Part shown: positions 1 to 64,000 of the stretch, in pieces
Layout of the letters: each line of letters opens with the position of its first letter
Position numbering within the stretch: the stretch's first letter is position 1
DNA from: an uncultured delta proteobacterium
GTDB taxonomy: Bacteria; Myxococcota_A; UBA9160; SZUA-336
Direction: 5' to 3'
Length of the DNA stretch: 64,000 bases
Assembly: GCA_963704165.1 (NCBI GenBank)
Contig: CAVPHD010000001.1
Span: forward strand, 352,001 to 416,000
Program-made: the position numbers and the translations under genes
The notes under the pieces: generated by a model
Told to the model about the DNA's origin: nothing
Database searches by the model: none
What the model saw: only the letters and a program-made list of their open reading frames with translations

Positions 1-233
1 GGAAAGACCGCGAAGCCCGTCGGCTGGATGCGCACGACGAGCGACGCCTTTCGGTGTCGACCCGCCTCGGACCACCGGAGATCGAAGAGCAGCGTCTCGT
101 TCGAGAAGCCCGAGGAGTGCGGCGCGACGAGCTCCGAGGCGTCGATCTCGGCCGCGTTCGGGAGCTTGCCGCGCAGCCAGCCGAGCAAGTTCGCGCGCGC
201 CGAGACCAGGTCGCGCTGCCAGGCGGTCGGCAA
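1..233 (-). CDS. Phosphotransferase (APH/kinase-like) family protein, 5' part only (runs off the window start)
   Basis: Manual minus-strand translation from TTG at 233: LPTAWQRDL...SSGFSNETLLFDLRW...LVVRIQPTGFAVF. This N-terminus is typical of acyl-CoA-dehydrogenase-associated phosphotransferases. Not in the ORF track. Confidence 0.65.
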   Translation of the reverse strand, partial: MPTAWQRDLVSARANLLGWLRGKLPNAAEIDASELVAPHSSGFSNETLLFDLRWSEAGRHRKASLVVRIQPTGFAVF

Positions 234-245
234 CTTCGCTCCCGG

Positions 246-1424
246 CTAACGCCGCGGCAGGCCGAGCACGCGCTCGGAGATGATGTTGCGCTGGATCTCG
301 CTCGTGCCCGCGAAGATCATCGGCCCGCGACTCTGCAGGAGCCGCTGCGCCCAGCGACCCCCCTCAGGCGAACGATGCGACTTGCGTTCGAGCTGACCGA
401 ACGCGCCCTCGAGGTCGTTCCCGAGCCGCGCAAGGCGATGCCCCATCTCGGAGTAGTAGAGCTTCTGCAGCGAGGACTCCGAACCCGGTTTCACGCCCTG
501 CGCGAGCGCGGTCAGCGAGCGCAGCGAATTCAGACGCAACACCTCGAGCTCGATCGCCGCCTGCGCGATGCGCTGCCGGTACACCCCGTCGCTCGCCCGT
601 CGCGTCCTGCGCGCGTCCTCGACGAGCTGCTCGAACTCGCGCCGGTAGCCCGCGTAGCGCGAGAGCGTGCTCGCTCCGCGTTCGTAACCCAATACGGTGT
701 TGGCGATCTGCCAGCCCTGCGTCGGCGCGCCGATCAGGTTCGAGGCGGGAACCAGGACGTCCTTGAAGAAGCACTGCGAGAAGCCGCGCCCTCCGGTCAT
801 CTGCACGAGCGGCGCGACCTCGATGCCGGGAGTCTTCATGTCGATCAGGAGGAACCCGATGCCCTCGTGCTTCGCGGCCTTCGGGTCCGTGCGCACCAGA
901 CAGAAGATCCAGTCCGCGCGATGCGCCATCGAAGTCCAGATCTTCTGCCCGTTCACGACGTAACGGTCGCCGCGCAGCTCCGCGGTCGTGCGCAGGTTCG
1001 CCAGGTCCGAGCCCGCGCCGGGCTCCGAGTAGCCCTGGCACCACATCTCCTCCGCGCGGAGCATCGGGCGCAGGAAGCGCTTCTTCTGCTCCTCGCTGCC
1101 GTGATGGACGATCGCCGGTCCGCACAGCCCGATCCCGAGCCCGTTCGTCGCCGGCGGCGCGCCCTGGAGCACGAGCTCTTCCTGAAGCAGCGCGTTCTCG
1201 ACGTGGCTCCGCCCCTGGCCGCCGTAGGCGACCGGCCAGGTCACACCGACGTAGCCGGCGTCGTAGAGCTCTTGGTGCCAACGGCGAATGCCGTCGAACA
1301 TCGCGTCCTCGTCGCCGAACTCTTCCGCGTCGGCGTCCTTCCACCACTGCGGCACGTGCGTCCGGATCCACGCGCGTGCCTTCTCCCGATAGGCCTGCTC
1401 GCTCTCGCTGAAGGTGAAGTCCAT
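246..1424 (-). CDS. Acyl-CoA dehydrogenase
   Basis: Start MDFTFSESEQ at 1424. Motifs WCQGYSEPGAGSDL, NGQKIWTS and IFAGTSEIQRNII. Confidence 0.95.
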   Translation of the reverse strand: MDFTFSESEQAYREKARAWIRTHVPQWWKDADAEEFGDEDAMFDGIRRWHQELYDAGYVGVTWPVAYGGQGRSHVENALLQEELVLQGAPPATNGLGIGLCGPAIVHHGSEEQKKRFLRPMLRAEEMWCQGYSEPGAGSDLANLRTTAELRGDRYVVNGQKIWTSMAHRADWIFCLVRTDPKAAKHEGIGFLLIDMKTPGIEVAPLVQMTGGRGFSQCFFKDVLVPASNLIGAPTQGWQIANTVLGYERGASTLSRYAGYRREFEQLVEDARRTRRASDGVYRQRIAQAAIELEVLRLNSLRSLTALAQGVKPGSESSLQKLYYSEMGHRLARLGNDLEGAFGQLERKSHRSPEGGRWAQRLLQSRGPMIFAGTSEIQRNIISERVLGLPRR

Positions 1425-1464
1425 GGATGCGAGTCTACACCCGCGCGGTCCACGAAGGCTTCGC

Positions 1465-2259
1465 TCACATCGACCGGAGATACGCCGGGCCGCCGAGCCT
1501 TGCGATCGCGCGCTCGATCTGCGCGGCGCGCGTGCGCACGTAGGTGGACGGACGGTCGGCGTGCAGGATTCGCGGCGCGGGGAGTACCGCCGCCAGCCGC
1601 GCGGCCTCCTCGCTTTCGAGCTGCGCCGGCGGCTTTCCGAAGTACCGCGTGCTCGCCGCGCCCGCACCGTAAACACCGGGGCCGAACTCCGCGACGTTCA
1701 GGTACACCTCGAGGATGCGGCGCTTGGGCCAGAGCGCCTCGATCAGCACCGTGAGGTACGCCTCGACGCCCTTGCGCGCGAAGCTACGGCCGGGCCACAG
1801 GAAGAGATTCTTCGCCACCTGCTGGCTGATCGTGCTCGCACCACGCATCGGCCCACCGCCGGCCGAATCCTCGAGCGCGTCGACGATCTCGTCGAAATCG
1901 AAGCCCGAGTGCTTGGGGAACTTCTGGTCCTCCGACGCCACGACGGCGATCGCGAGGTTCGACGAGATCCGCTCGTAGTCGACCCAGCGGTAGTCGGTGC
2001 GATATCCGCGCTCGCCGCGTGCCGCCGCGGCGATCCGCGACTCGATCATGAACGCGCTCGTCCACGGGTCGATCCAGCGCAAGAGAACGATCGCGGTGAT
2101 CGACGTCGCGACGAAGACCGCGAGCACACGCGCGGCGATTCCCAGCACGCGACGGACGAGCGGGGTCCGCACGAACGCGCCGAAGCTGCGCGTCGATCGC
2201 GACACGCGCCGATTCCCGCGCGACCTCCGTCTCTTCCTGGTCTTCGAGCGCAAGTCCAC
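1465..2259 (-). CDS. mtgA: Monofunctional peptidoglycan transglycosylase (GT51)
   Basis: Motifs SEDQKFPKHSGFD, RGASTISQQVAKNLFL, RKGVE and KRRILEVYLN, with an N-terminal membrane anchor. Confidence 0.95.
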   Translation of the reverse strand: MDLRSKTRKRRRSRGNRRVSRSTRSFGAFVRTPLVRRVLGIAARVLAVFVATSITAIVLLRWIDPWTSAFMIESRIAAAARGERGYRTDYRWVDYERISSNLAIAVVASEDQKFPKHSGFDFDEIVDALEDSAGGGPMRGASTISQQVAKNLFLWPGRSFARKGVEAYLTVLIEALWPKRRILEVYLNVAEFGPGVYGAGAASTRYFGKPPAQLESEEAARLAAVLPAPRILHADRPSTYVRTRAAQIERAIARLGGPAYLRSM

Positions 2260-2299
2260 CCCCGGCGGTGGATCGTACCGAACCGACGACGGAGGCGAG

Positions 2300-3115
2300 C
2301 TACCGCCCGGTGAACTTCGCCTTCTTCTTGGCGAGGAACGCGCCGGTGCCGGCGCGGAAGTCCTCGCTGCGACCGGTGTACATCATGGCTTCGGCTTCCA
2401 GGTCCATGACGTCGCGCAGGTTTCCGTGCTCGGCCAGGTTCAGGTGGCGCTTCATGTACCGGTAGGAGAGCGGCGGGCCCTCGGCCAGGCGATCCGCGAG
2501 AACATCGACCTCCTTGCGGAAGACGTCCTGCGCAAAGACGCGGTAGAGGAGGCCGATGCGCAGCGCCTCGGCCGCGTCGAAGCGCTCGCCGAGCAGGTAC
2601 AGCTCGCGCGCCTTCGCCGCGCCGAGCAACTTGGTCGCGAAGTACGAGCCGCCGAAGTCGCCCGAGAAGCCGATCCGCGCGAATGCCGTCGTGAACACCG
2701 CGCCGTCGACCGCGACGCGCAGATCGCAGGCCATCGACATCGACAGCGACGCACCTGCCACCGCCCCGTTGATCGCCGCGATCGTCGGCTTGGGCATCGT
2801 GTGCAGCGTGAACGACGACTCCTGCATGCGCTTCAGACCGTCGAAGGATTCCTCGAGCGTCTGCCGGCCGGACGCGTGCCGGTCGGCCGGTCCGGGTGCG
2901 TCGGGCGGAGCCAGGTCGGCGCCGGCCGAGAACGCGCGATCGCCCGCGCCGGTCAGCACGACGACGCGGACGGAGGCGTCGTCGGCGACTTCGCGGAGCG
3001 CGCTCGCGAGCGAATCGAGCAGCTCGCCCGTCAGCGAGTTCATCCGCTCGGGGCGGTTCATGGTGACGGTGGCGACGCCGTTGGATCTACGATCGACGAG
3101 GATGGAAGTGGTCAT
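2300..3115 (-). CDS. Enoyl-CoA hydratase/isomerase (crotonase family)
   Basis: Motifs NRPERMNSL, AFSAGADL, KPTIAAINGAVAGA and CDLRVA. Confidence 0.93.
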   Translation of the reverse strand: MTTSILVDRRSNGVATVTMNRPERMNSLTGELLDSLASALREVADDASVRVVVLTGAGDRAFSAGADLAPPDAPGPADRHASGRQTLEESFDGLKRMQESSFTLHTMPKPTIAAINGAVAGASLSMSMACDLRVAVDGAVFTTAFARIGFSGDFGGSYFATKLLGAAKARELYLLGERFDAAEALRIGLLYRVFAQDVFRKEVDVLADRLAEGPPLSYRYMKRHLNLAEHGNLRDVMDLEAEAMMYTGRSEDFRAGTGAFLAKKKAKFTGR

Positions 3116-3157
3116 CCGCGCAGTATACGCGGGCTTCGGCTCCGCTTCGTCCGGCGC

Positions 3158-4927
3158 TCAACTCTTCCCCAGAAACGCCGCCACTTGCCGGAGTAGCTCG
3201 TCGCGGTGGATCGGCTTGGTCGCGTAGTCGTCACAGCCGAGGCCAATGCAGCGCTCGCGATCGCCGGACATGGCGTGGGCGGTGAGCGCGATGATCGGGC
3301 CGCGATAGCCGGCGCCACGGAGGCGGTGAACCGCGGTGTAGCCATCGAGGACGGGCATCTGCATGTCCATCAGGACGACGTCGTAGGGATCGCCGCTCGC
3401 TTGCGAGAAGAGCGCGAGCTCGCAGCCGATCTGGCCGTTCGCGGCGACCTCGACCTCGAGGCCGGCGCGGCGCAGGACGCTGCCGATCAAACGCTGGTTG
3501 TCGGGGCCATCCTCGACGAGCAGGATGCGGCCTTCGAGCGAGGTCGGCAGCGCCGTCGCTTCGGGCGCGCGCTCGATCACCGCGAACTCGCCGACCTCCG
3601 AGGCCGCGAGCACGCGCACGCCCGCGAGCGGACCACACGGGATCCTCAGGCTGAAGCGGCTGCCGCGACCGAGCTCGCTCTCGGCGACCACGTCGCCGTC
3701 GAGGATCCGCGCGAGCCGCCGCGACAGGCCGAGGCCGAGGCCCGTCCCCTGGTGCACACGCGTGGCCGAGCCGTGCACCTGGGTGAACATCTCGAAGACG
3801 CGGGGAAGCTGATCGGCAGCGATCCCGCAACCGGTGTCGACGATCGCGAACTCGAGCACGTACCCCGCGCTGTCAGCGATCTCGATCAGACCGACTTCGA
3901 TCCGAACGCGGCCCGTGTCGGTGAACTTGACCGCGTTGCCCACCAGATTGATCAGGATCTGGCGGAGCCGAGTGCGGTCGCACTCGATCTCCTCGGGGAT
4001 CCGGCCGGCCGCGACTGCCTCGAGCTTCAGGCCCTTCTCGTGCGCGTGCGCGCCGAGCAGGCTCACGACCTCGGCGACGATTCGGATCGGCGAGACGCGC
4101 TCACGCATGATCTCGAGCTTGCCGGCTTCGATCTTCGACAGGTCGAGAATTCCGTTGATGAGCGAGAGCAGGTGCGCGCCGTTGCGGCGAACCGTCGAGA
4201 GCGCGGCGCGGATCCGGCCGCTCACCGACAGCATCTCGAGCTCCAGCTCGACCTCTTCGGCGAAGCCCAGGATCGCGGTCATGGGCGTGCGGATCTCGTG
4301 ACTCATGTTGGTCAGGAACTCCGACTTCAGTCGCGTCGACTCGAGCGCGCGGTTTCGCGCGTCGGCCAGGTCGCTCAGAAGACGAAGGTGATCGCGCGCG
4401 TAGGTCGCGCCGAGCCACGCCATGGTGAAGCACATCAGGCCGAAGCTCAACGGATCGACCGCACGGTCGGCGGGGACGAGCCAGAGCGAGAGCGGATACA
4501 GCGCCGCCGTGCACGCCGCGAGCACGTAGGTCATCCACGGCCGCACCGGCGCCATCGACGCGAATGCGAGTGACGTCATCGGGGCCAGCAGCGCATAGGG
4601 TTTGTATCCCTGCAGGACGTGCGACGCCGAGAAGATCACGGCCGCGCTCGCGTGGAGTGTCGCCAGGAAGAGCAGGAACTCCGGGAAGCGCTCCCCCACG
4701 CGTCCACGCGCGGCCAGCCAGAGCAGGACGAACCCGGTCTCCACGACGGCAAAGTAGTAGAGCGAGGTTTCGAGAGTGGACTCACCGGTCAGGACCGAGA
4801 TCGTACAGAGCGGTGGCGCCATGATCGCGAGCATCCGGGTGACGCCGCGCGCGCTGCTCACGAGCAGATCGTGCACACTCTCGGACGAGCTCTTCGCCTC
4901 TGCCTCGCTCGACGACAACCCGTCCAT
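3158..4927 (-). CDS. Membrane hybrid sensor histidine kinase with C-terminal receiver domain
   Basis: Several N-terminal hydrophobic helices. H-box NMSHEIRTP, N-box NLVGNAVKFT, G-boxes DTGCGI and GTGLGL, receiver motif LMDMQMP...KP. Confidence 0.95.
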   Translation of the reverse strand: MDGLSSSEAEAKSSSESVHDLLVSSARGVTRMLAIMAPPLCTISVLTGESTLETSLYYFAVVETGFVLLWLAARGRVGERFPEFLLFLATLHASAAVIFSASHVLQGYKPYALLAPMTSLAFASMAPVRPWMTYVLAACTAALYPLSLWLVPADRAVDPLSFGLMCFTMAWLGATYARDHLRLLSDLADARNRALESTRLKSEFLTNMSHEIRTPMTAILGFAEEVELELEMLSVSGRIRAALSTVRRNGAHLLSLINGILDLSKIEAGKLEIMRERVSPIRIVAEVVSLLGAHAHEKGLKLEAVAAGRIPEEIECDRTRLRQILINLVGNAVKFTDTGRVRIEVGLIEIADSAGYVLEFAIVDTGCGIAADQLPRVFEMFTQVHGSATRVHQGTGLGLGLSRRLARILDGDVVAESELGRGSRFSLRIPCGPLAGVRVLAASEVGEFAVIERAPEATALPTSLEGRILLVEDGPDNQRLIGSVLRRAGLEVEVAANGQIGCELALFSQASGDPYDVVLMDMQMPVLDGYTAVHRLRGAGYRGPIIALTAHAMSGDRERCIGLGCDDYATKPIHRDELLRQVAAFLGKS

Positions 4928-4980
4928 CCGCCTCCACGTCTGGAATCGGATTCACGGCAACGGAACTTGCGGATTCGGAG

Positions 4981-5445
4981 CTAGCCGCGCGGCATGACCC
5001 GCCAATAGCGAGTGGGTGGGGTCACCGTCCCGGGAGCGATTTCCGGGAGCGCGTATTTCGCGGCGTAAGCCGCCCGCACGCGCTCGAGTGCCGCGGCCTC
5101 GTCGAGCGGCACGAGTCGCACTTCGTAGACGTTCTCGCCGATCCCGAGCCGCACGTCGGGATCGCGATCGACCCAGGCCGGCCAGCGCTTCGTTTCCGGG
5201 TCACGCGCGCCCACGTAGAGCACACCGTCGAGTGACGCACTCCAGATGGTGACGGAGTGCGGAATCCAATACGGCGTGCGGACCTCGATGGCGATCTCTT
5301 TGTACACGTCGCTGAACGCCCAGTCCGTCGGCAGCTCCCGCACTGATTCCCCACTGAGACGGGTGCCCGGTCGGCGATCGGAGGGATCGATGCACGCAGA
5401 CAACGCAGCGATACCGATCATTGCACTCGCGAATCCCGCCTTCAT
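4981..5445 (-). CDS. Putative lipoprotein, split-barrel (DUF2255/PNPOx-like)
   Basis: Start MKAGFASAM with lipobox LSAC. The pattern SVTIW...LYVGA...W...DPDVRL...Y..KY resembles split-barrel families. Confidence 0.55.
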   Translation of the reverse strand: MKAGFASAMIGIAALSACIDPSDRRPGTRLSGESVRELPTDWAFSDVYKEIAIEVRTPYWIPHSVTIWSASLDGVLYVGARDPETKRWPAWVDRDPDVRLGIGENVYEVRLVPLDEAAALERVRAAYAAKYALPEIAPGTVTPPTRYWRVMPRG

Positions 5446-5507
5446 TCCGCCTCCGCCGTCGAGTCGCAGGAGTGTATCGTGGGATCGATCGATCGCGGGT
5501 GAAAGCC

Positions 5508-6291
5508 ATGAGTGACTTCTACCGGTACGTCGGGATCGACTATTCGGGGAGCGCAGACGCCAACGTCGAGCCTGAAGGGACTGCGGGTCTATGCCGCAGA
5601 TCGCGCGCGGGACCCGACCGAGGTCTCGCCGCCTCCGAGCCCGCGCAGGTACTGGACCCGACGTGGCGTCGCGGAGTGGCTGGCCGAGCAGCTTGCCGGC
5701 GAGTGGCCGACGCTCGTCGGGATCGACCACGCCTTCTCGTTCCCGCTCGAATACTTCGAGAAGCACGACCTGGCGCGCGACTGGCCCGAATTTCTCGAGG
5801 ACTTCGCACGCCACTGGCCCACGGATCGCGACGACACCTCCGTGGACTTCGTGCGCGAGGGCGTGGACGGCCATGGCGCCGCGCGCGGCGGAAACACCCG
5901 TTGGCGGCGGCTCACGGAGAAACGCGCCGGCGGCGCGAAGTCGGTGTTCCACTTCGACGTGCCCGGCTCGGTGGCCAAATCCACGCATTCCGGGCTCCCC
6001 TGGCTGCGCTACCTGCGGCAACACCTCGGAGCGCGGCTGCACTTCTGGCCGTACGACGGCTGGCGGGTGCCGAGCGGGCGATCGGCGATCGTCGAGGTCT
6101 ACCCGTCGCTGTGGAGCCGAAGTTTCGCGCGCGGGAGCCGCACGTCCGACCAGCACGACGCCTGGTCCGTCGCCGCGTGGATGCGTGCGGCCGATCTCGG
6201 CGGTGAGCTCGCCGGAGAGTTCACGCCCGTGCTCACGCCCCGAGACGAGGAGACGGCGAGAATCGAGGGCTGGATTCTCGGGGTCCGCTGA
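5508..6291 (+). CDS. DUF429-like predicted nuclease (RNase H-like fold), one frameshift near 5547
   Basis: ATG at 5508 gives MSDFYRYVGIDYSG. Removing one G from the GGGG run joins it to AQTPTSSLKGLRVY...GIDHAFSFP...EVYPS...DQHDAW. Confidence 0.65.
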
Positions 6292-6449
6292 GTCAGTCGG
6301 CGAGAGGCTTCGGTGGGGAGCAACGGGGTCGCGCATTCCATGCCCGCCGTCCTTGGCCGGGGTGTACCCACGTGGCGCACCTGTCCGTCTCGGCGGACCG
6401 GGTGACCGGCACCCTCTAGATTTTCCGCGAGTCGTTCGACCTGACGACG

Positions 6450-9120
6450 GTGAGCGCGATCTCTCGATCCGTCTTCGTCGGCCGCGAGCGCGAGCTCGCC
6501 GTGCTTCGCGACGAGCTCGACGAGGCGCGGCTCGGGCGCGGCGGGGCGGTGCTCGTGAGCGGGGACGGGGGCATCGGGAAGACCGAGCTTCTGTGCGAGC
6601 TGGCTTCGCGCAACCCCTCGGTGCTCTTCGTGTGGGGACGCTGCGAGCGCGGGATCTCCGGCCGTCCGTTTCACGCCTGGCTCGAGGTGATCGAGTCGCT
6701 GCGCGCGACTTCCGAGGCGCGCGCGGAGCTCGACGGGCTTCTGGCCGAACTCACCACGCCGCTCGAGAACGGCACGCGCGAGCGGAGCGATCCCGAGACC
6801 GCGCGTTTCCTGCTGCTGCAACGCCTCGCGCGTGCGCTCGAACGCGAAGCCGAGGAGCGGGCGATCGCGATCGTACTCGACGACCTGCACCGGGCGGACC
6901 TCGCGACTTCGCGCTTCGCGGCACAGCTCGGCGACACCCCGTACGCGACGCGTGTGCTCTTGATCGGCCTGCACCGCGAGCTCGCACCCGACGCGGACCC
7001 GGCGCTCGCGGCGAACCTGCAGCGCATCGCGCGCGCGAAGCGGCGGATCGAGTTGACGGCGCTCTCGGCCGAGGAGGTCGCACGCTTCGCGGTTCTGGTG
7101 TCGAAGGAGCCGCCGTCGCCCGGCGAGCTCGACACGCTGCACCGGCGCAGCGGCGGGAGTCCTCTCTTCCTGCGCGAGCTGCTGCGCACGGAGGCCGGCG
7201 CCGACGCGGAACAGCGCGCACCTCGGACGCTTGCGCACCTGGTCGATGCGCGCTTGCAGACCCTCGGTCCGGAGGCGCGCGAGCTCGTCGAGCTCGCCTC
7301 GGTGATCGGGCACGAGCTGCCGCTCCTCTGGCTCGCGCGTGCCGCGCGGATCCACCGCCGCGCGGCGCTGGAGCAGATCGATCGTATCGCGTCGCTCGGT
7401 CTGCTCGCGCCCGTCGAAGCCGATCGCGATCGGCTCGCCTTCTCGCACGAGATCGTGCGCGAGGCGATCCTCGCGAATCTGCCGCTCGCGCGACGCGCGC
7501 GCCTGCACGGCGCCGTCGCCGTCGCGCTCGAGCGCGTATTCGAGAAGTCCGCGGATCCACCCTGGGCCGTGCTCGGGCATCACCATGGCGAATCCGACTC
7601 CGTCGACGGCGCCGCGCGTGCCGGAACCTGCGCCGAGGCGGCCGCGCACCAGGCCATGTCGCTGCTCGCGTTCGAGGACGCCGCAGCTCTGTTCGGCGCG
7701 TCGCTTCACTGGCTCGAGTTCGGCCCGCCGATCGAGCCCGCGCGCGAGGCGGAGCTTCTGCTCGAACTCGGGCGCGCGCATCTGCATGCCGGAGATCCGC
7801 GATCGCGCAGCGATCGACGTGGCGCAGGCTTCGGCCATCGCTCGGGCGGGCAACGCGATCGAACCGCTCGCGCGCGCGATCGCGCTGCTCGAGGCGATTC
7901 GGCCCGGAAATGCGGCCGAGGTTCCGCGCGATCGCATCGCGCGGCTCGAAGAGGTGCTGCTGCAGCTTCCCGCGGAGAACGCGGTGCTGCGCGCCGAGCT
8001 GCAGATCGCGCTCGCACGGGATCTGGTCGTGGCCGATCCGGTGCGCGCGCGCGCGACGAGCGACTCCGCGATCGCCACCGCACGCCAGCTCCGCGACGGC
8101 GCGCTCGAGCTGCGCGCGGTTTCGAGTCGCGCCGAGCTCCTGCTCTATCCCAACGACGCGCACGAACGCGAGTCCTTCGCGCGCGAGGCCGCCCGACTCG
8201 CGCGCAGCATCCGCGATCGCGGGGCCGAGGTGTTCGCGCACGAGCAGGTCTTCGCGAACGCGCTCGCGCGTGGCGACCGTGCCGCAGTGGACCGGGGCGC
8301 GGAGTCGTGCGAGCGCGCCGCGTCGGCCCACGGCCATCCCATGCACCGCGGTCACGCCGCGGCCGCACTCGCCGCCCGTGCGCTCTGGCTCGGCGACCTC
8401 GTCCTGGGCGAGCAGTTCTCCGACGAGGCCACGCGCCTGCTCGTAGACCACCGCTCGCGCGAACTCGCGTTCATGGTCGCAACGTCGCAGCGCTTCGTCT
8501 TGCGGCGTTTTCAGGGCCGGCTCGCCGAGCTCGAGCCGCAGCTCGACGCAGCGCTTCGCGATCAGCCCGAACGACTCGCCCCGCTCTGCGCGCTCTCGCT
8601 CGTCTACGCTTCGAGCGGCCGAAACGACGCCGCGCGTGCGAATCTGGCGCGCATTGCCGAGCGGTGCGGCGATGGCCGGATCCTCCGTCTGCCCGCGGAC
8701 CTCAACCGGTCGCTGAACGCGGCGCTGCTTGCCGAGACGTGCGCGTACCTGGGCGATGCCGAGACCGCCGCATTTCTCGAGCTCGAGCTCGAGATCGCCG
8801 GCGACGGAAACATCTGTCTCGGGTCGCTGGTCTGCGTCGGCTCGGTGCAGCGCTACCGCGGTCTGGTCGCCCACGCGCGCGGCGAGCACGACGAGGCGAT
8901 CGCATTCCTCGAGGACGCGATCGAGTGGGAGAAGCACGCCGGCGCGCGCCCGCTCGAGGCCTTCGCGGTGCTCGACTGCGCGCGCGTCGCGCTCGCTCGG
9001 GGAGAATCCGGCGACGACGAACGGGTGCGAATGCACGCGGCGCGAGCGCTGCAGCTCGCCGCCGAGCTGAATCTGCCCACGATCCTCGCGGCGGCTCGGG
9101 AGCTGGCGTACGCGCGCTAG
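6450..9120 (+). CDS. AAA/STAND-type ATPase with helical (TPR-like) C-terminus, frameshift near 7798
   Basis: FVGRERE, Walker A GDGGIGKT, Walker B VLDDLH, SGGSPLFLREL and FSHEIVREA. Continues in the 7339..9120 frame after HLHAGD. Confidence 0.8.
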
Positions 9121-9158
9121 CTAGCGGCGCGGTCCCGAGCGTGGTCTACTGACGGCCT

Positions 9159-9632
9159 ATGCACACCCCATTCGTCATCGCATTCGTTCTCGCCGCTTCC
9201 GTCGCTCTCGCCGAACCCTACGCGGTCGAGAGCGTGCTGCCCGCCATCGAGCTGCCGGATCAGCACGGCGAGGCTAGGAAGCTCGACGAGTCCGTGCGCG
9301 CGATCGTCTTCAGCCGCGACATGAAGGCAGGGGACGTCGCGAAGGCCGCGGTCGAGAAGGCCGGCCCGGACGTCTTCGAGCGGAACGCCGCGGTGTACAT
9401 CGTCGACGTGAAGGGCATGCCGGCTCTCGTCCGGGCGCTCTTCGCCATGCCCGCCATGCGCCGCCGTCCGTACCGCGTGCTCGTCGATTACGACGGGACG
9501 AAGACCGGCGAAATCCCCGGCGGCGCCACTTACCCGACCGTTCTCGTGCTCGACAAGCTCCGCGTCACCAGCGTGTCGTATCCGACCAGCGCCGAAGAGG
9601 TGATCGCGGCGATCGAGACACCCGCGAAGTAG
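9159..9632 (+). CDS. Secreted hypothetical protein, probable cysteine-less thioredoxin-like fold
   Basis: Signal peptide ending ASVALA, redoxin-like N-terminus LPAIELPDQHGE, motif YPTVLVLD. No Cys residue. Confidence 0.55.
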   Translation: MHTPFVIAFVLAASVALAEPYAVESVLPAIELPDQHGEARKLDESVRAIVFSRDMKAGDVAKAAVEKAGPDVFERNAAVYIVDVKGMPALVRALFAMPAMRRRPYRVLVDYDGTKTGEIPGGATYPTVLVLDKLRVTSVSYPTSAEEVIAAIETPAK

Positions 9633-9705
9633 CTCTCTTGGCGCGAGTGACCTGCCGGTAGAATGGCGGCGCCCGTCCACTCCAGATCCGAATCGCGAGC
9701 TCGCA

Positions 9706-11337
9706 GTGATTCCGCCGGGTCTCCATCCACGAGAGCAACCCCGCCCGACGTCGTCGGTGGCGGAGCGTCGCGTGTACGACGCGCTCCGCGGCGGGCTTCC
9801 GGCCGGCTGGTACGCGTGGCACTCGCTTCGCGTGCGCGATCCCGGTGGCTTCGACGGGGAAGGTGACTTCGTCCTCGCGGTCCCCGGGCGCGGGCTGCTC
9901 GTGCTCGAGGTGAAGGGCGGGCAGGTGTCGGTCCGCGACGGGCGTTGGCTGCAGAACGGTCAGGCGATGAAGCAGCCGCCGCGCGATCAGGGGATCTCAT
10001 TCGCGAAGAAGCTGATCGCGCGCCTCCGGGCACGAGACTGCGCGCCGCATGCGTGGGGCGTCGCGGTCTGCTTTCCCGACGTCGGAACCGAGCGCGGTCC
10101 GACGCAGGGCGACCTGAATGGCGTCGTGCTCGGCGCGCAGGACCTCGGCTGGATCGGTGAGGCGCTCCCGGCGCTGGTCGAGCGCGCGTTGCCCGCGCCG
10201 CGGGCCGAGCGCGGGCGCTGGATCGAGGCGCTGCACGAGTTCTGGGGCGAGACGTGGGTGCCCAAGCTCTCACTGGCGATGCGCGCGCGCCGCGCGGAGA
10301 GCGACCGCATCGCCCTCGACCAGACCCAGCTCGAGGCGCTCGACGCGCTCGCCGACAACGACCGTGTGCTCGTCGAGGGCGGTGCGGGCACGGGCAAGAC
10401 GCTTCTCGCGATGGAGTGCGCGCGGCGCGCCGCCGCGTCGGGACAGCGCGTGCTGCTCACCTGCTTCACGGCAGCGCTGGCGGAGCACCTTCGCACCCGC
10501 CTCGACGGCACGGGCGTGGACGTACACACGGTGCGGAAGATCGCGAAGGACCTGATCGAGCAGGCCGGGCGACCCACCGGCGACCTCACGCAGCCGGACA
10601 CCTGGGAACAGAATTCCTGGCGGGCGAGCGAGCTGGTGACGGATTCCACCCGCTACGACGTCGTCGTCGTGGACGAGGCGCAGGATCTCGAGCTCGCCGA
10701 CTTCGCGCTGATCGAGAAGCTCGCGCTGGGCGGCCGCCTTTGGCTCTTCCGCGACGCGCGCCAGAGCTTCTGGCCCGAGCGCGACGTGCCGTCGGACCTC
10801 GTGACCACGCGCTACCGGCTGACGCGCGCCTATCGCATGCCCGCGGCGCTCGCCCGGGTCGCCGACTCGTGCCTTCTCGGCGTGGCCGACGGCGACGCGC
10901 TCGGCGCGGCGACCGCGAACTCCGAGCTCGTCGTCACGGCGTGCGCGAGCGAGGGCGCCGCGAACGCCCGGCTCGAGGTCGTGCTCGACGGCCTGCGCGG
11001 TCAGGGACTCGCGCCCGGCGAGATCGCCGTCGTCTCGCTTCGCGGCCAGTCATCGTCCGATTCCGTCGTCCACGCGGCCTCCGCCGGCCGCCACCGCCTC
11101 GCCCGCGCCGACGCGCCCGACGCCGGCGACTTCGTCGTCGCCGACACATTCCTGCGTTTCAAGGGCCTCGAACGCCCCGCGATCGTCATCGTGGACCTCG
11201 ATCAGGTCCTCGAGAAGAGCGACCTCGGCGTGCGGCTGCACATCGCGCTCACCCGCACCCTCGTCACCGCGCAGATCCTCGCATCGCGCCAGGCCCTGCA
11301 GCGCGTCGCGGCGTTGGGGGGTGTGGCGGAAGCGTGA
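9706..11337 (+). CDS. NERD nuclease fused to superfamily 1 helicase
   Basis: NERD motif GEGDFVLAVPGRGLLVLEVKGG, Walker A GGAGTGKT, Walker B VVVDEAQD, UvrD-like C-terminal FKGLERP...ALTR. Confidence 0.88.
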   Translation: MIPPGLHPREQPRPTSSVAERRVYDALRGGLPAGWYAWHSLRVRDPGGFDGEGDFVLAVPGRGLLVLEVKGGQVSVRDGRWLQNGQAMKQPPRDQGISFAKKLIARLRARDCAPHAWGVAVCFPDVGTERGPTQGDLNGVVLGAQDLGWIGEALPALVERALPAPRAERGRWIEALHEFWGETWVPKLSLAMRARRAESDRIALDQTQLEALDALADNDRVLVEGGAGTGKTLLAMECARRAAASGQRVLLTCFTAALAEHLRTRLDGTGVDVHTVRKIAKDLIEQAGRPTGDLTQPDTWEQNSWRASELVTDSTRYDVVVVDEAQDLELADFALIEKLALGGRLWLFRDARQSFWPERDVPSDLVTTRYRLTRAYRMPAALARVADSCLLGVADGDALGAATANSELVVTACASEGAANARLEVVLDGLRGQGLAPGEIAVVSLRGQSSSDSVVHAASAGRHRLARADAPDAGDFVVADTFLRFKGLERPAIVIVDLDQVLEKSDLGVRLHIALTRTLVTAQILASRQALQRVAALGGVAEA

Positions 11338-11388
11338 GCCGTGCAGGCTCGCAAGTCCCCCTCCACCTCGACGCGGTAACCTAAACCC

Positions 11389-12360
11389 ATGGTGCTCCGG
11401 GCGGAGGTCGATCCCTACCTGCGTCAGTGTCGCGACGATTTCGCGGCGGTGACGGCGCGGCGGTATGGGCGGCCGTTCGACCTGGCCGCGATCGAGCGGC
11501 GGGTCAGCGAGCTTCGCACCGGGGCGCGCGGGCTTCGCTACGAGGATCTGCGCTTCTTCCAGGACGAGGAGCACTGGTGGTTCCGGAATTTCTGGGTCTT
11601 CCCGCCCGAGGAACACCTGGCCGCCGAGCTCGCGGAGCGGACCTTCGATTTCTGGAATCTTCCGAAGCGCGAAGAGGCGACGATTCAGGATCTGTACGAA
11701 GTGTTCCGCTCGATCGAGCACGCGTCGATCGTGCTGCGCTTCGTCCGGCCCGACCACTACGGAATCCTGAGTCCGCCGGTCGCGCGAATGCTCGAGATCC
11801 GGCGCGGCGGATCGGCGGTTCGGACGTATCTGCACTACCTGCACGACCTGCGCGAGATCCGCGACCGCGGCGGCTACGGCCTCGACACCGCCGCCGACGT
11901 CGACATGGCGCTCTGGGTGCTTCACGAGCGCTGCTTCGGCACGTTTCGCGATCCCGAGATCGAGCGGTGCTTTCTCGCCGACCCCTTCATGGCCCAGCTT
12001 CGCGCGCGGAACCTGGTGGCGCCGCTCGCGGACCTGACGCTGCCGCAGCTCGCGCAGGCGCTGGCGCCGACGGTGCCCGCGCTCGCCGCGCTGATCGCCT
12101 GCCATCGGCTCGAGATCCAGATCCGCACCGCGGCCGAGAAGCTCGGCCTGCCGATCGCGTTCGCGAACGTCGAGCTGCACAACGTGATCGACGAGCTGAA
12201 GCCGCACTGGGCCGTCGCCGTCGAGCGGGGCCACCTGTGGCGATCCTTCGTCGAGCTCCGCAACGACCTCTTCCACAAGGACGTCCTGCGGGACTCGAAC
12301 CGGATCGATCACCTCGTCGCCGAAGTCGTGCAGCTCGAGCGGGATCTGGATGAGCTCTGA
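11389..12360 (+). CDS. Hypothetical protein: putative helical DNA-glycosylase-like domain plus C-terminal HEPN domain
   Basis: Clean 323-aa ORF. N-half ASIVLRFVRPDHYGILS...YLHDLREI...DVDMALW. C-terminal helical region ALIACHRLE...LRNDLFH, with an RxxxxH motif at 12259-12276. Confidence 0.6.
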   Translation: MVLRAEVDPYLRQCRDDFAAVTARRYGRPFDLAAIERRVSELRTGARGLRYEDLRFFQDEEHWWFRNFWVFPPEEHLAAELAERTFDFWNLPKREEATIQDLYEVFRSIEHASIVLRFVRPDHYGILSPPVARMLEIRRGGSAVRTYLHYLHDLREIRDRGGYGLDTAADVDMALWVLHERCFGTFRDPEIERCFLADPFMAQLRARNLVAPLADLTLPQLAQALAPTVPALAALIACHRLEIQIRTAAEKLGLPIAFANVELHNVIDELKPHWAVAVERGHLWRSFVELRNDLFHKDVLRDSNRIDHLVAEVVQLERDLDEL

Positions 12361-12369
12361 GTCACCCGC

Positions 12370-13455
12370 ATGAGCGCGATCTCGGGCGACATCGTCTCGT
12401 TCGGCGAGAAGATCCTCTCCATTCTCTCCGACGGACAGTTCACGACGACGTACAAGTATGCAGTTCTCCTCGGACTCCTCGATCTGGCGCTCGAAGAAAC
12501 CGAACGAGACGGCGCGCCACCGACCAGTGTCACCACGCGCCAGCTCGCCGAGCGGGTGATCGAGCTGTACTGGCCCCACACGCTGCCGTTCCCGAACTAC
12601 GCCGGAGGCGTGCTGAAGCAGAACAGCTCCGCCGGGGGCGTTGCAACGATCCCTCGCCTGGTCGAGGCGTTCCGCACGGCCGATGCGAGCCGAACGACCG
12701 TGTTCCGAGCGCGCTCGAAGTCGCCGCGAGACTGGATGAAGCTCGTGCGCAAAGTGGAGTGGACGCTCGTCGAGTGGCCGCTTCCTCGAGTCCAAGTGGT
12801 GGGGCGGGAGCATCTGCCCTTTCTGTACTCGATCCACTGGGACACGAGCGTGAAGAAGAGCGAGTTCGACAGCCCCGAGTTCGACAACTCGATCCGATTC
12901 GTTTCGGGGTCGGCCGAGAATCTCGTACGACTCGCGGGCCTGCTCCGACCGCTTCTCCACCGTGAGTGGGCCGCCATGATCTCGCGCTGCAATTCCCTCT
13001 TCGATACCCAGCTCGAGGACTTCCTGTTCCGTCGCGATCGAGCTGCGCTCGGCGTTCTGCGGGCGCCGCTCGTCGATCTGCAGAGCGGACTGTGTTTCTA
13101 CTGCGAGCGCCGACTGAAGGACGAAGGAATCGAGGTCGATCACTTCGTCCCCTGGGCGCGGCACCCGAACGACGCGATCGAGAACCTGGTCGCCGCGCAT
13201 TCGAGCTGTAACGGATCGAAGAGCGACCACCTGGCGGCGAGCGCCCACGTCGAGCGCTGGGTCGCGCGCGGAAACGATTCGGGCCGCGCGCTCGCGCAAA
13301 TCTCGACCGACGTCGTCTGGCCGTCGGATCCTCACGCCTCGATCGGGGCCGCGAGAGGAATCTACCTGCGCCTGCCCGACGACGCTCGGCTCTGGCGGCA
13401 GAGCAAGGAGTTCGAGGTCGCGGAGCGGGGTCGACTCGTGACGGCGTTCGGGTGA
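12370..13455 (+). CDS. HNH endonuclease with N-terminal helical recognition domain
   Basis: CFYC...EVDHFVPW...NLVAAHSSCNGSK. N-terminal TTTYKYAVLLGLLD...IELYW. Confidence 0.9.
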   Translation: MSAISGDIVSFGEKILSILSDGQFTTTYKYAVLLGLLDLALEETERDGAPPTSVTTRQLAERVIELYWPHTLPFPNYAGGVLKQNSSAGGVATIPRLVEAFRTADASRTTVFRARSKSPRDWMKLVRKVEWTLVEWPLPRVQVVGREHLPFLYSIHWDTSVKKSEFDSPEFDNSIRFVSGSAENLVRLAGLLRPLLHREWAAMISRCNSLFDTQLEDFLFRRDRAALGVLRAPLVDLQSGLCFYCERRLKDEGIEVDHFVPWARHPNDAIENLVAAHSSCNGSKSDHLAASAHVERWVARGNDSGRALAQISTDVVWPSDPHASIGAARGIYLRLPDDARLWRQSKEFEVAERGRLVTAFG

Positions 13456-13562
13456 GGGTGGTTCGGGGACGCCGAGACGCGGGCGCGTTTCGAGCCGCTA
13501 CTGGGGGACTGAGCCGAGCTTCCTCAGCGCTTCAGGACGTCCCTTTCGGCCCGCCCTTGCGG

Positions 13563-13616
13563 TCGCTAATAATACTTGGGCTTGAAGTCTTACTAGTGCC
13601 TCCGCCTATTCAGCGA
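13563..13616. promoter_or_regulatory. AT-rich imperfect inverted repeat upstream of the Fic gene (putative promoter/operator)
   Basis: TCGCTAATA at 13563 and TATTCAGCGA ending at 13616 flank one of the few AT-rich patches in the window, about 28 bp before the Fic ATG. Confidence 0.4.
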
Positions 13617-13643
13617 TTCTGAGGCCAGAGGGCGATTCCTCGC

Positions 13644-14807
13644 ATGAAAAGGGGCCTGACGGGTCGGTACGAGACCTCGATTGCGGGCAGCGAAACCGTG
13701 AGCGCGTTCGTTCCGGCGCCCCTTCCGCCCGCGCCCGGGGTCGAGTTCGGGGGTGCTCTACAGAGCGCGCTCGAGCCGGCCCTGCTCTCGCTCGGCCGAT
13801 TGGACGGCGCGGCGAAGCTGCTCCCCGACATTGGCCTTCTCCTCTACGCGTACGTTCGCAAAGAGGCGGTCCTCTCGTCGCAGATCGAGGGAACCCAGTC
13901 GTCGCTCTCCGACCTCCTGCTCTTCGAGCTCGACGAAGCGCCGGGCGTGCCGCTCGACGACGTGGTCGAGGTCTCGAACTACGTCGCCGCGCTCAACCAC
14001 GGTCTGGCGCGGTTACGCGATGGGTTCCCGCTCTCGAATCGCCTGATCCGCGAGATCCACTCCGTGCTGCTGTCTCGCGGCCGCGGAAGCGGAAAGACGC
14101 CGGGTGAATTCCGCCTGTCCCAGAACTGGCTCGGCGGAACGCGGCCCGGGAATGCGGTCTTCGTTCCCCCGCCCGCGCATCGGGTTCCCGACGCGATGTC
14201 CGAGCTCGAGAGATTCCTGAACGACGACGCGCCGGGTCTTCCCGTCCTGGTGCGAGCCGGCCTGGCCCACGTGCAGTTCGAGACGATCCACCCGTTTCTC
14301 GACGGGAACGGCCGCGTCGGGCGGCTCTTGATCACGCTGCTCTTGTGCCAGTCGGGAATCCTCCAGCAACCGCTGCTCTACCTGAGTCTCTTCCTCAAGG
14401 AGCACCGCAGCCGCTACTACGAACTGCTGAACGCGGTGAGGCGCGAGGGCGACTTCGAATCGTGGCTCGTCTTCTTCCTCGACGGTGTACGCCAAACCGC
14501 AGACAGCGCCGTCTCGACCGCCCAGAGACTGAAGGCGCTCTTCGACACCGATCGCGAGCGCATCAAGACACACGGCCGAAGAGCCGACTCCGCACTCCGT
14601 GTTCACGACGCGCTCACCGCGCGGCCGCTCGCGTCGATTCCCGAGCTGACCTCGCGAACCGGCCTCTCGTTTCCCGCAGCCTCGGCCAGCGTCGATCTGC
14701 TCGGCACGCTCGGCATCGTCCGCGAGCTGACCGGAAAGCGCCGCAACCGGATCTTCGTGTACGACGAGTACCTGGCGATACTCAGCGAGGGCGGCGAGCC
14801 GCTCTGA
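13644..14807 (+). CDS. Class II Fic family protein with C-terminal HTH
   Basis: Canonical Fic motif HPFLDGNGRVGR, N-terminal inhibitory motif SSQIEG, C-terminal wHTH-like ELTGKRRNRIFVY. Confidence 0.95.
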   Translation: MKRGLTGRYETSIAGSETVSAFVPAPLPPAPGVEFGGALQSALEPALLSLGRLDGAAKLLPDIGLLLYAYVRKEAVLSSQIEGTQSSLSDLLLFELDEAPGVPLDDVVEVSNYVAALNHGLARLRDGFPLSNRLIREIHSVLLSRGRGSGKTPGEFRLSQNWLGGTRPGNAVFVPPPAHRVPDAMSELERFLNDDAPGLPVLVRAGLAHVQFETIHPFLDGNGRVGRLLITLLLCQSGILQQPLLYLSLFLKEHRSRYYELLNAVRREGDFESWLVFFLDGVRQTADSAVSTAQRLKALFDTDRERIKTHGRRADSALRVHDALTARPLASIPELTSRTGLSFPAASASVDLLGTLGIVRELTGKRRNRIFVYDEYLAILSEGGEPL

Positions 14808-14821
14808 CATAGAATGGCGCG

Positions 14822-17800
14822 ATGTCGAAGCTGGGTCGCGGCCTCTACGAGGTGCTGGTCACGGCGGCACTCGAGGCGCAGCTGGGTGAACTCGGCGAGC
14901 ACCTCGAACCCGAGCAGGAAGCGCTGCGCGCGGCGGAATCTGCCGATCGCATCGCGCTACACCTCGGCCGGATCATCCGGCGCGCGCTCGAGTCAGTGGA
15001 CGACCGGGCGCGGGTCGCGATGAGTATCTCGCTCGCTCGGAAGTTGATCGCGGAGATCGGCAACGCGATCGAGAAGTTCGATGGCGCCGGAGACGCACCG
15101 GTCGAACCGGGGACGTTGCTTCGCGCGGTCCTGTCCCGTCTGCCCGACGGCTCCGCCGAGACGATTCCATCCCCGCTCATTCCGCTGCTCGACACGACGC
15201 TTCTCACCAACGCACCGGGCGAGCCGCGAGTCGGAAGCCAGATCCGGGCGGAGATCGATTCGGCGGACCGGATCGACGTCGTCATGGCGTTCATTCGGCG
15301 CAGCGGAATCGCACCGCTGCTCGATGCGCTGCGAAAGCGGGCGGAGCGTGGAACTCCCCTGCGGGTGCTCACGACGACCTACACGGGCTCGACCGAGGCC
15401 CGCGCGCTCGACGCGCTTCGTGAGATCGGCGCCGAGGTTCGCGTCTCCTACGACACGACCGGCACACGACTTCACGCGAAGGCGTGGCTCTTCCACCGTC
15501 GATCCGGGTTCTCGACCGCGTACATCGGATCATCGAACCTGACGCACTCCGCCCAGGTCAGCGGTCTCGAGTGGAACGTCCGCGTGTCGGGAGCGCGAAA
15601 CCCGGATGTCATCGACAAGGTCGCGGCGGTCTTCGAGAGCTACTGGAACCACGGCGATTTCGTTCCGTACGAACGCGACCAGTTCCTGGAGCAGACGAAT
15701 GCGGAAGCCAGGTCCGGACCGACCCACCGTCTGAGTCCGATCGAGCTGCGCCCGGAACCGTTTCAGGAGCGACTGCTCGAGCAGATCGCGCTATCACGTC
15801 AGCGCGGGCATCACCGAAATCTGCTCGTCTCGGCTACGGGCACCGGCAAGACCGTGATGGCCGCAGTCGACTACGCGCGACTTCGCGCGGTCCTGCCGCG
15901 CACGCGACTGCTCTTCGTCGCGCATCGCGAGGAGATCCTCACACAGAGCCTCGCAACGTTTCGTCATGCGCTCCGCGACGCGGCGTTCGGCGAACTCTGG
16001 GTCGGCGGCCAACGGCCGAAGCGACTTCGAGCACGTATTCGCGTCGATCCAGAGCTTGAACGCTTCCGGACTCGGATCACCTGGAGCCGAATCACTTCGA
16101 CGTGGTGATCGTGGACGAGTTCCACCACGCGGCCGCGAGCGTCATACCGGGCATTGCTCGATCGCGTTGTGCCGGTCGAGCTACTCGGACTGACGGCGAC
16201 CCCGGAGCGAAGCGATGGGCTTCCGCTGCTCCAGTTGGTTCGACAATCGAATTGCCGCCGAGCTTCGGCTCTGGGATGCGATCGACCAGCACCACCTGTC
16301 GCCGTTCGTCTACTACGGAATCCACGACGGCCTCGACCTGCGCGAGATTCCCTGGCGGCGTGGCCGCGGATACGACGTCGACGGCCTCACGAACCTGTTC
16401 ACCGCGAACGACGTGTGGGCGAGACGGGTGATCGCGAGGCTCGCCGAGCACGTGGACGACATCGGACAGATGCGCGCGCTCGGCTTCTGCGTCAGCGTCG
16501 AGCACGCACGATTCATGGCGCAGGTCTTTAGCAAGGCGGGAATCGAAGCGACGGCGATCTGGGCGGACACCCCCGACGAGGAGCGACGCAGCGGCACTCG
16601 ACCGACCTGGCGAGCTCGGCGCGTGAACGTCGTCTTCTCGGTCGATCTCTTCAACGAGGGCATCGACGTGCCGGTCGTCGACACGCTGCTGCTGCTGCGG
16701 CCGACCGACAGCCCGACGCTCTTCCTGCAGCAGCTCGGCCGCGGCCTGCGAAGGACTCACGGAAAGATCCGTCTGCACGGTGCTCGATTTCGTGGGCCAC
16801 CACCGCAAGGAGTTCCGATTCGATCGGCGCTTCGGCGCACTGCTTGGCGGAAGTCGAAAGGAGATGGCCGAGCAGATCGCATCGGGCTTTCCGTTCCTGC
16901 CCGCTGGCTGCCACATGGAGCTCGATCCGGTCGCCGCGGAGATCGTCCTTCGGAGCATCAAGAACGCCGTACCATCCCAATGGACCGCCAAGGTCGAAGA
17001 GCTGCGAAGGATCTCCGACAGCGGAAGGGATGTGAATCTCGCGGGCTACCTCGAGGAAGCAGACCTCGATCTCGAAGACGTCTACACCGGCACACACAGC
17101 TGGTCCGACCTTCGCGCCGACGCGGGACTCCCGGTTCGCGAATCGGGACCGTCCGAAGAACCGCTTCGCCGGGCGATCGGACGCCTGCTCCACGTCGACG
17201 ATGGGCCGAGGATTTCCGCGTATCAGAGGTTGATCGCCCCCGACATCCCTCCGAATCTCGCAACGCTCTCGGAGCGTGACCGGCGCCTGCTTCGGATGCT
17301 TCTGGCATCGGTGCTCGGCAAGACAGCGACCTCTGCAACCAGACTCGAGGAAGGCTCCACGCTGCTCTGGAAGCACCCGCAGGTGCGCGCCGAGCTGCGC
17401 GACCTACTCGACGTGTTGGCGACTCGCGTCGAGCACGTCGTCCAGCCGCTCTCCACTCACTCCGAAGTTCCTCTGCAGGTCCACGCCCGCTACACGCGGC
17501 TCGAGATTCTCGCGGCATTCGGAATCGGGGACGGCGCTTCGATCCCACCGTGGCAGTCGGGCGCGTACTGGGCCGAGGACGCTCGCGCCGACCTGTTCGC
17601 ATTCACCCTCGACAAGACGAGTGGTCAATTCTCACCGACGACGCGCTATCGCGACTACGCCGTCAGTCGCGAACTGATCCACTGGGAGAGCCAGTCGACG
17701 ACGCGCGCCACGAGCCCCACCGGCCTGCGATATCAGACGCACGCAGCCGGTGGATCGAGCGTGATGCTCTTCGCTCGCCTTCGGACGAACGATCGCGCCT

Positions 17801-17925
17801 TCTGGTTCCTCGGACCGGCGACCTACGTCCGTCACGAAGGCGAGCTGCCGATGGCCGTCGTCTGGCGGCTCGAACATCCGCTGCCAGGCGATCTGTACGC
17901 GGAGTTCGCGGCGGCTGTCGCGTAG
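14822..17925 (+). CDS. PLD nuclease-SF2 helicase-DUF3427 protein (SauUSI-like type IV restriction architecture), several frameshifts 16020-16780
   Basis: PLD motif HAKAWLF...GSSNLT. Helicase motifs ATGTGKT, DEFHH, TATP, NEGIDVP and QQLGRGLR fall in successive frames. C-terminal YRDYAVSRELIHWESQS...FLGPATY is DUF3427-like. Confidence 0.85.
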
Positions 17926-17974
17926 CGCCTGCAGCATCCCCCGCTTGGCCCGGACCTTGCGGGCGGAGCCGGGC

Positions 17975-18721
17975 ATGCGACGAGAGCTCGACGGGGAGCT
18001 GCGGAAGATCGGCGGCTCGGGCCTTCCGGTCCGCGCGGAGGCGCTGACGATGACGTACGGCGACGTGGAGCCGCGCGTCCGCGCGTTGCGCGCGCTCGAT
18101 CTGGCCGTTCCTGGTGGCCAGTTCTTGGTGGTGCGCGGCCGGAGCGGATCGGGCAAGTCGACGCTCTTCCACCTGCTCGCGGGGATGAAGAAGCCGACGT
18201 CGGGTCACGTCGTGGTCGGCGACGTCGAGGTCGACCGACTCAGCGAGGCCGAGGCCGCGCGCTTTCGCCGTCATCACATCGGGCTCGTGTACCAGTTCTT
18301 CAATCTGGTCCCGATGCTCGACGTGATCGAGAACATCGCGCTTCCGCTCCTGCTCGACGGGCGGCGGCTCACCGACGCGCTGCCGCGGGTCCATGCGCTC
18401 CTCGAGCGACTCGGGATCGCCGACCGCGCGGATCACGAGGTGAGCAAGCTCTCGGGCGGCGAGATGCAGCGCGTCGCGATCGCGCGCGCGCTCGCGGGTG
18501 ACCCGGGCCTGGTTCTCGCCGACGAGCCGACGGGAAATCTCGACGATCGCAACGCCGGCGAGGTGCTCGACCTGCTGACCAGCCTGTGCCGCGAGAACGG
18601 CATCACGGTCGTGATGATGACCCACGACGCGAGCGCGACCGAGCGCGCCGACCGCGTCGTGACGCTCCGCGACGGCGAGATCGAGCAGGATCTCTTGATC
18701 CGACCCGGGCGCGGGGCGTAG
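17975..18721 (+). CDS. ABC transporter ATP-binding protein (LolD/MacB-type)
   Basis: GRSGSGKST, VYQFFNL, LSGGEMQRVAIARAL and ADEPTGNLD. Confidence 0.95.
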   Translation: MRRELDGELRKIGGSGLPVRAEALTMTYGDVEPRVRALRALDLAVPGGQFLVVRGRSGSGKSTLFHLLAGMKKPTSGHVVVGDVEVDRLSEAEAARFRRHHIGLVYQFFNLVPMLDVIENIALPLLLDGRRLTDALPRVHALLERLGIADRADHEVSKLSGGEMQRVAIARALAGDPGLVLADEPTGNLDDRNAGEVLDLLTSLCRENGITVVMMTHDASATERADRVVTLRDGEIEQDLLIRPGRGA

Positions 18722-18724
18722 GCC

Positions 18725-21313
18725 TTGGCGAGACCGCCGCGCAATCTGCCGCTCTGGCTGCGGCTGCTGCTTCGCAGGCTGCGCAGCCCCGAGGGAAGGC
18801 TCGCGCCGCTCGCGGTGGTATCTATCGCGATCAGCGTCACGCTCGCGACGGGACTCGAGATGAGCTCGCGCAGCGCACGGCGGCAGCTCGAGATCACGGC
18901 GGAGGCGATCACGGGGGCGGCGAAGATCGAGATCACCGCCGGCGAGGTCGGGTTGGCCGAGGAGATCCTCGAGATTGCACGCGCGACGCCGGGCGTGCGC
19001 GCGGCGTCACCACTCGTTTCCATCCGATTGCGACTGACGGATCGGGACTTCGCGCTGAACGTTCTGGGCGTCGATCTCCTCGCCGAAGAGCAGGTGCGGA
19101 GCACCGCCATCGAGCACGGCGGCCTGGAGATTCGCGATCCGCTTCGACTGCTCGCGACTCCGAACTCCGTGGTCGCGACCGAAGCCCTGCTCGAGCGACT
19201 CGGACTGGCCGAGTTGTATCACGCGGGCGCGAGCACCGAGCTGCACGTCCGGATCGCTGGCGAGGAACGATCTCTCGTCGTTCACGGGCTCTTGCGCCCG
19301 AGCGGAATCGCCGCCGCGTTCAGCGGTCAGGTCGCACTGATGGACGTGTACGCGGCGCAGCAACTCGGCGGACGCGTCGGGCTCTTCGATCGGATCGACG
19401 TCGTGCCGGAGCGTGAAGAAGAGGTTCCGGAGCTGGTCCGCGCGCTGGGCGCGAAGCTCGCGGGTGTGGCCACGGTGCAGCTGTCCTCGGGCCGCGGGAG
19501 CACCGCGGAGGATCTTCTGCAAATGGTGAGGAGATCCTCACTCCTGCTCGCCGGCGCCGCCGCGCTCGTCGCGTGTCTGCTCACGTATGCCACTACCGCC
19601 CAGTGGATCGAGCGCCAGAAGCGCCAGCTCGCGACGCTGCGCGCGGCGGGCATGGAGGCCCGACGCGTTCGGCGAATGGTCTTCGTCGAGGTCACCGCGC
19701 TCGCCGTCCTTGGAACCGCGCTCGGCATCGGCGGCGGAATCGCGGTCTCGCCTCCCCTGCTCGCAACGCTTTCGCGTTTCCTCCAAGTCGCAAAGGTCGA
19801 AGAACTCAGCGGCGTGACGGTGGAGGTACCGACACTCTGGCTCGCGGTCGCCGTCGGTCTTCTCGCCGGGATGGCCGGGGGCGTGCTTCCCGCGTATCGC
19901 GCGAGCCGCCGCTACACGCTCGACTCGCTCGACCTCGACGTCGCCTCGCGCGACGGGAGAGGGCTCGGTCCATGGCTCGGTGGCGCGGCACTCGTGGCAT
20001 TCGCGCTCGTCTTCGCGATGGACTCGGCACGGGAAGCGACCGGCGCGATGGTCCGCGTCGGGCTCCTGTTCCTGTTGGGAGCGGCGGCAATCCTCGCGCT
20101 CGCTCCCGTGATCCTTCGGGTGACGAGGACCTCCCTTCGTCCACTCGCGCGCGCGTGGCCGCCCGTCGGTCATCTGGCCACTCGCCTCTATCGACTCAGG
20201 CCATGGACGTTTGCGGTTGCGCTCACGGCGATCTCGACGCTCGTCGCGGCGCTGGTGACCGCGTTTCTGCTCATCGCCACGATCAGCAGCGCATTCGACC
20301 GCTGGGTCGAGGCGCAGTATCCGGGTGGGGCGATCCGGATTCTCGCGACCCCCGTCACCGCGCCGCGCACCGCCGACCTGCTTTCGGATCGGACGATGCA
20401 GAGGATCCGCACGACCCCGAGCGTGCGCGCCGTGAACGAGCAGTACCGATCCAACGCATCGGTCGTGTTCCGTGGAGAGACGGTCTTCCTGCACGCGGTA
20501 TCGGCCGGTGTCCTCGGTACCCACGGCCACATTCCGAGCGTGGGACGACCGTCTTCCGAGATTGCGCTCGACCTCGTTCGCGGCGCGATCGCGATCTCGC
20601 CGGGGTTCCAGAAGACCTTCGGCCTGGAGCCAGGCGATCTGGTCGAGCTCGACACTCGCAACGGAACGAGAGCGTTCACCGTGGCGGGTGTCTTCGAGGA
20701 CTTCGGGGATGCCAGGGGATCGATTCTGATCGATCTCTCGACCTTCGACGCGTGCTGGCAGCGCTCCGGCGCATCGTCAGCCGTGGTCTGGCTCGAAGGC
20801 CCCACCGAGACCGCGATCGCGGAGATCCGGGCGCAAGTGGGCTCCGAGCAGGACCTCTACTTCGTCGATGGTGACGAGACCGCGTCTGCGACTCGCCGCT
20901 TCTCCGAGGTCTTCACGTCGACGCTTCACGTATTGGGCGCGTTCATCGCGTCGCTCGGCGGAATCGGCGTGATGATCCTTCTCGCCGGAATCGTCGCCGA
21001 GCGACGTCGGGATCTCGCCGTGCTCCGCGCAGCCGGCGCCGAGCCGCGGCAGCTCGTCGTCCTCGTGCTGATCGATGCGTTGACGCTGGGGCTGCTCGGC
21101 TCTGCGTGCGGAGTCGCCCTCGGTATCGCGTGTGCAGCACCAGCCGCGGACATCCTGCGGGAGTCGTACGGCTGGATCCTCGAACAGCGGTGGATGGCAC
21201 CACAGATCCCGTTCGTCGTCGCCGGGGCCATCGCTGCCGCCGTCGCAGGCGGGATGCTCCCGGCGCGCATGGCCTACGGTGTGGGTGCAGGGGACGTCTT
21301 CGGTCCGGAGTGA
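18725..21313 (+). CDS. ABC transporter permease (tandem FtsX/MacB-like)
   Basis: Two periplasmic plus FtsX repeats (RQLATLRAAGM and RRRDLAVLRAAGA). Follows the ATPase gene directly. Confidence 0.9.
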   Translation: MARPPRNLPLWLRLLLRRLRSPEGRLAPLAVVSIAISVTLATGLEMSSRSARRQLEITAEAITGAAKIEITAGEVGLAEEILEIARATPGVRAASPLVSIRLRLTDRDFALNVLGVDLLAEEQVRSTAIEHGGLEIRDPLRLLATPNSVVATEALLERLGLAELYHAGASTELHVRIAGEERSLVVHGLLRPSGIAAAFSGQVALMDVYAAQQLGGRVGLFDRIDVVPEREEEVPELVRALGAKLAGVATVQLSSGRGSTAEDLLQMVRRSSLLLAGAAALVACLLTYATTAQWIERQKRQLATLRAAGMEARRVRRMVFVEVTALAVLGTALGIGGGIAVSPPLLATLSRFLQVAKVEELSGVTVEVPTLWLAVAVGLLAGMAGGVLPAYRASRRYTLDSLDLDVASRDGRGLGPWLGGAALVAFALVFAMDSAREATGAMVRVGLLFLLGAAAILALAPVILRVTRTSLRPLARAWPPVGHLATRLYRLRPWTFAVALTAISTLVAALVTAFLLIATISSAFDRWVEAQYPGGAIRILATPVTAPRTADLLSDRTMQRIRTTPSVRAVNEQYRSNASVVFRGETVFLHAVSAGVLGTHGHIPSVGRPSSEIALDLVRGAIAISPGFQKTFGLEPGDLVELDTRNGTRAFTVAGVFEDFGDARGSILIDLSTFDACWQRSGASSAVVWLEGPTETAIAEIRAQVGSEQDLYFVDGDETASATRRFSEVFTSTLHVLGAFIASLGGIGVMILLAGIVAERRRDLAVLRAAGAEPRQLVVLVLIDALTLGLLGSACGVALGIACAAPAADILRESYGWILEQRWMAPQIPFVVAGAIAAAVAGGMLPARMAYGVGAGDVFGPE

Positions 21314-21335
21314 GCGCGACGCCGCGGAGTCGGAG

Positions 21336-21428
21336 CTAGCTCCCGACCACCTCGTTGCAGCCGGATACGAACGCGAGGATCGCTCCGAGCACGAGCAGGA
21401 CTCGCACGCATGCGCGATTCGCCGCCAT
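21336..21428 (-). CDS. Possible 30-aa small lipoprotein
   Basis: MAANRACVRVLLVLGAILAFVSGCNEVVGS*: basic N-region, hydrophobic core, lipobox VSGC. Confidence 0.35.
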   Translation of the reverse strand: MAANRACVRVLLVLGAILAFVSGCNEVVGS

Positions 21429-21454
21429 GTTCTCGATCGTTGCCACGTGACCCG

Positions 21455-22822
21455 CTAGTCCTTCTGCACGAGATCTTCCAACCCGTACTTGTGTATGCGA
21501 TGACGGATCGTCCCGCGAGGCATCTCCAGCCGCCGCGACGCGCGAGAGACGTTCCCACCGGTTGCGCGCAGCGCATCGGCGAGTCGAAGCGCGTCTGCCC
21601 GTTCGCTCGCGTCGAGATCCGGCGGAGATGCCGCCGTTCGGAACTCCGACGGCCGCTCGGCATCGGCCGCGATCACGGCAGGATTCACGACGGGCGGTGC
21701 GAGCAATCCCTCGAGATCCTCCGCCTCCAAGGTGACGGTGCGTCCGCGCACCAGGATTCGCTCGATGACGTTGAAGAGCTCGCGAACGTTCCCCGGCCAA
21801 TGATGCGTTCGAAGCTGCGCGAAGAACGAATCGCCAATCGAGGGTGCCGGAACACCGATGCTCTCCGAGAGGCGATCGACCGCGGCGCGCGCCAGCGCGG
21901 GTAGGTCGCCAAGGCGCTCGCGCAGTGGCGGGACGATGATCCCGATCACGTTGAGGCGGAAGTACAGGTCGGGCCGGAACTTTCCTCGGGCGACGAGCTG
22001 CCCCAAATCGTGGCAGGTCGCAGCAATCACGCGCGCGGTCATCGGCAGCGCCTGAGTCCCGCCGACACGCTCGAAGACCCGATCCTCGAGTACGCGCAGG
22101 AGCTTCGATTGGAGCGGACCATCGAGATCTCCGATCTCGTCGAGAAAGATCGTGCCGGTTCCCGCCGCCTCGAAGCGGCCCCGACGCAGCCCGCCCGCGC
22201 CGGTGAACGAGTGCTTCTCGTGACCGAAGAGCTCGCTCTCGATCAGCGTCGGCGAAAGAGCCGCGCAGTCGACGTGAACGAACGGCTCCGCGCGCCGGGC
22301 GGACAGCTCGTGCACGAGTCGGGCGACGAGGCCCTTCCCGGTTCCGGTCTCACCCTGGAGCAGCACCTTCGAGTCCACGCGCGCCGCTTCGCGCAGCTCG
22401 CGCCGGAGTGTATGCATCGTCTCGCTCTCGCCGATGAGTGACGCCACTTCCGGCGAAGCCAAGGCCGAACGCGCGTGAACGGCGATGCGGGCGACGACAT
22501 CGAGCGTCGGCGCGGGCAGGTCGATGAACTCGGAGACTCCGAGCCTGGCGAGTCGAAACCCGAGCTCGCTCTTCATGTCCCGTCCGATCACCACGATCGG
22601 TACCCCGCGATTCGCCTTGGCAACCGCACGGACCCGCTCGTACGCGGCTTCCGGATCGACGCGAAGCCCGACGACGACGAGGGCGAGCTGCATGCTGTCG
22701 AGAACCGGAGCGGTCTCGGCGCGACTCTCGATCACCCCGATCGAGTTTCGCGCGCACCAACCACCGATGGCGGCCGAGTACTCCGTCTCGACGTCCAGAA
22801 GCAGAGCGACTCGCTTCGACAC
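21455..22822 (-). CDS. NtrC/Fis-family sigma-54-interaction regulator with degenerate receiver domain
   Basis: GETGTGK, ESELFGHEKHSFTGA, FLDEIG, DLYFRL, WPGNVREL and a C-terminal Fis HTH (GGNVSRASRRL). Confidence 0.9.
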   Translation of the reverse strand: MSKRVALLLDVETEYSAAIGGWCARNSIGVIESRAETAPVLDSMQLALVVVGLRVDPEAAYERVRAVAKANRGVPIVVIGRDMKSELGFRLARLGVSEFIDLPAPTLDVVARIAVHARSALASPEVASLIGESETMHTLRRELREAARVDSKVLLQGETGTGKGLVARLVHELSARRAEPFVHVDCAALSPTLIESELFGHEKHSFTGAGGLRRGRFEAAGTGTIFLDEIGDLDGPLQSKLLRVLEDRVFERVGGTQALPMTARVIAATCHDLGQLVARGKFRPDLYFRLNVIGIIVPPLRERLGDLPALARAAVDRLSESIGVPAPSIGDSFFAQLRTHHWPGNVRELFNVIERILVRGRTVTLEAEDLEGLLAPPVVNPAVIAADAERPSEFRTAASPPDLDASERADALRLADALRATGGNVSRASRRLEMPRGTIRHRIHKYGLEDLVQKD

Positions 22823-22961
22823 ACACCACTCCCGCCGGACCTTCGGTATGACAGCCGACTCGACGAGATCGTGTCAAGGATATTTCCGCTCGGTGTGAGA
22901 GGCCCTCGAACGCGCGCCTTCGACCTACAATCGACGCCCACCGCGACGGAGGACTGACGAA

Positions 22962-24140
22962 ATGCCCGGCCCCCTTCACGGCTACCGCGTCATCGACGTC
23001 ACGCAGATGATCTCGGGGCCGGTGGCGACGCGGATTCTCGGCGATCAGGGCGCGGACGTGATCAAGGTCGAGCCGGCGACGGGCGACCTGACGCGGGGGA
23101 TGGGCGGCGCGAAGCGCAGGCTCTCGCCGCTCTTCGCCACCACCAACCGAAGCAAGCGCGGGGTGGTGCTCGACCTGAAGACCGCGTCGGGCGTGAAGGT
23201 GCTGCACCGGCTCGTCGCGCGCGCGGACGTCTTCGTGCAGAACTTCCGGCCGGGCGCGGCGGAGCGGATGGGGATCGGCGAGGCGGCGCTGCGCGCGCAC
23301 AATCCGAAGCTCGTCTACGTCTCGATCAGCGGCTTCGGCGAATCGGGGCCGTACGCACACAAGCGTGTGTACGATCCGGTGATCCAGGCGCTCTCGGGGC
23401 TGGCGTCGATCCAGGGCGGCTCGAGCGGGCGGCCGCGCATGTTGCGCCTGATCGTGCCCGACAAGCTGACGGCGGTGACGGCCGCGCAGGCGATCACGGC
23501 GGCGCTGCTCGCGCGCGAACGCACCGGCGCGGGCCAGCACGTCCGGCTCGCCATGCTCGACGCGGTGGTCGCGTTCCACTGGCCCGAGGCGATGGTGCGC
23601 CACACCTTCGTCGGCGACGACATCGGCAGCACGCGCCCGCCCGAGACGCGCGACCTGGTCTTCGAAACCGCCGACGGCTACATGACCGCCGGCACCGTCG
23701 CGCTCCGCGAGTGGCAGGCGTTCTGCGCGGCGGTCGAGCGCCCCGACTGGCTCGACGACGAGCGCTTCCGCAGCACCGCGGGTCTGGTCAAACACGCGGA
23801 CGCGCGGCTCGAGCTGATGGCGAGCGTGCTCCGCACGCGCCCGACCGCCGAGTGGCTCGAGCGGCTCGACCGCGCGCAGGTGCCGTGCGCGCCGATCCTG
23901 GATCGCGACGAGCTTCTCGTGCACCCGCAGGTGATCGAGAACGCGCTCGTCGTCGAGAGCGACGACCCGAGCACCGGACCGATGCGCCAGGCGCGCCCGC
24001 CCGAACGCTTCGACCGCACGCCGTCGGCCATCCGGCGCCCCGCGCCGCTTCTCGGCGAGCACACCGACGAGGTGCTCGCGGAATACGGCTACGCGCGCGA
24101 AGAGATTGCGGCGCTTCGCGAAGAGGGCGCGCTCGGCTGA
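22962..24140 (+). CDS. CaiB/BaiF family III CoA-transferase
   Basis: GADVIKVEP, NRSKR, DVFVQNFRPG, SISGFG and APLLGEHTDEVL. Confidence 0.95.
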   Translation: MPGPLHGYRVIDVTQMISGPVATRILGDQGADVIKVEPATGDLTRGMGGAKRRLSPLFATTNRSKRGVVLDLKTASGVKVLHRLVARADVFVQNFRPGAAERMGIGEAALRAHNPKLVYVSISGFGESGPYAHKRVYDPVIQALSGLASIQGGSSGRPRMLRLIVPDKLTAVTAAQAITAALLARERTGAGQHVRLAMLDAVVAFHWPEAMVRHTFVGDDIGSTRPPETRDLVFETADGYMTAGTVALREWQAFCAAVERPDWLDDERFRSTAGLVKHADARLELMASVLRTRPTAEWLERLDRAQVPCAPILDRDELLVHPQVIENALVVESDDPSTGPMRQARPPERFDRTPSAIRRPAPLLGEHTDEVLAEYGYAREEIAALREEGALG

Positions 24141-24155
24141 GCGCGCGCGCGAACC

Positions 24156-24455
24156 TCAGCCGCCGTCCTTCGACAACCGTTCGCGGACCTCGGACTCGCA
24201 GAGGCCGACGATCTCGACGACTTTGCGCGCGGACGTCTGGCCCTTGATCACTCGCGCCGAGCCCGCGGGAAGGCCGAGCGTTTTCGCGAGCAGCTCCTCG
24301 ACGGCCGCGTTGGCCCTTCCACGCTCGGGGGGCGCGCTGACCCGGATCTTCACCGTGTCACCGAGCCATCCGGCGATGCCGCTACGCGAAGCGCCGGGAA
24401 CGACCTTGACGGACAATCGAGTGGTCGTCTCGGCACGCATGCTCGGAGCGGTCAC
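24156..24455 (-). CDS. DUF167/YggU family protein
   Basis: VKVVPGASR...APPERGRAN...GQTSARK. Confidence 0.88.
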   Translation of the reverse strand: MTAPSMRAETTTRLSVKVVPGASRSGIAGWLGDTVKIRVSAPPERGRANAAVEELLAKTLGLPAGSARVIKGQTSARKVVEIVGLCESEVRERLSKDGG

Positions 24456-24865
24456 TTCTGCGGGACGACGAAGATCTTCTTGCCCGAATAGGGGTTCCCT
24501 GCGCCGTAGGGGTTGTGGATGCTCGTCGGTGAGTACGGGCTTCCGTATCGGCCGTAGGGATTCGAGGTCGATTCGGGGTGGTACGGGTTCTGGCTCAGGC
24601 GGCCCAGGTAGTTTCCGTCGCCGTCATAGAGTTTGGGCGCGTCCGTCGCATACGGGTTCGTCCACGACTTGTTGCTGTACGGGCTTCCATACGGGCTGTA
24701 GGGGTTCATCAAGCCGTCGGCCTTGTACGGACTGCCCGCCCCGTAGGGATTGGAGATGCAGTCCACATCGTAGGGACAGGCCGCGCGCGCGGCCGATCCA
24801 CCGAAGGCGACGGCGGCGACGACGAGCAGGCCGATCGAGAGCGGGCTTCGAGCGGAACGCCTCAT
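24452..24865 (-). CDS. Secreted NPY/SPY-repeat hypothetical protein
   Basis: GGAGGAG RBS before the ATG at 24865, signal peptide, 7 NPY and 4 SPY tripeptides. Confidence 0.8.
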   Translation of the reverse strand: MRRSARSPLSIGLLVVAAVAFGGSAARAACPYDVDCISNPYGAGSPYKADGLMNPYSPYGSPYSNKSWTNPYATDAPKLYDGDGNYLGRLSQNPYHPESTSNPYGRYGSPYSPTSIHNPYGAGNPYSGKKIFVVPQK

Positions 24866-25000
24866 TCGAGCTCCTCCGGTGCTGCGCACGGCAGCTCACC
24901 CACCGTACACCAACCTGCGACGGGCCCCAACCCAGGCACAGCGCTCCCGCGGGCGCTCACGGCGCCTCGCGTGGGACCTGCCGCTCACCGACGGGGCTGA

Positions 25001-25198
25001 CTAACCTTCCCCGCCCAGGTCGCACAGGATTTCGGCCTCTTCGAAGGAGCCATCCTCGTCGCGCTGCAGGTGCAGGTGAGCGCGCGCGAAGGGCCGCTCC
25101 TTCTCGGGCACCAGCACCATCACGCGCACACCCTCTTCGAGCGGCGCGCCTTCGACGACCACCTTCCCCGAGACCACCATGCCTCGCAGGACGTGCAT
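25001..25198 (-). CDS. Small hypothetical protein, antitoxin-like beta-hairpin N-terminus
   Basis: MHVLRGMVVSGKVVVEGAPLEEGVRVMVLVPE with an acidic tail. Confidence 0.45.
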   Translation of the reverse strand: MHVLRGMVVSGKVVVEGAPLEEGVRVMVLVPEKERPFARAHLHLQRDEDGSFEEAEILCDLGGEG

Positions 25199-25266
25199 GA
25201 AAGCAGGATACGCCTGCGGGGGGCGAACCGGCGAGAGTATTATTCGGGCTCGAAATGGAGGGTCCG

Positions 25267-26520
25267 ATGGCCGCGACGCCCAGCCTCGAGGGCCTGACTC
25301 TCGAGAACCTCGACGTGATCTCGCCCGAGCACTACGAGAAGAACGGCTACCCGCACGCGGAGTGGACCTACCTGCGCAAGCACGCGCCGGTGCACTACTT
25401 CGACCGCGGGAACTACGAGCCGTTCTGGGCGATCACCAAGCACGCCGACATCGTCGAGATCGGCAAGAGCCCGGACGAGTTCATCATCGCGCCGCGCATC
25501 GCGGTCTTCGACCGGAGCTTGCCGGTCGACGCCGTGCGGCTTCGCCACCTGCTCTCGATGGACGGGCAGGAGCACCGCGACTACCGCGCCGTCACCGCCA
25601 AGCAGTTCACCCCGCGCATGACGCAGCAATGGGCCGAGAAGGTCGCGCGCATCACGCGCGAAGTGCTCGACCAGGCGGCGGAGCTCGGCGAGTGCGACTT
25701 CGTGCAGGACGTCTCGGCGCCGATCACGATCGCGGTGATCGCGCTGATGCTCGGCGTTCCGCAGTCGGACTGGCGGCTCCTGTTCCGCTGGACCAACGAG
25801 ACGATCGCGCCGGAAGATCCAGAGTTCCAAAGGGGCCGCACCACCGACGAGACACTCCAGTCCGCGCGCACCGAGCTCTTCCAGTACTTCAACGCGCTGA
25901 TGGAAGAGCGCCGCAAGCGGCCACAGGACGACATCATCTCGGTCGTCGTGCACGGAAAGGTGCAGGGAAAGCCGATCGGCGCGTTCGAGCTGCTCTCCTA
26001 CTACCTGTTGCTCGTCGTGGCGGGAAACGAAACCACGCGCAACGCCATGACCGGGGGCGTGCTCGCGTTCGACGAGCACCCCGACCAGTGGCGCGCGCTC
26101 GTCGCGAACCCGGCGCTGCTCGACCCCGCGGTCGAGGAGATCGTGCGCTGGGTGACGCCGGTGATCCAGTTCACGCGCGAGGCCACGCGCGACTACACGC
26201 TGCGCGGAACGAAGATCGCGAAGGGCCAGTCCGTCTGTCTGTTCTACGGCTCGGGCAATCGCGACGAGGAGATCTTCGCCGACCCGTTCGCCTTCCGGAT
26301 CGACCGCGCGCCGAACGACCACATCGGCTTCGGCCGCGGCGAGCACGTCTGCCTGGGCGCGCACCTGGCGCGACTCGAGCTGCGCACCGTCTTCGATCAG
26401 GTGCGCGAGCGCCTCGAATCGTTCGAGCGAACCGGCCCCGCGGAACGCGTGCGCTCCTCGTTCGTCGGCGGCATCAAGCGCGCGCCGATCCGCTGGAAGC
26501 TGCGGAAGGCGGCGGACTGA
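25267..26520 (+). CDS. Cytochrome P450
   Basis: I-helix AGNETT, ExxR motif (EIVR), heme motif FGRGEHVCLG. Confidence 0.96.
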   Translation: MAATPSLEGLTLENLDVISPEHYEKNGYPHAEWTYLRKHAPVHYFDRGNYEPFWAITKHADIVEIGKSPDEFIIAPRIAVFDRSLPVDAVRLRHLLSMDGQEHRDYRAVTAKQFTPRMTQQWAEKVARITREVLDQAAELGECDFVQDVSAPITIAVIALMLGVPQSDWRLLFRWTNETIAPEDPEFQRGRTTDETLQSARTELFQYFNALMEERRKRPQDDIISVVVHGKVQGKPIGAFELLSYYLLLVVAGNETTRNAMTGGVLAFDEHPDQWRALVANPALLDPAVEEIVRWVTPVIQFTREATRDYTLRGTKIAKGQSVCLFYGSGNRDEEIFADPFAFRIDRAPNDHIGFGRGEHVCLGAHLARLELRTVFDQVRERLESFERTGPAERVRSSFVGGIKRAPIRWKLRKAAD

Positions 26521-27496
26521 GCGGGCGCGCGCGCAGCATTCGCCCCTCGACCAGGCAGCGAGCGAGCTCCCGGTAGGTTTCGCGGATCTCGCCGCGCGCG
26601 AGAATCCTTCGCGCGAGCGGGCCCTCGCGCAGGATCACGTCGAGGCGGGCGCGCGACAAGAGGTGTTCGGCCGAGTCGCCGAGCGTCGCCTCGATCAGGT
26701 GAGTCCAGACCTCGCCCGCCTTCGGCGCGTCCGTCGTGCGGCCGGGAAATCCGAGCACGTCGAGCAGCCGCGGATCGGACACGACCGCGCGCTCACCGGA
26801 GCGGGCGACGTCGCGGAGCAGGTCCGCGAGCGGCGGCTCCGGAAGGCGACGCTGATCGGCGTAGGTCGAGAACTGCTCGTGGTAGAGCGCCTGCACCGCC
26901 GCGATCACCGCTTCGGCGATCGCGAGATCCGCCGCGGGGCACTCCGCGACGTCCTGAATGCGCAGCTCGACCGCGCGCCGGTCGCGGTGGGCGATCGGCT
27001 CGAGGTCGTCGCGCTCGATGCGCGTGTCGAGCCGGCCGGTCGGCTGGCCGGCCGCGATCGGTGAGCTCGCGGCGAGTGCGGGAACGAGCGGGAGCACGGC
27101 GCGGGCCGCGACCCGGAGTCGATCGAGCTCGGACGCGTCGCGGAACGGCAGGTCGAAGCGCGCGCCCTGCGCGTTCGGCGTCTCGGCGACCGACGCCATG
27201 AACGGGTGCATGCCGCCGGGCAGGAGCATCGCCGAGTGCGACTCGAGCCGGGCATCGATCTCGCGGACGGCGCGCTGGAAGTCGGCGGTCAGGGTCGAGC
27301 GCTCCTCGATCGATCGGCTCCCCGCAAGCACCAGCAGGTGCTTCGCGCTCGCGCTTCCGCAATTCACCGGACCGAGCTCGAGCCGCCCCGCCGCGCCGAG
27401 CACGAGATCCGCGATCGGCCGGACCTCGAGCGACTCGCGATCGACGATCGCGTAGTCGATCTCGACGCGCGCCCCCCCGAAGAGCTCGTCCGTCAC
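26474..27496 (-). CDS. Glutamate-cysteine ligase (GCS2/YbdK)-like protein, degenerate
   Basis: LLPGGMHPFM, LPLVPALAASSP and VELRIQDVAECPAADLA are retained. Metal-binding Glu positions look substituted and the central part looks shortened. Confidence 0.7.
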   Translation of the reverse strand: MTDELFGGARVEIDYAIVDRESLEVRPIADLVLGAAGRLELGPVNCGSASAKHLLVLAGSRSIEERSTLTADFQRAVREIDARLESHSAMLLPGGMHPFMASVAETPNAQGARFDLPFRDASELDRLRVAARAVLPLVPALAASSPIAAGQPTGRLDTRIERDDLEPIAHRDRRAVELRIQDVAECPAADLAIAEAVIAAVQALYHEQFSTYADQRRLPEPPLADLLRDVARSGERAVVSDPRLLDVLGFPGRTTDAPKAGEVWTHLIEATLGDSAEHLLSRARLDVILREGPLARRILARGEIRETYRELARCLVEGRMLRARPLSPPPSAASSGSARA

Positions 27497-27576
27497 CCGG
27501 GGACCCCGGCGCCGCGCGGTCCTTCGACTACCATAGGGCCGCACCTTAGCCGACAGGCGAAGTTGGACAACCGGTG

Positions 27577-29520
27577 ATGAACCAACTCACGTACTGGGTC
27601 GAGCGACTGCTCCTTCGGGGCATGCGCTACCGCCTGCTGCTCGTGGCGATGGTGATCGCGTCGCTCTCGATCGTCGCCGGCGCCGTGGTCTGGCTGCTCG
27701 AGCCCTCGATCGGGAACCCGGCGGAAGCGGTCTGGTGGGCGTTCCTGCGCATCACCGACACGGGCTACCTCGGCGACGACGAGGGCAACGTACGCCGCAC
27801 GGTGTCGGCCGTCCTGACGGTTCTCGGCGCGGTCATCTTCCTCGGCGCGTTGATCGCAATCATGGTCCAGGGTCTCAACCAGGGCATCGCGCGGCTCGAG
27901 TCCGGCACCACGCCGATCGTCGCGCGCGATCACATCGCGATCCTCGGCTGGACGAACCGCACGCCGGAAGTGATCGCCGAGCTGATCGAGTCCGAGGGGC
28001 GCGTCGCGCGATTCCTACAGCGAAGCGGTGCGCGCAGGCTGCGCATCGTCGTGCTCGCCGAAGAGGTCACGCTCGCGCTGCACCACGAGCTGCGCGAGCG
28101 ACTCGGCCGGAGCTTCAGCGAGCGGACGATCACGCTCCGGTCCGGTTCTCCGCTCAAGTACGAGCACCTGCGCCGCGTCGACATCGAGCACGCCGCCGCG
28201 ATCCTGATTCCCGGCTCGGACTACGATCCGTCCGGCCCCGAGCGGATCGACGCGAACACGGTGAAGATCCTGCTCTCGATCTCACGGCACGGCGGCGACG
28301 ACCCGAAGACGCTCCCGCTCGCCGTCGCGGAGATCTCCGATCCGCTGCGCACGTCGCTCGCCGAGGACGCGTACCGCGGACCGCTCGAGGTGATTGCCGG
28401 CGACGCGATCGTCGCGCGCATCATCGCGCAGTGCGTGCGCCATCCCGGGCTCTCCGACGTGTATTCGCAGATCCTCACCCACTCGGTCGGAAGCGAGGTG
28501 CACGTGCGCGCGTTTCCCGCACTGAACGAGCGGCGCCTGCGCGGGCTCTACGACGCGTTTCCGACCGCGATTCCACTGGGCACGGTGCGCGCGGGCGGAA
28601 AGAACCTGCACCTGAATCCACCCGAGGATTTCGCGATCGGAAACCAGGACCGGATCGTCTTCCTCGCAACGAATCACGAGGGTTGCGAGCCTTTGAAGCG
28701 CATTCCGCCCGAGGCAGCTTCTACCGGCGCGGCCGCCGAGCCGCGCGCGCTTCCGCCCATGCCGGATCGCCGCCGCGTTCTCGTGCTCGGCTGGAGCCCG
28801 CGCGTATCCGCGCTGGTCGCGGAGTTCGGCCGTTACGACGCCGAATCGTTCGACATCGACGTGGTGTCGATCACCGGCACGCGGGTGCGCGACTCGCACC
28901 TGTCGCGCTTCGAGGTGCCCGAAGGCCGCGTGAACGTGAAGCAGATCGAGCGCGACTACACGGTGCCCGCCGAGATGCGCAAGCTCGAGCCCGCTCGCTA
29001 CGACAACATCGTTCTGGTCTCGAGTCACTGGACCGGCGCGGAGGAAGAAGCCGACGCGCGCACGATCCTCGCGTATCTGCTGCTCCAGGAGATCCTGCCC
29101 GAGAGCGGCGATCGACCGGCGATCCTCGCCGAGATCATGGACTCCGAAAACGTCGCGCTCTTCACGCGCGCGAGCTGCGAGACGCTGCTGCCGATGGTGA
29201 TCCTGTCGCACCTGCTCTCGCAGGTCGTGCTGCGTCGCGAGCTCGGCGCGGTCTTCGACGAGCTCTTCGGTCCCGGCGGCGCCGAGCTCGTCTACCGCAG
29301 CGCGTCCGAGTACGGGCTGGCGGAGCGCAGCATCCGCTTCGCGGACGCGCAGAACGAGGCCGCGCGAAACGGCGAGATCGCCCTCGGGTTCCATTTCGAA
29401 ACCACCGCCACGCCCCAGGCCGGCGCGCTCCTGAACCCACCGCGCGACGCCGTCTATCGACTCGCGCCCGGAGACAGCATCGTCGTCCTCACCACCTACT
29501 CGTCGCTGCCCTGCCTGTGA
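27577..29520 (+). CDS. CASTOR/POLLUX (DMI1)-like ion channel with tandem RCK domains
   Basis: Two TM helices flank the pore WWAFLRITDTGYLGDD. RCK motifs HIAILGW and VLVLGW, DARTILAYLLL, C-terminal LNP...GDSIVVL. Confidence 0.85.
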   Translation: MNQLTYWVERLLLRGMRYRLLLVAMVIASLSIVAGAVVWLLEPSIGNPAEAVWWAFLRITDTGYLGDDEGNVRRTVSAVLTVLGAVIFLGALIAIMVQGLNQGIARLESGTTPIVARDHIAILGWTNRTPEVIAELIESEGRVARFLQRSGARRLRIVVLAEEVTLALHHELRERLGRSFSERTITLRSGSPLKYEHLRRVDIEHAAAILIPGSDYDPSGPERIDANTVKILLSISRHGGDDPKTLPLAVAEISDPLRTSLAEDAYRGPLEVIAGDAIVARIIAQCVRHPGLSDVYSQILTHSVGSEVHVRAFPALNERRLRGLYDAFPTAIPLGTVRAGGKNLHLNPPEDFAIGNQDRIVFLATNHEGCEPLKRIPPEAASTGAAAEPRALPPMPDRRRVLVLGWSPRVSALVAEFGRYDAESFDIDVVSITGTRVRDSHLSRFEVPEGRVNVKQIERDYTVPAEMRKLEPARYDNIVLVSSHWTGAEEEADARTILAYLLLQEILPESGDRPAILAEIMDSENVALFTRASCETLLPMVILSHLLSQVVLRRELGAVFDELFGPGGAELVYRSASEYGLAERSIRFADAQNEAARNGEIALGFHFETTATPQAGALLNPPRDAVYRLAPGDSIVVLTTYSSLPCL

Positions 29521-29545
29521 GACACTGACGCGAGGAGGATTCGCG

Positions 29546-30049
29546 ATGGACGAGGCTGCGAAGAAGACGGCGCTGCGGATGATCCCCTACGGAATCTACG
29601 TGCTGACCGCGCGCGGCAGCGACGGATCGGTCGCGGCCGCGACCGTCAACTGGGTGACGCAGACGTCCTTCAAGCCGCCGCTCGTCGCGGTCGCCGTCAA
29701 GGCCGACTCGTCCGCGCACGCGATCGTGAAGGCGAGCCGGGCCTTCGCGCTGAACGTGCTCGGCAAAGGCCAGCAGAAGCTCGCGTTCGCGTTCTTCAAG
29801 CCCGCCGCGCTCGAGGGGAACCGGATCTCGGGCGAGGCCTTCCGCGCCGGGACGACCGGCGCGCCCGTGCTCGAGAACGCCGCGGCCTTCGTCGAGTGCC
29901 GGGTCGTGAACGCGGTCGAGGGTGGCGACCACACGGTCTTCGTCGCCGAGGTCGTCGATGCGGGTGTGGCGAAGGCGCCGAGCGGTCGTGCCGACGACGC
30001 GACGCTGTGGATGAAGGATCTGGGCGACACCGTCTTCTACGGCGGTTGA
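29546..30049 (+). CDS. Flavin reductase family protein
   Basis: GAGGAG RBS. Motifs IPYGIYVLT, QTSFKPP and GDHTVFVAEV. Confidence 0.93.
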   Translation: MDEAAKKTALRMIPYGIYVLTARGSDGSVAAATVNWVTQTSFKPPLVAVAVKADSSAHAIVKASRAFALNVLGKGQQKLAFAFFKPAALEGNRISGEAFRAGTTGAPVLENAAAFVECRVVNAVEGGDHTVFVAEVVDAGVAKAPSGRADDATLWMKDLGDTVFYGG

Positions 30050-30804
30050 ATTCGAGCGAGCGCGTGGCGGATGAAGTCGCGCGTCTCTTCGAGCGCGTCC
30101 GACTGATTCCCCGTCGGCCAGGTGAGCGCGCGCGCGACGACGTCGCGCCACTTCCCGTCGAGATTCTCGAGCGCCCAGCGCGCGGCGGCCGGCTTCGAGA
30201 CCATTTCGCCGCGCTCGAGCGCGTGGAGTGCGCGGCACATCGTGAGCACCGCGAAACACTGGTACTCGCGCGGGCGCAGGAAGTCGTCCGCTACGAGCTG
30301 CCGCGCCCAGAAGCCGCGCAGGAGCGCGACGACGGCACCGCGAAGCTCGGCCGCGCCGACCGGATCGATGAAGCTTCGCGGCTCTGGGCCTGCGATCACG
30401 ACGCCGTGCTCGCGAAGGATCCAGCGGGTAATCACCCCGTCGACGTCGTGCGGCTCGATCCGGAGCCGCGCGCCGATCGGCAGGAGCGGATGCCGCGCAT
30501 CGTCCGGGTCGTAGCGGCGCATGGCGGCGAGCGGGATGTACGAACCCTCGAGGTGCTCCGCGAACGGCCAGGCACCGGTAGCGGAGAGCCGCTCGTGCAT
30601 GTCGGCGAGCGCCGCGACGACTTCGTCGGAAAGGACCTCGGAGGTCACGACCAGGAAGTCGATGTCACTGCGCTCGCGGGCGAAGTCACCCGTCGCGAGC
30701 GAGCCGTCCAGGTACAGGCCGACGAAGCGCGCGCCCAGCACCTCGCGAGCGCCCGCGAGCACCGTCGCGAGCGCGGAGGCGACGTCCGCGGGCAGCTCAC
30801 CCAA
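30037..30804 (-). CDS. Nucleotidyltransferase with DUF4111 (AadA/ANT-like)
   Basis: Pol-beta motif GSLATGDF...SDIDFLVV. C-terminal VLTMCRAL...VSKPAAARWAL. Confidence 0.85.
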   Translation of the reverse strand: MGELPADVASALATVLAGAREVLGARFVGLYLDGSLATGDFARERSDIDFLVVTSEVLSDEVVAALADMHERLSATGAWPFAEHLEGSYIPLAAMRRYDPDDARHPLLPIGARLRIEPHDVDGVITRWILREHGVVIAGPEPRSFIDPVGAAELRGAVVALLRGFWARQLVADDFLRPREYQCFAVLTMCRALHALERGEMVSKPAAARWALENLDGKWRDVVARALTWPTGNQSDALEETRDFIRHALARIQPP

Positions 30805-31300
30805 ACTCGGGTCCGTAGCGGACGCAGCCGCTCACGTCGGCGAGCGCGCCCTTCGCGAGCTCCATCGCCATGAACGCGTCGCTCGGCGGCCGCTCGCCGA
30901 AGCTCAGACCGAATCGCGCGGCGGGCACGAAGCCGAAGCGCGGGTAGTAGCCGGGATGACCGAGCACGACCAGGAACGGAGCGCCGCGAGCGCGACAGGC
31001 TTCGATCCCGGCGCGGCAGAGCGCGATGCCCGTGCCCGCGCGCTGAAGCGTCGGCAACACACCGACCGGACCAAGTCCCATCGGCGCGCGCGCGAAACCG
31101 TGGCCGTCCACGGAAACCGGACTGAAGCAGACGTGACCGACGATCTCGTCGCCTTCGAAGGCGGCGAGCGAGACGCAGTCGCCACCGCGCACGTGGAGTG
31201 CTCGCGCAAGCTCCGCTTCCGCATCCCGTCCGAACGCCTCGCGGTGCACGTGGACGATCGCCGCTTCGTCGTTCGCTGGAGCTACACGGATCTCTGTCAC
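30797..31300 (-). CDS. GNAT N-acetyltransferase (YhbS-like)
   Basis: GTG at 31300. Motifs IVGHVCFSPV, LGPVGVLPTLQRAGTG and VLGHPGYYPRFGF. Confidence 0.9.
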   Translation of the reverse strand: MTEIRVAPANDEAAIVHVHREAFGRDAEAELARALHVRGGDCVSLAAFEGDEIVGHVCFSPVSVDGHGFARAPMGLGPVGVLPTLQRAGTGIALCRAGIEACRARGAPFLVVLGHPGYYPRFGFVPAARFGLSFGERPPSDAFMAMELAKGALADVSGCVRYGPEFG

Positions 31301-31893
31301 CCGGGAACGGCCGTGCACACGATCGTGGCGCGCGTCAGCTGGTGACGGCGCTGGAACTCCGCCCGGCCGACGTCGGCGCGCGACGCCTCCCACGCAGCCA
31401 GGCTCGCGTACCGCGTGAGGAGCAGCACGCGGGCGTCGGGCGGATGCACGTCGAGGCTGCGGAAGAAGCCGCAGATCCGCGCCTCGTATCCCCCTTCGAA
31501 GCCGGGCCAGGCGCGCGCGGAGAGATCGGCGAACTCGGGCCAGTCCCGGTCGAGAATCGAGAAGAAGCGGAACGCATACACACCTGCGCGAAGCGGCGGC
31601 ACCGGGTTCTCGGGACGAAGCGTCGCGATCATTCGCTCCGCACGCGATTCGAGCGCCGTCGAGAACGTGCCCTGAAGCGCCGCCGCGCCCTTCGCGAGCG
31701 CTTCCTCGTCGGGCCACGCGGTGAGCGCGATGCCCTCGTTCGCCTCGAGGCCGATCTGACCTCGCCATACACCGAAGAGCGACCCTCCGTTCTTCCGGGC
31801 GATGGAGTCGCCTTCCAGCCGCAGCCGCTCGGCGAAGCGCTCCCACTCGCCGGCGCCGACCTTGAAGCGGCGGTACTCGTACGTCTCGTTCAC
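31297..31893 (-). CDS. Hypothetical protein, NIPSNAP-like tandem alpha/beta
   Basis: Two repeats (YEYRRF...GVW and YAFRFF...GFF...TRYASLAAWEASR). Overlaps the GNAT start codon. Confidence 0.6.
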   Translation of the reverse strand: MNETYEYRRFKVGAGEWERFAERLRLEGDSIARKNGGSLFGVWRGQIGLEANEGIALTAWPDEEALAKGAAALQGTFSTALESRAERMIATLRPENPVPPLRAGVYAFRFFSILDRDWPEFADLSARAWPGFEGGYEARICGFFRSLDVHPPDARVLLLTRYASLAAWEASRADVGRAEFQRRHQLTRATIVCTAVPG

Positions 31894-31903
31894 GACGGTC
31901 CGC

Positions 31904-32647
31904 TCAGGGAATCGCTTCGAGAACGCGCGTCGGATCGATGCGCACCCGGTAGTTCTCGGTCAGATCGCGCCAGCGGATCGTGGAGCTCTCGATCACATAG
32001 GTGGCGGGCCGCGCGATGTCTCCGGTCGCCGGCGGCTCGGCCATCGGGTTGCCGCCGCGGTGTCTCAGGCCGAAAGCGTCGATCGCGGCGAGATCGGGAT
32101 CCGACAGCACCGGGAACGTGAGCCCGAGCTTCTCGACCACGGCCCGGTTCTGCTCGACGCCATCGACGGAAACCGCGACGAGCTTCGCGCCCGCGGCCTG
32201 GAAATCCGAAGCTCTAAGCTGCAGCCCGCGCAGCTCCGACATACAGAAGGGTCACCAGTGACCGCGGAAGAAGACGAGCACGAGCTTCTCGCGCGCGAGC
32301 GAGCCGAGCTCGACATCCTGGCCGCGGTCGTCGCGAAGCACGACGGCGGGCACGGTCTCGCCGACGTCGAGCGCGAGCTCGACTCCGGGAAGCACGCTCG
32401 AGAAGACGTAGCAGTACCAGACGAAGAACCCGCCGAGGAAGAGCGTCAGGACCAGCCCGATCGAGGCGAGCGCACGGCGGCGCGAGCGAACGAGCCCCGC
32501 GACCGAGAAGCCGAGCGCGATCGCGAGCACCGTCAGATTCACCCACGGCACGTCGCGCGTGATCGGCCACGTGGCGAACACCGTGAAGTAGGAGAGGACG
32601 CCGACGATCGCGAGTATCGGGCCGAGCCAGACCATCCCGGCCAGCAT
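31904..32647 (-). CDS. Membrane-anchored peroxiredoxin-like (AhpC/TSA) selenoprotein, UxxC
   Basis: The ORFs 32252..32905 and 31904..32242 are in one frame, separated by a single TGA (32252-32254): FFRGHW-U-PFCMSEL. It continues to VAVSVD, FPVLSDP and ARPATYVI. Three N-terminal hydrophobic helices. Confidence 0.88.
32216..32236 (-). promoter_or_regulatory. Putative bacterial SECIS hairpin
   Basis: On the mRNA strand GAGCUGC-GCGGGCU-GCAGCUU starts about 15 nt after the in-frame UGA and has a G-containing apical loop. Confidence 0.6.
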
Positions 32648-32724
32648 ACACCGCTCTTTGCACTCGTCTAGCGTGGCCTGCCAGAATCGCGCGATCCGTC
32701 GAAACGTGTGGCAAGGAGATCCCG

Positions 32725-34272
32725 ATGGCGTCGATCGCGCAGACCCGGTCCGGCAAACTCGAGGGCGAGGAGCGGGAAGGCATCCACGTCTTCCGGGGCG
32801 TTCCGTACGCGGCGCCGCCCGTCGGCGCGAAGCGCTGGCGCGCGCCCGAACGCGAAGCGCCCTGGTCGGGTGTGCGCTCGGCGAAGAGCTTCGGGAACGC
32901 GTCACCCCAGAATCCGCTGCCGCTCGATCTGCTCACCGCGTTCAAGATCGAAGAGCCCCAGAGCGAGGACTGCCTGTATCTGAACGTCTGGACTCCCGGT
33001 CTCGACGGCGCGCGCCGTCCGGTGATGGTCTGGATCCACGGCGGCGCGTTCACGATCGGTTCGGGCGCGCAGTCGCTGTACGAGGGCGCGGCGCTCGCGA
33101 AGCGCGGCGACGTCGTCGTCGTCACGATCAACTACCGGCTCGGCGCGCTCGGCTTTCTGCGGCTTTCCGAGCTGACGAACGGGCGCATTCCCTCGACGGG
33201 AAACGAGGGCATGCTCGATCAGCTCGCGGCGCTCGAATGGGTGCGCGAGAACATCGCGGCGTTCGGCGGCGATCCCGAGAACGTGACGATCTTCGGCGAG
33301 TCCGCGGGCGGCATGAGCGTCGGCACGCTGCTCGGCATGCCGAAAGCACGCGGGCTGTTCCAGAAGGCGATCCCGCAGAGCGGTGCGAGCCACACCGCGA
33401 GCCCGCTCGAGCGGCACGTTCGGGTGGCGAGAAAGTTCGCCGAGCTCTCCGGCGCGTGGGATGCCGAGGTTCTGCTCGCGCTCCCCACCGCCGACGTGCT
33501 CGCGGCGGCCGCGCGGATCGCGCCGGTACCGGGTCAGGAGTCGGATCCGCAGATCGGCGGCATGCCGCTTCAGCCGGTGATCGACGGCGACATCGTACCG
33601 AGGCGCTCGATCGAATCCGTTTCGCGCGGCTCGGCGGCGGGTGTGGGCCTGCTGATCGGATCGACGCTCGACGAGTGGAAGCTCTTCGCGGCGGTGGACC
33701 CGGCCGTGACCTCGCTTCGCGACGGATCCCTGCTCGAGCGCGTCGAGAAGCGGCTCGGCGGCGTGGGACGGCCGCTCGTCGAGACGTATCGCAAGGCGCG
33801 CACGGAGCGCGGCGTCGGCGCCACGGCACCCGAGCTGTTCATGGCGATCGAAACCGACCGGATCTTCCGCATGCCCGGGCTTCATCTCGCCGAGACGCAA
33901 CTGCAGCACGACCCGCGCGTCTACAGCTACCTGTTCACCTGGCCCTCTCCGATGTTCGGCGGAATGTTCGGCGCGTGCCACGCCGTCGAGCTCGGCTTCG
34001 TCTTCGGCACGCACACGAACCCCGGCATGGCGGACTTCTCGGGCTCGGGTCCCGAAGCCGATGCGCTCGCCGGGAACACGATGGATGCGTGGCTCGCGTT
34101 CGCGCGCACCGGCGATCCGAGCTGCAAGGGACTGGGGAGCTGGCCGACCTACACCGTTTCGGATCGGGCGACCATGCTGCTCGGCAAGAGCTCCTCGGTC
34201 GAGCGCGCCCCGCTCGAAGCGGAGCGCTCGGCCTGGAACTCCGTCCCGACCCACGTGCTGGGCGCGGTCTGA
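32725..34272 (+). CDS. Type-B carboxylesterase
   Basis: SEDCLYLN, WIHGG, GESAG, and catalytic His in ACHAVEL. Confidence 0.95.
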   Translation: MASIAQTRSGKLEGEEREGIHVFRGVPYAAPPVGAKRWRAPEREAPWSGVRSAKSFGNASPQNPLPLDLLTAFKIEEPQSEDCLYLNVWTPGLDGARRPVMVWIHGGAFTIGSGAQSLYEGAALAKRGDVVVVTINYRLGALGFLRLSELTNGRIPSTGNEGMLDQLAALEWVRENIAAFGGDPENVTIFGESAGGMSVGTLLGMPKARGLFQKAIPQSGASHTASPLERHVRVARKFAELSGAWDAEVLLALPTADVLAAAARIAPVPGQESDPQIGGMPLQPVIDGDIVPRRSIESVSRGSAAGVGLLIGSTLDEWKLFAAVDPAVTSLRDGSLLERVEKRLGGVGRPLVETYRKARTERGVGATAPELFMAIETDRIFRMPGLHLAETQLQHDPRVYSYLFTWPSPMFGGMFGACHAVELGFVFGTHTNPGMADFSGSGPEADALAGNTMDAWLAFARTGDPSCKGLGSWPTYTVSDRATMLLGKSSSVERAPLEAERSAWNSVPTHVLGAV

Positions 34273-34285
34273 AGGAGCGGTGGAG

Positions 34286-35793
34286 ATGACCCCGATCGTC
34301 GAGACCCGTCTCGGAAAAGTGTCGGGCGAGAGCCTGGGCGACCACGTTCGCTTCCGCGGAATTCCGTACGCCGCTCCGCCCGTCGGGGAGCTTCGCTTCC
34401 GCGCGCCGCGCCCGGCGACTCCCTGGTCGGGGGTGCGCGCCGCGGTCGAGTTCGGCCACTCGGCGCCGCAGAACCCGAGCTTCCTGCCGGGGATGGAGTC
34501 GGGTGCGCAGAGCGAGGACTGCCTGTACCTGAACGTGTACACGCCGCGCGCGGACGGCGCGCTCCGACCGGTTCTGTTCTGGATCCACGGCGGTGGCTTC
34601 ACCGGCGGCTCGGGCGGGCAGGCGCTCTACGACGGCGGACGCCTCGCCGCGCGCGGCGACGTCGTCGTCGTGACGATCAACTATCGGCTCGGCGCGCTCG
34701 GGTACACGACACTTGCCGGGCCTCGACCCGAACTCGGGTCAACAGGACCAGATCGCCGCGCTTCGGTTCGTGCGCGACAACATCGCGGCGTTCGGCGGCG
34801 ATCCGTCGCAAGATCACGATCTTCGGCGAGAGCGCGGGTGGAATGGCGGTCGCGACGTTGCTCGGCATGCCCGCCGCGCGCGGGCTCTTCCGCGGCGCGA
34901 TCGCGCAGAGCGGCGCCGCTCATCACACGCACAGCCCCGACAGCGCGACGCGAATCGGGCAGAGCGCTGCTCGCCGAGCTCGGGCTCTCGCCGGGCGACA
35001 CCGAGAAGCTTCGCGACGTGCCGGTTCCGGCTCTGCTCGCGGCGCAGGCGCGCGTACTCGCCGAGAACACGCGTGCCGGCGGACTGCTCGCGTTCGCGCC
35101 GGGTCTCGACACCGAAACGCTTCCGCGTCACCCGCTCGAGGCGGTGCGCGACGGAGCGGCTCGCGACGTCGCACTTCTCGTCGGCGCGAACCGCGACGAG
35201 ATGAAGCTCTTCCGCATGGGCATGGCCGCGAGCAGCGAGCTCGACGAGGCGCGGACTCGTCAAGCGGGTTCGAGCGGGACTGCGCGTCCACGGCGCCGAC
35301 GAGTCACACGCGCCGAGACTGATCGAGACCTACCGCGCGGCGCGCACCCTCCGCAGCCTCGACCGAGCCCTTCGAGCTCCTCGACGCGATCGATTCCGAC
35401 CGCACGTTCCGCGTGCCTTCGATCCGACTCGCCGAGGCCCACGCGGCGCAGCAGCCACGACACCTACCAGTACCTCTTCACCTGGAGTTCGCCCGCCGGC
35501 GCGGCACGCTCGGGGCCTGTCACGCGCTCGAGCTTCCGTTCGTGTTCGGAACGCTCGACGCACCGACGATGGACCGCTTCGCCGGCAAGGGCCCCGACGC
35601 GGAGACGCTCGCCGCGCGCATGATGGACGCCTGGATCGCGTTCGCGCGCAACGGCGAGCCCGGCCACGAAGATCTGCCGGCCTGGGCGCGCTACGACGCC
35701 GCGAAGCGCGCCACGCTGGTCTTCGATCGCGAGTGCGAGCTCGCGCACGCTCCGCTCGATGCGGAACGCGCGGCGTGGGACGGAGTGATCTAG
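34286..35793 (+). CDS. Second type-B carboxylesterase, multiple frameshifts about 34710-35510
   Basis: ATG at 34286 after GGAG. SEDCLYLN, WIHGG, GESAGG and ACHALELPFVFG are distributed over several frames. Confidence 0.85.
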
Positions 35794-36347
35794 GCGGCCG
35801 AGCGCGGATTCCCGCGGCCCGTGAGGGGAATGCGGGCGTGCAGCCTTCCTTCGGGGTTCTCGACGATCGCGACGCTCTCGAGTGATGCCTGGATCGGAAG
35901 CGGAACGTCGGCACACAGGCGCAGTGCCGCCGCGACCTGCCCGGGATCGAGTGCCGTGGTGAGCGTGCAGTGCGGCACCCAACGACCGGGCCGGTAGTAC
36001 TCCCACGGATCGCGGGCGGCGGCTCCGAAGAGCGCATCGAAGCGCGCGTGCAGGTCGATCAGCTCGCGCGTCGCGATCACGCCGAGGAAGACCACGCCCT
36101 GGCGATTCGAGAACGTTCCCAGCGAGACGAAGGTCGCGTGCAGCTTCGGCTCGCGCGACGCGAACTCGGAGAGCTGGCGTGCGAAACCGACCGGGTCGAG
36201 CCGGGCGCAGACCCCGAGCGAGACGTGCGGGGTGTTCCCGAGCTCGAGCAGGCGCGACGGCAGACCCGCCTCCGCGATCCGCTCCCAGATCTCGCGGATC
36301 CGCGCTTCGGCGGCCTCGTCCAGGAACAGCTCGATCGCGAAGTTCAT
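35790..36347 (-). CDS. 2H phosphoesterase (2'-5' RNA ligase family)
   Basis: Two Hx(S/T) motifs: PHVSL and PHCTL. Confidence 0.85.
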   Translation of the reverse strand: MNFAIELFLDEAAEARIREIWERIAEAGLPSRLLELGNTPHVSLGVCARLDPVGFARQLSEFASREPKLHATFVSLGTFSNRQGVVFLGVIATRELIDLHARFDALFGAAARDPWEYYRPGRWVPHCTLTTALDPGQVAAALRLCADVPLPIQASLESVAIVENPEGRLHARIPLTGRGNPRSAA

Positions 36348-36418
36348 GGCCGCGATGATGGCGATCGACTTCCGCCCTGCCAAGGTTCCGTCGGCCTTCG
36401 CGCGTGTATGATCGCGAG

Positions 36419-37711
36419 ATGGCGGATCTACTCGGGCTTGCGGCCCGCTACATCGACGAAGGCGTCTACGAAGGACCGGGATCGGTCAACCGGACGAACA
36501 CCGAGCTCTCGGAGCTTGCCGACGACGTCGCGCTGATCGAGGCGTTCTCGCACGTGGTCGTTCTGCGAACGGATGACGGGCTCGTCATCTTCGACACGAG
36601 CCTCGAGGCCTTCGCCGCGCCGATCCTCAAGAGCCTGCGCCGCTGGTCGGACGCACGCGTACACACGATCGCGTACACGCACGGACACGTGGACCACGTG
36701 GGCGGATCGCAGGCCTTCGTCGACGAAGCCCGCGCCCGCGGGCGTGTGACCCCGCGCTTCGTCGGGCACGAGAACGTCACGCCGCGATTCGCGCGCTACG
36801 AGCGCACGAACGGCTGGAACCGCGCGATCAACACGCGGCAGTTCGGACGCGCGGGGCTGCTCGGAGGGCCGGAGGCCCGCTTCGGTCCGAAGTCCTGGGT
36901 CCGGCCGGACACGAGCTTTCGCGAGCGCATGCGACTCGGCGTGGGGAACCTCACGCTCGAGCTCCGGCACGCACGCGGCGAGACCGACGATCACCTCTAC
37001 GCCTGGATTCCCGAACGAAAGGCGATCGCCGTCGGCGATTTCGTGACGTGGGTCTTCCCGAACGCGGGCAATCCGCAGAAGGTGCAGCGTTACCCGCTCG
37101 AGTGGGCGCAGGCGCTGCGCGAGATGAGCGCGATCGGCGCGGAGCTGATGCTGCCGGCACACGGTCTGCCGATCGCGGGCCGCGCACGAATCCAGCGCGT
37201 GCTCGACGACATCGCGGGCGCGCTCGAGCAGATCGTGAACGAGACACTCGCACGCATGAACGCGGGCGAGACGCTGGACGAGATCGTGCACGGCGTTCGC
37301 GTTCCCGCGCATCTGCTCGAGCGGCCGTACCTGCGGCCCGTCTACGACGAGCCCGAGTTCGTGGTTCGCAACGTCTGGCGACAGTACGGCGGCTGGTACG
37401 ACGGGAACCCCGCGCATCTGAAACCCGCGCCCGCGGCCGCATTCGCGCGCGAGTTCTCGGCGCTGGCGGGCGGCGTCGCGTCGATCGTCTCGCGCGCTCG
37501 TTCGCTGGCGGGGGACGGCGATCTGCGCCTCGCCTGCGAGCTCGTCGAGATCGCCGTGCAGGCGGAACCGGAAAGCCGCGAGGCCCACTCTGCGCGCGCC
37601 GAGATCTACGGCGCGCGCCGCAAGTCCGAGCTCTCGCTGATGGCGCGCGGAATCTACGGCTCGGCCGCCGAGGAGTCGGCAGCGAAGAGCGAGCGACTCC
37701 CGCCCGGCTAG
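36419..37711 (+). CDS. MBL-fold alkyl sulfatase-like hydrolase
   Basis: THGHVDHVGG, GETDDH, PNAGNPQKVQR, LPAHG and GWYDGNPAHL. Confidence 0.9.
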   Translation: MADLLGLAARYIDEGVYEGPGSVNRTNTELSELADDVALIEAFSHVVVLRTDDGLVIFDTSLEAFAAPILKSLRRWSDARVHTIAYTHGHVDHVGGSQAFVDEARARGRVTPRFVGHENVTPRFARYERTNGWNRAINTRQFGRAGLLGGPEARFGPKSWVRPDTSFRERMRLGVGNLTLELRHARGETDDHLYAWIPERKAIAVGDFVTWVFPNAGNPQKVQRYPLEWAQALREMSAIGAELMLPAHGLPIAGRARIQRVLDDIAGALEQIVNETLARMNAGETLDEIVHGVRVPAHLLERPYLRPVYDEPEFVVRNVWRQYGGWYDGNPAHLKPAPAAAFAREFSALAGGVASIVSRARSLAGDGDLRLACELVEIAVQAEPESREAHSARAEIYGARRKSELSLMARGIYGSAAEESAAKSERLPPG

Positions 37712-37791
37712 CGACCGCGCGGGCTCCCGAGGGATTCGATGCGTTCAGGAAATGACGGTGGCCTGCTCCTCGCGGAGTTGAGCGACATCGC

Positions 37792-40207
37792 GTGTTGAGC
37801 CCGCTCGAGTTCTCCCTCGCGAGCGGGACGATCCTGCTCCTGGCCGCATTCGTCGCCGTGCTTCGCCCGACCTGGATCGTCGACCATCCGCGTCTGGTGC
37901 TCGGCCTGCTCGCGCTCGTGACGCTCGGCATGGCGGTGGCGCTGGTTCGCCCCGATCCGCTCGGCTTTCGCATCGGCGTGGACGCTTCGAGCGAGCCGAT
38001 GCTTCCCGAGAACGATCCCGGCGAACCGGTCTACCAGCGCGCGATCCTCGACTTCGGCGACGACGACGTCTTCGTGATCGCGATGGAGACCGAGGACGTC
38101 TTCACGCCGGAGAACCTCGGAATTCTGCGGACGGTCAGCGACGAGATCCGCAGGTTGCCCGGCGTGCGCGACACCGAGAGTCTGGTCGACGTCTACGCGT
38201 ATCACTGGGATCCGGGAGACGAGCTCGTCGAGCTCGGCCGCTTCATCGACGAGATCCCGACCGATCCGGCACGCCTGGCCGAGCTGCGGGTCCGCGCGCT
38301 CGACGACCCCCTGTACACCAAGACGATCGTCGCCCGCGATGGGCGCACGGCGGCGATCAACGTCACGTTCAAGTCGATGAGCGACGACGACTTCGTCGAG
38401 CTCGCACTCGACGAACGGATCACGGCCATCCTCGAGGCCGCGGAACGTGACGGCGTCGAGTTCCACGTTACCGGGCGGCCCCACGTGCGCTCGCGCGCGC
38501 ATCACCTTCTGCTCCACGACATGCTGAATCTGATACCGATCGCCGTGGGCGTGGCGGTGCTCGCGCTCTGGTTGATGACAGGATCCGTGCGCGGCACGCT
38601 CGTGCCGCTCGTCGCGAACCTGACCGCGACCTTCTGGGTCTACGGCGCGATGGCGCTCGTGGGTTCGGATCTGAACCTGATCACGCTGGTGCTCGGGCCG
38701 GTGATGATCACGGTCGGCGGCGTCTACGGTGTCCACGTCCTCGCGCGCTACGAGGTCGTGGCGGAGACGTCGGCCGATGCGCGCTCGGCCGCGCTCGAAA
38801 GCCTGCGGCACACGACCGCGCCGGTTCTGATCGCGGGCTGCACGACGATGATCGGCTTCGCCGCGCTGCTGATCAACGAGATTCCCGCGACTAGCGATCT
38901 CGGCGCGTTCTGCGTCTTCGGCGTCGCGTCGATCACGGTGATCTCGCTGACGGGAGTGCCGGCCGCGCTCTCGCTGCTTCCGCTCCGCGGCGCGAATGGC
39001 AGCGGCCGCGCGCTCTACTCCGCGCAGACGAGGCTGGCCGAGTCGGTGCAGCGCGCGATCAAAGCTGCGCTCGGAGGTCTCGGCCGCTTTCAGGTGCGCT
39101 ACGCGCCCTGGGTGCTCGCGTTCTGGGTCCGTGACCGCGATCGCTGCCGGCTCGTTCGTTCCGCGAATCGTCGTCGATACCGACTTCATCACCTACTTCC
39201 TCGAGTCGTCCGACGTGCGCCGGGATTTCGCGGCCGTCAACCGGCTGCTCACCGGCGCGGTGCCGATCTACGTGGTGATGCAGGGGAGCGAGGAGGGAAC
39301 GTTCCGCGAGCCCGACGCGCTTCGCGCCGTGGAGCGCCTGCAGCGGCGGATCGAGGCGCTGCCCGGCGTGACGAGCGTCGCTTCCGTCGTCGATCTGGTG
39401 AAGACCGCGCGGCAGGCGCTCGAGCGGGGCGATCCGGCGGCCGCGCGAATTCCCGATACCCGGCTCGAGACCGCCGAGCTCGTGTTTCTGATCCCCAAGG
39501 AGAAGCTGCGCGCATTTGCGACTTCGAATCACTCGAGCGCGAACCTGCTCGTTCGCACCGATCGGCTCGGCTCCGCCGCGTTGCGAGCAATCGAGACCTC
39601 GATCCGCGCCGAGATCGCCGCAGAGACCCTGCCGGCGGGCCTACACGCCGACGTGACGGGCAACTCCATCCGCATCAACCGCGGCGCGGACGGCATCGCC
39701 GGAAATCAGATCGGGCAGCTCGGGCTCACGGTCGGCTGCATCCTCCTGATCGTGTGGCTGGTCTTCGGTCAGCTCGGGCTCGGCCTGCTCGCATTGCCGA
39801 CGAACGTGATGCCGGTGGTGAACTTCTTCGGCCTGCTCGGCGCCGGCGTCGCGACTCTCTCGGTGCCGACGAGCCTGATCGGCTGCGTCGCGCTCGGAAT
39901 CGCGGTAGACGACACCTGTCACTTCCTGCAGGTGTTTCGAAAGGAGCGCGCGCGCGGCGTGAGTGCCGAGGACGCTGCGCTTCACTGCATCGTCGAGGTC
40001 GGGCGGCCGATGGTGGTGACCTCGATCATGCTCGTCGCGGGCTTCCTGGTGATGCTCTTCTCGAGCTTCGCCACGCTGCGCGAGTTCGGCTACCTGACGG
40101 CGATCACCATGGGGCTCTGCCTCGCGACCGACGTCGGCATGCTTCCGGCGCTGCTCGTGGTGGCAAAGCGCCTCTCCGATCCGCGTCGCGTAGAATTGCC
40201 GGGGTGA
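37792..40207 (+). CDS. MMPL/RND family lipid transporter, frameshift near 39130
   Basis: Two TM bundles (TTMIGFAAL and ALGIAVDDTCH...FATLREFG). The first half is in the 37792 frame and the second in the 38996..40207 frame. Confidence 0.88.
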
Positions 40208-41110
40208 GCGAAGAAGCCGACATCCGCCGCGCATACGACGGCTCGAGCACCGCGTTCCGCGCGCTCGAGGGCGGCGGTTGGGGGGAGCTCGTGAACCTCG
40301 GCTTCTATCCGCTCTACGCGATTCCCGGTGTGCTCTTCGGGCTCGGTCCCTTCCAGCGTCTGCTCGCGCGCCGATCGGTCGCGCTCGTCGAGCCGCGCCC
40401 CGGAATGCGCGTGATCGACGCTGGCTGCGGCCGCGGCTACACGACCGCGCGTTTGGCCGAAGCGGGCTGCGAGGCGATCGGCATCGACCTTCTGGTCGAG
40501 AACACCGAGGCGGCGCGCGCGCGCTACTCCGACTCGACCGGCGCGCACTACGCCACCGCGGACGTCACGCGCTTGCCGGCGTCGGCGTCGGGAATCGAGC
40601 TCGCACCGGGCTCGTTCGACGCGGTCCACTGCCTCGAGGTCGCCTTCCATTTCGGCGCGAAGGGGCGAAGCGACTTCCTCGCCGAGAGCTATCGCATGCT
40701 GCGCCCGGGCGGGCGTCTCGTGCTGGTGGATTTCGTCTGGCGCGACTCGCACCCGGAGCGGATCGATGCGCTCGATCCGCTCCGGCTCGTCCGCGACACC
40801 TGGCGCTTCACCGAGTTCGAGCCGTTCGAGCGCTACCGCTCGAACGCGGCCTCGCTCGGCTTCCGCGAGCGCGAGATCCGGGACTGGACGCGGCCGGTGA
40901 TCGACCGATTCCAGAGAGATCGCGCAGACGAACGCGCGCATCGGCACCTGGCGGCTCGGCCGCATGCTCCTGCGCACGTTCCGACCCGGGTACGCGCGCA
41001 TGCGTGCCGAGGACTGGGAGTTCCTGGTCGAGCTGATGCGCGCGCACGACGCGGTTCGACGCGCGAGCCGGTACGTCGCTTTCGTCTTCGAGAAACCGCT
41101 TGGCGGCTAG
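40204..41110 (+). CDS. Class I SAM-dependent methyltransferase, frameshift near 40915
   Basis: GTGA overlap with the MMPL stop. Motifs VNLGFY, VIDAGCGRG, FDAVHCLEVAFHF and LRPGGRLVLVD. The tail resumes in the next frame to YVAFVFEKPLGG*. Confidence 0.85.
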
Positions 41111-41765
41111 CGGGATCGCGGGCGTTGGCATCGCGGTGGCATTCCTCGCTGCCGGTGGCTCGCTCGCCGCGGACGATTGGCGCCTCCTGGTGACACAGGA
41201 CGGAGTCAGAGTCGAAGAGCGGGTGACGGCGGATCGCCCGCTGCCCGAGCTTCGCGGCACGATCGAGATCGACGCGGGGCTCTTCGAAGTCCTCGCGGTG
41301 ATCACCGACGTCCCCGAGCAGACGAAGTGGATGTTCGACTGCGTCGAGAGCCGCCTCCTGCGCCGGGAGAATGGCGACGTGTCGATCGTCTACAACCGCA
41401 CCACCGCGCCCTGGCCGGTCAGCGATCGGGACGCGGTCCTGCGCAGTGAGATCGTCCTGATCGAACCCCTGAAGCACGCGGTGCTCCGCTTCTCGAACAT
41501 GAGCGATCCCGGCCAGCCGGAGATCGACGGCGTCGTGCGCATGCCTCATCTGGTCGGCGGCTACGACCTTCTGGCGCTCTCGCCCGAAAGGACGCGGATC
41601 ACCTACACGATCGACCTCGACCCGGGCGGCTCGATTCCCGGCTGGGTCGCCGCGCGCACCGCGCGAGAGATGCCGCTTCACACGCTTCTGGGCCTGCGTC
41701 GGCAGGTCGATGCAACGCGCGGGTGGTACTCTGAGTTCGTAAACGCCTGGAGCGCACGGCAGTGA
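41100..41765 (+). CDS. Secreted START/SRPBCC lipid-binding domain protein
   Basis: Signal peptide, WRLLVTQDGVRV, APWPVSDRD and DPGGSIPGWV. Confidence 0.85.
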   Translation: MAASGIAGVGIAVAFLAAGGSLAADDWRLLVTQDGVRVEERVTADRPLPELRGTIEIDAGLFEVLAVITDVPEQTKWMFDCVESRLLRRENGDVSIVYNRTTAPWPVSDRDAVLRSEIVLIEPLKHAVLRFSNMSDPGQPEIDGVVRMPHLVGGYDLLALSPERTRITYTIDLDPGGSIPGWVAARTAREMPLHTLLGLRRQVDATRGWYSEFVNAWSARQ

Positions 41766-41784
41766 CCGCGGCGAGGAGGTCCGG

Positions 41785-42924
41785 ATGATTCGGCGGTTCT
41801 GGCTTGCGCTCGGCGCCCTCGCGGTGCTTGTTACCGGCTGTGATGCAGACGGCGAGAAAGTGGCTGGCGTCCCACCCTCCGTCGTGGTCACGGCGGTCGA
41901 GAAGAGGGACGTCGAGGTCACCTCGGACTGGGTGGGCACCACGACCGGGAACGTGAACGCGCAGATCTACCCCAAGATCCAGGGGTACCTGCTGAGGCAG
42001 AGCTACCTCGACGGTGGCGTCGTGAAGGCGGGCGACCTGCTCTTCGAGATCGACCCGCGCCAGTACCAGGCCGAGTACGACGAGGCGAAGGGTCAGCTCG
42101 CCCGCGCGAAGGCGCTCCTCGTCAAGGCGCAGCAGGACGTCGCCCGCTACACGCCGCTCGCCGCGGAGGGCGCGGTGAGCCAGATGGAGCTCGACGACGC
42201 GATCCAGGCCCGTGCCGCCGGCACGGCGGACGTGGCGGCCGCGCGAGCGGCGCTGCTCGGCGCTCGGCTCAACCTGGACTGGACCCGGGTGAAGTCGCCG
42301 ATCGACGGGGTCGCGGGAATCGCCCGAGCACAGGTCGGCGACCTGGTGAGTCCGCAGAGTCTGCTCACCGAGATCTCTCAGCTCGATCCGATCAAGGTCA
42401 GCTTTCAGGCGAGTGAGATCGAGTACATGCGCTTCGCGAAGCGGATTCGAGAAGCCGAGTCGGCCCGAACGCAGAACGGACGGGTCCCGCTTCAACTGAT
42501 CCTCGCGGATGGCTCCGCCTATCCGGAGTCCGGGCAGTTCAGCGTCGCGGGACTCGACGTGAGCACGACGACCGGCACGATCGAGCTTCAGGCGCTGTTT
42601 CCGAATCCCGGCAATCTGCTCCGCCCCGGGCAGTTCGCGACCGTGCGCGCCGCCACCGACAAGATCGCGGGCGCGTTGCTGATACCGCAGCGCGCGGTCA
42701 GCGACCTCCAAGGAACCCGTCAGGTGGCGGTCGTCGGCCCCGACGACAAGGTCACTCTGAAACGGGTGACGCTCGGCCCGACGATCGGAAGTGACTACGT
42801 CGTGAGCGAAGGTCTCGAGGTGGGCGAGCGCGTCGTCATCGAGGGTCTTCAGAAGATCCGCAACGGCATCGCGGTGACGGTCGAATCGGCAGCCCCGCCG
42901 GCTGTGAGAAAGTCCGGGGACTGA
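41785..42924 (+). CDS. RND efflux periplasmic adaptor (lipoprotein)
   Basis: Lipobox VTGC, LLFEIDPR, VKSPIDG and LLRPGQF. Confidence 0.95.
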   Translation: MIRRFWLALGALAVLVTGCDADGEKVAGVPPSVVVTAVEKRDVEVTSDWVGTTTGNVNAQIYPKIQGYLLRQSYLDGGVVKAGDLLFEIDPRQYQAEYDEAKGQLARAKALLVKAQQDVARYTPLAAEGAVSQMELDDAIQARAAGTADVAAARAALLGARLNLDWTRVKSPIDGVAGIARAQVGDLVSPQSLLTEISQLDPIKVSFQASEIEYMRFAKRIREAESARTQNGRVPLQLILADGSAYPESGQFSVAGLDVSTTTGTIELQALFPNPGNLLRPGQFATVRAATDKIAGALLIPQRAVSDLQGTRQVAVVGPDDKVTLKRVTLGPTIGSDYVVSEGLEVGERVVIEGLQKIRNGIAVTVESAAPPAVRKSGD

Positions 42925-42927
42925 GCG

Positions 42928-45900
42928 ATGGCTCGCTTCTTCATCGATCGCCCGATCGTCGCGATCGTGATCGCAATCCTGACCGTGATCGGTGGGCTCG
43001 CGATGATCCCGCGGCTTCCGATCTCGCAGTACCCCGAGATCGTCCCGCCCGTGATCCAGATCAAGACCACCTACACGGGCGCGGACGCGCTCACGGTGGA
43101 GCAGTCCGTTGCCACGCCGATCGAACAACAGATCAACGGCGTGCAGGGCATGATCTACATGAAGTCGACCAACGGCAGCGACGGCACGCTGACGCTGCAG
43201 GTCAGCTTCGACGTCGGAACCGACGTGAACCTCGATCAGGTCTTCACGCAGAACCGCCTCTCGCAGGCGACCTCGCGGCTGCCGGGGTCGGTCGTCGACT
43301 TCGGAACGACCGTGCAACAGACCGTCGGCGTGCCGCTGCTCGTCGTGCCGATCTACTCGCCGAACGGAAGCTACGACGCGAGCTTCCTCGGCAACTACGC
43401 CACGATCAACCTCGTCGATCAGCTTTCCCGCGTCCCCGGTGTAGGCCAGGTCACCCTCTTCGGCGCAGCCGACTACGCGATGCGCATCTGGGTGCGCCCG
43501 GACACGCTCGCAAAGCTCGAGCTCACCGTGACCGACGTGATCAACGCGATCAAGGCGCAGAACGTCGTGAATCCGGCCGGTCAGATCGGAGCGGAGCCCG
43601 CGCCGGCCGGTCAGGAGTTCACCTACACCGTGACGGCGCAGGGGCGGCTCGTCGAAGCCGAGCAGTTCGGCGAGGTGATCATTCGCGCCAACCCGGACGG
43701 GTCGTACGTGCGCGTGCGCGACGTCGCCCGGATCGAGCTCGGCGCACAGACCTACATGCAGCTCGGCCGATTCCAGGGCAAGCCGGCCGCCGTGCTCGCC
43801 ATCTACCAGTCGCCCGGATCGAACGCTCTGGTGACCGCTGGCGAGCTGAAGTCGCAGCTCGAAGACCTCGCCGGGCGATTCCCCGCCGACATCCGCTACG
43901 ACATCGCGCTCGACACGACGTTGCCGATCAGCGAGGGGATCGACGAGATCGTGACGACGCTCTTCGAGGCGATCGTGCTCGTGATCGCCGTGGTCTTTCT
44001 GTTCCTGCAGGGATGGCGCGCGACGCTGATCCCGCTGATCGCGGTGCCGGTCTCGCTGACCGGCGCCTTCATCTTCTTCCCGATGCTCGGGTTCTCGATC
44101 AACACGCTCTCGCTCCTCGGTCTGGTCCTCGCGGTCGGTATCGTCGTCGACGACGCGATCGTCGTCGTCGAGGCGGTCGAAGTCGGGATCGCGAACGGGT
44201 TGTCACCGCGGGACGCCACGATCAAGGCGATGGAAGAGGTCTCGTCTCCGGTGATCGGGACCTCGCTGATCCTCTGCGCCGTGTTCATCCCGGCCGGGTT
44301 CATCGTCGGAATCACCGGAAGCCTCTACCAGCAGTTCGCGATCACGATCGCGATCTCGGTGCTCATCTCGACCTTCAACGCGCTCTCGCTCTCACCGGCC
44401 CTGTGCGTGCTGTTGCTTCGGCCCAAGCAGCCCGGTACCGGAGTCGTGGAGCGGATCTTCTCGTCGTTCAACGTCGTTCTCGAGCGCGCGACCCAGGGCT
44501 ACCTGAGTCTGGCGTCGGCGGCGGTGCGCCGAACCGCGCGCAGCGCGATCCTGCTCGTCGGAATCACCGTGATCGGTCTGGGCATCGGTCGCTCGCTTCC
44601 GGCTTCGTTCGTGCCCGCCGAGGACCAGGGCTACTTCTTCCTGCAGCTTCAGCTCCCGGACGCGGCGTCGCTGCAGCGCACCGACGTGATCGCGCGTGAC
44701 GTCGAGCGCGTGCTCTCCGAGACCGACGGCGTGCAGAGCTACACTTCGATCGTCGGCTACAGCCTGCTCTCGAACATCTCGCAGAGCTACGCGGGCTTCT
44801 ACTTCGTGCAGCTCACCCCGTGGAAGGATCGCGGGGATCGCACCGCGGACGCGCTGATTCGCGAGCTCAACGGGAGGCTTCGCAGCGTGCCCGGCGCGCA
44901 GGTCTTCGCGTTCGCGCCGCCGGCGATTCCCGGCGTCGGAAATGCGGGCGGATTCGACGTGATGCTTCAGGATCGCGGCGGGAACGACATCGAGTACCTC
45001 ACAGCGGCCACGAAGCGATTCATCGAGGCCGCGAGCCAGCGCCCGGAGCTGGCCGGTGTCGTCACGGTGTTCCGGCCCGACGTCCCCCAGCTCTTCGCCG
45101 ACGTGAACTCCGAGAAGGTCTACAAGCTCGGCATCGACGAACGGGACCTGTACGAGACGCTGCAGGCGCTTCTCGGTTCGGCCTACGTGAATCAGTTCAA
45201 CCGATTCGGCCGGATCTGGAAGGTCTTCCTGCAGGCCGAGCCCGAGTTTCGCGTGAACCCCGAGGACATCGGCGGCTTCCACGTGCGCAACCGCGACCAG
45301 CAGATGGTTCCGCTCTCGACGCTGATGACCACGAGCTCCTCCTTCGGACCCGCGTTCACCAACCGCTACAACCTGTATCGCGCGGTCGAGGTGATCGGGA
45401 GCCCCGCGCCGGGTTTCAGCTCGGGGCAGGCGATGGCGGCGGTCGAAGCGGTCGCGGCCGAAGTCCTTCCCGCCGACATGAGCTACGAGTGGACGAACAT
45501 GTCGTATCAAGAGGCAAACGCCGGCGGCGCCGTGGCCACGTTCGCGCTCTCGCTGGTTTTCGTCTTCCTGATTCTCGCCGCTCTCTACGAGAGCTGGTCG
45601 CTTCCGTGGAGCGTCTTGCTCACTACGCCCGTCGCCGTCTTCGGCGCGTTCTCCGGCATCTGGATGCGCGGCCTCGACAACGACGTCTTCGCGCAGATCG
45701 GCCTGGTCATGCTGATCGGACTGGTGGCGAAGAACGCGATCCTGATCGTCGAGTTCGCGGTGCTCGAGCAGAAGAGCGGGAAGAACGCGGTGGATGCGGC
45801 GCTCACTGCCACGAGGAGCCGCTTCCGGCCGATCCTGATGACGAGCTTCTCGTTCGTTCTCGGCTGCGTCCCGCTCTGGGTCGCGTCGGGCTCGGGCGCG

Positions 45901-46032
45901 ATCGCACGGCAGAGCATCGGCACGACGGTGATCACCGGCATGCTCACGGCGACGTTGGTGGCGACGTTCCTCGTGCCGATGCTCTACGTGGCGGTCGAGC
46001 GGATCGCGAACCGGGGCGCGACGAAGTCATGA
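42928..46032 (+). CDS. RND efflux permease (AcrB/HAE1 family)
   Basis: MARFFIDRP, GIVVDDAIVVVE, KNAILIVEFA and RFRPILMTS. Confidence 0.97.
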   Translation: MARFFIDRPIVAIVIAILTVIGGLAMIPRLPISQYPEIVPPVIQIKTTYTGADALTVEQSVATPIEQQINGVQGMIYMKSTNGSDGTLTLQVSFDVGTDVNLDQVFTQNRLSQATSRLPGSVVDFGTTVQQTVGVPLLVVPIYSPNGSYDASFLGNYATINLVDQLSRVPGVGQVTLFGAADYAMRIWVRPDTLAKLELTVTDVINAIKAQNVVNPAGQIGAEPAPAGQEFTYTVTAQGRLVEAEQFGEVIIRANPDGSYVRVRDVARIELGAQTYMQLGRFQGKPAAVLAIYQSPGSNALVTAGELKSQLEDLAGRFPADIRYDIALDTTLPISEGIDEIVTTLFEAIVLVIAVVFLFLQGWRATLIPLIAVPVSLTGAFIFFPMLGFSINTLSLLGLVLAVGIVVDDAIVVVEAVEVGIANGLSPRDATIKAMEEVSSPVIGTSLILCAVFIPAGFIVGITGSLYQQFAITIAISVLISTFNALSLSPALCVLLLRPKQPGTGVVERIFSSFNVVLERATQGYLSLASAAVRRTARSAILLVGITVIGLGIGRSLPASFVPAEDQGYFFLQLQLPDAASLQRTDVIARDVERVLSETDGVQSYTSIVGYSLLSNISQSYAGFYFVQLTPWKDRGDRTADALIRELNGRLRSVPGAQVFAFAPPAIPGVGNAGGFDVMLQDRGGNDIEYLTAATKRFIEAASQRPELAGVVTVFRPDVPQLFADVNSEKVYKLGIDERDLYETLQALLGSAYVNQFNRFGRIWKVFLQAEPEFRVNPEDIGGFHVRNRDQQMVPLSTLMTTSSSFGPAFTNRYNLYRAVEVIGSPAPGFSSGQAMAAVEAVAAEVLPADMSYEWTNMSYQEANAGGAVATFALSLVFVFLILAALYESWSLPWSVLLTTPVAVFGAFSGIWMRGLDNDVFAQIGLVMLIGLVAKNAILIVEFAVLEQKSGKNAVDAALTATRSRFRPILMTSFSFVLGCVPLWVASGSGAIARQSIGTTVITGMLTATLVATFLVPMLYVAVERIANRGATKS

Positions 46033-47444
46033 GTCGCTCGCTCGCAGCGCTTGCGTCGCTTCTGATCGCGGGCTGCGCGATCGGGCCCGATTACCAGCGG
46101 CCCGAGGTCGCCGAGCCGTCGACCTACCGGGACCGGACGACGCCGGCCGAGTCGGCCTCGCTCGCGGATCTACCGTGGTGGGAGGTCTTCGAGGACGAGG
46201 CGCTGCGCGCGCTGATCGGCGAGGCGCTGGAGAAGAACTACGAGCTGCGCGTCGCCGCTGCGCGGGTCGAGGCGGCGCGCGCGCGCGCCGGGATCGCGCG
46301 CTCGGAGTTCTTTCCGCAGCTCGGCGCGGAGTTCGACGCCACACGCGGCACGAACAGCGTGCTCGGCGCGCCCGCGCCCGGCGCGCCACGCGACGACGCA
46401 TTCCTGCTCGCGGCCGGAATGGCCTGGGAGATCGACGTCTGGGGCCGGATCCGGCGCTCGAACGAGGCAGCGCGCGCAGCACTCCTCGCGACCGAGGCGC
46501 TGCGTCGCGGTGTCGTTCTCTCCCTGACCAGCGACGTCGCGACGAGCTACTTCGAGCTGATCGGGCTCGACCTTGAGCTCGCGATCGCGCGCAGCAACGT
46601 CGATGCCTTCGCGAAGATGCGTGACCTCTTCGAGCGCAAGTTCACGGGCGGCGTCGATTCGAAGCTCGGCATGCTCCGCGCGGAGGCGTCGCTCGCGAGC
46701 TCGGCTTCCGCGATTCCCGAGCTCGAGCGCCGGGTGATCGAGGTCGAGAATCGGCTCTCGATGTTGCTCGGCCGCGAACCGGGTCCGATCGCGCGAGGGC
46801 GGACGCTGCTCGAGCAGAGCGCGCCCCCGCGGATTCCGGCCGGCGTTCCCGCGCAACTTCTTGCCCGCCGTCCGGACATTCTCGAGGCGGAGCAGATCGT
46901 CGTCGCCGCCAACGCGCTCGTCGGCGTGTCGATCTCCGAGTTCCTGCCGCGAATCGGACTCACCGGACTGGTCGGTGGTGCCTCGACCGACCTCAGCGAC
47001 GTCCTGCAGAAAAGAAATGCGCTCTGGTCGATCGCGGGCGTGGCGACCACGCCGATCTTCCGTGGCGGTGCGATCTACTACGGCTGGCGGGAGGCGAAGG
47101 CACGGTGGGAGCAGGCGGCCCTCGCCTACGAGGCGACCGTGCTCGAGGCGCTGCGCGAGGTCTCGGACGCGCTCACCACGCGCGAGAAGCTCGAGGCGAT
47201 TCGCGCGGACCAGGCACGCGCCGTCGAGGCGCTGCAGGAGTCGGTGCGCATCTCAGCGATTCGCTACACCGACGGCCGCGCCAGCTACTTCGAAGTCCTG
47301 GACGCGCAGCAGGATCTCTTCCCGGCCGAGACCGTGCTGGCGCAGACCGAGCGCAACCGACGCATCGCGATCGTGCGGATCTACCGCGCGCTCGGCGGCG
47401 GTTGGTCGCAGTACACCGCGACTCCGCCACCTCCCGCACCGTAG
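46029..47444 (+). CDS. Outer membrane efflux lipoprotein (NodT/OprM family)
   Basis: ATGA overlap. IAGCAIGPDYQRP, WEIDVWGRIRR, RRPDI and YRALGGGW. Confidence 0.95.
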   Translation: MSRSLAALASLLIAGCAIGPDYQRPEVAEPSTYRDRTTPAESASLADLPWWEVFEDEALRALIGEALEKNYELRVAAARVEAARARAGIARSEFFPQLGAEFDATRGTNSVLGAPAPGAPRDDAFLLAAGMAWEIDVWGRIRRSNEAARAALLATEALRRGVVLSLTSDVATSYFELIGLDLELAIARSNVDAFAKMRDLFERKFTGGVDSKLGMLRAEASLASSASAIPELERRVIEVENRLSMLLGREPGPIARGRTLLEQSAPPRIPAGVPAQLLARRPDILEAEQIVVAANALVGVSISEFLPRIGLTGLVGGASTDLSDVLQKRNALWSIAGVATTPIFRGGAIYYGWREAKARWEQAALAYEATVLEALREVSDALTTREKLEAIRADQARAVEALQESVRISAIRYTDGRASYFEVLDAQQDLFPAETVLAQTERNRRIAIVRIYRALGGGWSQYTATPPPPAP

Positions 47445-47456
47445 GAGGATCGGCTC

Positions 47457-48356
47457 TTGCCCAAGACGATCCCGAAGAGCGCGCGCCAGTTCTCGCGACC
47501 CTATCGCGTCACGAGCGGCCGGAGCTTCCGGCTGAAGGATGTCGATCCGGCCGACACCGCCCATCTCGAAACCGACGAGAACGCGAAGGCGTACCTCGCG
47601 GCCGGCGTGCAGATGCTCACCGATCTTCAGGAGCGCCTCTGGGCGGCGGATCGCTGGGGCGTGCTGATGATCTTCCAGGCCATGGACGCCGCGGGCAAGG
47701 ACAGCACGATCAAGCACGTCATGTCCGGCGTGAATCCGCAGGGCGTGCACGTGAACTCATTCAAGGCCCCGTCGGGCGAAGAGCTCGATCACGACTTCCT
47801 GTGGCGAACGACGAAGTGTCTGCCCGAGCGCGGGCGCATCGGGATCTTCAACCGCTCGTACTACGAGGACGTGCTCGTCGTGCGCGTGCACCCGGAACTG
47901 CTCGAGAATCGAAAGCTTCCCGACGCGCTCGTCACGAAGGACATCTGGAAGCAGCGCTTCGAGGACATCCGGGCCTTCGAGCGGTACCTCGCGCGAAACG
48001 GCTATCTCGTGCTCAAGTTCTTTCTGCACATCTCGCGCGAGGAGCAGCGGCGGCGATTCCTGTCGCGCCTGGACGAGCCGGCCAAGAACTGGAAATTCTC
48101 CGCCGGGGACGTCGAGGAACGGCGACACTGGAACGACTACATGGCGGCCTATGAAGACATGATCCAGCACACGTCCGCGAGGCACGCGCCCTGGTACGTC
48201 GTGCCCGCGGATCACAAGTGGTTCGCGCGCCTGGTCGTCGCCTCGGCCTTGATCGACGGGCTGGAATCGCTCGACCTCGAGCTTCCGTCGGTCGACGCGA
48301 CGAAGCGCCGCGAGCTCAGCGCCGCGAGAATCGCGCTCGAGCGGGAGAAGCGCTGA
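47457..48356 (+). CDS. ppk2: Polyphosphate kinase 2 family
   Basis: QAMDAAGKDS, IFNRSYYEDVL, KFFLHIS and APWYVVPADHKW. Confidence 0.93.
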   Translation: MPKTIPKSARQFSRPYRVTSGRSFRLKDVDPADTAHLETDENAKAYLAAGVQMLTDLQERLWAADRWGVLMIFQAMDAAGKDSTIKHVMSGVNPQGVHVNSFKAPSGEELDHDFLWRTTKCLPERGRIGIFNRSYYEDVLVVRVHPELLENRKLPDALVTKDIWKQRFEDIRAFERYLARNGYLVLKFFLHISREEQRRRFLSRLDEPAKNWKFSAGDVEERRHWNDYMAAYEDMIQHTSARHAPWYVVPADHKWFARLVVASALIDGLESLDLELPSVDATKRRELSAARIALEREKR

Positions 48357-49037
48357 GTGGCGACGCGGGGTCTCTGGTCGAACGATCGGAGTCTTTCGAT
48401 CCTGGCGGTCGTGATCGTCTTCACGATCTTCGTGATCGGACCGATCACGCCGGCCAAGGGACCGGGTGTCGTCGTGCTCGCCGCCGGGTACCTCGCTCTC
48501 TTGATCTCGGGAATCCTGTCGGTCGCGCGCAATCGCCGCACCGGCATCGCGGTTTCCGCGCTCGCGCTCGTGAGCGCGGTGACGTACATCGCCGCGCTCT
48601 GGGTGCCCGGCGGGTCGATGAGTCTCTACCGCGCGGTTTCGGCGAGCCTGTTCTGCCTCCTGCTCTCCAGCGTGATCTTCGACCGGATCTTTCGCGCGGG
48701 CAGCGTCACGATCCATCGGATCTCGGGCGCGGTGTCCGCGTATCTTTTGATCGGCCTGGTCTTCGCGTACGTCTACGACGCGATCGAGCTGATCGACCCC
48801 AGCTCGTTCTTCCACGCCCATCCGGGCGTCGATGACGGTCATCGGAACAACCCCATGGTCTACTTCAGCTTCACGACGCTCACGACGCTCGGCTACGGTG
48901 ACGTCACGCCCATCCACCCGCTGGCTCGCTCGCTCGCGAACCTCGAAGCGGTCGTGGGGCAGCTCTTTCCCGCGATCCTGATCGCGAGGCTCGTGGCGCT
49001 CGAGGTCTCGGAGCGGATTTCGGGGCCGACGGCAGAA
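48357..49037 (+). CDS. Potassium-channel-like membrane domain (in frame with the downstream PPase as sequenced)
   Basis: Multiple TM helices and the filter [17 protein letters not shown]. No in-frame stop before ATG 49038. Confidence 0.85.
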
Positions 49038-49661
49038 ATGAAGATCCCGCACGCGCAATGGCGACCGCATCCGTGGCACGGACTCGAGGTCGGCGAGGAT
49101 CCGCCGTCGCTCGTCTGCGCATACATCGAGATCACACCGTTCGATCTGGTGAAGTACGAGGTCGACAAGCAGACCGGCTACCTGCGCGTCGATCGCCCGC
49201 AGCGGACATCCGCGTCGCCGCCGACGCTGTACGGATTCATCCCGCGCACGTACTGCGGGTCGCGCGTCGCTTCGCTCTCTCCGGGCTCGAAGCGTGGAGA
49301 CGGCGACCCGCTCGACATCTGCGTCTTGAGCGAGCGGCCGATCGCGAAGTCCGAGGTGATCCTTTCGGCGCGCGTGGTCGGGGGATTTCGCATGGTCGAC
49401 GCGGGGGACGCCGACGACAAGATCATCGGCGTGCTGCGCAGTGATTCGATCTGGGGTGAGGCGACCAAGCTCGCCGATCTCCCGCACGCTCTGGTCGAAC
49501 GACTGCGTCACTACTTCCTGACCTACAAGCTCGTACCCGGTGAGCCCGCGCGAGTTTCGATCGACGAGGTCTACGACGCGGATCACGCGCACCGTGTCGT
49601 CGAAGCCGCGATCGAGGATTACGTCACCGGGTTCGGCTCGTCTGTGAGAGAATCGGGCTGA
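49038..49661 (+). CDS. ppa: Family I inorganic pyrophosphatase
   Basis: [31 protein letters not shown] and YFLTYK. Confidence 0.93.
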
Positions 49662-49685
49662 CGAGCACCACACGGGAGTCTTCCC

Positions 49686-50078
49686 ATGAGCATGGTTTCG
49701 GAATTCCAGGCCTTCATCCGGCGCGGCAACGTGATGGATCTGGCCGTCGGCGTGATCATCGGCGGGGCCTTCGGGAAGATCGTCTCTTCGGTCGTGGGCG
49801 ATCTCTTGATGCCCGTGATCGGAGTCGTGCTCGGCGGCGTCGACTTCACCGGCCTCTCGCTGATGATCGCGGGAACCGACGACGCCCCCGTTCTACTCAA
49901 GTACGGCGCGTTCGTTCAGGCCGTCATCGACTTCGTGATCATCGCGTTCTGCGTCTTCCTGCTGGTGAAGGGCGTGAACGCGATTCAGGCACCCCCCGCG
50001 AAGGCGGCACCGGCCGCGCCGCCCGCGGACGTCGTGCTCCTCACGGAGATCCGCGACCTGCTCCGGGCGCGCGGCTAG
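49686..50078 (+). CDS. mscL: Large-conductance mechanosensitive channel
   Basis: [23 protein letters not shown] and LLTEIRDLL. Confidence 0.97.
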
Positions 50079-52265
50079 CTTCGCTCTTCGCCGCGCCCTG
50101 CTCTTCCGCGCGCAGCTTCGCCTGCTCGCGAAGCAGGTAGGCCTGGATCGACGCGACCTCCGATTCGCCGAGGACGTCGGCGAAGCTCGCCATGCCGAGA
50201 CTCGCGAGCGTGCCGCCTCGGACGATCGCGTCGAAGGCCGCGTGGGAATCCGCCGACAGCCGGAACAGATCGGGATAGGAAGAGAGCTGCGACTCGCCGC
50301 GCCCACCGTGACAACGCGCGCAGTGCCGGAAGAACGGTCTCTCGCCGCGACCGGCCAGCGTGACTTCGTCGTCCGATGAGTTCCCTCGGCTCGGGCGTCG
50401 TTCCGATCTCGCGTGGCGCCGGCAGGGGCGTGCGCCGGGCCGCCGAGCTTGAATGCGAGGATCCTTCCGTAGTTCTGGTAGGTCTGCGCTGCGCTCTCGC
50501 GTGGATGGATCATCGCCATCGCGCCACCGAGCCCGGCGATCAACGCGACGTACTGCTCACCGTCGATCTCGTAGCTGACCGGTGCGGCCATGATCGCCGT
50601 TCCGACTTCGATCTCGGCGAGCCGCGTCCCCGTGTCCGCGCGGTACAGAACGAGTCGTCCCGACGACGTTCCCTGTACGACCAACCCACCCGCGGTCGCG
50701 AGCACGCCTCCTCCCGCGTACTCCTCGTTTCCGACCGCGACTCGAAATCGCTCGCGTTGCGCGACGGGATCCCAGGCGATCAGGAACTCGCGCGTCGCGA
50801 TCGGCGGCAGATCCGGGCGCGAGCGCAGGAGTGCGTCGAGCTTCGCGCGCTGGGACTCCGCCATTCGGTCGACGGCGGCGCCGAAGACCGTGAACGACCC
50901 CGTGTTGATCTCGCCCGGCGCGAAGCGATGAAACGGGTCGTTGACCATCAACATGCCCTGCTCACGCGCGGGGATGTACACGAGCCCGGTCGCCGGACTG
51001 AATGCCATCGGCTGCCAGTTGTGCGCCCCCGCCTGGCTGGGAAAGACGATCGCCGCGTCGTTTCGGTAGGAAGCGCTCGGGTTCGCGAGTGGCCGCCCGC
51101 TCGCGTCGATCCCGCTCGCCCAGTTCACGAACACGAATGGCTTTGCGGAGACGAACTCGCCGGTCTCGCGATCGAGCACGTAGAAGAAGCCGTTCTTCGG
51201 CGCCTGCATGATCACCTTGCGCGCGCGTCCGTCGATCTCGAGATCGGCGAGGATCATGTTCTGCGTCGCGGTGTAGTCCCAGATCTCGCCCGGAGTCGTC
51301 TGGTAGTGCCAGACCAGGCGCCCGTCGTCGGGATCGAGCGCGAGGATCGAGGCGAGATACAGATTGTCGCCGCCCGACGGGCTGCGGAACCAGATCGGAT
51401 ACGGCGAGCTGTTGCCGGTGCCGACGTAGAGCAGGTCGAGCTCGGGGTCGTAGTTCATCTCGCCCCAGACGGTTCCGCCGAGCCCGGCTTTCCAGATCGA
51501 GTTCGGATCCCAGGTGTCGAGCGCGGTGGCGATCTCGGGATGCTCGGGCGGTCCGCGCGCCGGATCACCGGGCACGGTGAAGAAACGCCAGACCTGCTCG
51601 CCGTCGTCGAGGTCGTAGGCGGTGACGTACCCGCGCACGCCGAAGTCGGCTCCGCTGTTTCCGATCACGACGACGTTCTTCGCGACCTGCGGTGGCCCGG
51701 TGATCGTGTAGGAACGCGAGTCCCGATCGACGAGCGTGTCGACCTTCCAGATCTCCCCACCCGTCCGCGCATCGAGCGCGACCAGGAAGCCGTCGAGCGT
51801 GCCGACGTAGACCCGTCCGCGCCAGACCGCGACGCCGCGGTTCACGACGTCGCAGCACGCGCGGCGGGCGTAGCTGCCGTCGACGTCGGGGTCGTAGCGC
51901 CAGCGCTCCGCGCCGGTCTTCGCGTCGACCGCGAAGACGGATCCCCACGGTCCCGAGGCGTAGAGCACACCGTCGACGACGATCGGCGTCGCCTCCTGGC
52001 CGTGCTCGACGCGCCCGCGGCGCGAGCGCGCCTCGTACTCCCAGGCGAAGCCGAGCTTCCGCGCGTTCTCGGTGTCGAGCTGCGTGAGCCGCGAGAAACG
52101 ATCGGCGCGGAAGTTCCCGCCGAGCGCGAGCCACTGTCCGGGCTCGTTCGCAGCATTGCGCAGCCGTTCGAGATCGACGCGGCCTTCGCTCGGCGTCGGG
52201 TCGGAGCAGGCGGCGAGCGAGAGCGACAGGACGAGCGCGAAGCGAGCCCGACCCCGGGCTTTCAC
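50041..52265 (-). CDS. PQQ-dependent quinohemoprotein alcohol dehydrogenase (type II, lipoprotein), frameshifts about 50340-50440
   Basis: GTG at 52265, lipobox LAAC, vicinal CC in [24 protein letters not shown]. The C-terminal cytochrome c motif CARCH (50308-50322) and YPDL...GMASF lie in a shifted frame that ends at 50041. Confidence 0.9.
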
Positions 52266-52999
52266 GCCTTCCTTCGCGCGACCAGGATCGGGCTCGTCGA
52301 CCAGCGGGCCGTGACTTCCGACGCGCTCGCGAGCCGGTCGGCCCACCGATACAGCGCACCCGGAAGCTCCACCTTGGGCAGGCGGAACGCACCGACCGGG
52401 AAGACGTGGACGATCTCGAGTCCGACCTCGGCCACGAGCGCGCGGCACTGCTCGATCGAGAGCACGTTGAAGGCGTCGTACCCGCGAAATCCCGCATACG
52501 CGCGAGCCACTCGCATGTACGGCGCGTCGATGTTCTGGTGGTTGTTGAAGATGAAGGCTCCGCCGGGCGCGAGGAGCGGCACGAGCGCGCGCACGACCGC
52601 TCGGCGCAGCGCGGGCTCTGCGTTCACGAAGAAGCGGAAGGCCGTGATCAGGTCGAAGCTCTCCCGCTCGAACGGGCTCTCCTCGAGCAGGTTCACCTTG
52701 TGCAAGGTGGTGCGCTGGAGCTTGCGTCGAGCCTCGCCGAGCATCGCCTCGGAAACATCGACGCCCGTGCACGACGCGACGCGTGTTTCGAGGAAGCTGG
52801 AGATCCGGCCCGTTCCGCACGCGAAGTCGAGCGCGCGCACGTCGCTTCGCTGGCCGAAGAACATATCGAGCGCCTGACCGAGGACTTCCTGCTCGCGCGA
52901 CCACAGGTATCGTGCCCACGGATCGGAGCCGTAGTACTCGTCGTACTGTCGGCCCTTCCCGGAGGCCTTGTGGGAATCAACGTAGCTCGAATCACTCAT
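52262..52999 (-). CDS. Class I SAM-dependent methyltransferase
   Basis: LDFACGTGR, GVDVS and FDLITAFRFF. Confidence 0.9.
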   Translation of the reverse strand: MSDSSYVDSHKASGKGRQYDEYYGSDPWARYLWSREQEVLGQALDMFFGQRSDVRALDFACGTGRISSFLETRVASCTGVDVSEAMLGEARRKLQRTTLHKVNLLEESPFERESFDLITAFRFFVNAEPALRRAVVRALVPLLAPGGAFIFNNHQNIDAPYMRVARAYAGFRGYDAFNVLSIEQCRALVAEVGLEIVHVFPVGAFRLPKVELPGALYRWADRLASASEVTARWSTSPILVARRKA

Positions 53000-53002
53000 C
53001 GC

Positions 53003-54573
53003 TCATCCTGTCCTGGCGCCGACCAGATTCGACCACTTCCCCCGGGCGAGATTCGCAAGACGTGTTCGCTCCGTCTCGCCGAGTCCGAGTCTCCATGCCG
53101 AAAGAGCTGTGGTGCCCGCGACGACCGCGACCAGCGCGAGCAGCCCGGTCCAACCTCGCGGTGGCATCGCCACTTTACACGCGATCAGCAGCGCGACGCC
53201 GGGCGCTGCGCCGAGGCAGGCCGGCCGCCAGACGAGCCGCAGACTCTCCGCCCCGTCGATCCCGAGCTTCTTGTGCACATGACGGGGCAGAAAGATGCCG
53301 CAGCCCACGACGAGCGGGATCGCGCTGGCGAGCGCCGATGCCCAGAAGTCCGAGATCCAGGATCACGAGGCTCGAGCCAGCCGAGTGAGACGGTGCCGAC
53401 GGCCATGAACAGCACCAGCAGGCCGAAGTAGCGGTGCTCGCCCATTCCGACCAGCACGAAGAAGCTCGAATGCTGCGAGAGCCGAGCCGCGTGACCGAGC
53501 GCGACGATCGCGAGCACGGTCGGGAGCAGCGCGTACTCCTTCTGCGTCCAGATCAGCAGGAATTCGCGGCCCATGATCAGGAGGAACGCGGCGGCGGGCA
53601 GGATCAGGAAGAGCGAGTACTTCTGGGCGAGTAGCATCAGCTCCTTCAGCCGCGCGTGATCCGCGTGGGTGTCGAGATCGCTCGCCGCGGGCTTGATCGC
53701 GGCGCAGAACGCCTCGACCACCGTCGTCAGGGTGAGCACCGACGCGGTGACGATCGCGTACTGCGCGACTTCGCCCGCGCTCCGGAACATCCCGATCATC
53801 ACCTCGCCCGCCTTCAGCAGGAGCAGCGCGCCAAGGACGTAGTTGAAGGTGTTGAAGCCGTAGCCGAGCATCTCGCGCAGCAGACCGCGGTCGAGCGCGC
53901 GAAGCGAGAACGGGCGCGCCGGCAGGAGCCGCAGGCAGAACACGAGATTGATCGCGTTCATCACCAGCTCGCTCACGCCGTAGATCAACGCGACGGTGAC
54001 GAGTCCGAATCCCGACATCACGAGCCACACGAGCACGCCGGTGCGAACGAGCGTGACCGCGAGCCGGCTTCCCGCCATCAAGTCGTAGCGCTGGTAGCCG
54101 CTCAGGATCGCGCCGGTCGCGCTCGTGAGCGAGGCGATCGCCGCGGACCCGCCGACCACGAGCACGCAGAGCCGCGCGTCGGCGACGAGCTCGGGCGGGA
54201 TCTGGAAGATCTGCGTCAGCCACTGATGCAGCACGAGCGTGAGCGCGATCAGGACGAGAGCCACGAGCGACAGGAACGCCGTGCAGGTGCTCACGACCGA
54301 GCGCAGCCCCTCGGAGTCGCCGGTGGCGAGCCGCACCGGAACGAAGCGGTTGATGGCGCTCGCGAGCCCGAGCTGAAAGACCACCGAATACGCGAACACC
54401 GACCCGACCAATGCCCACACTCCGTAGACGGATTCGCCGAGACGATGGAGCAGGAATGGGACGAGCAGGAACGCGATGACCGAGCCGAACAGACTGGCCG
54501 CGGCATTCCAGAGCACGTTGGTCACCACCAACGACGCGTCGGTCCGGCGGGCCGGTGCCCCAATGGCGGTCAT
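53003..54573 (-). CDS. Wzx-like polysaccharide flippase, frameshifts about 53320-53370
   Basis: LGESVYGVW and LGLASAINRF with many TM helices. The C-terminal TMs continue in the 53003..53308 frame. Confidence 0.85.
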
Positions 54574-54703
54574 TTCGGATTCCGCATGGCTTTGGTCCTA
54601 TCGGCACGGCGATGCCTTCGCCGCTGCCTGGAAGCCGCATCTGGCTCGGGTATCGTCAGCCATCCGCAGCTGAGCTGCCATCCGTGAGGAGCCGTCCCTG
54701 AGA

Positions 54704-55798
54704 GTGCTGATCTGCGGCGAGGTACTGCAACTCGGCGGCGCGGAGACCGTGTCGATCGATCTCGCCAACGCGCTCGCGAGACGCGGTGTCGAGGTCGCCT
54801 ATAGCGCCGCGCCGGGGCCGCTCGAGGCGCGTCTCGATGCGGCGGTCCGCTTCGAACCAACGCCGAGGCTCGAGCGCTCGGCGTTCCCGAGCTTCCTGCG
54901 CGGGCTCGCTCGGGTGCTGCGCTCGTTCGACCCGGACGTGGTGCACGTGCAAGGCGCAACGCTCGCGCTCTCCGCGCGCATGCTGTCGAGGATCGGTCGG
55001 CGCCGCTTCTCCGTGGTGCTGACGCACCACTCCACCAGCTATCGCCGCGCACCCGCGTGGCTCTCCGGACCCCTGCTTCGCGCCGCGTGCGACCACATGA
55101 TCGCGATCAGCACCCTGAAGCACCGCCAGTTCCTGCAGATGGGCTTCGCCGAGTCGCGCGTCTCGCTGATTCCGAACTTCGTCGACTGCGCCGCGATACG
55201 CGAAGCCGCGAGTCACGCGGACCGGCAACGACTTCGAAGCGAGCTCGGCATCTCCGATGCGGAGAAGGTCGTGGTGATGGCCGGCCGGATGATCCCGGGA
55301 AAGGGCTTCGACGTGTTCCTGCGCTCGGTCGCGCGCTGCGCGACGCGCATGAATCGTCCGCTCGTCGCGCTCGCGCTCGGAGACGGACCGGAGCGCGAGG
55401 GTCTCGAGAGCCTGGCCAGGTCCCTGTCCGGACCGGCGCGCTTCGTCCTGCCCGGCTATCGCCGCGACGTGACCGCGCTCCTCTCGCTCTGCGACGCAGT
55501 TCTGTTTCCCTCGATGCTGACGGAGGTCCTGCCGATGGCGCTGATCGAGGCCGCCGCGGTCGGGGTCCCGATCGTCTGCTCCGACATCCCCGGAAACCGC
55601 GAGGTCGTGGAGAACGGCGTGAACGGCGTGCTCGCGGGTCCGTCCGACGAGAGCTACGCAGACGCGCTCGAACGCGTGCTCGCTGACGAGGCGCTCGCCC
55701 GGGACATGGCGAGCGCCGGGCGGCGGTCCGCGCTCGAGAAATTCGACGAGCAGGCCGTCGTTCCCAGGGTCATCTCGCTCTACGCGACGCTCGCCTGA
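54704..55798 (+). CDS. GT4 glycosyltransferase
   Basis: GGAET, GRMIPGKG, and the EX7E motif EVLPMALIE. Confidence 0.93.
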   Translation: MLICGEVLQLGGAETVSIDLANALARRGVEVAYSAAPGPLEARLDAAVRFEPTPRLERSAFPSFLRGLARVLRSFDPDVVHVQGATLALSARMLSRIGRRRFSVVLTHHSTSYRRAPAWLSGPLLRAACDHMIAISTLKHRQFLQMGFAESRVSLIPNFVDCAAIREAASHADRQRLRSELGISDAEKVVVMAGRMIPGKGFDVFLRSVARCATRMNRPLVALALGDGPEREGLESLARSLSGPARFVLPGYRRDVTALLSLCDAVLFPSMLTEVLPMALIEAAAVGVPIVCSDIPGNREVVENGVNGVLAGPSDESYADALERVLADEALARDMASAGRRSALEKFDEQAVVPRVISLYATLA

Positions 55799-55819
55799 GG
55801 CCACGCGTACAATGCGCGC

Positions 55820-56719
55820 ATGAACGCCAGACTCGATTGGTTCGGCTGCGCGACCTTCCGGCTCTCGGTGGGTGGGCTCGTGATCTTCCTCGATGCATAC
55901 CTCGATCGCGTGCCCGCGGCGAAGCCGACCGGACTGCTTCCCGATCAGGTCGAGCGCGCGGACTGGATCGTCGTCGGCCACTCGCACTTCGACCATCTCT
56001 ACGGCGCGGAGCGAATCGCCCGAAGAACCGGCGCGCGGATCCTGGGCTCGCACGAGACGGTGCGCGTCATGGAGGCGCAGGGCATTCCGGTCGATCGCAT
56101 GATCCCGGTCGCGGGCGGTGAGCGCATCCGCCTCTCCGACGACGTGACCGTGGACGTCTACCCGAGCCAACACTCCTGTGTGTGGTCGAAGACGGCAATG
56201 GCGCCCGCGGACGAGGTCTGCATCGGCGAGCTTGGCCTGACCTTGCAGGAGCAGCAGGAGCGCTTCCGCGAACTCGCCGCGCACTTCGGCACGCTCGGCC
56301 CGGACGTGATGGCTCACCTGATGGCGAGCGCGCAGGGACCGCGCGGCGACGGCGGCGCGCTCGTCTTTCATTTCGAGACACCCGAAGGCTCGCTCTTCTA
56401 TCAGGACACCTCGGGTCACTGGAGCGGGATCCTGCGCGACCTTCGTCCGGACGTGGCGATCCTCGCCGCCGCGGGGCGCGGAAACGTGGACGGTGAGCCG
56501 ATCCAGGGATCGCTCGCGACCTTCGTCGCCAAGCAGGTCGATCTGCTCCGCCCGCGCCGCGTGATCCTCGGTCATCACGACGACTGGCTTCCCGGCTTTT
56601 CGCTCGCGATCGACACGAAGCCGATCCGCGACGAGATCGCGCGCGTGCGCCCGGGCACCGAGCTCGTCGAGACCGGCTACGGGGCCGGCCTCGAGCTCTT
56701 CCGCGGACTGCGGAGCTAG
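55820..56719 (+). CDS. MBL-fold metallo-hydrolase (UlaG-like)
   Basis: HSHFDH, QHS and GHHDD. Confidence 0.88.
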   Translation: MNARLDWFGCATFRLSVGGLVIFLDAYLDRVPAAKPTGLLPDQVERADWIVVGHSHFDHLYGAERIARRTGARILGSHETVRVMEAQGIPVDRMIPVAGGERIRLSDDVTVDVYPSQHSCVWSKTAMAPADEVCIGELGLTLQEQQERFRELAAHFGTLGPDVMAHLMASAQGPRGDGGALVFHFETPEGSLFYQDTSGHWSGILRDLRPDVAILAAAGRGNVDGEPIQGSLATFVAKQVDLLRPRRVILGHHDDWLPGFSLAIDTKPIRDEIARVRPGTELVETGYGAGLELFRGLRS

Positions 56720-58100
56720 CTGGCGTAGGTCGCGGGATCGAGCGCGAAGGCGAGCGCGTCGGTCGCGTCGCCGGACGCGCGGCGCGAGGTGTTCTTGCGC
56801 GCGACGTCGCGGTACAGACGAAGCGCTTCGCGCGCGCCGAGGTCGCGGGTGTCGCGGCCGAGGTGTTCGAGAAGAAGCTCGCGCCGGAGCGCGTGCACCG
56901 TGGGACCGTGCCAGAACGACGCGTTCAGCTCCGTGTCGCCGAAGAACGAGCGGTTCCCGATGTTGGCCGAGCCGATCGTGCACCAGGCGTCGTCGACCAG
57001 CGCGATCTTCGCGTGCACGTACACGTTCTGGTACGCGCCCGGTCCGGTGCACGACGCGATCCCGGCGAGCGTGAAGTTCTCGAACCGGCCGAGGGCGGCA
57101 AGCGAGTCGAAGAAGGGCTGGCTGGACGGATCGCGCCGTCCCGCGGCCATCTCGTCGTTCGGATCGGCGGGAACGAGAAAGGCGACCTCGACGCCGCGCT
57201 CGAGCGCCACTCGCAACGCGTCCACGATCTGCTGCGCGCCGATCGCCTGATCCTCGATGTAGATCGCGTCGCGCGCGCCCGCGATCGCGCGCAGGTACTG
57301 GTCGAGGATCGAGTGCTCGCCGTCGCCGATCGGGAACTCGACCCCACCCGGCGAGGCGGTGCGATCGCTGTAGCGCTCGCGCCGGACCGTGCGCTGGATC
57401 TGCACGGGCACCTCTCCTGCGACGGGCGAGAGCGTCCTCGGGAACTCGAGCGGGCTCTGACTCCGCGCATCGGGCCAGAGTCCGTCGGCGAGGTCGCGGT
57501 CGCTCGCCTCGTTCCAGCGCTGCACGAAGTTGTGGTGCACGTCCGTCGCCGACGGCCCGCGCACCTCGACGTACACGTCGTGCGTGCTGCCGGACTCGCG
57601 CGGCGCGTGCCCCGGCGCGATCACCGAGCCGTTGTTCAGGTTGATCCCGCCGACGAACGCGACCTCGCCCAGTGTGCCCGCATCGATCGAGCCAGCTCTT
57701 CTGGTGCTGGCAGTAGCGTCCGTGCGCCCGGTCCCAGCGCGCGAGGAACTTCGAGCCGCGGCGCGCGAGAAACTCGCGATCGTCGTCGGTGCCGGCGAAG
57801 TGCGAGCCGGGATCGAGCTTCGCGAGCTCCGGGTGGCGCCAGAAGATCACGCGAACATCGACGCCGCGGGCCTTCGCGCGATCGAGCACGTCGAAGAAGC
57901 TGCCGTGCCCGTCCGGCATCTCGAACTCCATGTCGTGGAAGGCGACCGTCACCCATACGCTCTTGCGCGCCGCCTCCACCGCCTCGACAGATCCGCGCGA
58001 ACGCCGGCCCGCCATCGACGAGCGGCCGAACCGCGTTGCCACCGCGGATCGGATACGGGCCCGAGGTCACGAACGGAATGTGGTCACCGTGGCGCTGCAT
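56716..58100 (-). CDS. Phospholipase D/cardiolipin synthase-like, two HKD motifs, frameshifts near 57988 and 57688
   Basis: GGGAGG RBS before ATG 58100. HQKSWLID...GGINL and HAKIALVD...GSAN. Confidence 0.85.
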
Positions 58101-58130
58101 GGTCGAGCCTCCCTTCGACTTCCATTCCCG

Positions 58131-58979
58131 TCACCCCTTGGCCAGGATCTTCTCGAGCGCGGGCAGTAGATGGCCGCGAAAAGCCGCAGGGTCCTCCGCC
58201 ATCGGGAAGTGCCCCAGTCCCGGCATGAACACGAACTCCGCGCCGGGGATCTCGTCGGCCAGCGCCTTCGAGGCCGCGGGCGTCGCGCTCCAGTCGTACT
58301 CACCCGAGAGCACATACACGGACGTGCGTGACGCGTCGATCTTCCCGGCCTCGCCGCGAAGATCGTGTTCCTCGCCGTAGAAGTGCAGATCGCCGCGAAA
58401 GACCCCGGGGGCGCCCTGCGCGTAGCCCCAGCCGATCTCGCGCCGGCGCGGCTCCGACGCCGTCGGGCTCGTGAGGCCGATCATCAGGTCCGCCTTCACG
58501 TCGTTGCCGATGCGCGGGTGGTCGAGGAGATCGAGTGCGCCGCCCTCGGTCCGGGAGGCCGCCTCGATCCCGATCACGGCGCGGCACAGGCCCGGCTTCC
58601 AGCGCGCGAGATCGATCGCGACGTGTCCGCCCATCGAACAGCCCATGAAGACGGGTCGCTCGAGCGCGAGCTCGCCCGCGAAGCGCTCGATGAACTCGAG
58701 AAGGAACGCGAGCGTGAGCCGGTACGGCTCGCGCCACCAGGCAACACCATCGGGTGGCAGGGATTTTCCGTGGTAGGGGAGATCCCAGGCGATCACGCGA
58801 AAGCGCTCGGTGATCCACGGATCCTCGAGCAGGTGCCGCCACTGCCGACCGTCGGAGCCCGCCGTGTGCTGCAAGAGCAACGGCACGCCCTTCCCGCACT
58901 CCTCGAAGTAGACGCGGTAGCTCCGACCCGCGACGTCGAGGTGCAGGTAGCGTCCGGTCGCGCTCTCGAAGCGCGGCAT
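58131..58979 (-). CDS. Alpha/beta hydrolase
   Basis: HTAG, DLPYHGKS, nucleophile elbow GCSMG, GHFPMAE. Confidence 0.9.
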   Translation of the reverse strand: MPRFESATGRYLHLDVAGRSYRVYFEECGKGVPLLLQHTAGSDGRQWRHLLEDPWITERFRVIAWDLPYHGKSLPPDGVAWWREPYRLTLAFLLEFIERFAGELALERPVFMGCSMGGHVAIDLARWKPGLCRAVIGIEAASRTEGGALDLLDHPRIGNDVKADLMIGLTSPTASEPRRREIGWGYAQGAPGVFRGDLHFYGEEHDLRGEAGKIDASRTSVYVLSGEYDWSATPAASKALADEIPGAEFVFMPGLGHFPMAEDPAAFRGHLLPALEKILAKG

Positions 58980-59353
58980 CAGGCGCGCGCCTCGCGCAGG
59001 ATCTCGATCACTCGCCGCAGCGCGCCGTAGTACGCGAAGAGCGTCTCGGGATCTCCGCCGAGCGACACCGGATGGTGAAGGGCCGCGCCGAACGGGTCCT
59101 GGTAGAACGGCTTCGGGACCGGCGCGAGCAGCTTCTCCCATTCCTCGGGCGCGGCGGAGAGCGCGAGGTCACGCGGCCCCGGCGCTGATTCGACAGGACC
59201 CGCAGCGACGAAGCGCCCGGCCTCGAAGCGAAGCGCGAAGCGCGTGGTTCCGACTCCGAGATGCAGCGCCCCGGTGAAGGCACGCGCGCAACGCGCGAGC
59301 TCGGGGTCCGAGGCGAACCGCGATGCGAGCCGCGTCGGATCGGGGAACGGCAT
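58979..59353 (-). CDS. Hypothetical protein, SCP2-like
   Basis: 124 aa, translationally coupled (TGATG) to the hydrolase. The pattern is reminiscent of sterol-carrier folds. Confidence 0.5.
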   Translation of the reverse strand: MPFPDPTRLASRFASDPELARCARAFTGALHLGVGTTRFALRFEAGRFVAAGPVESAPGPRDLALSAAPEEWEKLLAPVPKPFYQDPFGAALHHPVSLGGDPETLFAYYGALRRVIEILREARA

Positions 59354-59419
59354 CGACGCGATGCTACCACGCGGTGTGGCACGCGGGACTATCATCAGGT
59401 CCTCAACAGGAGGACCGCG

Positions 59420-60562
59420 ATGAACCATCCGATCATCTCCGCCGACGGTCACATCGATCTGCCCGTGCTACCCGAGAGCCTCTGGCGCGAGAACGCGCCC
59501 GCGGCGCTGCGCGATCGCATGCCGCGCGTCGTCGAGAAACCGTACGGGCGGGTCTTCGTCTCGGCCAAGGGCAAGGAGCTCGGCCTCGTCGGCGGCATGG
59601 GATCGGCGGGACGGCCGTACATTCCGGGTGAGATCCACCGTTCCGACCGCATGGCGGAGCGCGGTCTCTTCCGCGATCAGGCCGCGGGCATCATGCGCAC
59701 CGCCACGCCCGAGCTTCGCGTGCTCGATCAGGACCTCGACGGCATCTCCGCGGAAGTCGTCTATGGAATCCTCGGCGCCGGCGCGCGTCTCGACGACGAC
59801 GAGGTCTGCGCGAGCATGGTGCGCACGTACAACGCCTGGCTCGCCGACTTCTGCGCGAAGGCGCCGGGACGCTTCGCCGGAATCGGCTGTCTCGCGCACG
59901 GCGACCCGCCGCGCGCGGCCGCGGAAGTGCATCGCTGCGCGGAGCTGGGACTTGCCGGCGTCGAGCTCGGCATGACACACGACATGCTGCCGCTCTGGCA
60001 CGACGACTGGGAGCCGATCTGGCGCGCGGCCGACGAGACCGGCCTGCCCGTGCACATCCACACGACCGGACCGCGCACCGATCCACGCTGGGTCGGGAAT
60101 CCGGCGACCTATCGCCGCTGGCTCGCGACTCACATGTGCGCGTTCCAGGTGCCGATGTACGGCGTTCTCTCGGCGGTGCTCTTCGGCGGCGCGCCGGAAC
60201 GCTATCCGGGCCTGCGCGTCGTGCTCGGCGAGAGTGGGATCGGTTGGCTGCCTTACGCCATCGAACGACTCGACTACGAGTGGGAGGATCAGTTCCGAGA
60301 TCTGATTCCGCGCCGTCCGTCCGAGTACTGGCGTCGCCAGTTCTTCGCCACGTTTCAGATCGATCGAACGGGACTCGCGAATCTCGATGCAATCGGCGCC
60401 GAGACGGTCATGTGGGGCTCGGACTTCCCGCACCCCGACGGAACCTGGCCCGACTCACGCGAGATCCTGCGTCCGCAGCTCGAGCTGATCTCGGCTTCCG
60501 ATCGACGCAAAATCTTGTACGAGAACGCGAAACGCCTTTACCGATTCCCCGTCGCTGGCTAG
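59420..60562 (+). CDS. Amidohydrolase_2 family protein
   Basis: AGGAGG RBS. ISADGH, VHIH, ESGIGWLP and WGSDFPHPD. Confidence 0.92.
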   Translation: MNHPIISADGHIDLPVLPESLWRENAPAALRDRMPRVVEKPYGRVFVSAKGKELGLVGGMGSAGRPYIPGEIHRSDRMAERGLFRDQAAGIMRTATPELRVLDQDLDGISAEVVYGILGAGARLDDDEVCASMVRTYNAWLADFCAKAPGRFAGIGCLAHGDPPRAAAEVHRCAELGLAGVELGMTHDMLPLWHDDWEPIWRAADETGLPVHIHTTGPRTDPRWVGNPATYRRWLATHMCAFQVPMYGVLSAVLFGGAPERYPGLRVVLGESGIGWLPYAIERLDYEWEDQFRDLIPRRPSEYWRRQFFATFQIDRTGLANLDAIGAETVMWGSDFPHPDGTWPDSREILRPQLELISASDRRKILYENAKRLYRFPVAG

Positions 60563-60571
60563 GCTAACTGC

Positions 60572-61087
60572 ATGAATCACAGCATCTCCCGCGGGCGTCT
60601 CGGTCGCGTGATGACCGTCACTCTTCTCGCGTTCTTCGTTCCCGTCACCACGACGGCGTGCTTCGGCACGTTCCCGATCACGCGAAAGGTCTACCGCTGG
60701 AATGGAGGCGTGCACGCCGACAAGTGGATCCGCTGGATCGTCTTTCTCGGCATCAACATCGTTCCCGTCTACGCGGGCGCCGCGATCTTCGACATGGTGT
60801 TCTCGAACTCCGTCGAGTTCTGGACGGGACGGAACCCGATGGCGGCCGTGCCCGGAACGACGAAGTACGTCGAGGGTCCCGACGGCGAGCGCGCGGTGAT
60901 GACGGTGCGCGAGGATCACTCGCTCGACGTGCGGATGAGCGCGCCCGGCAAGCCCGACCAGCACTTCGTGCTCGTGCGCGAGACGGACGCGGTCGCGGCT
61001 TACGACGCGAACGGCCTGCTGCTCGCGCGCGTCGGCGACGGGCCGGATGGCGAGCCCGCCCTGCTCGCGGCCGCGATCGTCCGCTAG
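60572..61087 (+). CDS. DUF3332-like putative lipoprotein
   Basis: TTACFGTFPITRKVY.WN...PVY...D...NSVEFWTG.NP. Confidence 0.8.
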   Translation: MNHSISRGRLGRVMTVTLLAFFVPVTTTACFGTFPITRKVYRWNGGVHADKWIRWIVFLGINIVPVYAGAAIFDMVFSNSVEFWTGRNPMAAVPGTTKYVEGPDGERAVMTVREDHSLDVRMSAPGKPDQHFVLVRETDAVAAYDANGLLLARVGDGPDGEPALLAAAIVR

Positions 61088-61140
61088 CGCCGCTCCGCGA
61101 TCGCGCCTCGCCCGATTCGCGCCGCCCGGCACGCGGATGG

Positions 61141-61208
61141 GCCGGATTGTCTGGGTGGAATTGTCCGGATTCTGTCCAGATCCAATGGGATTTGAACCGG
61201 CCAATCCC
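61141..61208. promoter_or_regulatory. Putative MocR/PdxR operator-promoter
   Basis: Lower-GC patch with direct repeats ATTGTC (61146, 61160) and CCAAT (61182, 61201), plus the inverted pair GGATTG (61144)/CAATCC (61202). Confidence 0.5.
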
Positions 61209-61227
61209 GCGCCGTAGGCTCTGGGGC

Positions 61228-62736
61228 ATGCTGATCCCCATCGAGCGCGGGGCGCGCGAGCCCGTGGCCGCCCAGATCGTCTCGTACCTGCGCCGGGCGA
61301 TCGAGGCCGGGCGGCTCGAGCCCGGCAGCAAGCTCGAGCCGATCCGCGTGCTCGCGAAGCAGCTGGGCCTGAACCGCGAGACGGTCGCGACCGCCTATCG
61401 CGAGCTCGAGCAGCTCGGGTTGACCGAAGCCACCGTCGGCCGCGGAACGTTCGTGATCGGGCCGGCGGCCTCGACACCATCGCGTGTGGGCTCCGTGAAG
61501 CCGGACGAGCGCCCCTTCGAGCCGGTCTTCTCGCGCACCAGCGAGGCCGCGCGCGCGTCCGCCGTCGCACGGGTCGACTACGCCGCACCGCCCGGCGCGG
61601 TCCGCTTCGAGAGACTGATTCCCGACGGCGGCCTCTACCCGCACGAGGCCTTTCGAAAGGCGCTCAATGCGGCGCTCGCGAAGGGCGGACCGGCGTTGTA
61701 CGACTACGGCGATCCGCGCGGGCACGAAGGACTGCGGCGCGCGCTCGTCGAGCGCATGGCTCGCTCCGGCATCGAGGCCGACAGCGACGGCGTGGTGATC
61801 ACGGCCGGCGCGACGCAGGGCTTCGCGATCGCCGCGCGAATCTTCTGCGACGCCGGTGACGCGGTCGCCGTCGAGTCGCCGACCTACCCGTGGGCGTTCG
61901 CGACGCTCGCGGCCATGGGCCTGCGTGCCGCCCCGGTGCGGCTCACCGAGAACGGACTCGACCTCGATCAGCTCGACGGGATGCTCGCGCGCCGGAGCGT
62001 CCGCCTGATCTACACCATGCCGAGCTTCCACAATCCGACGGGGACGTCGAGCGATCTCGCGCACCGCAGGCGGTTGCTCGAGATCGCCGGTCGATACGGC
62101 GTGCCGATCCTCGAGGACGACTTCGAGAAGGACCTGCGCGTGCGCGGTCGCGGCGCGCCCCCACTTCGCGCGCTCGACCGTCGCGGAATCGTGTCGTATC
62201 TCGGCACGTTCTCGAAGACGCTCTTTCCGGCCGCTCGCGTCGGCTGGCTCTTCGCACCGCCCGCGATCGCGGCTGCGGCCGTGCTCGCCAAACGCACGAT
62301 GGACCTGACCACGAGCTCGCTGATCCAGGCCGGGCTCGCGGTCTTCCTGCGCGAGGGCAGCTACGACCGGCACCTGCGCCGCGTGCTGAAGGCGCTCGAA
62401 GTGCGGCTCGCGACCGCGGAGCGCGCGCTCGCGGCGTACCTCCCGGAGGGATCGACGTACACCCGCAGCGAGGGCGGCTTTCTGATCTGGGTGACGCTGC
62501 CGGATGCTCTGGACACGGCCGCGCTTCTCCCCGACGCGAAGCGGGCGGGCGTCGTCTATGCGCCGGGCGAGCTCTTCTACCCCGACGGACGCCGGAGCTC
62601 GTCCCTGCGCCTGTCGGTCGCGCAGACACCGGTGAGCGAGATCGAGCGCGGAGTGCAGATCCTGGGCGAAGTCGCGCGCGCGTCGCTCGCGCGCGGGAAG
62701 AACCGCCCGCGCACCGCCGAGGGGATTCATGTCTAG
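61228..62736 (+). CDS. MocR/GabR-family PLP-dependent transcription regulator (PdxR-like by context)
   Basis: N-terminal GntR wHTH (TVATAYREL...GRGTFV) and an aminotransferase-like domain (HNPTG, EDD, PLP lysine in GTFSKT). Confidence 0.93.
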   Translation: MLIPIERGAREPVAAQIVSYLRRAIEAGRLEPGSKLEPIRVLAKQLGLNRETVATAYRELEQLGLTEATVGRGTFVIGPAASTPSRVGSVKPDERPFEPVFSRTSEAARASAVARVDYAAPPGAVRFERLIPDGGLYPHEAFRKALNAALAKGGPALYDYGDPRGHEGLRRALVERMARSGIEADSDGVVITAGATQGFAIAARIFCDAGDAVAVESPTYPWAFATLAAMGLRAAPVRLTENGLDLDQLDGMLARRSVRLIYTMPSFHNPTGTSSDLAHRRRLLEIAGRYGVPILEDDFEKDLRVRGRGAPPLRALDRRGIVSYLGTFSKTLFPAARVGWLFAPPAIAAAAVLAKRTMDLTTSSLIQAGLAVFLREGSYDRHLRRVLKALEVRLATAERALAAYLPEGSTYTRSEGGFLIWVTLPDALDTAALLPDAKRAGVVYAPGELFYPDGRRSSSLRLSVAQTPVSEIERGVQILGEVARASLARGKNRPRTAEGIHV

Positions 62737-62890
62737 CTCGAAGGGACTGCGGTACGAGGCCTTCGATGTCTTCGCCGAGTCGCGTTGCGCGGGAAATCCA
62801 CTCGCGGTGGTCCACGCTGCAGTCTCGCTCGACACCACGACCATGCAGGGAATCGCGCGCGAGTTCGACGCGCGCGGCGAGCTGGTCTGA
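62729..62890 (+). pseudogene. Truncated PhzF-family N-terminal fragment (53 aa)
   Basis: Manual translation: MSSSKGLRYEAFDVFAESRCAGNPLAVVHAAVSLDTTTMQGIAREFDARGELV*. Confidence 0.75.
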
Positions 62891-62914
62891 GATCCACATC
62901 CGAAGGAGAGCCCC

Positions 62915-63796
62915 ATGAATGACGAGCTGTATCGCCTGAAGGTCGGACTCGCGGAGATGTTGAAAGGTGGCGTGATTCTCGACGTGACCAACGCCGATCA
63001 GGCGCGCCTGGCCGAGGACGCCGGCGCGTCCGCGGTCATGGCACTCGAACGCGTGCCCTCCGACATCCGACGCGATGGCGGGGTCGCGCGCATGGCCGCG
63101 GTCGAGGTGATCGACGCCGTACGCAGAGCCGTCTCGATTCCGGTGATGGCGAAGTGCCGGATCGGACACACGCAGGAGGCTCGGTTGCTCGAAGCGATCG
63201 GCGTGGACTTCATCGACGAGAGCGAAGTGCTGACGCCCGCCGACGACGAACACCACGTCGACAAGTCCGCATTCCGCTCGCCGTTCGTCTGCGGCGCGCG
63301 GGATCTCGGCGAAGCCCTGCGGCGGATCGGCGAGGGCGCCGCGATGATCCGCACCAAGGGCGAGGCCGGAAGCGGGAACATCGTCGAGGCCGTGCGCCAC
63401 CTTCGGCGCTTGGGCCGCGAGATGCGCGCGCTCGCGCAGGCGCCGCGCGACGAGCTGATGGCGCGAGCGAAGGAGTACGCTGCTCCCTACGAGCTCGTGC
63501 TCCGCGTGGCCGCGCTCGGCGCGCTGCCCGTTCCGAACTTCGCCGCCGGAGGCATCGCCACTCCCGCCGACGCCGCGCTGTGTATGTCGCTCGGTGCGCA
63601 AGCGGTCTTCGTCGGCTCCGGGATCTTCAAGTCGGCCGATCCGGCCGCGCGCGCCCGCGCGATCGTGCGCGCGACCACGCACTGGCAGGAGCCCAAGGAA
63701 GTGCTCGAGGCTTCGCGCGGGCTCGGCGATGCCATGCCGGGGCTCTCGATGGAGTCGATCCCGGAATCGGAGCGGCTTTCGGGGCGCGGCTGGTGA
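62915..63796 (+). CDS. pdxS: Pyridoxal 5'-phosphate synthase, synthase subunit
   Basis: [52 protein letters not shown], ending RGW. Confidence 0.98.
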
Positions 63797-64000
63797 GAGT
63801 GGCCGTGCTGGCGCTGCAAGGCGACTTCGAGGCGCACGCGCGCGCGCTTCGGTGCATCGGCGCCGAGCCCGAGCTCGCGCGCGCGCCAGCGGACCTCGCG
63901 GCAACCGACGCGCTCGTGCTTCCCGGCGGTGAATCCACCGCGATGCTTCGCGGGCTCGAGCGAGGCGGGCTCGAGCCCGCGATCCAACGGTTTCTCGCGT
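63793..64000 (+). CDS. pdxT: PLP synthase glutaminase subunit (5' part)
   Basis: GTGA overlap with the pdxS stop. [10 protein letters not shown]...[11 protein letters not shown]. Confidence 0.93.

Follow-up and report, generated by a model that had tools for sequence, protein, structure and literature searches.

A gene for a 323-aa protein was found between a NERD helicase gene and an HNH nuclease gene in the 64,000-nucleotide stretch of DNA analysed here (the window), and it raised the question of what its product is and whether that product could act against phages. The window protein (P0001) produced no match in Pfam, PADLOC or NCBIfam. An earlier first-pass annotation of this DNA had taken it for a candidate anti-phage sensor-effector, with a glycosylase-like N-half and a HEPN C-terminus, in an architecture that it could not name.

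The gene and its locus

The open reading frame was intact, with a GC3 of 0.89, similar to that of its neighbours, and the AlphaFold2 model of the full protein had a mean pLDDT of 93.5 and a pTM of 0.88. ORF and domain calls bore out its placement between the NERD helicase and HNH genes, and the N-half motifs quoted in the first-pass annotation were present, as was RNDLFH at 12259-12276 (R291 and H296); E242 is encoded at 12112 and Ser128 at 11770. The gene starts 51 bp past the NERD-helicase gene and ends 9 bp before the HNH gene, and no promoter-like site was found for it. The features of the locus are given in Table 1.

Table 1. Features of the gene, its product and its locus (positions in the window; locus handles for the clade).
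Feature	Position or loci	Strand	Remarks
Whole gene	11389..12360	+	323 aa: predicted inactive OGG2-like HhH domain, helical linker and HEPN
OGG2-like HhH-glycosylase fold (aa 5-183), predicted catalytically dead sensor	11401..11937	+	VIA, Foldseek
Degenerate HhH and catalytic slots (aa 106-130)	11704..11778	+	E110 at or beside the Lys slot, S128 in the Asp slot, no GxG hairpin
D172-x3-W176 guanine-pocket pair, retained	11902..11916	+	MjOgg D194/W198; Dag1 D184/W188 by motif spacing
HEPN domain, DUF4145-like (aa 217-323)	12037..12357	+	E242, R291-x4-H296; VIA versus 2hsb
NERD and UvrD-type helicase gene	9706..11337	+	Upstream, in the variable slot of the family gene; partnership not conserved
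HNH nuclease gene	12370..13455	+	Downstream; context, not an obligate partner
Rest of small defence island	13644..17925	+	SoFic-like Fic and frameshifted PLD-helicase-DUF3427 type IV restriction gene
Loci of the clade with decayed HEPN	L027, L029-L032, L112, L116, L125, L127, L128, L130		

At the same site in the congener G007, an AAA ATPase gene pair occupied the slot of the NERD gene and the family gene, the HNH gene was retained, and the Fic and PLD-helicase genes were missing. Across 160 family loci, homologues of the NERD gene were found in none and of the full-length HNH in two. With these counts and the different slot genes beside the HNH gene of G007, a fixed system of NERD, family gene and HNH was ruled out. 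No nucleotidyltransferase antitoxin, the criterion for a HEPN-MNT pair, was found in the 64-kb window, and among the neighbour scans of the family loci a nucleotidyltransferase adjoined the family gene at L045 only.

Two other genes of the island had features of their own. The PLD-helicase-DUF3427 gene (14822-17925, +) was broken by frameshifts across at least three frames, as a pseudogene or through assembly errors, and the genome G003 carried a colinear stretch 78% identical to this region. The HNH protein had an unannotated N-terminal domain of about 230 aa, and a similar N-terminal motif (TYKYA/TYKLA...YW) was seen in methyltransferase-HNH fusions at L003:8944 and L018:4041.

The two predicted domains

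Comparison of aa 217-323 with the HEPN protein 2hsb in VIA gave a Z of 12.2 and an rmsd of 2.1 over 103 aligned residues. The 20 best structures were mostly HEPN, with Csm6, HepT-type toxins and AbiA ranked below 2hsb. Among 106 close members, 75 matched the DUF4145 profile at E ≤1; in a set of 105 diverse members, 25 did so at E ≤0.05. E242, R291 and H296 did not vary in any of the 106 aligned close homologues, so that the motifs are not chance occurrences, and were kept at 90, 92 and 90%, respectively, in the diverse set. Of 110 diverse full-length members (a set without proteins shorter than 295 aa and without 15 that are fragments or have alternative fusions), 98 had the R-x4-H motif and 12 lacked it; it was present in 96 of 98 locus proteins once a clade with decayed HEPN was set aside. 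These results agreed with the first-pass annotation, which had read the helical C-terminus with its early Glu and RxxxxH as HEPN and had proposed conservation of R291 and H296 as a check. The C-terminal domain is modelled as a HEPN fold with the conserved early Glu and R-x4-H, and is predicted to be an RNase.

The N-domain folded alone with a pLDDT of 93.6. Its best match in VIA, over aa 5-181, was the OGG2 enzyme Tm1821 (3n0u; rmsd 5.1, 158 aligned residues) with a Z of 7.4, which is below the VIA caution level of 8; ranks 1-13 were HhH glycosylases throughout and the first unrelated fold had a Z of 4.3. The top Foldseek rows were MjOgg (3knt), Tm1821 (3n0u) and SsOgg (3fhg) at E 0.014-0.31, and no match at E ≤0.001 was found in the PDB and viral libraries. 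The match is thus a distant one, which we count as supported because two methods agree. The OGG/HhH glycosylase-like fold proposed for the N-half therefore stood, while the boundaries proposed for it (aa 60-190) did not; the fold spans aa ~5-183. PDB sequence searches with A1, A2, A3 and A4 gave nothing significant.

Residues were mapped by profile alignment to 13 OGG2 genes rather than by superposition (71 columns, E 0.039), with a score of 18.9 that narrowly exceeded all 60 block-shuffled controls (best shuffle 18.3); MjOgg residue numbers were counted from the PDB alignment. The catalytic MjOgg K129 fell on E110 or a two-residue gap and D147 on S128. S132-L135-R136 fell on S113-L116-R117, Y172 on Y147, D194 on D172 and W198 on W176. 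The 3knt chain has Q at 129 and is the K129Q mutant, which confirms the identity of the catalytic Lys. The 132 diverse N-domains compared had neither Lys at 108-112 nor Asp at 127-129, and the GxG hairpin was missing from every one, while all 13 OGG2 controls retained the catalytic Lys, Asp and GxG; the Ser that had been noticed in place of the catalytic Asp is thus part of a loss seen in all 132. D/E172 was kept in 127 and W176 in 123 of the same 132 domains, E110 in 95 and D/E170 in 102, with G, S, Q or A at position 110 in many of the others. A free C-terminal Lys is impossible, as the chain runs on for 140 aa through the linker and HEPN. In the accessible part of the OGG2 structural work (PMC3397491), Trp198 makes a stacking contact with the base, Asp194 is the counterpart of the N1-contacting Gln315 of OGG1, and the carboxylate of the C-terminal Lys discriminates 8-oxoG from G. 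We infer that the N-domain is enzymatically dead and has a pocket of guanine type that is not tuned to 8-oxoG, and its binding to the DNA backbone is possibly weakened.

The family, its neighbours and its variants

A word-indexed search scored 7996 candidates, of which 149 were homologues at E ≤0.001; the best 120 of these had 40-57% identity and were mostly full length. A profile run against 1.84 billion representatives (clusters at 50% identity) retrieved 581 clusters at E ≤0.001, with 216 of them reaching 1e-30, and the best 150 of the 581 were examined. The named hosts include Acidobacteriota, Nitrospirota, Methylomirabilota, Binatota, Gammaproteobacteria and Aminicenantes MAGs. Full-length matches were found in two of 151 relatives (with two more partial) and in two of 401 genomes of the host phylum, and 24 of 251 genomes of the class of G274 had one at E <1e-70. 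The copy of the congener G010 was identical to that in a record named Myxococcota. In a quick IQ-TREE tree of 112 locus proteins the window copy and the G010 copy, both from one genus, stood far apart on long branches. No relatives were found in IMG/VR (pattern scan), plasmids or phages. Overall, the family is unnamed, rare, patchy and horizontally scattered.

The PADLOC search that had been proposed as a novelty check gave no match for the window protein; over 105 diverse members it gave scattered weak matches only, most of them to HEPN models (lowest E 3.7e-4), and in ESM Atlas the matches were to unnamed clusters only. Long N-terminal fusions in L011 and L012 were discarded, being open frames that overlapped opposite-strand genes.

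Restriction, toxin-antitoxin or related genes were counted in 42 of 169 neighbours within two positions of the family gene versus 9 of 106 at a distance of 4.5 kb or more (Fisher p 7e-4; 47 loci picked to limit redundancy, kin not being independent), and a strict nuclease and R-M set in 29 of 169 versus 4 of 106. The neighbours were called with our own gene caller at E cut-offs of 1e-4 or 1e-5 and were scored by hand after the tables had been seen. Mrr, GmrSD, HsdM/R, HNH and GIY-YIG genes adjoined the family gene in several loci. The enrichment near defence genes that the first-pass annotation had proposed as a check was found, although 22 of the 47 loci had no scored defence neighbour, and the linkage is a moderate one. 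Homologues were not mostly in housekeeping neighbourhoods; one clade stood among housekeeping genes.

This clade had 11 members (support 100; Table 1) and kept S128, D172 and W176 in 11 of 11 and R-x4-H in 1 of 10, and most of its loci lay between RNase II/oxidase and nitroreductase/ApbC genes. The N-domain can thus persist without the RNase motif. The decay of HEPN would be either detoxification after domestication or the mark of an RNase-independent role, and the clade offers a natural control for a toxin-free function of the sensor.

HEPN was also replaced by other domains. In P0189 and P0241 a RelE/ParE domain (PF05016) was found where HEPN would stand; 24 of the 36 matches to P0241 were near full length, 16 had a precomputed PF05016 and several were named RelE by JGI. 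A FastTree built from 123 N-domain sequences placed the nine RelE forms together with seven HEPN forms in a 16-tip clade with support of 0.98. The RelE/ParE forms would act as RNases rather than gyrase poisons. In P0222, P0235, P0239, P0242 and P0262, a coiled coil followed by a conserved C-terminal domain of about 110 aa and unclassified fold replaced HEPN, and this domain had no Pfam, PDB-sequence or ESM Atlas match. Separately, a gene at L046:1625-2746 (-), 5 kb from a family member, had a YaaA-like domain and a C-terminal RelE-like domain, of which only YaaA was scored, the RelE-like motif being spotted by eye; it is a candidate for a parallel fusion of DNA-lesion binder and toxin.

DUF6884/YaaA genes were located within two genes of the family gene at L018, L020, L026, L044, L049, L071 and L168, in at least four separate places of the tree, the baseline in the host phylum being about 0.25 matches per genome (51 in 201). 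At L049 genes for Mrr, HhH-GPD, a YaaA-like protein and the family protein ran on a single strand, and at L018 the run was AGOG-like, DUF6884 and family gene. DUF6884 is YaaA-related and, in the accessible part of PMC11701544, tied to DNA lesions and oxidative stress. Three fusions of GIY-YIG_2 and DUF6884 converged on the family gene (L020:9012-10310, L026:8987-10324 and L071:7012-7656 (-)) and possibly represent a lesion- or modification-directed nuclease. In Nitrospirota loci, unannotated genes of about 200-225 aa stood immediately upstream (L023:7376-7996, L034:7217-7894, L097:5375-5983, L099:5369-5983 and L001:5818-6456); they formed at least two sequence clusters without Pfam or NCBIfam match and are possible partners of the family gene.

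Known systems, proposed mechanism and competing readings

To our knowledge, type IV restriction, Brig, Dag and END, the defences described so far against phages with hypermodified DNA, act by direct destruction of that DNA. A dead glycosylase as sensor is already known from the END nucleases. In these, according to the accessible part of PMC12191111, an inactive EndoIII/Ogg sensor is fused to PLD, NucS-like PD-(D/E)xK or McrB GTPase; END(Mag) has an archaeal-Ogg-like dead sensor and blocks modified-G phages, and END(PaCF1) has a C-terminal sensor and is non-abortive. The family resembles them in its single gene, its dead HhH-glycosylase domain as proposed modified-base sensor and its modular effector swapping, a likeness of inactive Ogg-type fold and not of direct sequence comparison with END sensors. 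Here the sensor lies at the N-terminus, unlike in END(PaCF1), and the fused effector is HEPN or of the RelE/ParE family (or an unassigned domain in variants), not a DNase or McrB as in END. The words HEPN and RNase do not occur in the END main text.

Dag1 is an active, Lys-dependent HhH glycosylase/lyase that destroys DNA and requires K118, D184 and W188 (bioRxiv 10.1101/2025.10.29.685425, accessible part). With Dag1 and Dag2 the family shares an HhH fold near OGG/AGOG and the Asp-x3-Trp pair, which in Dag1 is essential against 7-deazaguanine phages; unlike them it is without the catalytic Lys and bears a toxin domain. The OGG2 enzymes (MjOgg, Tm1821, SsOgg) are its best structural match, with S-x2-L-R, Tyr and D-x3-W in register, but the family lacks their catalytic Lys and Asp, GxG and free C-terminal Lys, superposes at the rmsd given above and is an accessory, not a core, gene.

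Csm6 joins a sensor and an R-x4-H HEPN in one chain and is activated by a ligand. Other HEPN systems are likewise gated by nucleic-acid or nucleotide ligands in the accessible reports: ApeA is a tRNase switched on by deoxydinucleotides, ApeA and DARNA (DARNA/PD-T7-3) are triggered by deoxydinucleotides or SSB-ssDNA, and DS-11 is a gated CBS-HEPN protein. The family has the same arrangement of sensor domain and R-x4-H HEPN in one chain, but a glycosylase-derived sensor is reported for none of these four in the parts accessible. DUF4145-type HEPN domains, which the family C-domain matches, are described as fused to many N-terminal domains near R-M genes in a survey (PMC3710099, accessible part) whose main text does not contain the words glycosylase or HhH; glycosylase fusions are not mentioned in the accessible part of a BREX survey (PMC12839542). 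No description of a HEPN and dead glycosylase fusion was found among the papers that our literature searches listed, although subscription papers and the END and HEPN supplements may list it, and so far the architecture, which the first-pass annotation did not recognise either, does not match a named system. The RNase output looks new. Judged by its domains and residues, the family is not an END nuclease by its effector, nor an active OGG2, nor Dag, and by analogy it is likely an RNase-output, abortive counterpart of END.

The reading we favour, with moderate confidence, is a one-gene sensor-effector in which the dead glycosylase pocket would bind a modified phage guanine and switch on the HEPN RNase, so that the infected cell is halted. 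The D-x3-W pocket would first bind a guanine derivative, a 7-deazaguanine-type base being favoured over 8-oxoG because the free C-terminal Lys with which OGG2 reads 8-oxoG cannot exist in the fusion. The base might be flipped from phage DNA or arrive already released, as a base, a nucleotide or a short oligonucleotide, an option raised because the phosphate-binding GxG hairpin is lost. Ligand binding would then bring two HEPN domains into register to form a composite active site, and cleavage of host tRNA or other RNA would lead to abortive infection or dormancy.

If so, an abortive arm would be added to the defences against modified DNA, and the anti-restriction chemistry of phages would become a suicide trigger. 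Panels of 7-deazaguanine phages already exist on which the single 323-aa gene and its clear point mutants can be tested directly, and an RNase gated by a ligand could serve as a reporter of DNA base modifications. A more tentative version, which we consider improbable, is that an excised modified guanine base or nucleotide is the danger signal and fires an interchangeable RNase (HEPN or RelE) without a second messenger. Dag-like, Mrr, GIY-YIG and DUF6884/YaaA proteins would first degrade the modified phage DNA, in keeping with the loss of the DNA-binding hairpin and with the operon-like gene runs at L049 and L018; immunity would then have a new class of signal, the excised hypermodified base.

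The recurring DUF6884/YaaA neighbours suit DNA-damage biology equally well. A dead OGG pocket might sense oxidised guanine of the host, abasic sites or excised lesions in DNA or the nucleotide pool and throttle translation as a phage-independent dormancy toxin. The nearest folds are 8-oxoG glycosylases, DUF6884/YaaA is linked to lesions and oxidative stress (PMC11701544), and housekeeping sites are numerous, including Fe-S assembly and redox genes. However, the gene is rare, horizontally scattered and enriched near restriction genes, the 8-oxoG-reading Lys cannot exist, and DUF6884 had no match in the host genome (G000, 84% complete), which leaves this reading unlikely.

Somewhat less likely again is an anti-phage HEPN RNase that senses a different cue, such as DNA breakdown products (compare ApeA), a nucleotide second messenger or a phage protein. 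The missing DNA-binding hairpin and the ligands of ApeA and DARNA would suit it, but the guanine-contacting Asp/Trp pair is what remains of the pocket, and the fold relatives END and Dag are modification-specific in the accessible reports. An active non-canonical glycosylase that excises modified bases like Dag1, for example through E110 or D170, and whose HEPN domain would serve as a back-up or for dimerisation, is very improbable: both residues are frequent in the family and the clade with decayed HEPN retains the pocket, but position 110 is often G, S, Q or A, the canonical slots have no Lys or Asp, and Dag1 itself requires Lys. A non-toxic regulator or scaffold, a nucleic-acid-binding factor with HEPN for dimerisation alone, is the least credible, since outside that clade the E/R/H residues are strongly kept at about 25-50% identity and another toxin domain can replace HEPN, even though the His is lost in the housekeeping-embedded clade and the motif is absent from a minority of diverse members.

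Finally, the AGOG-like gene at L018:469-1119 and the HhH-GPD gene at L049:6576-7334 were divergent and stood beside YaaA-like genes in defence contexts, and both are candidate Dag-type glycosylases.
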